DNA from: Candidatus Angelobacter sp.
GTDB taxonomy: Bacteria > Acidobacteriota > Terriglobia > Terriglobales > Acidobacteriaceae
Reading direction: 5' to 3'
Assembly (NCBI GenBank): GCA_035939495.1
Contig: DASZFU010000022.1
Coordinates: 1 to 32,000 of the forward strand
DNA: 32,000 nt
Program-made: the position numbers and the translations under genes
Shown here: positions 1 to 32,000 of the stretch, one piece after another
How the letters are laid out: every line of letters begins with the position of its first letter
How positions within the stretch are numbered: the first letter of the stretch is position 1
The notes under the pieces: generated by a model
What the model saw: the letters and a program-made list of their open reading frames with translations, nothing else
Told to the model about the DNA's origin: nothing
The model's database searches: none

Positions 1-131
1 ACAAGTCCTGCTCCTCAGGTGTCACCATAGGCTAAATTGCGTTGAAGCTTCCAGAGCTTCTTAGCATGAACCAAATTGTCCAATTTGCACCCTCTTTATT
101 ATGATGGCCTGTTGAAAAGTAAGTGACATTG

Positions 132-160
132 GGCTTTAGCCGGCTTCAGCCGGCTTCAGC
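132..160. repeat. Mini-palindrome ggctttagcc followed by 2 x 10-bp tandem cggcttcagc
   Basis: Read directly from the sequence: gggctttagc cggcttcagc cggcttcagc ccc. The 12-mer agccggcttcag recurs at 2165-2176. The mini-palindrome recurs in inverted form (ggctaaagcc) at 3285-3294. Confidence 0.7.
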
Positions 161-329
161 CCCTGCACATCGCGTCCTTCGCGAAGATATGCCCATTGCA
201 TTATTTATGCAGTTCTCAATAGAGGTGTCAGGGGGAAAGCCGACAGCTTGGATTCAAGAAACGTAATCATTCATCAATGCTTGCGTTCAGCCAACCAAAT
301 AGCCATTCGCTTCTGCAAGGGTAAGGAAA

Positions 330-1265
330 CTATTTTCCCGCGAATGATTCCTTGATTGCGCGGTCGATGAGGAGCTTCAAGGCGACTGCACTGAGCACGC
401 CTTCTACCTGCTCACCGTTAACGAACATCGTGGGGGTTGCGCTCACGCCAAGAGTTCTGGCCTCAGTCATCGAGGCCTCCACCGGAGTTTTGTCCTGCCG
501 GGCAAGGCAGGCCTGGAGTTCTGCCGCATTGGCTCCATACCGCTTGCCGGTTTCCGCAGCCAGTGTATCGAGCGCGAAGGGCGTGTCGCCTGTGTGCTCT
601 TTGAACCTGGTATTCACTTCTTGCTGGTGAGTATGAACATAGTCAGAGAAATCCCAATAAGCGGCAGAATTCTGCCGGGCCAGGCACTGCGAATCAATGG
701 CCGCTCGCATGGCCCAGGGATGGGCATCGGCAATGGGGAAGTCCTTCACGACAATTCGTACATAGTTCTGGTAGCCGTTCATCACCTGGTTCACGAGGTC
801 GACATACATGCGCGCACAAAAGGGACACTGGTAATCGTCGTAGACGACAATGGTGACGGCCGCTTTCTCTGCTCCGCGAATGGGTCTTCCAGAGAGGTCG
901 ATCTTGTCCATCACTCTTTTATATGGATCTTCGGTCAGATCGAACTCTTTCACGTAGAGCAGCTTCTTCCCATCCTTGGACAAGAGGAAGTTAAAAGTCT
1001 TGCTGGTTCCCTTCTGCTCAATGGTCACTGGAAGATTGTCATAGCCGGTAAATCCGCTGGGAGAAAGTTTGCCCAACGTCAGTTGCGCGTCCGGCGCCGC
1101 CTCCGCGTAGGCGCGCACCTGGCGCTCGATGCGCCGGTTCAGCTCAGCCTGCGGAGAACTGGCTGCGCCCGCTGTCTGCGCCTTTACCAGCGTAACTGGC
1201 AGCAGGAACATACCAGGCAAAATCAAAATGACCAACCGGATGATGAAAGGCACGATACTCTCCAT
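330..1265 (-). CDS. DsbA-family thiol:disulfide oxidoreductase (thioredoxin fold) with N-terminal signal/anchor
   Basis: 311-aa ORF with a CPFC active-site motif in the context VVYDDYQCPFCARMY. The N-terminus is hydrophobic (FIIRLVILILPGMFLLPVTLVKAQ). The C-terminal TPTMFVNG is typical of the DsbA/Thioredoxin_4 cis-Pro loop region. Confidence 0.8.
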   Translation of the reverse strand: MESIVPFIIRLVILILPGMFLLPVTLVKAQTAGAASSPQAELNRRIERQVRAYAEAAPDAQLTLGKLSPSGFTGYDNLPVTIEQKGTSKTFNFLLSKDGKKLLYVKEFDLTEDPYKRVMDKIDLSGRPIRGAEKAAVTIVVYDDYQCPFCARMYVDLVNQVMNGYQNYVRIVVKDFPIADAHPWAMRAAIDSQCLARQNSAAYWDFSDYVHTHQQEVNTRFKEHTGDTPFALDTLAAETGKRYGANAAELQACLARQDKTPVEASMTEARTLGVSATPTMFVNGEQVEGVLSAVALKLLIDRAIKESFAGK

Positions 1266-1403
1266 CGCAGTAGACTACCAACCATCTCATAACCGCCTCA
1301 GCAAGATCAAACAGCAGCCTAAGTGGAGGTGTAATTATTAAAGCCTGGTTGCTGTGAGACAAGCTGAACGGCATGGATTGAGCTCTCGCGCCTCAAGGAT
1401 TTG

Positions 1404-1560
1404 ATGTTCTCTGCGCCTCCGCGGTGCACTGGTCTTCTTTGTGCTTCCCCATGTCTTCGTATCCGTGGTGGGTTTTGTTTTGGTTGTTGGTTTTCCTTTG
1501 CGGCCTTCGCGTCCTTTGCGGTGAACAGGTTTTTGGTTGTGGCTCGACTACGGAGTGCCC
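1404..1560. repeat. Intergenic repeat cluster A (REP-like family, shared with 2161-2380)
   Basis: The 26-bp stretch gcgcctccgcggtgcactggtcttct (1413-1438) is identical to 2310-2335. The flanks continue as tcttcgt.tc.cgtggtgggtttt in both copies. A second block at 1517-1557 (tgcggtgaacaggtttttggttgtggctcgactacggagtg) parallels 2231-2272. The core tttggttgtggctc occurs at 1532-1545, 2247-2260 and 2363-2376. Confidence 0.85.
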
Positions 1561-1958
1561 CTGGCCATAGAGCTACTATTAAATCTTCGATCCCTGCCCT
1601 AGTAATATCTCTATTTTAGAACTATATTTCCTTTTATATCAATGACTTATCTATTATTTTGCAACATTTTCGCCCTGAATTCATTTTCTTCTTGACCATT
1701 CACTCCCGCAACCCTTAAAACCTACCCAGGTAAGCTTTTTGGGATCATCCTATGAGTCGGATCCTGCGACCTTATGGGATCGGCCCGGAAGCCATCCGGT
1801 TGAAGCCGGGCTTGGTTGATAAGGGGTTACCTCGCTGGCAACTTCAACCCCCGGTGGCAACGCCATTGGGTCGAAAATTTATGGAATGGAGTCGCCCATC
1901 CTTCAGGCTCTTGGCGAACGGTGGGAAACGGAAAGGGTGGACACATGGTGGGACGAAA

Positions 1959-2044
1959 GGTAACAGCGGTTACAACCGGTAACAGAATTCGCCAATATTC
2001 ATGCTGGTTGTAACCGGTGTAACCGCTGTAACCGGTATTTTTTT
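1959..2044 (+). repeat. Composite inverted repeat built from 9-bp TGTAACCGS-type units, ending in a T7 run (terminator-like or protein-binding site)
   Basis: The right arm tgtaaccgg tgtaaccgc tgtaaccgg is three tandem 9-mers (2009-2035). The left arm ggtaacagcggttacaaccggtaacag carries the same units in inverted orientation. There is a perfect 12-bp pairing core, acagcggttaca (1963-1974) with tgtaaccgctgt (2018-2029). A ttttttt run lies at 2038-2044. Confidence 0.6.
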
Positions 2045-2160
2045 GCACACAAACAATTTCGATCCTGATAAGAGCAACCCCAGAGGATGCAGCTACCTAA
2101 ACCCTCTCTGCGATTTCTGCGGGCTGACAATCAAATTCGTGCCAAGGCGCGGAGGATTTC

Positions 2161-2380
2161 ATCAAGCCGGCTTCAGATCAGTGGCGTCTGTAGAGATCAG
2201 TGGTAAGCAAGTGTTTGATCCGAGTTCTTCCGCGGTAAAAAACGGGTTTGGTTGTGGCTCCGCTACGCTGCGTTCTCTGCGGTTGAAAGCTTTGTCTTTG
2301 ATTTTCCCCGCGCCTCCGCGGTGCACTGGTCTTCTCAGTGTCTTCGTGTCTCCGTGGTGGGTTTTGGTTGTGGCTCTGCA
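2161..2380. repeat. Intergenic repeat cluster B (REP-like family, shared with 1404-1560)
   Basis: Contains the 26-bp exact match at 2310-2335, two copies of tttggttgtggctc, and three YGCGGT-type sub-motifs (ccgcggtaaaaaac, ctgcggttgaaagc, ccgcggtgcac). The 177-aa ORF at 2001..2534 that covers it is low-complexity translation of these repeats. Confidence 0.85.
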
Positions 2381-2402
2381 CCATCTGGTTTTGTTTAATT
2401 TC

Positions 2403-2603
2403 TCAACTGTGACTCGGGCCGCGCAGCACGCGGGCAGGCAGAAAGAGGATAGCTTTCAGCAGTCCAAACACTCCATCGACGGCTATACCCAGTATCCGGA
2501 ACGGCAGCAGCAGGAGCCAGATCAGCGGATATAACACCAAGGCCAACAGCGCCAACGGCCAGCAAGCAACCAGCAAGATGCACCACAACAGAAAAGTCAC
2601 CAT
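2403..2603 (-). CDS. Small hydrophobic membrane protein (66 aa), unknown function
   Basis: ATG preceded by AAGGTGG, 4 nt upstream (reverse complement of 2604-2620). The product is almost entirely two predicted TM helices (FLLWCILLVACWPLALLALVLYPLIWLLLLPF). Confidence 0.5.
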   Translation of the reverse strand: MVTFLLWCILLVACWPLALLALVLYPLIWLLLLPFRILGIAVDGVFGLLKAILFLPARVLRGPSHS

Positions 2604-2732
2604 GGTTCCACCTTATCAAATATACGGTTGGAGGTGGGCAATGGTTCCCTCAAAAGAAGTCAGGTCTTAACGATTGCGAACCTAGCTCCCTTATAAGGAT
2701 TGGTACAATTCCCACTGCGCCTGGGGAGCATC

Positions 2733-3170
2733 ATGAAAATCAATCATTGGCTATTTTGGAGCGGGCTTTTGGTCTATGCAGCGGCATTTGCGCTTCCCGC
2801 GATTTTTGCACCCGATTCTCCTGCGCTCCCCGGTTATCGGTGCGCAGCTTTTGTAACCGTCATGCAGCCCTGGAGTCACGAAAATCGCGCTTTGATACAC
2901 GATGCGCCTCTTCGATATATACCGATGGTGATGACCGGATGGATCAACCCCGTCTTTCTGGTCGCCGCGATCCTGATTCTTTTTCGTAAAGCTGCCACGC
3001 TCCTGGGCGTCTTGAGGATCGTTATTCTGCTGCTGATTCCCTTCTGCTGGGTTGTTTTTCACTATGAAACGGTGCATCCACGCGAGGGCCACGTTCTTTG
3101 GATTTTAGGAATGCTGCTCGTGCTTTTTTCAGTCAGGCTGCGGCAACGGAAAGCGGGATCTCGGGCCTGA
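2733..3170 (+). CDS. Integral membrane protein, unknown function (about 145 aa)
   Basis: ORF 2700..3170. I prefer the ATG at 2733 (MKINHW) because GGGGAG lies 4 nt upstream. There are four hydrophobic segments. No family recognised. Confidence 0.6.
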   Translation: MKINHWLFWSGLLVYAAAFALPAIFAPDSPALPGYRCAAFVTVMQPWSHENRALIHDAPLRYIPMVMTGWINPVFLVAAILILFRKAATLLGVLRIVILLLIPFCWVVFHYETVHPREGHVLWILGMLLVLFSVRLRQRKAGSRA

Positions 3171-3222
3171 TGGCGGCTATGGCATCGGACTAAAACGACC
3201 GGAGCGAGAATTCAGCATAAAC

Positions 3223-3294
3223 CGAAGCTTTAGCTTCTGTCGGTATCAGGGCATGACTTTAAAGTCATGCCCTGATACCTTCAAAGGCTAAAGC
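3223..3294. repeat. REP-like palindrome cluster: perfect 38-bp palindrome flanked by two mini-hairpins
   Basis: ggtatcagggcatgacttt|aaagtcatgccctgatacc (3241-3278) is a perfect inverted repeat. The flanks are gaagctttagcttc (3223-3236) and ggctaaagcc (3285-3294). It lies between a stop at 3170 and a start at 3429, and no T-run follows it. Confidence 0.85.
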
Positions 3295-3428
3295 CAAGCG
3301 GAACGCGCAGCATTCACCAGGCAACATTGACGATCTCTAACGATGCTTCTCACAACTCCTAACACACCAATAGGCTCATCGCCACGCACCATCCTCAGAA
3401 AAGCCGTAAAATAGTTTGACTAGAACAA

Positions 3429-4358
3429 ATGCCGATGATTTTTCGAATCGCTCTTGTGCTGCTACTGTCGCCGCTTGCCTTCGGCGGGATCATTGAAGAC
3501 GTCCGTGCGGCCATCGCTCAGAACAATTTCGGCGGCGCAAGCTCCGAGCTCCAAAGTTATCGCGCGCAACACGGCGTTGATCCTGAGTATCTTGAGGCTC
3601 TTTCCTGGATGGCGCGAGGCTCTCTGGCTGCGCGCCAGTTCAAGGACGCTCTATCGTATTCCCAACAGACCCAATCGCTCGCCCTGCAACAACTGAAGAA
3701 AGTAAAGCTCGACTCATCGCCGCATCTTGCCATTGCCCTGGGTGCGGCCTTTGAAGTGCAGGCACAGGCGCTGGCCGCAAATGGAGACCGCAGCCAGGCG
3801 GTTTCGGTTCTCCAAAATGCGCTCGTGAGTTATGGTAAAACTTCGATCCGCGCACGACTGCAAAAAAACCTGAACCTGCTCAGCCTGACCCATCGTGAAG
3901 CGCCGCCGCTTGATGTCAAAGAGCACGTAGGTTCGGCAGTGGCTCTGCCTCTCACGAAACTTCGGGGATCCCCTGTGCTGCTCTTCTTTTGGGCGCACTG
4001 GTGCGGCGACTGCAAAAACGAAGCCCCGATCATTACGCGTCTGCGCTCTGAATATGCAGGCCAGGGACTGGTGGTGATGGGTCCGACACAACTCTATGGA
4101 TATGCGGCTCGGGGCCAAGAGGTTCCTCCCTCGGAGGAGCTTGCCTATATAGATACGATCCGCCAGCGGTTTTATCCGGGATTGCTCGACCTTCCGGTCC
4201 CGCTGAGCAAATCCAACTTCGACACCTACGGGGCCAGCACCACGCCCACGCTGGTGTTGATCGATCGCACAGGACGCGTGGCCCTCTATCACCCCGGATC
4301 GATGTCGTATGCCGATCTTCGCACGGCCATTGAATCCGTTGTGAAACCTGCCTCCTGA
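3429..4358 (+). CDS. TlpA/ResA-like periplasmic thiol:disulfide oxidoreductase with N-terminal helical (TPR-like) domain
   Basis: WCGDC active site in the context LLFFWAHWCGDCKNEAP. There is an N-terminal signal-like segment (IFRIALVLLLSPLAFG). The C-terminal TPTLVLIDRTG is typical of the AhpC/TSA-redoxin fold. Confidence 0.8.
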   Translation: MPMIFRIALVLLLSPLAFGGIIEDVRAAIAQNNFGGASSELQSYRAQHGVDPEYLEALSWMARGSLAARQFKDALSYSQQTQSLALQQLKKVKLDSSPHLAIALGAAFEVQAQALAANGDRSQAVSVLQNALVSYGKTSIRARLQKNLNLLSLTHREAPPLDVKEHVGSAVALPLTKLRGSPVLLFFWAHWCGDCKNEAPIITRLRSEYAGQGLVVMGPTQLYGYAARGQEVPPSEELAYIDTIRQRFYPGLLDLPVPLSKSNFDTYGASTTPTLVLIDRTGRVALYHPGSMSYADLRTAIESVVKPAS

Positions 4359-4365
4359 TAAATCC

Positions 4366-5142
4366 ATGCCGGCCTGGGATGCGGGACTTTATTTGCGATT
4401 CGCGGACGAACGCGCCCGGCCGGCCGCCGACCTGATTTCGCGCATTGATCTCAACGATCCCGTCCACATTGTTGACATTGGCTGTGGACCTGGCAACAGC
4501 ACCAACATGCTTCACCAGCGTTGGCCGCAAGCAACCATGACCGGTGTGGACAACTCGGCCGAAATGCTCGCCCAAGCCTCATCTGCCTATCCAGGCTGGA
4601 GTTGGATACAGGCGGACGCCGCCACCTGGACAAGCGGCCAGCAATTCGATCTGGTCTTCTCCAATGCCGCATTGCATTGGGTCCCAAATCATGCCCGGCT
4701 GTTCCCACGCCTGTTCGACATGGTTGCGCCGGGAGGAGCGTTTGCAATCCAGATGCCCTCCAATTTCAACGCGCCCTCACATCGCGTCATGGCCGAAGTG
4801 GCGCAGGAACCTCTTTGGCGGAACGCGCTGCAGAATGCAAGCGCAGGGATCGGCGTGGAATCTTTGTCGTTCTACTATGATCTGCTGCATCCGTTAGCTT
4901 CATCGCTGGACCTGTGGGAGACAGAATACCTTCATATCCTCGACGGCCCGGAAGCGATTCTGGAATGGATTCGCGGAACCGGAATGCGACCCTATCTGCA
5001 AGCGCTGGAGAATGATCAACTGAAAAAGCAATTTCAGAGCCTTTGCCTCGAGCGTCTACGTGAAGCTTATCCGCGACGCCCGAGCGGCAAAGTGCTGTTT
5101 CCCTTCCGCCGCATCTTTGTGATTGCGTACCGGAGTGTTTAG
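4366..5142 (+). CDS. tam: Trans-aconitate 2-methyltransferase (class I SAM-dependent methyltransferase)
   Basis: Collinear with my recollection of E. coli Tam along its whole length. Matching stretches are WDAGLYLRFADERARPAADLISRI, VDIGCGPGNST (SAM motif I), FSNAALHWVPNH and the C-terminal FPFRRIFVIAYR. It starts 7 nt after the upstream stop. Confidence 0.85.
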   Translation: MPAWDAGLYLRFADERARPAADLISRIDLNDPVHIVDIGCGPGNSTNMLHQRWPQATMTGVDNSAEMLAQASSAYPGWSWIQADAATWTSGQQFDLVFSNAALHWVPNHARLFPRLFDMVAPGGAFAIQMPSNFNAPSHRVMAEVAQEPLWRNALQNASAGIGVESLSFYYDLLHPLASSLDLWETEYLHILDGPEAILEWIRGTGMRPYLQALENDQLKKQFQSLCLERLREAYPRRPSGKVLFPFRRIFVIAYRSV

Positions 5143-5179
5143 CTTCCTTCGCAGACCAGCACCACTACTTTCACCTCTG

Positions 5180-5467
5180 CTAATGACTATCTATTCCCTC
5201 AGTTGAAGTTCCAACACACTCGTTAACGACCGCGCGAAACCGTGAGTAGATCATTTCGCAAGGAATCATCATTGGCTTGTCCGTGACCTGGAAGGTGAGG
5301 ACCTGGGTTTCGAAATTGCAGCTCCAGGTGACGGTAAAGCCGCTGCGTGTTGTGCTTCCGCTGTCAGAGTCGATGACGATGCCTGTATTCTCTTCTACAG
5401 TTTCCTTGATGCAGCTCCACTTTTCCTGCGTGATTCCGTTGAAAACAATGGCGTCACATGCGCCCAT
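5180..5467 (-). CDS. Hypothetical small protein (95 aa, 6 Cys)
   Basis: Clean ORF on the same strand as the M50 protease gene and 60 bp downstream of it. No family recognised. The amino-acid composition is unlike the shadow ORFs elsewhere in the window. Confidence 0.45.
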   Translation of the reverse strand: MGACDAIVFNGITQEKWSCIKETVEENTGIVIDSDSGSTTRSGFTVTWSCNFETQVLTFQVTDKPMMIPCEMIYSRFRAVVNECVGTSTEGIDSH

Positions 5468-5527
5468 GCACTCTGCTCCCTTGAAATGATTTATTTACAG
5501 GTCCTGCAAGTATAGAACGGGATTCGG

Positions 5528-6520
5528 CTAAGGACGACCGATTCCATGCATTTGAGGCATCAGCCACATTATCAGCGCCAGGCCAGTCAGCACGATGATG
5601 AAATAGGCGGTCAGTGCTGGACCAGAGCGAGGTGGAGCGTCCTTGGTAAAGAGCCTCCAAGCCGCCCCTGCAGCCACGATCAGGAATATGTTCTGTCTCG
5701 ACGCGAACCAGATTGCTACACAGGTAGCAAGCACGATCAGGCGCTCGGCTTTGGTCAGGGCCAGCGCCGCCTGGCCTCCATCGAGCATCCAGACCGGAGT
5801 CAGGTTAAGCACATTAAGCCATGCCCCCGAGAAAGCCAGGCCGGCCCACAGCGGATCGTTAGTTTGAAAGAAGATCACGCCACAGACGGCGGCGGCGAAC
5901 CAGCCTGCCAATGGTCCAGCCAGGCTGACCGCGGCCCGCGTCTCCAGCGGCACGCCCAGCGCCTGCCATTTCACGTAAGCGCCTAATCCCGGCAGAAAGA
6001 CCGGCATTTCTGCCGGCAACCCCCGGCGCTTGATATCGATATAGTGGCCCATCTCGTGGATGAGGATCTGTATCGCAAAACCAATGCCGAACCTTGCTCC
6101 CCATAGCGCCCAATAGACACCCATGAAGGCCACTAAGCTAAAAAGGAATTTGAGCTTGAGCAGCTTCGCCAGTAAAACCCCGAGCGCGCCAAGCGGCGCC
6201 AGCTTGCCTAATGCTTTCTTTTTGTTATGGCCGTCCAGGGTGGCTGCCGATTGTTCCAAAGTACGAATGTGCTCACGCACCCATTTGCTTTGCGCCGACC
6301 CCTCTGGCAACAGCGGAGTAGCGCTAAGCCACCGGTCCCGGGCAGCGAATAGGTCACCATGCGCCTCCAGAGCTCTGGCTTCTCCTGCCAGACGTTCCAA
6401 GGTGTCAGCGTGAACCAATGCCTGGCACTGCGGACACTCCAGTGCCCCCGGCGCCAAGTAATGCGAACAACGCTTACAAATCTGCGTTATTGATGCGTTT
6501 GTTGTGAAATTGGATCCCAT
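5528..6520 (-). CDS. M50-family (site-2-protease-like) membrane metalloprotease with N-terminal zinc-ribbon
   Basis: HExxH motif in the context ILIHEMGHYIDIKRRG inside a polytopic membrane region. The N-terminus has CxxC...CxxC (CKRCSHYLAPGALECPQC). The downstream LNLTPVWMLDGG resembles the second M50 motif. Confidence 0.8.
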   Translation of the reverse strand: MGSNFTTNASITQICKRCSHYLAPGALECPQCQALVHADTLERLAGEARALEAHGDLFAARDRWLSATPLLPEGSAQSKWVREHIRTLEQSAATLDGHNKKKALGKLAPLGALGVLLAKLLKLKFLFSLVAFMGVYWALWGARFGIGFAIQILIHEMGHYIDIKRRGLPAEMPVFLPGLGAYVKWQALGVPLETRAAVSLAGPLAGWFAAAVCGVIFFQTNDPLWAGLAFSGAWLNVLNLTPVWMLDGGQAALALTKAERLIVLATCVAIWFASRQNIFLIVAAGAAWRLFTKDAPPRSGPALTAYFIIVLTGLALIMWLMPQMHGIGRP

Positions 6521-6739
6521 CCTTAAGATGTAGCCGTTGTAGCCAACAACCTTCCCCTAAAAGAAATGTATCAGATTTGGTTTGAAATTGAGGTTTTAAG
6601 CGATCTCTACCGATTTGACGAACCGCGAGCCGGCACTGCATTTCGCAGGTGATGCCAGAAGTAACGGGAACCAGGCCCGGCCGGGTAAATAAATCTATGC
6701 AAAACCTGGGCCCAGGTTCATTCTATAAATATCCCCTCC

Positions 6740-8272
6740 ATGGAGGCCTTGATGAGACGCACTACGCCGGCGTGCCTGCGAGCGCTTGTCATCCTGATAA
6801 GCGCTTGGTGCTTCGCCCAACAGGAGAGTTCACCTTCGCTCACGATTTACAATCAGAACTTTGCGGTCGTTCGCCAATCTGTGCCACTGGACTTGAAGAC
6901 CGGAGTCAACCACGTTTTGTTCAGCGACATAACAGCGCACGCGGAGCCGGAATCTGTGGTGCTGCGGGAGTTGAGCGGCGGACATCTGCAGATCCTGGAG
7001 CAGAATTATCGCAATGATCCTATCTCGGAGGGCCTCTTGCTCAACTTGTTTGAGGGCAAGACCCTTGATTTTGATGTGGGCAACGACAGCCAGGGCCATC
7101 CTGTGATCGTGCAAGGACGGGTGGTCAGGAGCGGCTACGTCCCCCATGTTGAGGCCTACCAGCGTTACGGGCAACAGTATGCTATGGCGCAGATGACTAT
7201 GACATCAGGAGGCGCAGGGCAGCCTGTGATCGAAGTCAATGGCAAGCTCCAGTTTAATCTTCCTGGAAGACCCATTTTCCCTTCGCTCGGCACCGACACA
7301 ATACTTAAGCCGACCTTTGACTGGCAGCTTCAATCGCCGGAAGGCGGTCACCGGCTGGCCGAGCTGTCGTATGTCTCCGGCGGAATGAGCTGGCATGCGG
7401 ATTACAACATCGTGGCCCCTGAAACCGGTGATATCGCCGATGTGGTTGGCTGGGTCACACTCGACAACCAGAGTGGCAAGACTTTTGATAATGCGCGGAT
7501 CAAATTGATGGCCGGCGATGTTTCGAAAATTCAACCACCCGGTGCCGGGTTTGGTTTCGCGCAGAATGGGGCCATATCTGACCAGGTAGCCCTGCCGCCG
7601 GTAACGGAAAAATCTTTCGACGAATATCACCTCTATACGCTGGAGCGGCCCACGACTCTGAGGGATCGCGAGATCAAGCAAGTCGAATTCCTGCGGGCCA
7701 TGGGGGTCCACACCAGCCGTATTTATGTTTACGATGGAGTTCGGATCAGCCAGCAATACCGTGGATGGAACATGGAAACCATCCGCGACAACGCAAATTA
7801 CGGGAACGAATCGAATCCCAAAATCTGGGTCATGCTGGAGTTCAAAAACTCCAAGAGCAACAGCCTGGGCATGCCCCTGCCGCAAGGCCGTGTGCGTTTC
7901 TATCGCCGCGACCATGATGGACAGATGGAGTTCACCGGCGAAGACAAGATCGACCACACACCTACGGACGAAACCGTCCGTCTGTATACGGGCAACGCCT
8001 TCGACGTGGTCGGCGAGCGTCGCCGCACTTATTACAAGCACAACGCGCAGGAGCGCTGGACCGACGAAAGCTTCGAAGTCAAGCTGCGCAACCACAAATC
8101 GGCGCCCGTCGAAGTCCGGGTTGTCGAGCATCTCTACCGCTGGTCCAACTGGGCAATCACGCAGAAATCTGACGACTTCCAGAAGATCAACGCGCAAACC
8201 ATCGAGTTCCGGGTATCAGTGCTGCCCGATACGGAAAAAACAGTGACTTACACGGCCCACTATAGTTGGTAA
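6740..8272 (+). CDS. Secreted DUF4139-type (MuiA-like) protein
   Basis: 510-aa ORF with a signal peptide (ACLRALVILISAWCFAQQ). The N-terminal LTIYNQNFAVVRQSV and the central SYVSGGMSWHADYNIV resemble the DUF4140/DUF4139 pattern as I remember it. The start could instead be the ATG at 6752. Confidence 0.65.
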   Translation: MEALMRRTTPACLRALVILISAWCFAQQESSPSLTIYNQNFAVVRQSVPLDLKTGVNHVLFSDITAHAEPESVVLRELSGGHLQILEQNYRNDPISEGLLLNLFEGKTLDFDVGNDSQGHPVIVQGRVVRSGYVPHVEAYQRYGQQYAMAQMTMTSGGAGQPVIEVNGKLQFNLPGRPIFPSLGTDTILKPTFDWQLQSPEGGHRLAELSYVSGGMSWHADYNIVAPETGDIADVVGWVTLDNQSGKTFDNARIKLMAGDVSKIQPPGAGFGFAQNGAISDQVALPPVTEKSFDEYHLYTLERPTTLRDREIKQVEFLRAMGVHTSRIYVYDGVRISQQYRGWNMETIRDNANYGNESNPKIWVMLEFKNSKSNSLGMPLPQGRVRFYRRDHDGQMEFTGEDKIDHTPTDETVRLYTGNAFDVVGERRRTYYKHNAQERWTDESFEVKLRNHKSAPVEVRVVEHLYRWSNWAITQKSDDFQKINAQTIEFRVSVLPDTEKTVTYTAHYSW

Positions 8273-8351
8273 ATTCAGAAATTTTTTTGAAATGTTTTTG
8301 AGTTTTACCTCACTACCTATTGAGAGGATTCTACATGGCAAAGGATGGGAC

Positions 8352-9224
8352 ATGGCCGACAGAATCAATGTTGTCATCGATATCTCACATCACAATGTAA
8401 ACGTTGATCTGGCGGCAGCCAAGGCCGGCGGTATTGTGGGCGTAATCCATAAGGCCACGCAAGGGACGGGCTTTGTCGATTCGCAATATGCAATCAACAA
8501 GCAGAAAGCGGCGAATGCTGGATTATTGTGGGGTGCATACCATTTTGGGACGGGGGACGATCCTGCGCAGCAGGCCAATCATTTTCTGAATGTCGTGCAG
8601 CCAGATCTACAGACCCTGGTGGTGCTGGACTTCGAAGCCAACCCGCCGGGGACCTCGATGACATTGGATCAGGCCCGCACCTTTGTCCAACAAATACACG
8701 ATGCTATTGGTCGCTGGCCCGGCCTTTACGGCGGCTCTTATCTCAAGCAACTGCTCGGGGCCAATCAGGACCCAGTGCTGGCGAATTGCTGGCTATGGTA
8801 TGCGCGATATGGACCTGAGCCTGTAGTCCCTTCCACCTGGGCATCGTGGACGATGTGGCAATACACCGATGGAAATCAAGGCCCCGATCCCCACGATGCG
8901 CCGGGCATTGGTCCTTGCGACCGTGACCAGTTTAATGGAGACTTGCCACAACTCCAGGCACTGTGGAATGCCTCAGTTTTGCCGCCTGTGGATCGTCCGC
9001 CGGCAACGATCATCTATCGCTTGACAACTCCGATGATGACCGGCCCCACGGTGGTGGCCATTCAACAGGCACTCAAAGATGCCGGTTTCGATCCAGGCCC
9101 CGCGGATGGAAAATTCGGGCCTCGTACAAAAACGGCAGTAATCAGCTTTCAGACATCGCACGGACTAACCACAGATGGAGAGGTTGGACAACAAACGGCA
9201 GTGGTTCTGGGTGTCCAGTTGTAG
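8352..9224 (+). CDS. GH25 (Chalaropsis-type) muramidase with C-terminal PG_binding_1 domain
   Basis: GH25 pattern: VIDISHHN...VIHKATQGTGFVDSQY...GAYHFG...VLDFE...WQYTD...DRDQFNG. The C-terminus GPTVVAIQQALKDAGFDPGPADGKFGPRTKTAVISFQTSHGL is a peptidoglycan-binding repeat. The ATG at 8352 (AAGGA upstream) is preferred over 8292. No signal peptide is present from either start. Confidence 0.85.
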   Translation: MADRINVVIDISHHNVNVDLAAAKAGGIVGVIHKATQGTGFVDSQYAINKQKAANAGLLWGAYHFGTGDDPAQQANHFLNVVQPDLQTLVVLDFEANPPGTSMTLDQARTFVQQIHDAIGRWPGLYGGSYLKQLLGANQDPVLANCWLWYARYGPEPVVPSTWASWTMWQYTDGNQGPDPHDAPGIGPCDRDQFNGDLPQLQALWNASVLPPVDRPPATIIYRLTTPMMTGPTVVAIQQALKDAGFDPGPADGKFGPRTKTAVISFQTSHGLTTDGEVGQQTAVVLGVQL

Positions 9225-9273
9225 CCGTTGACGATTCTTCCAGGGTCAGAGAGAATAGAAACATCAACCATGT

Positions 9274-9350
9274 GGGCCTGTGGCGCAGTTTGGGAGCGCG
9301 CTTCCATGGCATGGAAGAGGTCGTCGGTTCGATCCCGACCAGGTCCACCA
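9274..9350 (+). tRNA. tRNA-Ala (anticodon GGC), CCA encoded
   Basis: Manual cloverleaf: acceptor GGGCCTG/CAGGTCC with the G3:U70 alanine identity pair; D stem GCGC/GCGC; anticodon stem CTTCC/GGAAG with loop ATGGCAT (GGC); T arm GTCGG-TTCGATC-CCGAC; discriminator A then CCA. Total 77 nt. Confidence 0.95.
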
Positions 9351-9399
9351 TAAAATCAACAACTTAGCGGACCTACCACGAAGCACTTGGCCGGAAATT

Positions 9400-9732
9400 C
9401 TAAAGAGCATCCGCCACCTGTGGCTTCAGCCTCAGTTCTTGGTTGATCGCCCCCACCATGGCCTTCACGTTTTCAGGAATCTCCTGCATGTAAACATCTG
9501 TGGTGGTGGCTAGCCGCGAGTGCCGCAACACGCCTTGAATGTCCTTGGGCGTCCCCTTCTTCTGCCCCAGCGTTGCTATCGTGCGCCGGATCACCTGAAA
9601 GGTCAGCTTCGGTAGCCCCAACTCCTCGCCCAACTTCCGCATCTTCTTCCGGTAGTTCTGCGGGTCGATAAATCCGCCCAACCGGTTGGGAAAGATGAGG
9701 CTTCGGGCGCGGCGGATCGTTATCCACGCCAA
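9400..9732 (-). pseudogene. Tyrosine recombinase (phage-type integrase), C-terminal catalytic fragment only
   Basis: Only about 100 aa are retained. They carry the catalytic-domain pattern LTFQVIRRTIAT (Arg) ... VLRHSRLATTTDVY (His-x-x-Arg ... Tyr). The N-terminal SAM-like and core-binding domains are absent. The fragment ends 49 bp from the tRNA 3' end. Confidence 0.8.
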
Positions 9733-9910
9733 TGACTGTAACGGTCAAAGAGCTTCCCGGCTTGCCGCGCAGCTCTACACTGACGACGTTTTGCGCGCTC
9801 AGCGTAACTGCACTGTCAAGGCTCGACACGTTCGGGTTGAAATCGCTTGGTCCGAAAACCTGCGTTCCATCCACGGAAATGATTGCGTTCTGTTTTGAAA
9901 CTGACAACAT
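9733..9910 (-). pseudogene. Orphan fragment of an unrelated beta-rich domain, abutting the integrase break point
   Basis: The first ~60 aa of ORF 9473..9910 (SVDGTQVFGPSDFNPNVSSLDSAVTLSAQNVVSVELRGKPGSSLTVTVIG) read like the end of a jelly-roll/Ig-type extracellular domain. The frame then runs out-of-frame across the integrase remnant. No upstream partner sequence is present. Confidence 0.35.
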
Positions 9911-10096
9911 AGATGGGTTACTGTTATAGTAAGTTTTAGAAGCTAAAGATTGATAGTGCTTGCTGAAGGCGTCGTCTTAGCGTAATCCATACCACTTCTT
10001 TGAGAAAGTTCATGACATCGAGCAAGGGATGGGAAAAGCAGTCCTTCAGTTCGATCTCTCTAGGCTGTAGCACCTGGAGTTCTCGAGGACATGATT

Positions 10097-10385
10097 CAAT
10101 TCCTCAGAACTTGGCTCCACGACAAACGTTGGGCCACCGAGATCGAGGCCAGCCGTTCATATTCTTCCTTGCCATAAATCCGGTATTCAAGATGTGACGC
10201 GTCGCCGCTCCACTCAAGCGGTCATGCGCTTGATCCACGCGCGCCAACAGTTCGATGTCGCCCCCGGTATAGCGTTGGGCAAAGCGGGGCCGTCGATACG
10301 GTCGCACCTTCACCTTCCCGCACCGCCCATATTGCCCGATCAAGCGCGTCACCTGCGCCCGGCTCAGCCCGGTCATTTTCGCCAC
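10097..10385 (-). pseudogene. Remnant of a DDE (rve-type) transposase/integrase: N-terminal HTH region, frameshifted and truncated
   Basis: Frame 1 reads MTGLSRAQVTRLIGQYGRCGKVKVRPYRRPRFAQRYTGGDIELLARVDQAHDRLSGAATRHIL. The expected continuation EYRIYGKEEYERLASISVA is found only after a frame shift near 10186-10190 and stops at 10097. No catalytic domain follows. Confidence 0.5.
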
Positions 10386-10521
10386 ATACTCTTCTCCAGG
10401 CTCATCTTGTATTGGACAAGACTACACCTTGACATGATATACAACTCCATGTTCGTATATTCGCAGACTGTAGATGCAGCAAACCTAGCTGAGATGAATT
10501 TGATTTGCAAACGGAGACATT

Positions 10522-11133
10522 ATGAGTTGGAATGATCCCGCGAAAGAAGATACTACGATTTATAAGGTCGTGGTAAATCTTGAAGAGCAATATTCGATTT
10601 GGCCGGACTACAAGGATCTTCCCTTGGGATGGAAATATACTGGCAAGACTGGTGCCAAAGCTGAATGTTTGGCGTATATCAAAGAAGTATGGACTGATAT
10701 GAGGCCTCTCAGCCTAAGGCAGAAGATGGAAGAATTCGCCAAGAATCCGCCGCCCCCTCCTCCGTCTCTGGATCCCAATGCGCCTCGAAGTAAGAGTTTG
10801 GTCGACTGTCTGTGTGAAGGGGAGCACCCAGTAGAAGTCGCCATGCGGCCCGAACGGACATATAAGCTCTTCAAAGAGGCAATTGACCGCGACTACATTC
10901 ACATCAAGTTCACCCAGACCAAGGGAGGGACCGAGCTGGGGTTCCGCTTGGATCGGAATGCCTCAGATTTCAGCCGTGCGGATTTCGAGAGTGGAAAGGG
11001 TACCGTTCACGTCGAAGGCAACTTAACCCTCGATTACGTGAAAGTCAAATGTGTAGCAGATATAGATTTGAGCAGCTTGCAAGGCGAGGGACATCTGGCA
11101 AAGGTTGAAGCTGCAGAAATGTCGACGGCCTAG
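10522..11133 (+). CDS. MbtH-like domain protein fused via a poly-Pro linker to a ~115-aa C-terminal domain of unknown function
   Basis: The N-terminal 70 aa carry the MbtH signature ([52 protein letters not shown]). The linker is [15 protein letters not shown] cannot assign the C-terminal domain ([41 protein letters not shown]...). GGAGA lies 4 nt upstream of the ATG. Confidence 0.85.
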
Positions 11134-11696
11134 CTTAGTTCCATGAGTATCGCGCCCGCATTCATTTAAACATTCGGTCGGGACAAGGCCCGATTTTGTC
11201 GGCCTGGGAAATTGGCGGCAAGCTTGCTAAATCTATGGTCCGCGGATGTGTCCGTTTTAGGCAGTAAACTGTGGGGGCATTGATGCTGGAGTAGGCCAAG
11301 GCAGCTCGGCAAAGAATAATACCTCGTTCAAGCAGCTAATCTTATCTCTCTGAATAATCCAAACGGCGTATGCCGCGCCACGGCTCTCAACGAGAATCTC
11401 GATTCCATTAAATTCTACGCGCAATGAAGCACTGGGCTTTTCCTCTTGTTCCTCTTTTTTGTATTTCTTGGTCTTCCAATGGTTGTGGGGTGCGGTTTAA
11501 AGATGCGAGTTGCCCCCTAAACGAAGTGGTATTCTATGTCTCTGAGAGCCCACGCGGGCAGCGTTTGCGTACGACGCATCTCCAGGTAAATCCTACCTCC
11601 TTTCGCGTCTGCGGCTCAATCCCACCAGCATGTTCATCGGGAGAGAGCGCAAGCCAGTACAACCTCACATAATTCGTAACCGCTGGAGGTGCATCT

Positions 11697-11954
11697 ATGG
11701 AAGACTCTCAATATATGGAAGCTGAAGAAATTGCTCTTCAGGCCGAAGTGTTGGAAAAATGCGAACTTCACGAGGAAGTGTTCGATCCCGGTGGCGGCGA
11801 TCTTCAGGCCGCCTACAAACTCGGGAACTACAAATTCTCGCGCGGAGAGGTAACTTCATTCGATGATCGACGTGAAATGACGGACGCTATCAAAGCCGTT
11901 GTGGAACAGGCAGCTATGGAGTGTTGCACGTGCGCGAAATGGCGGGATGAGTGA
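11697..11954 (+). CDS. Small acidic hypothetical protein (85 aa) with C/H cluster (CELH ... ECCTC)
   Basis: GGAGG lies 7 nt upstream of the ATG. A strong intrinsic terminator starts 10 nt after the stop. No family recognised. Confidence 0.6.
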   Translation: MEDSQYMEAEEIALQAEVLEKCELHEEVFDPGGGDLQAAYKLGNYKFSRGEVTSFDDRREMTDAIKAVVEQAAMECCTCAKWRDE

Positions 11955-11963
11955 CTCAGTTCA

Positions 11964-11992
11964 GGGGCCGTCTTCGGACGGCCCTTTTTATT
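11964..11992 (+). terminator. Rho-independent terminator
   Basis: Perfect 8-bp GC-rich stem gggccgtc / gacggccc with a ttcg tetraloop (11965-11984), followed by tttttatt. Confidence 0.85.
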
Positions 11993-12239
11993 GAGGAGCA
12001 CGACCGAACGCATCGTGGCAGCTTTAGGCGGTCATGGTCAATCAGGTGCATAATCGGATAAAGAAGAATTCAAGAGTCCGCCTCTCGAACTTCGTTCTTT
12101 TGAAGCGTTTGTTGATAAGAAAATCTAAACGTTACCTTTAAAACTACTAGATGGAACAACACTCTTCTTTCATGCTAGGCTGCGTCGATTTGTGCGAGCA
12201 AATGACAGGCGCACTTCGCGGAAATGAGGAGTCCCATCC

Positions 12240-14765
12240 ATGAGACAGTCCCGGTTTGGAACATTCGCCCTGCAGTCAACCAAGTTCAAATTTCAGATGA
12301 TCGGTATAACCCTGCTTGCCGTTTTAGTGGCCGAGGTGGCTCACGGCCAGGATTCCCGTATCGTGACGGAGCCCTCATTTCCGCAGGCCTGTTCTGTGCT
12401 TACAGCCAATCAGCTAGCCGGCAGCTTGAATGAAGCCAGTTTCGATACCGCGAGAGTTCAAACATCGCTGAATAGCTGTCCAGCCGGTAAAGCCGTGGAG
12501 TTGGCGGTCCAGGGGACCAGCAATGCTTTCCTGATTCAACCCATCAGCATTCCGCCAGGAGTAACTTTGCTGGTGGATGCCGGGGTAACGGTTTTCACAT
12601 CTCTCAACCGGACCGATTATCCATGTCCCAGTTCAAGTTCCTCTGATTGTACTCCGATCATTACAGTCCAGCCCGGCAGCGGATCGGGGATTATGGGCTA
12701 TGGGATCATTGATGGCCGGGGCGGACAAACTCTAGATGGTGAAACTGTTTCCTGGTGGACGCAGACGCCGCTCGATCCGCGGCCGCGGATGATTCAATTG
12801 GTCCACGCGGATAATTTTACGCTTTACAAAATCACTCTACAAAACTCTCCCAAGTTCCATGTTTTTGGGACGGGCAATTTCCTTACGGTATGGGACGTAA
12901 AGATTACCGCGCCCACCACCTCGCCCAATACCGACGGTATAGACCCCTCTGGTTCACACGACATTACTATCACCAACTCTTTCATTAGCGACGGCGATGA
13001 TCATATCGCAATCAAAGCTGGAGTTGCGCATGTTTCCAATGTCACGATTTCTAATAATCGTCTTTACCAGGGGCATGGAGTCTCGATCGGTAGCGAAACC
13101 AATGCCGGCGCGGAAAACGTCCTGGTCACCAACATCGTCATGGATGGTGCGAACGCCCTGAACCAGAATGTAATTCGAATCAAATCTGATTCGAGCAAGG
13201 GTGGTGAAGTCAAGAATATTACCTACCAGAATATCTGCGCCCAAAATCCAGGCCATCCTCTGGTTTTTAATCCGTTCAACTCCACTGCCACCGGCACGCT
13301 ATTTCCGAATTTCCACGACATCACCATACGGAACATGCATGTTCTCAATCGCCAGAACTCATCTACGCTGAGAGGCTACAATATAAATGGAGTTGACTTT
13401 CCGCTGGGGATCATTTTGGACAATGTAGAACTGGACGGCTTCAAGGCAACCGGCACCACGGATTTTCCCGCCACACAGGTCAACAACGCCAACTTTACTT
13501 TAGGACCTGGGCCGATTACCCCCGCCACCCCGGGCATCGTTTCCGTACTCAATGCTTTGGCGGCAACACCCGCCAATTCTGTGACCGTGACCAACAATAT
13601 CAGCAACAACAATCCTCCATTCCCGTGCACGGCATCAAGCTTTGCCTACCTGGCGGGAGAGTTATTTGCTCCCGCCGATGATGTCACCGTGGGCAGCGGC
13701 GGCCAAACGATTACTCTCTCCGTCATTGTGCAGCCTATTGTCGCGGGTGCGGCTGCGCCGACGGGTACGATCAGCATCCTGGAAGGAATCAACACTGTAG
13801 CTACTGCTCCGGTCAGCGGACGCCTTACTCAGATTCCTGTCGCCAACGTCGCATCCGGACCGCACGCATATTCTGCGCAGTATTCAGGCGATGCCAACTA
13901 CGCTCCGCTCACCTTCGGCTCCGTCAAGATCTTCGATACGACAACCACGTTGACTGCCTCGCCAAACCCTGTGGTATATGGCAATCCGGTCACGCTCGCC
14001 GCGACTGTGACTTCAACCAGCGGCACTCCTTCCGGGCAGATCACATTTCTGGACGGCGCCACGGTTCTAAGCACGGTTGCGCTCGATGGAACCGGAGTGG
14101 CTACGTTCACGACCAAGCCACCACCCGCTGGAACACATACGATTACTGCCGCCTACGCGGGCGGTTCAGGATTTGAAGCGTCAAGTACAAGCCAGTTGGT
14201 TTCCGTTACGCCCGCAGTTCTGACCATTACCGCCGATAATAAAACCATGTTATTCGGCAGTCCGGTGCCGGCTCTGACATTTATACCCACGGGGTTTGTC
14301 AACGGAGATACGGCTGCCGTGTTGAATGGCAGCCCACAAATCAGCACGACAGCCAGTTCCAGCTCGCCCGTTGGTACTTATCCGATTGCAATCTCTGCCG
14401 GATCCCTTGCTGGAGCAAACTATATCTTCACCTTCGTGAACGGCATTCTGATGATTATCCCAGCCACGCCCACGATTAGGGTGATCTGTCCTTCTGAAGT
14501 TGACCATGATAGTGAGCGGCACACTTGCAGGGCCAAGGTGACTGGCGTAGATGGTAAGAGAGTGAAGGGCAGAACCACAATAACCTACAATGGAAGCGAA
14601 AGACCGCCTTCCAAGGTGGGGACCTACACAGTGGTAGCCACTTTTATCAGCCACGATCCAAACTATACAAACGTAACTGGGACGGGCACGCTGATCATCG
14701 AACGGCGGCACGACGGCGACGATGTTGATCCTGATAAAGATGACGGAGGCCGCGACGACCGGTGA
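12240..14765 (+). CDS. Secreted GH28-family glycoside hydrolase (polygalacturonase-like beta-helix) with C-terminal Ig-like and MBG-type repeat modules
   Basis: All four GH28 signature blocks are present in order: NTDGIDP, SDGDDHIAIK, GHGVSIGSE and IRIKS. There is an N-terminal signal-like segment (MIGITLLAVLVAEVAHG). The C-terminal ~370 aa contain Ig-like repeats (YSAQYSGDANYAP, ITAAYAGGSGFEAS) and MBG-like modules (LTITADNKTMLFGSPVPALTF...GTYPIAISAG...ANYIFTFVNG). The tail is acidic. GAGGAG lies 8 nt upstream of the ATG. Confidence 0.85.
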   Translation: MRQSRFGTFALQSTKFKFQMIGITLLAVLVAEVAHGQDSRIVTEPSFPQACSVLTANQLAGSLNEASFDTARVQTSLNSCPAGKAVELAVQGTSNAFLIQPISIPPGVTLLVDAGVTVFTSLNRTDYPCPSSSSSDCTPIITVQPGSGSGIMGYGIIDGRGGQTLDGETVSWWTQTPLDPRPRMIQLVHADNFTLYKITLQNSPKFHVFGTGNFLTVWDVKITAPTTSPNTDGIDPSGSHDITITNSFISDGDDHIAIKAGVAHVSNVTISNNRLYQGHGVSIGSETNAGAENVLVTNIVMDGANALNQNVIRIKSDSSKGGEVKNITYQNICAQNPGHPLVFNPFNSTATGTLFPNFHDITIRNMHVLNRQNSSTLRGYNINGVDFPLGIILDNVELDGFKATGTTDFPATQVNNANFTLGPGPITPATPGIVSVLNALAATPANSVTVTNNISNNNPPFPCTASSFAYLAGELFAPADDVTVGSGGQTITLSVIVQPIVAGAAAPTGTISILEGINTVATAPVSGRLTQIPVANVASGPHAYSAQYSGDANYAPLTFGSVKIFDTTTTLTASPNPVVYGNPVTLAATVTSTSGTPSGQITFLDGATVLSTVALDGTGVATFTTKPPPAGTHTITAAYAGGSGFEASSTSQLVSVTPAVLTITADNKTMLFGSPVPALTFIPTGFVNGDTAAVLNGSPQISTTASSSSPVGTYPIAISAGSLAGANYIFTFVNGILMIIPATPTIRVICPSEVDHDSERHTCRAKVTGVDGKRVKGRTTITYNGSERPPSKVGTYTVVATFISHDPNYTNVTGTGTLIIERRHDGDDVDPDKDDGGRDDR

Positions 14766-14940
14766 AAAAGGGCCTGCTGCGCTCCACTCAGCTCCATTGC
14801 TGCGCAACGCGTTAGGTGAATCGAGGCTGCCTTCGCGGCTGAATAAGTAGTGTCCTAGTCCGGCCCGAATTGCGTTCACGCTTGTGATGTTGATCATTTC
14901 TTTGAAGTGGAACTAAGCGAGAGCCCGTTTCGGCGAACAC

Positions 14941-15585
14941 TCACAAGCCCGGAGGGTGCTCGAGACGCAGCAGGGCGGACTTAGCTTCATCAAACCATTT
15001 CTGGGAGCCAGTGAGCTTCTGCGCCGCCCGGTATTGCTCGATGGCTTGCGGGAGTTGGTTCAATTTCTCCAATGCTCGCCCCAAGCGTACATGAATGGCG
15101 ATATCCCCAGGTTTTGCTTCGAGCGCGTCTTTGTAGCGCAGCAACGCTGCGTTATAGTTCTTCTGCTCGAAGTAGTAATCGCCAACATCTACGTTGTGAG
15201 CGGCTTCGAGCGCCTGCCCCATCCGTTGATCGCATTCGTCTTTAGAATTCGTGGGAGAACTCTTGGGACTCTTGCTTGAACTCCCGGAGCTGGAACTGGT
15301 GTTTTGGCCGCTGGGCGTTTCCGCGTGCGGCGTGGGTTCCGGAATGGTTGGCGGCGTCCTTGGGGGGCCGAGGCACCACGTCCCGATACAAATACTGTCT
15401 GGCAAGGGATTGCTATTGCGGTGTTTCTTTTTGGATTGCTGCTTGAGTATCTCAGCAATGATGTCGTCCACCGGCAGGTCAGCCGGACACGAAGCCGGCG
15501 CCGATTGCGCCAACATCGCTGCGCTCACCACCACGACGACTGCAGCGTATAGCATCCTCATACGGTCATTGTAGCGCTGGAACAT
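14941..15585 (-). CDS. Secreted TPR-repeat protein with Ser/Pro-rich linker
   Basis: N-terminal signal (MRMLYAAVVVVVSAAMLAQSAPA), a low-complexity SSSSGSSSKSPKSSP segment, and C-terminal TPR-like repeats (YYFEQKNYNAALLRYKDALEAKPGD...). The true start may be the internal ATG at 15561 or 15555. Confidence 0.65.
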   Translation of the reverse strand: MFQRYNDRMRMLYAAVVVVVSAAMLAQSAPASCPADLPVDDIIAEILKQQSKKKHRNSNPLPDSICIGTWCLGPPRTPPTIPEPTPHAETPSGQNTSSSSGSSSKSPKSSPTNSKDECDQRMGQALEAAHNVDVGDYYFEQKNYNAALLRYKDALEAKPGDIAIHVRLGRALEKLNQLPQAIEQYRAAQKLTGSQKWFDEAKSALLRLEHPPGL

Positions 15586-15683
15586 TACGCCTTGAAACCT
15601 GCGATACCGGGCGGCTGCTTCGGCGCTGGTATTGGCAGGAATCTATTCTTGAACTATTTTCCTCGTGCCATGGTGACTCTGGA

Positions 15684-18116
15684 CTACTCGTACCTCAGCG
15701 CCACCATCGGATCTACCTTGGTGGCTGCGCGGGCGGGAACATAGCTCGCTGCCAGAGCGACGATCGCCAGCAGAACCGTGATTGCTGCAAAGATCGTCGG
15801 ATCCCAGGAAGCGACGCCAAACAGCAGGCTGCGCATCAGGTTTGCGACCAGCAATGCCGCGGCAATGCCAATCAACAGTCCCGGCACGATCAGGCGGACT
15901 CCTTGTGCCAGCACCATCTGCAGCACGTTTTTGCGCTGCGCGCCCAGGGCCATGCGTATGCCGATTTCCTGCGTGCGCTGGCTTACTGAATAGGCAACAA
16001 GTCCGTAGAGGCCGACCGTTCCTAACAGCAGTGCCAGGAATGCGAACGTGCCGGCCAGCACTGCAGGATAGCGGTGCAGAAACGCCGCCGGCGAACGCCG
16101 GATGCGGTCTTCCATCGTTTGTACTTCAAAGACGACGGCATCGGGATCAACCTGCCGGATGGCATTCTGCACCTGAGCGACCAGCGCATCCGGATGCGTT
16201 TCTGTGCGCACAATCAGGTTGAAGAACAAACGCGGTTGGGCTTCTTGTGGCGTATAGATGGCGGGGCGCGCGGGCACGTCCAGAGGCCCTTCTTTGATGT
16301 CGCGTATCACGCCGATCACCTGTCTCGGTTTTTCCTGGGTTGAATAAGTGAACCATATTTGCTGTTTGAGCGGGTCCAGGCCGGGCATGAACCTGTCAGC
16401 CAGCGTTTTGTTGATAATGACTCGCTGCGGGCCGGTGGCGTTGTCAGCCTCGGTAAACCAGCTTCCCTGCAGCAGCTCGACGCCCAGAGTCTGAAAATAT
16501 GTCCGGCTGACCGTCCGGCTGTTGGCTTCGCGTCCCTGCGGTGTTTCTGAGGGCAGGCCGACTACGCGGAGATTACTGGTATTGCCTCCGCCCGAGACCG
16601 GAAGAACGCTGCTGCTTCCCACCGACTTGACTCCGGGCAGCGCGTGTATGCGGTCCACCAAGTCCCGATAAGCCTGGAACTGTTGGGCGTCCTGTGGGAA
16701 GCGCGATTGGGACATCCCGACTCCCATCCCAAGCAGATTATGCTGATCAAATCCAGGATTGACGTTGAGCAACTGGAAGAGGCTCTTCACCAGCAGGCCT
16801 GAGCCTGCGAGCAGCACCATGGCTACGGCTACTTCTCCGATCACCAGGGCGGAAGCAAAGCGACGCCATGATCCTGAATGCGAGCTGCGCGAGCCCTCCT
16901 TCAGCCCGGCTTGCAGGTTTGCTCCCGCAGCCTGGAAGGCGGGCGCCAGCGCAAACATCACTCCGGTGATCACCGCCAGCAGAAAAGCAAAAAGGAGCAC
17001 GCTCACGTCAATGCTCATGTGCTTGAGATAGGGCATCGCGTCCAACTGGCGCGCTGGAATCATGCTGACGAAACCCTTGACCATCCAATGGGCCAGCAGC
17101 AGACCGAGCGTAGCGCCGGTCAAAGAGATGATCAGCCCTTCACTCAGCAACAGGCGTACCAGCCGAGCGCGGCTGGCGCCCAGGGCCGTGCGGATGGCCA
17201 TCTCGCCGCGCCGGGCCATGGCGCGCACCAGCAGCAGATTGGCGACGTTGGCGCAGGCAATGAGAAGCAGGAGCGCCACTGCCCCAAACAGCATAACCAG
17301 GATCGGCTTGATCTTTCCGACAATCACCTCGTTGAGTGGAACAACGACAGATCTCAGTTTGTCATTCGACTGCGGATACTGTTTCTCCAGGCGTTCAGCG
17401 ATCACGTTCATTGCCGCTGCGGCACTCTCGCGAGAAATGCCAGTCTTCAACCGGCCGACCACTTCCAGCCAATGGAGATTTCTGCGTTCCAGCAGTTGGC
17501 CGGTTGCGTGCAGCGTCACCCACACGTCAGGATCGCCTACAGGAGCAAAATGGAAATTCGCAGGCAATACGCCAACGATCGTATTGGGCTGGTCGTCGAT
17601 GTTCAGCACCTGGCCAATCACGTCTTTGCCGCCAAACCGCTGTTGCCACCAGCCATAGCTCAGCATGATGGTGCGGGGAGCCGTGGCCAGATCTTCGCCG
17701 GACCGGAAGTCCCGCCCCGAGATTGGCCGCACTCCCAGGGTTTCGAAAAAATTGTCGGTCACGGCCGCGGAAGGCAGCAGTTCCGGTGATCTCTCGCCCC
17801 GCAGCAGTACCTGGTTTCGCCCGTATGCGGCCAGCCCCTCAAACACCTGTTGCTGCGCTCGCCAGTCAAGAAAATTCGGGTAAGAGGCCTCAAATTGTGT
17901 GAAAACCTCCGCCTGCCGCGTGTCATACACCTGCATCAGTCGCGATGAATCGCGGTAAGGCAAAGGACGTATCAACGCCGCATCCACAAAGGTGAAGATG
18001 GCGACGTTGGCGGCGATCCCCAGCACCAGCGTGATCAGTGCAATCAAGGTGAATCGCGGCGATTTAATCAGCGTGCGCAGTTCGTAGCGGAGGTCCTGCA
18101 GGATCGCTTCCATCAT
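15684..18116 (-). CDS. ADOP-type duplicated MacB/FtsX-like ABC permease (TIGR03434-like), no adjacent ATPase
   Basis: Canonical N-terminus MMEAILQDLRYELRTLIKSPRFTL and C-terminus KVDPMVALRYE. There are two FtsX-type 4-TM modules, each preceded by a large periplasmic domain. I start at the ATG at 18116 (AAGGAG 8 nt upstream) rather than at the 18188 ORF boundary. Confidence 0.9.
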   Translation of the reverse strand: MMEAILQDLRYELRTLIKSPRFTLIALITLVLGIAANVAIFTFVDAALIRPLPYRDSSRLMQVYDTRQAEVFTQFEASYPNFLDWRAQQQVFEGLAAYGRNQVLLRGERSPELLPSAAVTDNFFETLGVRPISGRDFRSGEDLATAPRTIMLSYGWWQQRFGGKDVIGQVLNIDDQPNTIVGVLPANFHFAPVGDPDVWVTLHATGQLLERRNLHWLEVVGRLKTGISRESAAAAMNVIAERLEKQYPQSNDKLRSVVVPLNEVIVGKIKPILVMLFGAVALLLLIACANVANLLLVRAMARRGEMAIRTALGASRARLVRLLLSEGLIISLTGATLGLLLAHWMVKGFVSMIPARQLDAMPYLKHMSIDVSVLLFAFLLAVITGVMFALAPAFQAAGANLQAGLKEGSRSSHSGSWRRFASALVIGEVAVAMVLLAGSGLLVKSLFQLLNVNPGFDQHNLLGMGVGMSQSRFPQDAQQFQAYRDLVDRIHALPGVKSVGSSSVLPVSGGGNTSNLRVVGLPSETPQGREANSRTVSRTYFQTLGVELLQGSWFTEADNATGPQRVIINKTLADRFMPGLDPLKQQIWFTYSTQEKPRQVIGVIRDIKEGPLDVPARPAIYTPQEAQPRLFFNLIVRTETHPDALVAQVQNAIRQVDPDAVVFEVQTMEDRIRRSPAAFLHRYPAVLAGTFAFLALLLGTVGLYGLVAYSVSQRTQEIGIRMALGAQRKNVLQMVLAQGVRLIVPGLLIGIAAALLVANLMRSLLFGVASWDPTIFAAITVLLAIVALAASYVPARAATKVDPMVALRYE

Positions 18117-18384
18117 GATGCTTACTCCTTGAGTGGAAAGACTGAGGTGCGGCCTTAACCTGTACCGCAATAACGGAAAAGGTTCCAAGCCGCAATTTTA
18201 GACGCAGTAGCAGCTCAGACGTTTCATGAGGTGCGAAAACCCGCTTTGGCAGGTACCCGGCAACACAAATGTCCTGCTACCAGGGCACAGAGAGATTTTT
18301 TGCCAGCCCACGCTCCACTCGCGGCGAAGACCGCAAGCCTCCCCTTTCTGAGGCAGTCGAATCGTTCGGGGGGACCAGCGCTGC

Positions 18385-20355
18385 TCATTTGCTGGTTGCA
18401 GTTTGTTGGGCTACCGTGTCATGTTCAAACAAGCGGTATCGAACGCCGATGCGGGCGTAAATTCCCGGATTGGGAAATCCAAGGAACTCATGATACCGGC
18501 GATTCAGCAGATTATCGATCACTACATAGGTCGAGAGCTTTTTCGACATTTCATAGCTCAGTACGGCGTTGGTCGTGGAAAAGCCTCCGACAGAATCAAT
18601 GAACGGCGCAGGAACCTGAAAATCGAAGCGGCGGCCCATCCAGCGCGTGTTGGCCTGCGCGTGTAGTTTGTGCGTAACTGCACAGTCTGCGGAAATACCA
18701 CCTTCCCAATGGGGAACGTCACGCAACGGTTCCCTGGTGCCAAAGAGCTTCCAGTCAAGATAAGCGAGGTCCCCGCTCAATCGAAGCCGCGAATGCAGGA
18801 TGGAACTGAGAAAAAACTCCGCGCCTTGTGTATGCGCATTGCTGCGATTTACCAGCTTGAATCCGGTGGCGCTGAAGTCGATCAGGTCAGTCAGCGAATT
18901 CCAGAAGTAAGTGACGGAGGCGCGGGCGTGCATGCGTTCAAATTTCTGCTCGATGCCGAGATCGTAGCTTGCGCTACGCTCCGGCCGGAGCGCCGGATTG
19001 CCAACACTAGGATCGCCTAGCGCAAACATCGACGGGAGTTTGTAGGCTGAAGCCCAACTCGTCTTTAAGGTCGTTTTCGAACCAAACATCCTGATGTTGG
19101 CGCCCAATCTGGTAGCAGGATGCGCATTGAACCCCGCGCTCTTGTTCACTCCTGTTCCGGCAGTCGCCGTCAAGCGGCCCGACGCAAACACAATTTCTCC
19201 ATCGCCCTCAAAGGCCGGGCGGTCTAAATGGAATCGCGAAGGAAACCTGCCGGCCAACAGATCATTGTTGGTTCCATTTTCGTCGATGAAACCAAAATTG
19301 AGCCGCCCTGACAACTTGGAGGTAAATAAGAACTGGTTGGAAAACCGGGCCTGGGTGCGGCGAAACTCCGCGGTCTCTTCCTGCGAAGGCAATGACTTGA
19401 ATGATGGATGAACCTTGTCAAGCACTGCGGGAATTGAAGCTCTGGCTTCCCGCTGGAAGTAGTTCGCGTCCAGGCTATAGAGCCAGAGATGTTCAACCTG
19501 GTGATGAAATTCCGTGTCGATGGCAATTCCGGTGGAATGCTGGCGTTGCGGAATTCGCAGAATCGAAAGATCCGGCCCGCCGCCGTTTTCAGGAAACGAC
19601 GAATCCTGATCGCGCTGATAACGGGCATGAGCGAGCACGACTTTGTTGGATTCAATTTCATGCCTGAAATCTGCGGCCACCGTAGCCAGCGAAAACTCGT
19701 CGGACAGCACCTGTTGGGAAAGGTTCAGATATGAAGCGGCCAGTCCGTAGCTGCTGTGCCGGCTGTTGCCTCGCAAATCGACTCCCAGCCTGCCGGTGCC
19801 AAAGTTCCCGCCTTCAATATCCAGCACGCCACTGGGTTTGGCTGTCTCAGTTCGGGAGACGATATTGATCACTCCACTTACCGCTTCCGACCCGTAGATG
19901 GACGAAAGCGGCCCCCGCATGATCTCGACGCGTTCTATGTTATCGGTGCTGATGCTGGAAAGATCAACCGAGCCGCCCAGCACGTTGCTGATGTCGTTGA
20001 CGGGAGTACCGTCGACCAGAATCAGGGTGAAGTTAGGTTTGCCTCCGCGAATCGTGCCCGAGGCCAGGCTTCCACGGCTGCCATTCTGTGCTACATGCAG
20101 GAAAGGAACATCACGCAACAAATCGGCGAAATCCGATGCATGTTTCTGCTCAATTTCCTCGCGGGTCAGCACTACCAGCGAGGCTGAAGAAGCAGATTCC
20201 GGCACTCCTTCGCCTGTGACCTCAATGACAACCGGCGGCGCCTCCGGCGCAATAGCCGGAGCCGTGCCTGAAGTCTGAGCGTTCGCGGCGAGAGTCGCCA
20301 GCAACACGAGCAAACCAAGCAATCCAATTGCGGTTGGAAAATAGTTGCGTCGCAA
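18385..20355 (-). CDS. TonB-dependent outer-membrane receptor (small, BtuB-sized, 656 aa)
   Basis: Signal peptide (LLGLLVLLATLAANAQ). The plug region reads DLLRDVPFLHVAQNGSRGSLASGTIRGG...IERVEIMRGPLSSIYGSEAVSGVINIVSR. The beta-barrel C-terminus reads GIYARIGVRYRLF. It uses a TTG start, 12 nt after the upstream stop. Confidence 0.9.
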   Translation of the reverse strand: MRRNYFPTAIGLLGLLVLLATLAANAQTSGTAPAIAPEAPPVVIEVTGEGVPESASSASLVVLTREEIEQKHASDFADLLRDVPFLHVAQNGSRGSLASGTIRGGKPNFTLILVDGTPVNDISNVLGGSVDLSSISTDNIERVEIMRGPLSSIYGSEAVSGVINIVSRTETAKPSGVLDIEGGNFGTGRLGVDLRGNSRHSSYGLAASYLNLSQQVLSDEFSLATVAADFRHEIESNKVVLAHARYQRDQDSSFPENGGGPDLSILRIPQRQHSTGIAIDTEFHHQVEHLWLYSLDANYFQREARASIPAVLDKVHPSFKSLPSQEETAEFRRTQARFSNQFLFTSKLSGRLNFGFIDENGTNNDLLAGRFPSRFHLDRPAFEGDGEIVFASGRLTATAGTGVNKSAGFNAHPATRLGANIRMFGSKTTLKTSWASAYKLPSMFALGDPSVGNPALRPERSASYDLGIEQKFERMHARASVTYFWNSLTDLIDFSATGFKLVNRSNAHTQGAEFFLSSILHSRLRLSGDLAYLDWKLFGTREPLRDVPHWEGGISADCAVTHKLHAQANTRWMGRRFDFQVPAPFIDSVGGFSTTNAVLSYEMSKKLSTYVVIDNLLNRRYHEFLGFPNPGIYARIGVRYRLFEHDTVAQQTATSK

Positions 20356-20367
20356 GGGCCTGTACCA

Positions 20368-21423
20368 CTATGCCGGCATACCGCCGGAGGTGTCTACATA
20401 TTCGTAGCTTGGGCCGACGGTAAGACCACCGCCAGTCCCGGCGTCTGTCTCCATAAGCGATACGGCGAAAACGCGGAGGTCGTACATCATCCCGATCGCG
20501 GCGTTGAGCTGCTGCGCGTGGCCATTGAATGTCTCGTGCAGCGAATTCAATAGTGTCGAGTAGCTGTAGGCGAATCGTTCGATACGGGTTCGCGCCTGCG
20601 TCCCTTGTGGAAAATCGGCGATCTTGCAGTTGGCCTTCAGGGGCCAGACACCCGCTGGATCGAAAAGTACGGCTTCACCCGCGTAGGCAAACCCGGTTGG
20701 TGTACGGACGATGCGGCGCCCATTCGCGATTTCGCCGAACTTATAGTAGTGCGCTGGGTCGTGCGCTGACTGGAATGGTGACGTCGCAGTACCCTCGCCT
20801 TCCGTCTTGATGATCTCGATGGCCTTGCACGCGCTCTCCGGGCCGGTGATGGGGAAAAGCTTAGAGGGCGGAAACCAGTGATGGTTGATCACCTGCGGCG
20901 GAGCGGTTTTCTTCACGAAGATCGACGGCCCCAACTCCAGAATCTGTTTCTCGATCGCATCGTAGAACTGGCCAATGGTGGCGTACGAGGGCTCCGCGGC
21001 TGCGCGAGCGAGCAGCGGCGGCTGGATATGGATCGGATCCTCTGGTTCCTCGATGGCCATGAAGGTGTCTTCGACGAGCGGAATCGAAAAGGCCTCGATG
21101 CCGACGATCAGGTCGCCGATGCTCATCGGCAACGGTCCGGGATAGTCCGGCACGAAGCCCTTCTTGTTGATCTCGGGCGTACCACCGATCGCGATGAGGA
21201 TATTGGCGGCAATCGTCATGTGCAGCATCTCTTCCACCACGATGGAGCGGATGAGCGCCGCGATCGTATGATTCACGCCCGGCTTAAGCGAGAACATCGC
21301 GGTGAGGTAGGGCGGAATAGTGCTGTGCTCCAGCTTGACGGCTGCCTGGAGGTATCTGTGCAGTTCGGCGGGCGAGCTGGCCGAGCGGATTTCGGTGAGG
21401 ATCTGCGGGTCGAGCTTGATCAT
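20368..21423 (-). CDS. Ferritin-like (four-helix-bundle, ExxH) protein; resembles the PF12902 / VioB-N-terminal-type family
   Basis: Motifs AAVKLEHSTIPPYLTAMFSL, SIVVEEMLHMTIAANILIAIGGTP and DPAHYYKFGEI. No signal peptide. Its ATG overlaps the upstream stop (ATGA at 21420-21423). The family name is recalled from memory, not searched. Confidence 0.75.
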   Translation of the reverse strand: MIKLDPQILTEIRSASSPAELHRYLQAAVKLEHSTIPPYLTAMFSLKPGVNHTIAALIRSIVVEEMLHMTIAANILIAIGGTPEINKKGFVPDYPGPLPMSIGDLIVGIEAFSIPLVEDTFMAIEEPEDPIHIQPPLLARAAAEPSYATIGQFYDAIEKQILELGPSIFVKKTAPPQVINHHWFPPSKLFPITGPESACKAIEIIKTEGEGTATSPFQSAHDPAHYYKFGEIANGRRIVRTPTGFAYAGEAVLFDPAGVWPLKANCKIADFPQGTQARTRIERFAYSYSTLLNSLHETFNGHAQQLNAAIGMMYDLRVFAVSLMETDAGTGGGLTVGPSYEYVDTSGGMPA

Positions 21424-23318
21424 TCGGAAGAGCCTTTCTGTCGGAGGGGAGCAATTCTGCCGCGCTTCTCCAGGTTGAGGAGGACAGCGGTCTTGCCCGC
21501 GGCCTGCTCTGGCAAAACTTCCGGGATCGAGGCGGCTGCTGCTTCGTCCACGGCGGAGGGAGGCGTCACCTCAGGCGATTGCGACGGCGTACCCAGCGGT
21601 GGAAGGCCGTCCGGCCCTCGTGTGCCGAACCATTTGAGGATGGTGGCACGATCACCGGCGCCGAGATCACGCGTTACAGGCATGTGATTGGGGTCTTCGA
21701 TGGGCAGCGAGAAGGCAAGCTCCAGGATACGGATGCGTTGCACCACGTCGTGATAATCGCTCAGGTTCACCACGTAGCGTCCCATGATGGGGTAAAGGTT
21801 ACCGAATTGTGTGAAGAGCTGCTGAATGTCGCGATACCAGGTAGGCGTCTCTGGCGGCTCTTTCTTGCTGTAGGCAAGGATGCTGATATAGTTCATCGGA
21901 TTGGAGACGTAGCCCGCAGGCTGCGATGCCAACTGGTATCCGATTCCGTAGAGCTGGCTACTAAGATAGCCGCGCGGCATTCCAGGGCCTTCAGGAGACG
22001 CGGTAATCGCCACGCTCGCATGGCCCTTGTCGTTGGCCGTCACACTGGTGGGCCACTGCACGGCATGGGCCGGCGTCGCGATATCCGGGATAGCCGCGGT
22101 CGGGCGCGTCACAGGCGAGACGGTAGCGCCGCCGCCGGAGCCGCCCATAAAACCCTGGGTAGCGCTCAGGCTGATCGTGGCTTTGGAAATCGGCACACCG
22201 AAACGGTCGGCGTAAAACTCGATGTGTTGTGTTTGGCCGGGATCGATGCGATAGACGAAATTGTCAGCGCGCACGTATTGGCCGTCGATGGATTCCTGCA
22301 GGCGCACGGTATAGCCACCCGCAGCGGCGGGCGAAACCACGACCAGCGGGTTGGCCGTGATCAGTTGGCGCGCTTGGGCGTTGCCCGCGAGATCGAAATC
22401 CATCACGCCGGCAGTCCGGCTATACCAGCCATCGGTAAGATACGGCACTTCCCCGATGATGACCAGCTGATCGGCGGTGACGGCCGATAGGGCTGCGGAC
22501 GGATTGGTGGTCAACACACCGAGGTAGATCTGGCCGACATTCTGGAGGCCAATGTTAGCGGTTTCGATCGGGAAGCTATTCCCAAAATCCGCAGTAACAG
22601 TATTGCCGTCGCCTGAGACCTTGGCCTGCATGTTGCCCATGCCGCCGGACGGCACCGGCCAGTTTCCGCTGAAGATGAATTGCCGGCCGCGAACGAATTG
22701 TTTGGGCTCGCCCTGAAAGTATGGGCCGATCGTGCCCACCACATGTCCCATTGTGTAGCGAGGAATCGTGCTGTCGCGGCCGTAGCCGAAGAGATTGAAG
22801 TCGATCGAGAGCTGGTCGTCCTGCGTGACGGATTTCAGCGACTGGAGGAGAGGAAAGCGTGAGATGTCAAACCACTGCACGCCCTCGAGCACCGATTGAT
22901 AGGCCGCCGCCAGTTTCTGGTCCATGGGCACGCCCTTCTGCTGGCGCAGCCACAGATTGATGAACACGGCAGGCTTGAATTCACCCTGCACCAGGGTCTT
23001 GCCCGCGCCGTCGACCAAACGAATCTGCATGCCCCATATCTGCGAGACCATTTGCTGCTGCGGGTCGAGATCGACCAGCTTACCGGGCGCGCGCTCGGCG
23101 GCGTTCTGAACCGTAATGCCGTCGAGAGAGGTCACCGCGCAATCGAGAAAGCGGAAAACACCAGTGCCTTCCGGATTCCAACTGCCATTCTGGTTAAGCT
23201 GCTGATACTCGGGCACGAACGATGCGTTCTGGTAGAAGCGGACATCATTGTTAATGGTCGAGACATCGGCCTGAAACCAGCCGCGGAAATGCAGACGAGG
23301 CGAATCGAGATAGCTCAT
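21420..23318 (-). CDS. Large conserved-looking protein of unknown function (632 aa), first gene of the operon
   Basis: Uninterrupted 632-codon ORF with protein-like composition. The N-terminus is MSYLDSPRLHFRGWFQADVSTINNDVRFYQN. No signal peptide or TM segment. The C-terminal tail is Pro/Ala-rich. No catalytic motif recognised. Confidence 0.8.
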   Translation of the reverse strand: MSYLDSPRLHFRGWFQADVSTINNDVRFYQNASFVPEYQQLNQNGSWNPEGTGVFRFLDCAVTSLDGITVQNAAERAPGKLVDLDPQQQMVSQIWGMQIRLVDGAGKTLVQGEFKPAVFINLWLRQQKGVPMDQKLAAAYQSVLEGVQWFDISRFPLLQSLKSVTQDDQLSIDFNLFGYGRDSTIPRYTMGHVVGTIGPYFQGEPKQFVRGRQFIFSGNWPVPSGGMGNMQAKVSGDGNTVTADFGNSFPIETANIGLQNVGQIYLGVLTTNPSAALSAVTADQLVIIGEVPYLTDGWYSRTAGVMDFDLAGNAQARQLITANPLVVVSPAAAGGYTVRLQESIDGQYVRADNFVYRIDPGQTQHIEFYADRFGVPISKATISLSATQGFMGGSGGGATVSPVTRPTAAIPDIATPAHAVQWPTSVTANDKGHASVAITASPEGPGMPRGYLSSQLYGIGYQLASQPAGYVSNPMNYISILAYSKKEPPETPTWYRDIQQLFTQFGNLYPIMGRYVVNLSDYHDVVQRIRILELAFSLPIEDPNHMPVTRDLGAGDRATILKWFGTRGPDGLPPLGTPSQSPEVTPPSAVDEAAAASIPEVLPEQAAGKTAVLLNLEKRGRIAPLRQKGSSE

Positions 23319-23525
23319 GAGTTAGTTAGCTAAAACTCTGGAAAGCATACGTGATGTGTGAAAGGTTAACAATATTTTTTAACGTCGGCGATATTTGGGA
23401 CGGCGGTGGTATCCGAGGATGGGCTTGGCCGTCTTCATGTCCAAGATAAAACTTTTAAAAGTGAGCAATATTGAACAGTTTGGCTGCCCGCAGAAACATT
23501 ACTATTTCATTTTTGGAACTTGTCT

Positions 23526-23981
23526 ATGGATAGAAACCAATTGGCATCTGGCGCGAAGCTTCCTAATGGTCATGGTATGCTTCTCTGTATTGACGATGAT
23601 ATTATCATTCTCGAGGTGCTAAAGGCCGTTCTTGAAAGATATGGCTATTCCGTTATCGCCACCTCCGGTGGCCCTCAAGGGTTGACGATTCTCGCCGAGT
23701 ATGCGATTGATCTGGTGATCCTCGACTGGGAAATGCCTGAAATGAATGGGCACGAAACTGCATCGGAGATCAGACGAATGAAACCAGAAATGCCTATTAT
23801 TATCAGTTCGGGATCTCAAATGCCAGAGGACACGTTCAAAATAGCAGACGCTTTTGTCCCCAAGGGAATCGAGTTCGAAGTTCTCTTGACGGCGATATCC
23901 GATCTCCTTGGCCGGGCGGCGACTGAAGGGCTGCTCGCACCAGAAAAGACAAAAGCAGCGCATCAAGAACGCTTTTCGTAA
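23526..23981 (+). CDS. Stand-alone CheY-like response-regulator receiver protein
   Basis: The receiver signature is complete: LLCIDDD (acidic pocket), DLVILDWEMPEMNG (phospho-acceptor Asp), IIISSGS, and AFVPKG (conserved Lys). There is no output domain. Confidence 0.8.
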   Translation: MDRNQLASGAKLPNGHGMLLCIDDDIIILEVLKAVLERYGYSVIATSGGPQGLTILAEYAIDLVILDWEMPEMNGHETASEIRRMKPEMPIIISSGSQMPEDTFKIADAFVPKGIEFEVLLTAISDLLGRAATEGLLAPEKTKAAHQERFS

Positions 23982-23983
23982 GC

Positions 23984-24679
23984 ATGACACAGGCAAGACA
24001 TCTCGCTTTCCCGGCGAAACGAATTTCCGCAAAGAAAATACCGCCTTTTGATCCCAATGAGTTTCTAGCACATGCCGGTGTGGGTAGGACGATTGTGGTT
24101 CTGAAAAAGAAGCAGATTATCTTTTCGCAAGGAGACGCGGCAGAAGAGGTCTTCTATATCCAGCTCGGCAGGGTCAGGCTCACGGTGCTCTCCTCCAGTG
24201 GAAAGGAAGCCACCATCGCCTTGCTGGGCGCCGGAGACTTCCTGGGCGAGGAGTGTGTCGCGAACTCCTATGCGTTGCGCATGAGCACCGCCACGGCCAT
24301 TACTGAGGGAACGGTACTCAAGATCGACAGAAAAGAGATGATGCGTGCCCTTCGTGAGCAACATGCCCTCTCCCACCTTTTCGTTTCTTATCTGCTAGCC
24401 CGTAATGCCCGCATTCAGGAAGATCTCGTGGACCAGCTTTTCAACTCTGGTGAAAAGCGCCTGGCCCGCGCCTTGTTGCTGCTCGCCCAGTTCGGCAAGG
24501 ACAACACATCGGAGGCGGTGATTCCCAAAATTAGCCAGGAAACACTGGCAGAGATGGTGGGAACAACCCGTTCCCGGGTGAACTTCTTTATGAATCGCTT
24601 CCGCAAATTGGGGTTTATCAGATACAACGGCGGCGTAACTGTGCACAGCTCCCTGCTGAACATCATCCTCCACGAGTGA
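23984..24679 (+). CDS. Crp/Fnr-family transcriptional regulator
   Basis: cNMP-binding beta-roll (IFSQGDAAEEVFYIQLGRVRLTVLSSSGKEATIALLGAGDFLGE) plus a C-terminal HTH (ISQETLAEMVGTTRSRVNFFMNRFRKLGFI). There is no N-terminal Cys cluster of the FNR type. It starts 2 nt after the receiver gene stop. Confidence 0.85.
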   Translation: MTQARHLAFPAKRISAKKIPPFDPNEFLAHAGVGRTIVVLKKKQIIFSQGDAAEEVFYIQLGRVRLTVLSSSGKEATIALLGAGDFLGEECVANSYALRMSTATAITEGTVLKIDRKEMMRALREQHALSHLFVSYLLARNARIQEDLVDQLFNSGEKRLARALLLLAQFGKDNTSEAVIPKISQETLAEMVGTTRSRVNFFMNRFRKLGFIRYNGGVTVHSSLLNIILHE

Positions 24680-24745
24680 CCTTGGAAAATCGCGGAACCT
24701 GGGCCAAAGTCGTCCAAGGCCTTCGGGAAATACCTGATGAAGGCT

Positions 24746-24761
24746 TGTGACCTATATCACA
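24746..24761. promoter_or_regulatory. Perfect CRP-type palindrome TGTGA-N6-TCACA
   Basis: tgtgacctatatcaca read directly from the sequence. It lies 67 bp downstream of the Crp/Fnr gene stop and 94 bp upstream of the ATG at 24855. Assigning it as the regulator's binding site is an inference. Confidence 0.5.
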
Positions 24762-24854
24762 GACTTTTGTCCTCAAGAAAGCGATCATTGCGGCTGAGGA
24801 TGCTGGAATTGATGTGAAATAAAGGTCGTAGAAAACCCAGGAAGGTCGTTCGCC

Positions 24855-25224
24855 ATGCAAGAAGAGAAACAGGCCCCTGTTGTCCTCGTTGTCGAAGATC
24901 AACCTCAAATCCTGGCCTTGCTTGAAGAGTTTATCAGTGACCTTGGTTTTGGAGTCTTAACCGACCAAAGTGGTGCGACCGCAGAAAAAATATCTGCCAG
25001 TAACCCTAACGTCATAGACTTGCTAATCACGGACATTGAGATGCCCGGCGTGGACGGGGGCACAAAAACTTAGAACCCAAAGACCGAGTCTCCACGTCAT
25101 CTATTTGTCGGGTTCTCTGTAAAGTGTACATTACGGCCAGGACGCATTTGTGGTAGGGAGTATTTGTTTAGAAAAGCCGGTCAGCTTCAAGGAACTCACA
25201 TCTGCTATTTCACGAAGCCTTTAA
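24855..25224 (+). pseudogene. Decayed response-regulator receiver gene (frameshift + in-frame stop)
   Basis: Frame 1 reads VVLVVEDQPQILALLEE...DLLITDIEMPGVDG and then stops. The receiver continues in the +1 frame after a G5 run (25056-25060) as AQKLRTQRPSLHVIYLSGSL. That is interrupted by TAA at 25120-25122, then continues SVHYGQDAFVVGSICLEKPVSFKELTSAISRSL to 25224. Confidence 0.7.
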
Positions 25225-25578
25225 TTTCCCTTCGCCAAGAAAAGAACGAAGCGCCGCTTGCTCGTCGTCAAACACTTCGAACACGGTATAGAGCTTGGTG
25301 ATCTGCAAGAGGCCGTGAACCTTTTGTCCCAGGTTCAGGAGTTTAAGATCTCCTCCCTCTCTGCGCGCTGCGGTAAAAGCGCTGACCAGTTCCCCGAGAC
25401 CGGAGCTGTCTATGTAGGGCACAGCCTGCAGGTTGAGCAGGATTTTTTTGTGCCCCGTAGAGATCAAGGCGCGAACCTGTTCCCGCAGGATAACCGTGCC
25501 TTCGCCGAGTGTCAGTCGCCCATTTATGTCGAGAATGATTGCGCCATCTTTTTGCCGGGGATTGATTTTTATACTCAT
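25210..25578 (-). CDS. STAS-domain anti-sigma-factor antagonist (SpoIIAA/RsbV-like)
   Basis: From the ATG at 25578 the product reads MSIKINPRQKDGAIILDINGRLTLGEG...LLNLQAVPYIDSSGLGELVSAF...LQITKLYTVFEVFDDEQAAL. It contains the canonical DSSGLG phospho-serine motif. The upstream 116 codons of ORF 25210..25926 are low-complexity and are rejected. Confidence 0.8.
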   Translation of the reverse strand: MSIKINPRQKDGAIILDINGRLTLGEGTVILREQVRALISTGHKKILLNLQAVPYIDSSGLGELVSAFTAARREGGDLKLLNLGQKVHGLLQITKLYTVFEVFDDEQAALRSFLGEGKLKAS

Positions 25579-25896
25579 AAACTGATTCTGCCATTGGAGC
25601 AATGATCGAGTCTGTATAGAAGTGAACAATTTTGCCGTTAACAGATGGGGGCTACCCAATCGATTCCGCGAGCTCCGTGCTTCCGCAGCCAACCGGATTG
25701 TATTTTGTTTATTGAATCGTTTGATAAAAGAAGGTATATTCAAAGACCTTCCGGGTTCGAACGCCGAGATCCCTGCCAAACCGGGCTTGCCGGAACCTCG
25801 CCGCAGTTCTTGCTCTCTTTGACGAATCGGACCGCTTCCGCGACGGCGGAGCTGTCCTCTGTTTGAAGACCCAAAAACCAAAGGAGACTCCCCCAG

Positions 25897-27594
25897 ATGA
25901 GAAGCACATCGAAAACTACTTTTCACATCGCAGTTGTTGTCTTTCTTACCGTGGCGGCAGCGTTAGCGCAAAGTATTCCTGCCTGGCAACCCAATACTAC
26001 CTACGCCACTGGAGCATTGGTGACATTCAATGGACAGGAATTCAAATGCCTTCAAGGCCACACATCACAGGTGGGTTGGGAACCGCCCAATGTTCCGGCG
26101 CTTTGGCAGCCCGTGAACACTGGCTCGCCGGATTTTTCACTATCCGCCACACCAGCATCGCAGTCCGTGACCTCAGGCAACAGCACAAGCTATACGATCT
26201 CGGTCGCTTCACTGAATGGCTTCAATGGGACTGTGTCGCTGAGCGTGACTGGCGCACCCAGCGGAGCGACCGCCAACTTCAGTCCGTCGTCAATCAACCA
26301 ATCCGGATCGTCGACCCTGAATGTTTCCACCGTCAGTTCAATCCCCGCGGGCAGCTTCACTCTGACTGTTACCGGTACAAGCGGCAGTCTAAGCCATGCG
26401 GCCAGTCTGACGCTCAACCTGGGTAGCGTGACCAGCCCGGGTGCAACCTCTGGAAACGTGCGCTTCCATCTGTTACTGGGCGTGGGTAATGCGCAAGACT
26501 CTTTGACTTTGGATGGCGGCAATTTCACCGACCTGATCATGTCCAACATGATTGCAGGTGTGATGTATGGCCATCTTATCCAGGAGTACGCTCCTGTTCC
26601 CGGTATCCAGTTCAACAAAGACTATCTTTATGGATCGATCATGGCCCAGTTGTTGCAAGAGAACATTGTCACCCAAGAATACCAATCGAGCAGCAACCTG
26701 CTTGATCCGGGGGCTGATCAGCAGGCGGTAATGGGAACGGGCCAGGGCGGGCCGTATCAAATCAACAACTATGCTGTAGACCTGGTTTCTGGCGGCACTG
26801 CGCCGACCGGTCATTCGCTCATCAATTACATTGCAATCCAGAAAAACATCGGCTACACCATGGCTGCGGCGTCCAGTCAATTCCAGAAGCCGACGCCACC
26901 CTCGTTCAACAACAAGTTTTACGGGCCAATGCTGCCGGCATTCTTCCACTACAACGATATGGTAGCGTTGAATGTAATCGGCAAGGGGCCAGGGGCATTT
27001 ACGACTCCTTGGCAACCGCAATATGACCAGGCGCTGGCGAACTTCACCAACCTGCCAAACAGTTTCCTTGATGTGATACTGAACGTCGCTTATAACCAGG
27101 GTTATTACGGAGGATTAGTCTCCCAATACAGCACACGCGGCGTCACGGCAACGGCGTCTACCGTAGCTTCCGTAAATTCGTACAGCTCGATTTGGGGTAA
27201 TACCAGCACCTTTGCGCAGTATCCCTACCAGGTGCATTACTACCTGGATCAGATGTATGACAATCCAATACCAACCACCAGCCCAACCACGCTGGTCACG
27301 CCGGCCAATCACATCATCTTCAGCATGACCACATTGGAAAATATCTTTTCCAGCGTATTCCAGATGCTTGATTTCTCCAATGGGTCAAACCCGGCGCAGT
27401 TCTTCACGGCGGCCCAGGCGCAAGCGGCCTTCAATTCGGCCCTGGCTCAGCATGGCGTTGCCGGTACAGCCACGCTTGATCTGAGCAATGCTACCCAGCG
27501 GGCAACGATCTTTGCGGTGATCGATAGCGCGGTCGGCAATCTTGAAACTGCGGTGGGCATGAAGTTCAACGCCACCACCAACTCGCAACTTTAA
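25897..27594 (+). CDS. Secreted multidomain protein: CBM5/12-like chitin-binding module + Ig-like domain + ~385-aa C-terminal domain with lysozyme/SLT-like motif triad
   Basis: Signal peptide (IAVVVFLTVAAALAQS). CBM5/12 pattern AWQPNTTYATGALVTFNGQEFKCLQGHTSQVGWEPPNVPALWQPV. A Ser/Thr-rich Ig-like module spans aa 78-176. The C-terminal domain has ordered motifs QEYQSS, GGPYQIN and VAYNQGYYG. AAGGAG lies 10 nt upstream of the ATG. Confidence 0.8.
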   Translation: MRSTSKTTFHIAVVVFLTVAAALAQSIPAWQPNTTYATGALVTFNGQEFKCLQGHTSQVGWEPPNVPALWQPVNTGSPDFSLSATPASQSVTSGNSTSYTISVASLNGFNGTVSLSVTGAPSGATANFSPSSINQSGSSTLNVSTVSSIPAGSFTLTVTGTSGSLSHAASLTLNLGSVTSPGATSGNVRFHLLLGVGNAQDSLTLDGGNFTDLIMSNMIAGVMYGHLIQEYAPVPGIQFNKDYLYGSIMAQLLQENIVTQEYQSSSNLLDPGADQQAVMGTGQGGPYQINNYAVDLVSGGTAPTGHSLINYIAIQKNIGYTMAAASSQFQKPTPPSFNNKFYGPMLPAFFHYNDMVALNVIGKGPGAFTTPWQPQYDQALANFTNLPNSFLDVILNVAYNQGYYGGLVSQYSTRGVTATASTVASVNSYSSIWGNTSTFAQYPYQVHYYLDQMYDNPIPTTSPTTLVTPANHIIFSMTTLENIFSSVFQMLDFSNGSNPAQFFTAAQAQAAFNSALAQHGVAGTATLDLSNATQRATIFAVIDSAVGNLETAVGMKFNATTNSQL

Positions 27595-27616
27595 CAATCC
27601 ATGATTACAAGCAATC

Positions 27617-27655
27617 ATCAGCCCCAAATCTGCTGATTTGGGGCTGATCCTTTTA
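27617..27655 (+). terminator. Rho-independent terminator
   Basis: Perfect 14-bp stem atcagccccaaatc / gatttggggctgat with a tgct loop (27617-27648), followed by ccttttaa. It lies 23 nt after the stop at 27594. Confidence 0.85.
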
Positions 27656-27762
27656 ACATGCATTCTCTGTCACAGCGGCCAAAGCCGAATAACTGCATGG
27701 AGCATAGGGTAAAATCAGCCTAACATCCGGCCAGACAGGTTTTTCCAGAGTGGAGAAGATTG

Positions 27763-29943
27763 ATGTCAATAAGATTCTTGCGCCTCGGCTCCTGCATTCT
27801 GAAAGCGTTCGTTGTCACGTTCGTGGTGACCAGCGGCTTCTCTCAACCAGCCAAACCGCCGGCACTTGAAGCGGTTGAAATTAGTGCGGCCAAACCTGGA
27901 GACCAGATAACGACTCTGGGCATTTTGCCCAATGGGCATATTTATTTTCGTAACGTACCGCTGAGAAAGATTATTGCTGCCGCTTACAACATTGACGAAG
28001 ATCTCGTTACTGGAGGACCGGAATGGATCAATTCCGATCGCTTCAATGTAGTTGCCAAAGCCGCGCCAACAACTTCGCAACCTGAGCGCCTGGCGATGCT
28101 CCAAGCCTTGTTAGCTGAGCGGTTCAAGCTCACGGTCCACCACGATCCCAAACCCGACCCGGTCTATATATTGACGCTTAGCAAGGATGGGCACAGACTG
28201 CAACCGGCAGCCAATCCGGGTTCGGCGAGCTTTGCGCCCACCCGTGGCGAGCCGAGGCAGGTCCACGTGCTGTGCCACTCCTGCAGCATGGCATATCTGG
28301 CTGACCTGCTGCCTCAGATCGCACCCGGGTATCTGTCGCTGCCGGTCATCGATAAGACCGGATTAAAAGGTGACTTTGACTTCCAGATAGACTGGATGGG
28401 CAGAGGCCAATATGACACCGTTGCTGCGGCCACCGCCTCAGGCGCTCCCAAAGATGCGCTGGCCCTCTCCATCTTTGATGCTCTGGCGAAATTAGGCCTA
28501 TCACTGGAAAAAGACGAGAACCAGAAAGACACGATTGTCGTGGATAGCGCGGGACGTATCTCCACGAAGAGTGCTGCCAACCTCTTCCCGGAGCTGAAAC
28601 CCGATCAGGTAAGCAACATTGATCGCTTTGTCAAAGATGAAATCGCACGGGAGCAGACTCCGGGAGTGGCGGTAGGCGTTTACAGTCGCGGACAGATTCT
28701 GCTGGCCAAAGGTTATGGATTGGCCAATGTGGAACTGAATGTACCGGTCATCCCGGAGACCATTTTTCAATCGGGATCGGTGGGAAAACAATTTGTTTCA
28801 GCGGCAATAATGATGCTGGTAGAGGAAGGAAAAGTTGGGCTGGACGATAGCATTACGAAGTACTTCCCTAACGCCCCGGAAAGCTGGAAGCCGATCCTGG
28901 TCAAGAATTTGCTTTCCCATACTTCAGGACTTGCCGAGTACGAGACTCTTGAAACCAGAGGGCCGAAAGGACCTTTCTATCTTCGCCTTGATTTTACCGA
29001 AGATGAACTGGTGGAAAAGGTAGAGGCTCTGCCCATCGAATTCGCGCCCGGCGAGAAATGGAACTACCGCAACACCAATTATTTACTGCTCGGCATCCTC
29101 ATCCACAAAGTAACGGGCCTGCACTTCGCAGACTACCTTCAGGAAAGAATCTTCAAACCATGGTACATGGTGTCAACCCGTCTGATCAGTGAAAAAGATA
29201 TTATTCCCAATCGATCGTCGGGATACCAATTGGTTGCGCGCAAACTGCGCAACCAGGATTGGGTCTCGCCCACGTTCAACTCAACCGGGGATGGCACGCT
29301 CTATTTCAACGTGCTGGATCTGGCCAAATGGGATGAAGCGCTCTACGGCGCCAGCCTGCTCAAACAACCCAGCCTCGACCGTACATGGACGGTGTTTCCC
29401 CTCAACGACGGCACGCCCAATCCAGCCAATTATGGCTTTGGATGGGGCATTTCAACTGTAAATGGACACAAGTTGATCGAGCATGGCGGCTCATGGCAAG
29501 GGTTCACCTGCTCCATTCACCGCTATGTGGATGACAACCTGACTGTAGTCGTGCTCACCAACTCGGCCAACGCCAATCCAGTCCTGCTTGCATCCAGGAT
29601 CGCCGAATTCGTGATTCCTGCGCTCGCGCCGCCTCCGCCTCGGGCTTATAAAGAGGTTGCGGTGAACCCGAAACTCTTTACCGGATATGTTGGAAAATAC
29701 CAACTCGCTTCGGATTTCATTATCACGATCACTCAACAAGGCGGACATCTGTTGATGCAGGCTACTAACCAGCCGTTACTCCCGTTGTCTGCAACCGGTG
29801 ACCGGGAATTCTTTTTGAGACAGTCTGAAGGGCCGGGCTTGTTCCGAAACATCGGAATTACCTTCGTGACCGATAGCCAGGGTCACGCAATCGAGTTGAT
29901 CGTTCATCAAGGCGATGAGAGGCACGCAAAGAGGATTGAATAA
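27763..29943 (+). CDS. Three-domain fusion: TIGR03435-type domain + beta-lactamase-fold serine hydrolase + DUF3471-like C-terminal domain
   Basis: The N-terminal third reads LRKIIAAAYNIDEDLVTGGPEWINSDRFNVVAKA...MLQALLAERFKLTVHHDPKPDPVYILTLSKDG, the TIGR03435 pattern. The middle has SxxK (FQSGSVGKQF), YxN (WNYRNTNY) and HGG (IEHGGSWQG). The C-terminus reads FTGYVGKYQLASDFIITITQQGGHLLMQATNQPLLPL. The ATG at 27763 has GGAGA 6 nt upstream. Confidence 0.85.
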   Translation: MSIRFLRLGSCILKAFVVTFVVTSGFSQPAKPPALEAVEISAAKPGDQITTLGILPNGHIYFRNVPLRKIIAAAYNIDEDLVTGGPEWINSDRFNVVAKAAPTTSQPERLAMLQALLAERFKLTVHHDPKPDPVYILTLSKDGHRLQPAANPGSASFAPTRGEPRQVHVLCHSCSMAYLADLLPQIAPGYLSLPVIDKTGLKGDFDFQIDWMGRGQYDTVAAATASGAPKDALALSIFDALAKLGLSLEKDENQKDTIVVDSAGRISTKSAANLFPELKPDQVSNIDRFVKDEIAREQTPGVAVGVYSRGQILLAKGYGLANVELNVPVIPETIFQSGSVGKQFVSAAIMMLVEEGKVGLDDSITKYFPNAPESWKPILVKNLLSHTSGLAEYETLETRGPKGPFYLRLDFTEDELVEKVEALPIEFAPGEKWNYRNTNYLLLGILIHKVTGLHFADYLQERIFKPWYMVSTRLISEKDIIPNRSSGYQLVARKLRNQDWVSPTFNSTGDGTLYFNVLDLAKWDEALYGASLLKQPSLDRTWTVFPLNDGTPNPANYGFGWGISTVNGHKLIEHGGSWQGFTCSIHRYVDDNLTVVVLTNSANANPVLLASRIAEFVIPALAPPPPRAYKEVAVNPKLFTGYVGKYQLASDFIITITQQGGHLLMQATNQPLLPLSATGDREFFLRQSEGPGLFRNIGITFVTDSQGHAIELIVHQGDERHAKRIE

Positions 29944-30704
29944 TGAACCTGCGCCGTCTCTACATTCTTCTCGCCGTCTGGTGTGCTTTTGTGATCGCTC
30001 CGGGCGTGTTGACGGTGCTGGGAATATTTGGCCGGATCGACATCCATACCAACATCTCAGGTGGACTAGTCCTTCTTTGGCTCGTGGGATATCTTGGGCA
30101 GTTCGCGATCTTTATGTGGATGATGAACATCGTCGGCAAGCAGAGGATTCTCTGGTGGCTGCTGGCGAGTTTGTTGCCGTGGGCCGTCGATTGGACGCTC
30201 CCGGTCTCGCCGCTGTTTCTTTTGCTGTGGCTGCCGGTCGTGACCGCGCTTGCCGGATGGATCGCCCTAGTCGCTCAACAGGCCGATTCCCTTCAGCGGC
30301 AGGGTATACGGGCTACGGGCACCGTTCTCGAAGTGCTGAAACCCTGGATGAATGTGGTGATCAACAACGTCTACATCAAGCGCAAAGTACGGCTTCGAAT
30401 CGAGCGCGATGGCGGAGTTCCAGCATACGAAGGTACTTGGAACACACTGTTCATGCTTGGAGAAATTCCCTCGCCCGGTGACAGAATTCCTCTCCTCGTT
30501 GATCCGGCAAAGCCGCAGCGATTTGAGTACCGCAAAGAGACAGGGTACACGCCTGCTGCGCCGAACCGTCGGGCAGCGTCCCACGCGGCGGGTGGAGAGA
30601 GCATCGCAGATGAACTGGAGAAACTGGCCCACCTGCGCGAGCGTGGAGTCATAACCGACTCCGAGTTCGATGCCGCTAAGAAGAAAGTGTTGCGCCGGGA
30701 TTAA
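29943..30704 (+). CDS. Membrane protein with DUF3592-like middle domain and C-terminal SHOCT domain
   Basis: Four TM helices, a soluble beta-looking segment (ATGTVLEVLKPWMNVVINNVYIKRKVRLRIERDG), and a C-terminal SHOCT motif (IADELEKLAHLRERGVITDSEFDAAKKKVL). The start overlaps the upstream stop by 1 nt (TAATG). Confidence 0.75.
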   Translation: MNLRRLYILLAVWCAFVIAPGVLTVLGIFGRIDIHTNISGGLVLLWLVGYLGQFAIFMWMMNIVGKQRILWWLLASLLPWAVDWTLPVSPLFLLLWLPVVTALAGWIALVAQQADSLQRQGIRATGTVLEVLKPWMNVVINNVYIKRKVRLRIERDGGVPAYEGTWNTLFMLGEIPSPGDRIPLLVDPAKPQRFEYRKETGYTPAAPNRRAASHAAGGESIADELEKLAHLRERGVITDSEFDAAKKKVLRRD

Positions 30705-31104
30705 CTCGCTCCCCCAGGACGGTGGTAACCATCTGCGTGTCCAGGTACTCGGTCAATTCTTGTAACTTACCATCGGCCATGCGTATGACAAAGCAGTAGG
30801 AATTGTTGTAGGGCACTCTGTCTTTGGTTGTGTTCTTGCCGTGGGCCTCGACCACCACATAATCGCCATCCGCAATGAATCGATGGCCAATCGTAGTGAT
30901 TGGAGCAGTAAGCAATTCCCCCAGAGCGCCAAACAGCTCGCGGACAACAACCTCTTTCCCAGCGTACGTTCTGGACCACTTTGTTGTGCCGGTGACGGTC
31001 CAACTGAAATCGTTTGCCATGTGACCAACGAATGGCCTGGCATTGCCTTTCGCCAACTCGGCAAAAATCTCTTGCACTAGTTCCTTGTTTTCGGCCGCAT
31101 TCAC
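30676..31104 (-). CDS. SnoaL-like / NTF2-fold (ketosteroid-isomerase-like) protein
   Basis: 142 aa with a typical SnoaL_2 layout: NKELVQEIFAELAKGNARPFVGHMANDFSWTV...RFIADGDYVVVEAHG...YNNSYCFVIRMADGKLQELTEYLDT. GTG start with AAGGAG 9 nt upstream. Its 3' end overlaps the convergent SHOCT gene by 29 bp. Confidence 0.75.
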   Translation of the reverse strand: MNAAENKELVQEIFAELAKGNARPFVGHMANDFSWTVTGTTKWSRTYAGKEVVVRELFGALGELLTAPITTIGHRFIADGDYVVVEAHGKNTTKDRVPYNNSYCFVIRMADGKLQELTEYLDTQMVTTVLGERVNPGATLSS

Positions 31105-31188
31105 GATACTTTTCTCCTTCTTCTTTGTGATTTTTTGAGATAGCTTTTAGTATCACATGGGGCTGTGAAAAATTGGGCTGGAGCTTTT

Positions 31189-31839
31189 ATGAACAAATTT
31201 ACCATTCTCCCCGGTTTGATTTTTTTGCTTTTAACTGAGTGCGTTCAAGGCCCCGCTGAACAGCAGTCAAGGGCGCAACAAAGCAATCAAAAACCAGTTT
31301 ACGAAAATCAATATATGAAAGTTATTCTGCTGCCGGGATGGGCTGCAAAAAAAGCCGGTCGCAATCCTGCCGCAGTCAATATCACCAAAGGCAATTACAT
31401 CCTTTATATAAATACCCAGGCTACTCAGGCGAGCGGTGTGGAGGGAGGGCGATTTTCCGAAATAGCCATGGGCGCGCCAAGCGCTGATGCTGTTATAACC
31501 ACGTACCCCAGCCCGCCATGCGGCAAGGGAGAATCAAGGCCAGCCTTAGCCCCGTATACCCGTAATGATTTGTATGTAAGCAAAGCTGACATGTCGTCCC
31601 AGACTTGGTGTAATGCGCCTTCGAGCGGAGCAACGGTTTGGTATTTTTCCTACATAACGGACGCTGCTGGCGGCTACTTGAATCACTACGTCCCAGGTCA
31701 GGGCCGCGCACTTGTGGTCACAATGGCATATCGTTCAAAAGATGTGAATAGCTTGCCCTTGAAAGACAGCAGAGAGCTGAATTCCATGCTTTCGGAAATG
31801 ACTTCAATAGTTAATTCGCTCAAGATAAAACGAAAATAA
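31189..31839 (+). CDS. Hypothetical secreted/lipoprotein-like protein
   Basis: ORF 31165..31839. The ATG at 31189 is preferred (TGGAG upstream). The N-terminus is hydrophobic and ends in LLLTEC. Local GC is visibly lower by eye. No family recognised. Confidence 0.55.
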   Translation: MNKFTILPGLIFLLLTECVQGPAEQQSRAQQSNQKPVYENQYMKVILLPGWAAKKAGRNPAAVNITKGNYILYINTQATQASGVEGGRFSEIAMGAPSADAVITTYPSPPCGKGESRPALAPYTRNDLYVSKADMSSQTWCNAPSSGATVWYFSYITDAAGGYLNHYVPGQGRALVVTMAYRSKDVNSLPLKDSRELNSMLSEMTSIVNSLKIKRK

Positions 31840-32000
31840 AACGTAAAAGGTTTAGAAAGAAAGACACAGTACACAAATGCGTGGTTACCTCGCCTGGATT
31901 GCGATTTTAGGAAATGCGCAATCTAAGGCCAACGGGCTAGACCTATTATAATGTTTCAAAATCGCTCCTCGTCCGGACCTGCTTAAGACAACATTTATCT

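Follow-up and report, generated by a model that had tools for sequence, protein, structure and literature searches.

A run of three tightly packed genes in a 32,000-nt stretch of Candidatus Angelobacter DNA (the window) raises the question of what a large protein without a Pfam match (A), a ferritin-like protein (B), and a TonB-dependent receptor (TBDR) would do together. The original prediction was of a cytoplasmic, metal-dependent pair, one member of it an orphan, served by a dedicated receptor; this stood as regards the pairing of A with B and the PF12902 assignment, and fell as regards the orphan status of A and the dedication of the receptor. All three genes are co-directional on the (-) strand in the open reading frame (ORF) list, and gene calls made independently by JGI on the parent contig give the identical three genes. 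The locus and its flanks comprise the following features:

15684-18116, (-) strand: MacB/FtsX-type ABC permease (Pfam; JGI call of 810 aa), context only
18385-20355, (-) strand: TonB-dependent outer-membrane receptor, 656 aa, TTG start, BtuB/CirA size class
20356-20367, (-) strand: 12-nt spacer, tggtacaggccc, between the end of B (GCATAG) and the TTG start of the receptor
20368-21423, (-) strand: gene B, 351 aa, ATG start (ORF list, PF12902)
21420-21423, (-) strand: ATGA stop/start overlap, shared by the ATG of B and the TGA of A, within GAATGATC
21420-23318, (-) strand: gene A, 632 aa, ATG start (ORF list)
23319-23519, no strand assigned: intergenic stretch (promoter region) separating the divergent A and receiver genes, with one imperfect palindrome at 23458-23481
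23520-23981 and 23984-24679, (+) strand: CheY-like receiver and Crp/Fnr-family regulator (Pfam), divergent, context only

The predicted operon layout, in which an ATGA overlap joins A to B and 12 nt separate B from the receptor, could be read directly in the sequence, the overlap indicating that A and B are translationally coupled. Inspection of the N-termini agreed with a signal peptide on the receptor and none on A or B, and ORFs and Pfam matches placed the receiver and Crp/Fnr genes divergently about 200 bp upstream of A, as expected. Only the identical and the 96% relatives have this regulatory pair beside A; it is absent at the other loci. The 23319-23519 region showed no convincing match to a sigma-70, Fur, or Fnr consensus, and its promoter-like sites were no more numerous than in shuffled sequence. 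The permease lies ~270 nt downstream of the receptor in the same orientation, and its homologues occur near A-B only at loci L003 and L013.

B scored 218.8 bits on PF12902, where the cutoff is 22.3 (E 1.1e-64), and its residues 25-233 covered positions 1-220 of the 221 in the profile; this confirmed its assignment as a ferritin-like ExxH protein, and all of the motifs quoted for it were present (LEHSTIPPYL at 31-40, VVEEMLHM at 62-69, and AHYYKFGEI at 224-232). The fold had been placed at the N-terminus of VioB; it lies instead at the C-terminus, at residues ~595-937. Using hhalign, the B family aligned with VioB over B15-344 and VioB595-937 (Prob 99.8, E 2.1e-27), BLASTP against the VioB C-terminal region gave an E of 4e-8, and a conserved C-terminal extension of ~130 aa in B is common to VioB enzymes. 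Candidate cofactor ligands are E32, E65, M66, H68, E125, E210, and H225, a Glu / Glu-Met-x-His / Glu / Glu / His set resembling that of bacterioferritin; these columns are ~100% conserved in both the B and VioB families, and the metal-ligand set presupposed by the prediction appears intact. By these profile comparisons, B is a homologue of the C-terminal half of VioB, with a predicted ferritin-like four-helix bundle fold.

A, for which the Pfam scan returned no match, is not the orphan it was taken for. Its close homologues number in the hundreds and its family comprises at least 1,732 clusters (representatives) at 50% identity, with homology to the known VioB/StaD/RebD enzymes detected by both hhalign and HMM searches. 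The alignment of the A family with real VioB/CPAS proteins spanned 540 colinear columns, pairing A1-574 with VioB1-585 (Prob 99.0, E 9.7e-18). In HMMER, the A-family HMM matched 83 of 83 real VioB/CPAS proteins and none of 166 controls, with its best scores falling on actinobacterial and cyanobacterial CPAS-like proteins (E down to 5e-22). BLASTP of A against VioB gave a colinear N-terminal HSP (44% identity over 39 aa), and the conserved N-terminal motif of A reads S-x-L-D-x-P-R-x-H-F-x-G. The NCBIfam VioB model produced partial matches in the correct order on A-B; for the VioB equivalog TIGR04492, A scored 12.3 bits and B 12.7 bits, both far under the cutoff of 1250. An AF2 model of A was mostly beta (pTM 0.75), and no conserved His, Cys, or Tyr heme ligand was identified in it. 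Judged by its alignments and predicted structure, A is an end-to-end, multi-beta-sandwich homologue of the N-terminal half (~585 residues) of VioB/StaD/RebD.

The two genes travel together. In ~43 of 59 genome loci, drawn from at least seven phyla, B is the next gene downstream of A, and the two adjoin in every locus with enough sequence, except in one distant subfamily. Among the 59 A-B pairs examined, 33 overlap, 18 are separated by gaps of at most 40 nt, and 6 are fused, so that coupling recurs in 57 of 59 and the A-to-B arrangement is far from chance. Fused A-B proteins of ~900-1000 aa occur in several lineages, and PF12902 sits C-terminal to the A region in all nine long representatives. 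This strong co-conservation, the translational coupling, and the natural fusions support the predicted cytoplasmic, probably metal-dependent functional pair, and the family has no characterized member, in line with its description as poorly characterized. In many genomes A-B stands alone among housekeeping genes. Such a solitary position is unusual for a secondary-metabolite enzyme.

Because A and B match VioB 1-585 and 595-937, respectively, and share its ligands, we propose, with a probability of roughly 60%, that they form the two subunits of a split, distant VioB/StaD-superfamily enzyme that would oxidize alpha-imino or alpha-keto acids. Heme enzymes of this superfamily join two imino-acid molecules derived from tryptophan, VioB in violacein and StaD in staurosporine synthesis. 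VioB dimerizes the IPA imine, contains heme b, and has catalase activity, and its structure is unsolved (PMC9705886); RebD and StaD are heme-dependent oxidases (PMC3640393). A and B (632 + 351 aa) are colinear with the ~1000-aa VioB (iminophenyl-pyruvate dimer synthase, TIGR04492), from an N-terminal MSxLDxPRxHFxG through many invariant Gly, Arg, and Pro positions to a C-terminal PF12902 domain with an identical E / EEMxH / E / GEG / H set. However, they are only ~20-25% identical to VioB and are split into two genes, and the window has no vioA, C, D, or E near A-B when compared with the genuine locus L074. The chromopyrrolic-acid synthases of indolocarbazole pathways (StaD, RebD, AtmD, and InkD) belong to the same superfamily and are heme-dependent oxidases that act after an L-amino-acid oxidase, but they are single chains of 1050-1140 aa, and their clusters include StaO/RebO, P450, and glycosylation genes, all of which are missing here. 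The one-polypeptide form of the superfamily (~1000-1140 aa) is likewise replaced in the window by two genes with a 4-nt overlap. Given the low identity and the far-below-cutoff equivalog scores, the A-B reaction could differ substantially from that of VioB; moreover, a genuine VioB and an A-B pair can coexist in one genome, which argues that their functions differ. The A-B substrate is probably not that of VioB.

We envisage a cytoplasmic, VioB-like heteromer of A and B, in which A would be a beta-sandwich scaffold whose conserved Arg-rich surfaces hold carboxylate substrates and B would contain the cofactor for redox chemistry, which may be heme b (reported in VioB, RebD, and StaD), a di-iron site, or both. 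The complex could then oxidatively couple, or otherwise oxidize, alpha-imino or alpha-keto acids, yielding a small aromatic compound that is dicarboxylated. Since no such oxidase is encoded nearby, the substrate would not be a tryptophan imine from a dedicated VioA, and general metabolism or a gene at another location would have to supply the imine or keto acid. Neither the window nor ~10 kb beyond it contains PF01593, LodA, VioC-like, VioCDE, amino-acid oxidase, or P450 genes, and no amino-acid oxidase, VioCDE, or P450 partner recurs in most A-B loci. Individual loci do have oxidases: Hymenobacter has the order VioA-type PF01593 amine oxidase-A-B, with LodA/LodB a few genes beyond, LodA/LodB are also close to A-B in a Rickettsiales MAG, and in Chromobacterium PF12902 genes adjoin LodA-type oxidases. 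PF12902 genes also lie beside LodA-type oxidases in fungi (PMC4417212).

A second recurrent context is the ebo gene cluster. A-B is the immediate same-strand neighbor of ebo genes in at least eight genera of Bacteroidota, Pseudomonadota, and Cyanobacteriota, with gene orders such as A-B-eboD-E-C-A-B-F in Mycetohabitans, A-B-eboABCDEF in Aureibacter, and TatD-DHQS-A-B in Gloeothece, and it also abuts ebo in Chromobacterium (4 loci), Undibacterium (3 loci), and Pedobacter (2 loci). In an alphaproteobacterial MAG and a Burkholderiaceae MAG, the neighborhood of A-B includes single ebo-type genes, TatD and/or UbiA. The ebo literature that we searched never mentions a ferritin-like or VioB-like neighbor, and the linkage appears to be previously undescribed. 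Known ebo/EDB clusters are associated with thallusin, with scytonemin precursor traffic, and with nematode repellence by P. fluorescens NZI7. EDB consists of six ebo genes and three unknown genes, and its expression in E. coli yields indole dimers, an output that a VioB-like enzyme might give. The early steps of scytonemin biosynthesis (ScyA/B/C and ebo) similarly combine a genetic link to ebo with a cytoplasmic enzyme that couples aromatic pyruvate-type precursors, but ScyA is ThDP-dependent and these enzymes are unrelated in sequence to A or B.

These neighbors allow A-B to be read as an accessory oxidase of the ebo pathway, a prenylated cyclitol/quinoline route tied to the iron-chelating signal thallusin, in which A-B would perform an oxidative tailoring or rearrangement and the receptor would import a metabolite that chelates metals; the ebo genes would then be at another genomic location. 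A preprint describes thallusin as a metal chelator and the oxidative rearrangement of saccharoquinoline as still lacking a known enzyme, and reviews report ebo in Acidobacteria; the same-strand linkage in several lineages also speaks for the idea. Yet no ebo gene is present in the 32-kb window or ~10 kb past its far end, ~75% of A-B loci have none nearby, and the preprint defines thallusin producers by eboB, C, E, and F and, like the ebo literature searched, does not mention A-B-type genes, and we consider this role quite unlikely. Highly improbable, in our assessment, is that B, with A for a structural partner, is instead a bacterioferritin-like handler of iron or heme (storage, ferroxidase, or heme sequestration) and serves TonB-dependent acquisition in place of small-molecule synthesis. 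The B profile does match 3hl1, a Caulobacter ferritin-like PF12902 protein (E 1.4e-23), and the bacterioferritins 9viw (1e-9) and 1nf4 (2e-5), with its EEMLH aligned onto DEMRH of 1nf4. Its Glu and Glu-Met-x-His fall on the bacterioferritin di-iron ligands and heme-Met position. A TBDR within the operon, Mn/metal transporters (MntP, TMEM165) recurrent near relatives, and the catalase activity of VioB point the same way. However, bacterioferritins form a 24-mer cage of ~160-aa subunits with an E/ExxH/E/ExxH pattern and an inter-subunit Met-heme, and B aligns with the first-half ligands and the Met position. At 351 aa, B is twice as long, has the VioB-type extension, spaces its second half as E125...E210...H225, and occurs obligately next to, or fused to, a 600-aa homologue of a biosynthetic enzyme. 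Amino-acid oxidases and biosynthetic ebo genes in the surroundings, and an upstream region without a Fur-box-like site, also argue against iron handling.

How far the unit extends beyond A and B depends on the receptor. It has Plug (3.1e-24) and TonB_dep_Rec_b-barrel (4.8e-24) matches in Pfam and, by inspection, an N-terminus that reads as a Sec signal peptide (MRRNYFPTAIGLLGLLVLLATLAANA, followed by QTSG) and a TonB-box-like PVVIEVTG, and thus combines the signal peptide, N-terminal plug, and barrel of a TBDR, a receptor type with a 22-strand barrel. Its PDB matches (BtuB, CirA, and FepA) lie mainly in the plug domain, and every NCBIfam match was under cutoff, with no substrate-specific model reached. 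It is probably co-transcribed with A-B, given the 12-nt spacing and the lack of a terminator-like site between B and the receptor, and the arrangement is the same in a 96%-identical relative. Nevertheless, the receptor is not a conserved partner as had been predicted: relatives of 80-81% identity do not have it, a TBDR adjoins A-B in only 5 of ~31 dereplicated loci, with varying position and orientation, and orthologue-like TBDRs lie near A-B in only ~6 other loci, in differing positions. We regard the link as weak and lineage-specific. A and B might even be the entire unit, with the receptor, ABC permease, and regulators as unrelated, tightly packed neighbors and no dedicated trafficking; the solitary A-B pairs would fit this reading, and since TBDR genes abound in these taxa, chance alone should place some of them beside A-B. 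We nonetheless judge it unlikely, as the spacing here implies co-transcription, an orthologue with 61% identity to the receptor precedes A by 20 nt in another Angelobacter MAG, suggesting a rearranged but retained adjacency, and Bryobacteraceae, Ramlibacter, Lysobacter, and a Rickettsiales MAG have receptors of the same TBDR cluster close to A-B. For the split VioB-superfamily enzyme, we therefore envisage that a BtuB-sized receptor was recruited into the A-B operon in the lineage of the window only; that it would import the (metal-bound) product, or iron or heme needed by the enzyme, is the most tentative step of the scheme.

Collectively, the A-B family is large, unstudied, and often found beside the ebo gene cluster. 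A broader reading, which we offer as a long shot, is that A-B proteins are widespread, unrecognized imino-acid-coupling oxidases that explain the indoles of EDB, and that the product in the window is a receptor-imported, metallophore-like aromatic. If so, the tryptophan-derived indole monomers and dimers of EDB would gain their catalyst in A-B, the three unknown EDB genes would be those for a secreted c4 protein, A, and B, and ebo clusters would handle the traffic of A-B enzyme products or cooperate with them. In Angelobacter, a dicarboxylated, metal-binding aromatic re-imported by the co-transcribed TBDR would belong to a new class of metallophore-like compounds that VioB-type chemistry produces.

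The original prediction placed three same-strand genes in one tightly coupled operon, and the ORF list agrees with it in coordinates, strands and sizes:

21420-23318, minus strand: A, 632 aa, no Pfam match
20368-21423, minus strand: B, 351 aa, PF12902 ferritin-like at 218.8 bits
18385-20355, minus strand: TonB-dependent receptor (TBDR), 656 aa, Pfam Plug plus barrel

As had been claimed, A stops and B starts within overlapping codons (GAATGATC), and the short spacer after B is also present, with 12 bases preceding the TTG start of the receptor. Independent JGI gene calls on the 116-kb parent soil-metagenome contig agree with the three genes. Among genomes with a name, MAGs of Candidatus Angelobacter and Bryobacteraceae, both Acidobacteriota, come nearest. 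The divergent neighbours of A encode a receiver domain and a Crp/Fnr regulator (Pfam). Scanning the operon and its upstream region for promoters, terminators and palindromes gave no signal above shuffled expectation and revealed no Fur- or Fnr-like box. Nearby, a 238-aa ORF at 25210-25926 (-) is probably over-extended, because JGI calls a 122-aa STAS-domain protein there, and a 72-aa receiver-domain gene lies at ~24850-25070 (+), between the Crp/Fnr and STAS genes. A 203-aa protein at 10522-11133 (+) joins an MbtH-like domain (E 3.6e-20) to a weak CBF_beta match, an unusual architecture with no NRPS adjacent inside the window.

A had been described as an orphan. We instead found several hundred homologues of ~650 aa with 57-96% identity, all unnamed and without a Pfam domain, in Acidobacteriota, Ramlibacter, Lysobacter and other taxa, and the orphan or novel-fold reading was rejected. 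Searches with A alone against Pfam, NCBIfam and PDB sequences gave no significant match; the only lead was the NCBIfam model of VioB, which, with StaD and RebD, acts in violacein and indolocarbazole synthesis. This model produced two very weak colinear hits (A 1-26 to VioB 1-26, and B 59-338 to VioB 671-936), a lead that required confirmation by profile methods. Profile-profile comparison of 36 A-family members with 23 VioB and chromopyrrolic-acid synthase (CPAS) sequences aligned A 1-574 to VioB 1-585 over 540 columns (probability 99.0%, E 9.7e-18). An independent HMM built from 122 diverse A-family representatives matched all 83 VioB/CPAS sequences, at E 5e-22 to 7e-4 for a database size of 1.8 billion sequences, and none of 166 shuffled or reversed controls. 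The VioB bait sequence was approximate (91% identical to P0121) and served for retrieval alone, with all comparisons made against the retrieved genuine VioB/CPAS. B aligned to VioB 596-931 by BLASTP (E 4e-8), and an alignment of 46 B-family members to VioB 595-937 (E 2.1e-27). Since A and B align to successive regions of VioB, their 632 and 351 residues are colinear with this ~1000-residue protein, and the ferritin-like fold, previously assigned to the N-terminus of VioB, is C-terminal.

A and VioB have in common an N-terminal S-x-L-D-x-P-R-x-H-F-x-G motif and the invariant positions R8, R76, R212, R550, E342 and M546-P547. The A-B pair falls outside the VioB equivalog and shows both domain-level features of the VioB/StaD/RebD superfamily. 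The structural check proposed for A gave a model (pTM 0.75) with mostly beta-sandwich domains and a helical C-terminal part, for which no informative solved neighbour was found; the PDB contains no VioB or StaD structure. Judged from sequence, A and B are an uncharacterised VioB/StaD/RebD-superfamily enzyme divided over two genes, which leaves the earlier interpretation of the locus partly right, in pairing A with B and in the ferritin-like assignment of B, and mistaken about the orphan status of A. Two further proteins of ~665 aa, P0201 and P0203, are 42-43% identical to the N-terminal 58% of genuine VioB alone, which shows that a split can occur among close relatives of VioB as well. The 623-aa P0204 is an intermediate sequence, matching both the VioB bait and A from the window.

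An exhaustive profile search placed 1,732 representatives at 50% identity in the A family, 680 of them at E<=1e-30; these clusters, more than 1,700 in number, come from soil and aquatic Acidobacteriota, Proteobacteria, Bacteroidota, Planctomycetota, Cyanobacteria and Actinomycetota. A genome scan yielded 59 loci from Acidobacteriota, Alpha-, Beta-, Gamma- and Deltaproteobacteria, Planctomycetota, Bacteroidota, Actinomycetota and Armatimonadota-like MAGs, and eight copies are carried on megaplasmids, in Mycetohabitans, Azospirillum, Gloeothece and Aureibacter. Nearly all pairs are annotated as "hypothetical protein" and "ferritin-like protein". Where A is at least 35% identical and enough sequence is available, B lies directly downstream in essentially every locus. 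The two genes overlap in 33 of the 59 pairs, mostly by the same ATGA, are separated by 0-40 nt in 18, and lie further apart in two. The remaining six are fused in one ORF (Undibacterium, Actinomycetota, Pyrinomonadaceae and Chromobacterium), one Chromobacterium fusion among them being a possible assembly artefact. The co-conservation of A and B, which the original prediction set as a check, is upheld by gene neighbourhoods, with 57/59 pairs overlapping, fused or no more than 40 nt apart, and the two genes are read as a single functional unit. In the exhaustive search, PF12902 was C-terminal to the A-like region in 9/9 representatives of 890-1070 aa; one A-B fusion among the representatives, P0283 (1068 aa), has a ricin-B lectin domain appended at its C-terminus. 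Ramlibacter loci (L005 10001-16358; L006 188-6566) contain a tandem duplication, A-B-glyoxalase-A'-B', whose second pair is only ~36-40% identical to the first.

A distant A subfamily (30-35% identity) in Pyrinomonadaceae was found without an adjacent B. At these loci (L048-L051 and L058), a 294-aa neighbour, e.g. L050 11785-12669 (-), starts with MLRLEFEGFF, which recalls the N-terminal motif of A and VioB, and the opposite strand encodes a long B-like protein of 487-560 aa. This arrangement may be another way to split the same enzyme. Upstream lie a large CarboxypepD_reg-type TBDR and a VTT/DedA protein.

The original assignment of B to PF12902 is secure, and the conserved residues of this family point to a candidate cofactor site. 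Columns invariant in VioB/CPAS and ~100% conserved in the B family include, in B numbering, E32 (VioB E612), E65-M66-x-H68 (VioB E672-M673-x-H675), N74, E125-x-P127 (VioB E728 and P730), Y154, G209-E210-G211 and H225. Among structures, the B-family profile matched the ferritin-like 3HL1 (E 1.4e-23) and the bacterioferritins 9viw (1e-9) and 1nf4 (2e-5); in the 1nf4 alignment, LEH of B falls on ELH, and EEMLH on DEMRH. In bacterioferritin structures, the aligned residues are the first di-iron Glu, followed by the Glu-x-x-His pair, with the Met between them the axial heme ligand. Iron storage was rejected as the main reading of B. From its sequence, B may bind heme or a di-iron centre, both being compatible. 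Bacterioferritin-type Met and di-iron ligands would offer a rationale for the heme b and catalase activity reported for VioB (PMC9705886) and for the heme dependence of RebD and StaD (PMC3640393).

The most striking recurrent context of A-B is the ebo operon (eboA-F). Mycetohabitans encodes A-B-eboD-eboE-eboC-eboA-eboB-eboF on one strand (RefSeq annotation), Aureibacter A-B-eboABCDEF, and Gloeothece TatD-DHQS-A-B. By clustering and Pfam, four Chromobacterium, three Undibacterium and two Pedobacter genomes carry the corresponding set (DHQS-like, TIM-barrel, UbiA, TatD and phosphodiesterase) next to A-B. The last gene of the Mycetohabitans array encodes a TMEM165/GDT1 Mn/Ca transporter (L070 20441-21022). 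The ebo genes have been tied to export of a scytonemin precursor (PMC6282210), to a cryptic cyclitol pathway (PMC12904256) and, in a 2026 preprint, to thallusin biosynthesis, one oxidative rearrangement of which is said there to lack an enzyme. The ebo-type EDB cluster of Pseudomonas is described as comprising six ebo genes and three unknown genes, some of the latter with signal peptides; when expressed in E. coli it gives rise to tryptophol, indole derivatives and novel indole dimers, products that reviewers found hard to ascribe to ebo enzymes. The Chromobacterium order c4-A-B-ebo, in which c4 is a secreted neighbour, would fit this description, and a VioB-like enzyme would explain EDB products derived from indole pyruvate. 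No Pseudomonas homologue occurs among the best 120 homologues of the Chromobacterium A protein. The ebo literature searched makes no mention of a ferritin-like or VioB-like neighbour, and the A-B/ebo linkage appears to be undescribed.

A census of 110 flanking genes at ~31 dereplicated loci revealed no universal third partner, the commonest families being TBDR Plug (5), TatD (4) and glyoxalase (3). The c4 family adjoins A-B in 17/75 loci. Its members, which are absent from the window, are secreted, Cys/Trp-rich proteins of ~320-370 aa with no Pfam match (L017 8929-9990; L015 1510-2541; L022 2251-3297; L073 11935-13053; others), 55-74% identical across Proteobacteria, Planctomycetota and Cyanobacteria. 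Immediately before A-B in Hymenobacter stands the gene of a VioA-family (PF01593) flavin amine oxidase, with LodA/LodB after the pair; LodA/LodB also occur near A-B in a Rickettsiales MAG. In Chromobacterium phragmitis (L074 12060-14997), a LodB-LodA-PF12902 trio, LodA being a quinoprotein amino-acid oxidase, lies directly downstream of genuine vioABCDE. Fungal lodA-like genes have PF12902 neighbours too (PMC4417212), and from these two settings stand-alone PF12902 proteins seem to associate repeatedly with amino-acid oxidases. Upstream of A-B, Candidatus Angelobacter MAGs encode a second B paralogue and, following it, a PQQ-type beta-propeller, an MntP manganese exporter and a GSDH/NHL propeller (L001 4714-9302; L010 2615-7952; also L046, L052 and L059); the propeller/MntP trio also flanks the distant A subfamily.

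The receptor had been proposed as dedicated to A-B, but by its distribution it is not a conserved partner. Together with a MacB permease and the receiver/Crp pair, it is syntenic only in identical and 96%-identical relatives, and it is absent from relatives at 80-81% identity, making the link lineage-specific and modestly supported. A 61%-identical receptor lies immediately upstream of A in another Angelobacter MAG, and related TBDRs occur near A-B in Bryobacteraceae, Ramlibacter, Lysobacter and a Rickettsiales MAG. The 12-nt spacing argues for co-transcription in the window, and the receptor is probably co-transcribed with A-B in this lineage, though not conserved. Specific NCBIfam models for its substrate all scored far below cutoffs, and in the PDB it chiefly resembles BtuB, CirA and FepA in their plug domain. 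The receiver/Crp pair and MacB permease were rejected as partners, not being conserved across loci. A link to NRPS, Trp-halogenase and HDO genes 12-17 kb away was also considered and set aside, with unrelated genes lying between. This region (L076 15238-20762 on the parent contig, ~3-9 kb past window position 32000 and 12-17 kb from A) encodes a Trp-halogenase-like flavoenzyme, a tRNA_bind protein, a heme-oxygenase-like (Haem_oxygenas_2) protein and an NRPS, and is probably a separate biosynthetic cluster.

We propose that A and B would form a cytoplasmic heteromer equivalent to VioB, with the redox cofactor in B, that acts on alpha-imino or alpha-keto acids by oxidative coupling or oxidation. 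The receptor might take the product back up or supply iron or heme, the weakest step of the proposal. No oxidase or ebo gene is present in the window or ~10 kb past its far end, the other end being the contig end. A-B frequently stands alone among housekeeping genes, and genuine VioB coexists with A-B in one genome (L024 and P0141). The missing dedicated oxidase, the stand-alone occurrence and the coexistence with VioB together suggest a substrate and product unlike those of the violacein and indolocarbazole pathways.

To our knowledge, VioB, StaD and RebD have been treated as rare single-chain enzymes confined to bisindole pigment and antibiotic clusters, and we know of no Pfam model for their N-terminal 600 residues. 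Kinship with VioB would give a very common orphan gene pair a testable chemistry, oxidative imino- or keto-acid coupling. For a family that has been refractory to structure determination, the split form provides two smaller subunits that can be handled separately. The bacterioferritin-like Met/di-iron site is a suggested seat of the reported heme and redox chemistry. Also revealed by the pair is a recurring genetic association with ebo/EDB clusters, for which both products and functions (thallusin, scytonemin export, indole-based nematode repellence) are under debate. The main significance lies in the size of the family, an A half without any annotation, and the undescribed ebo linkage.
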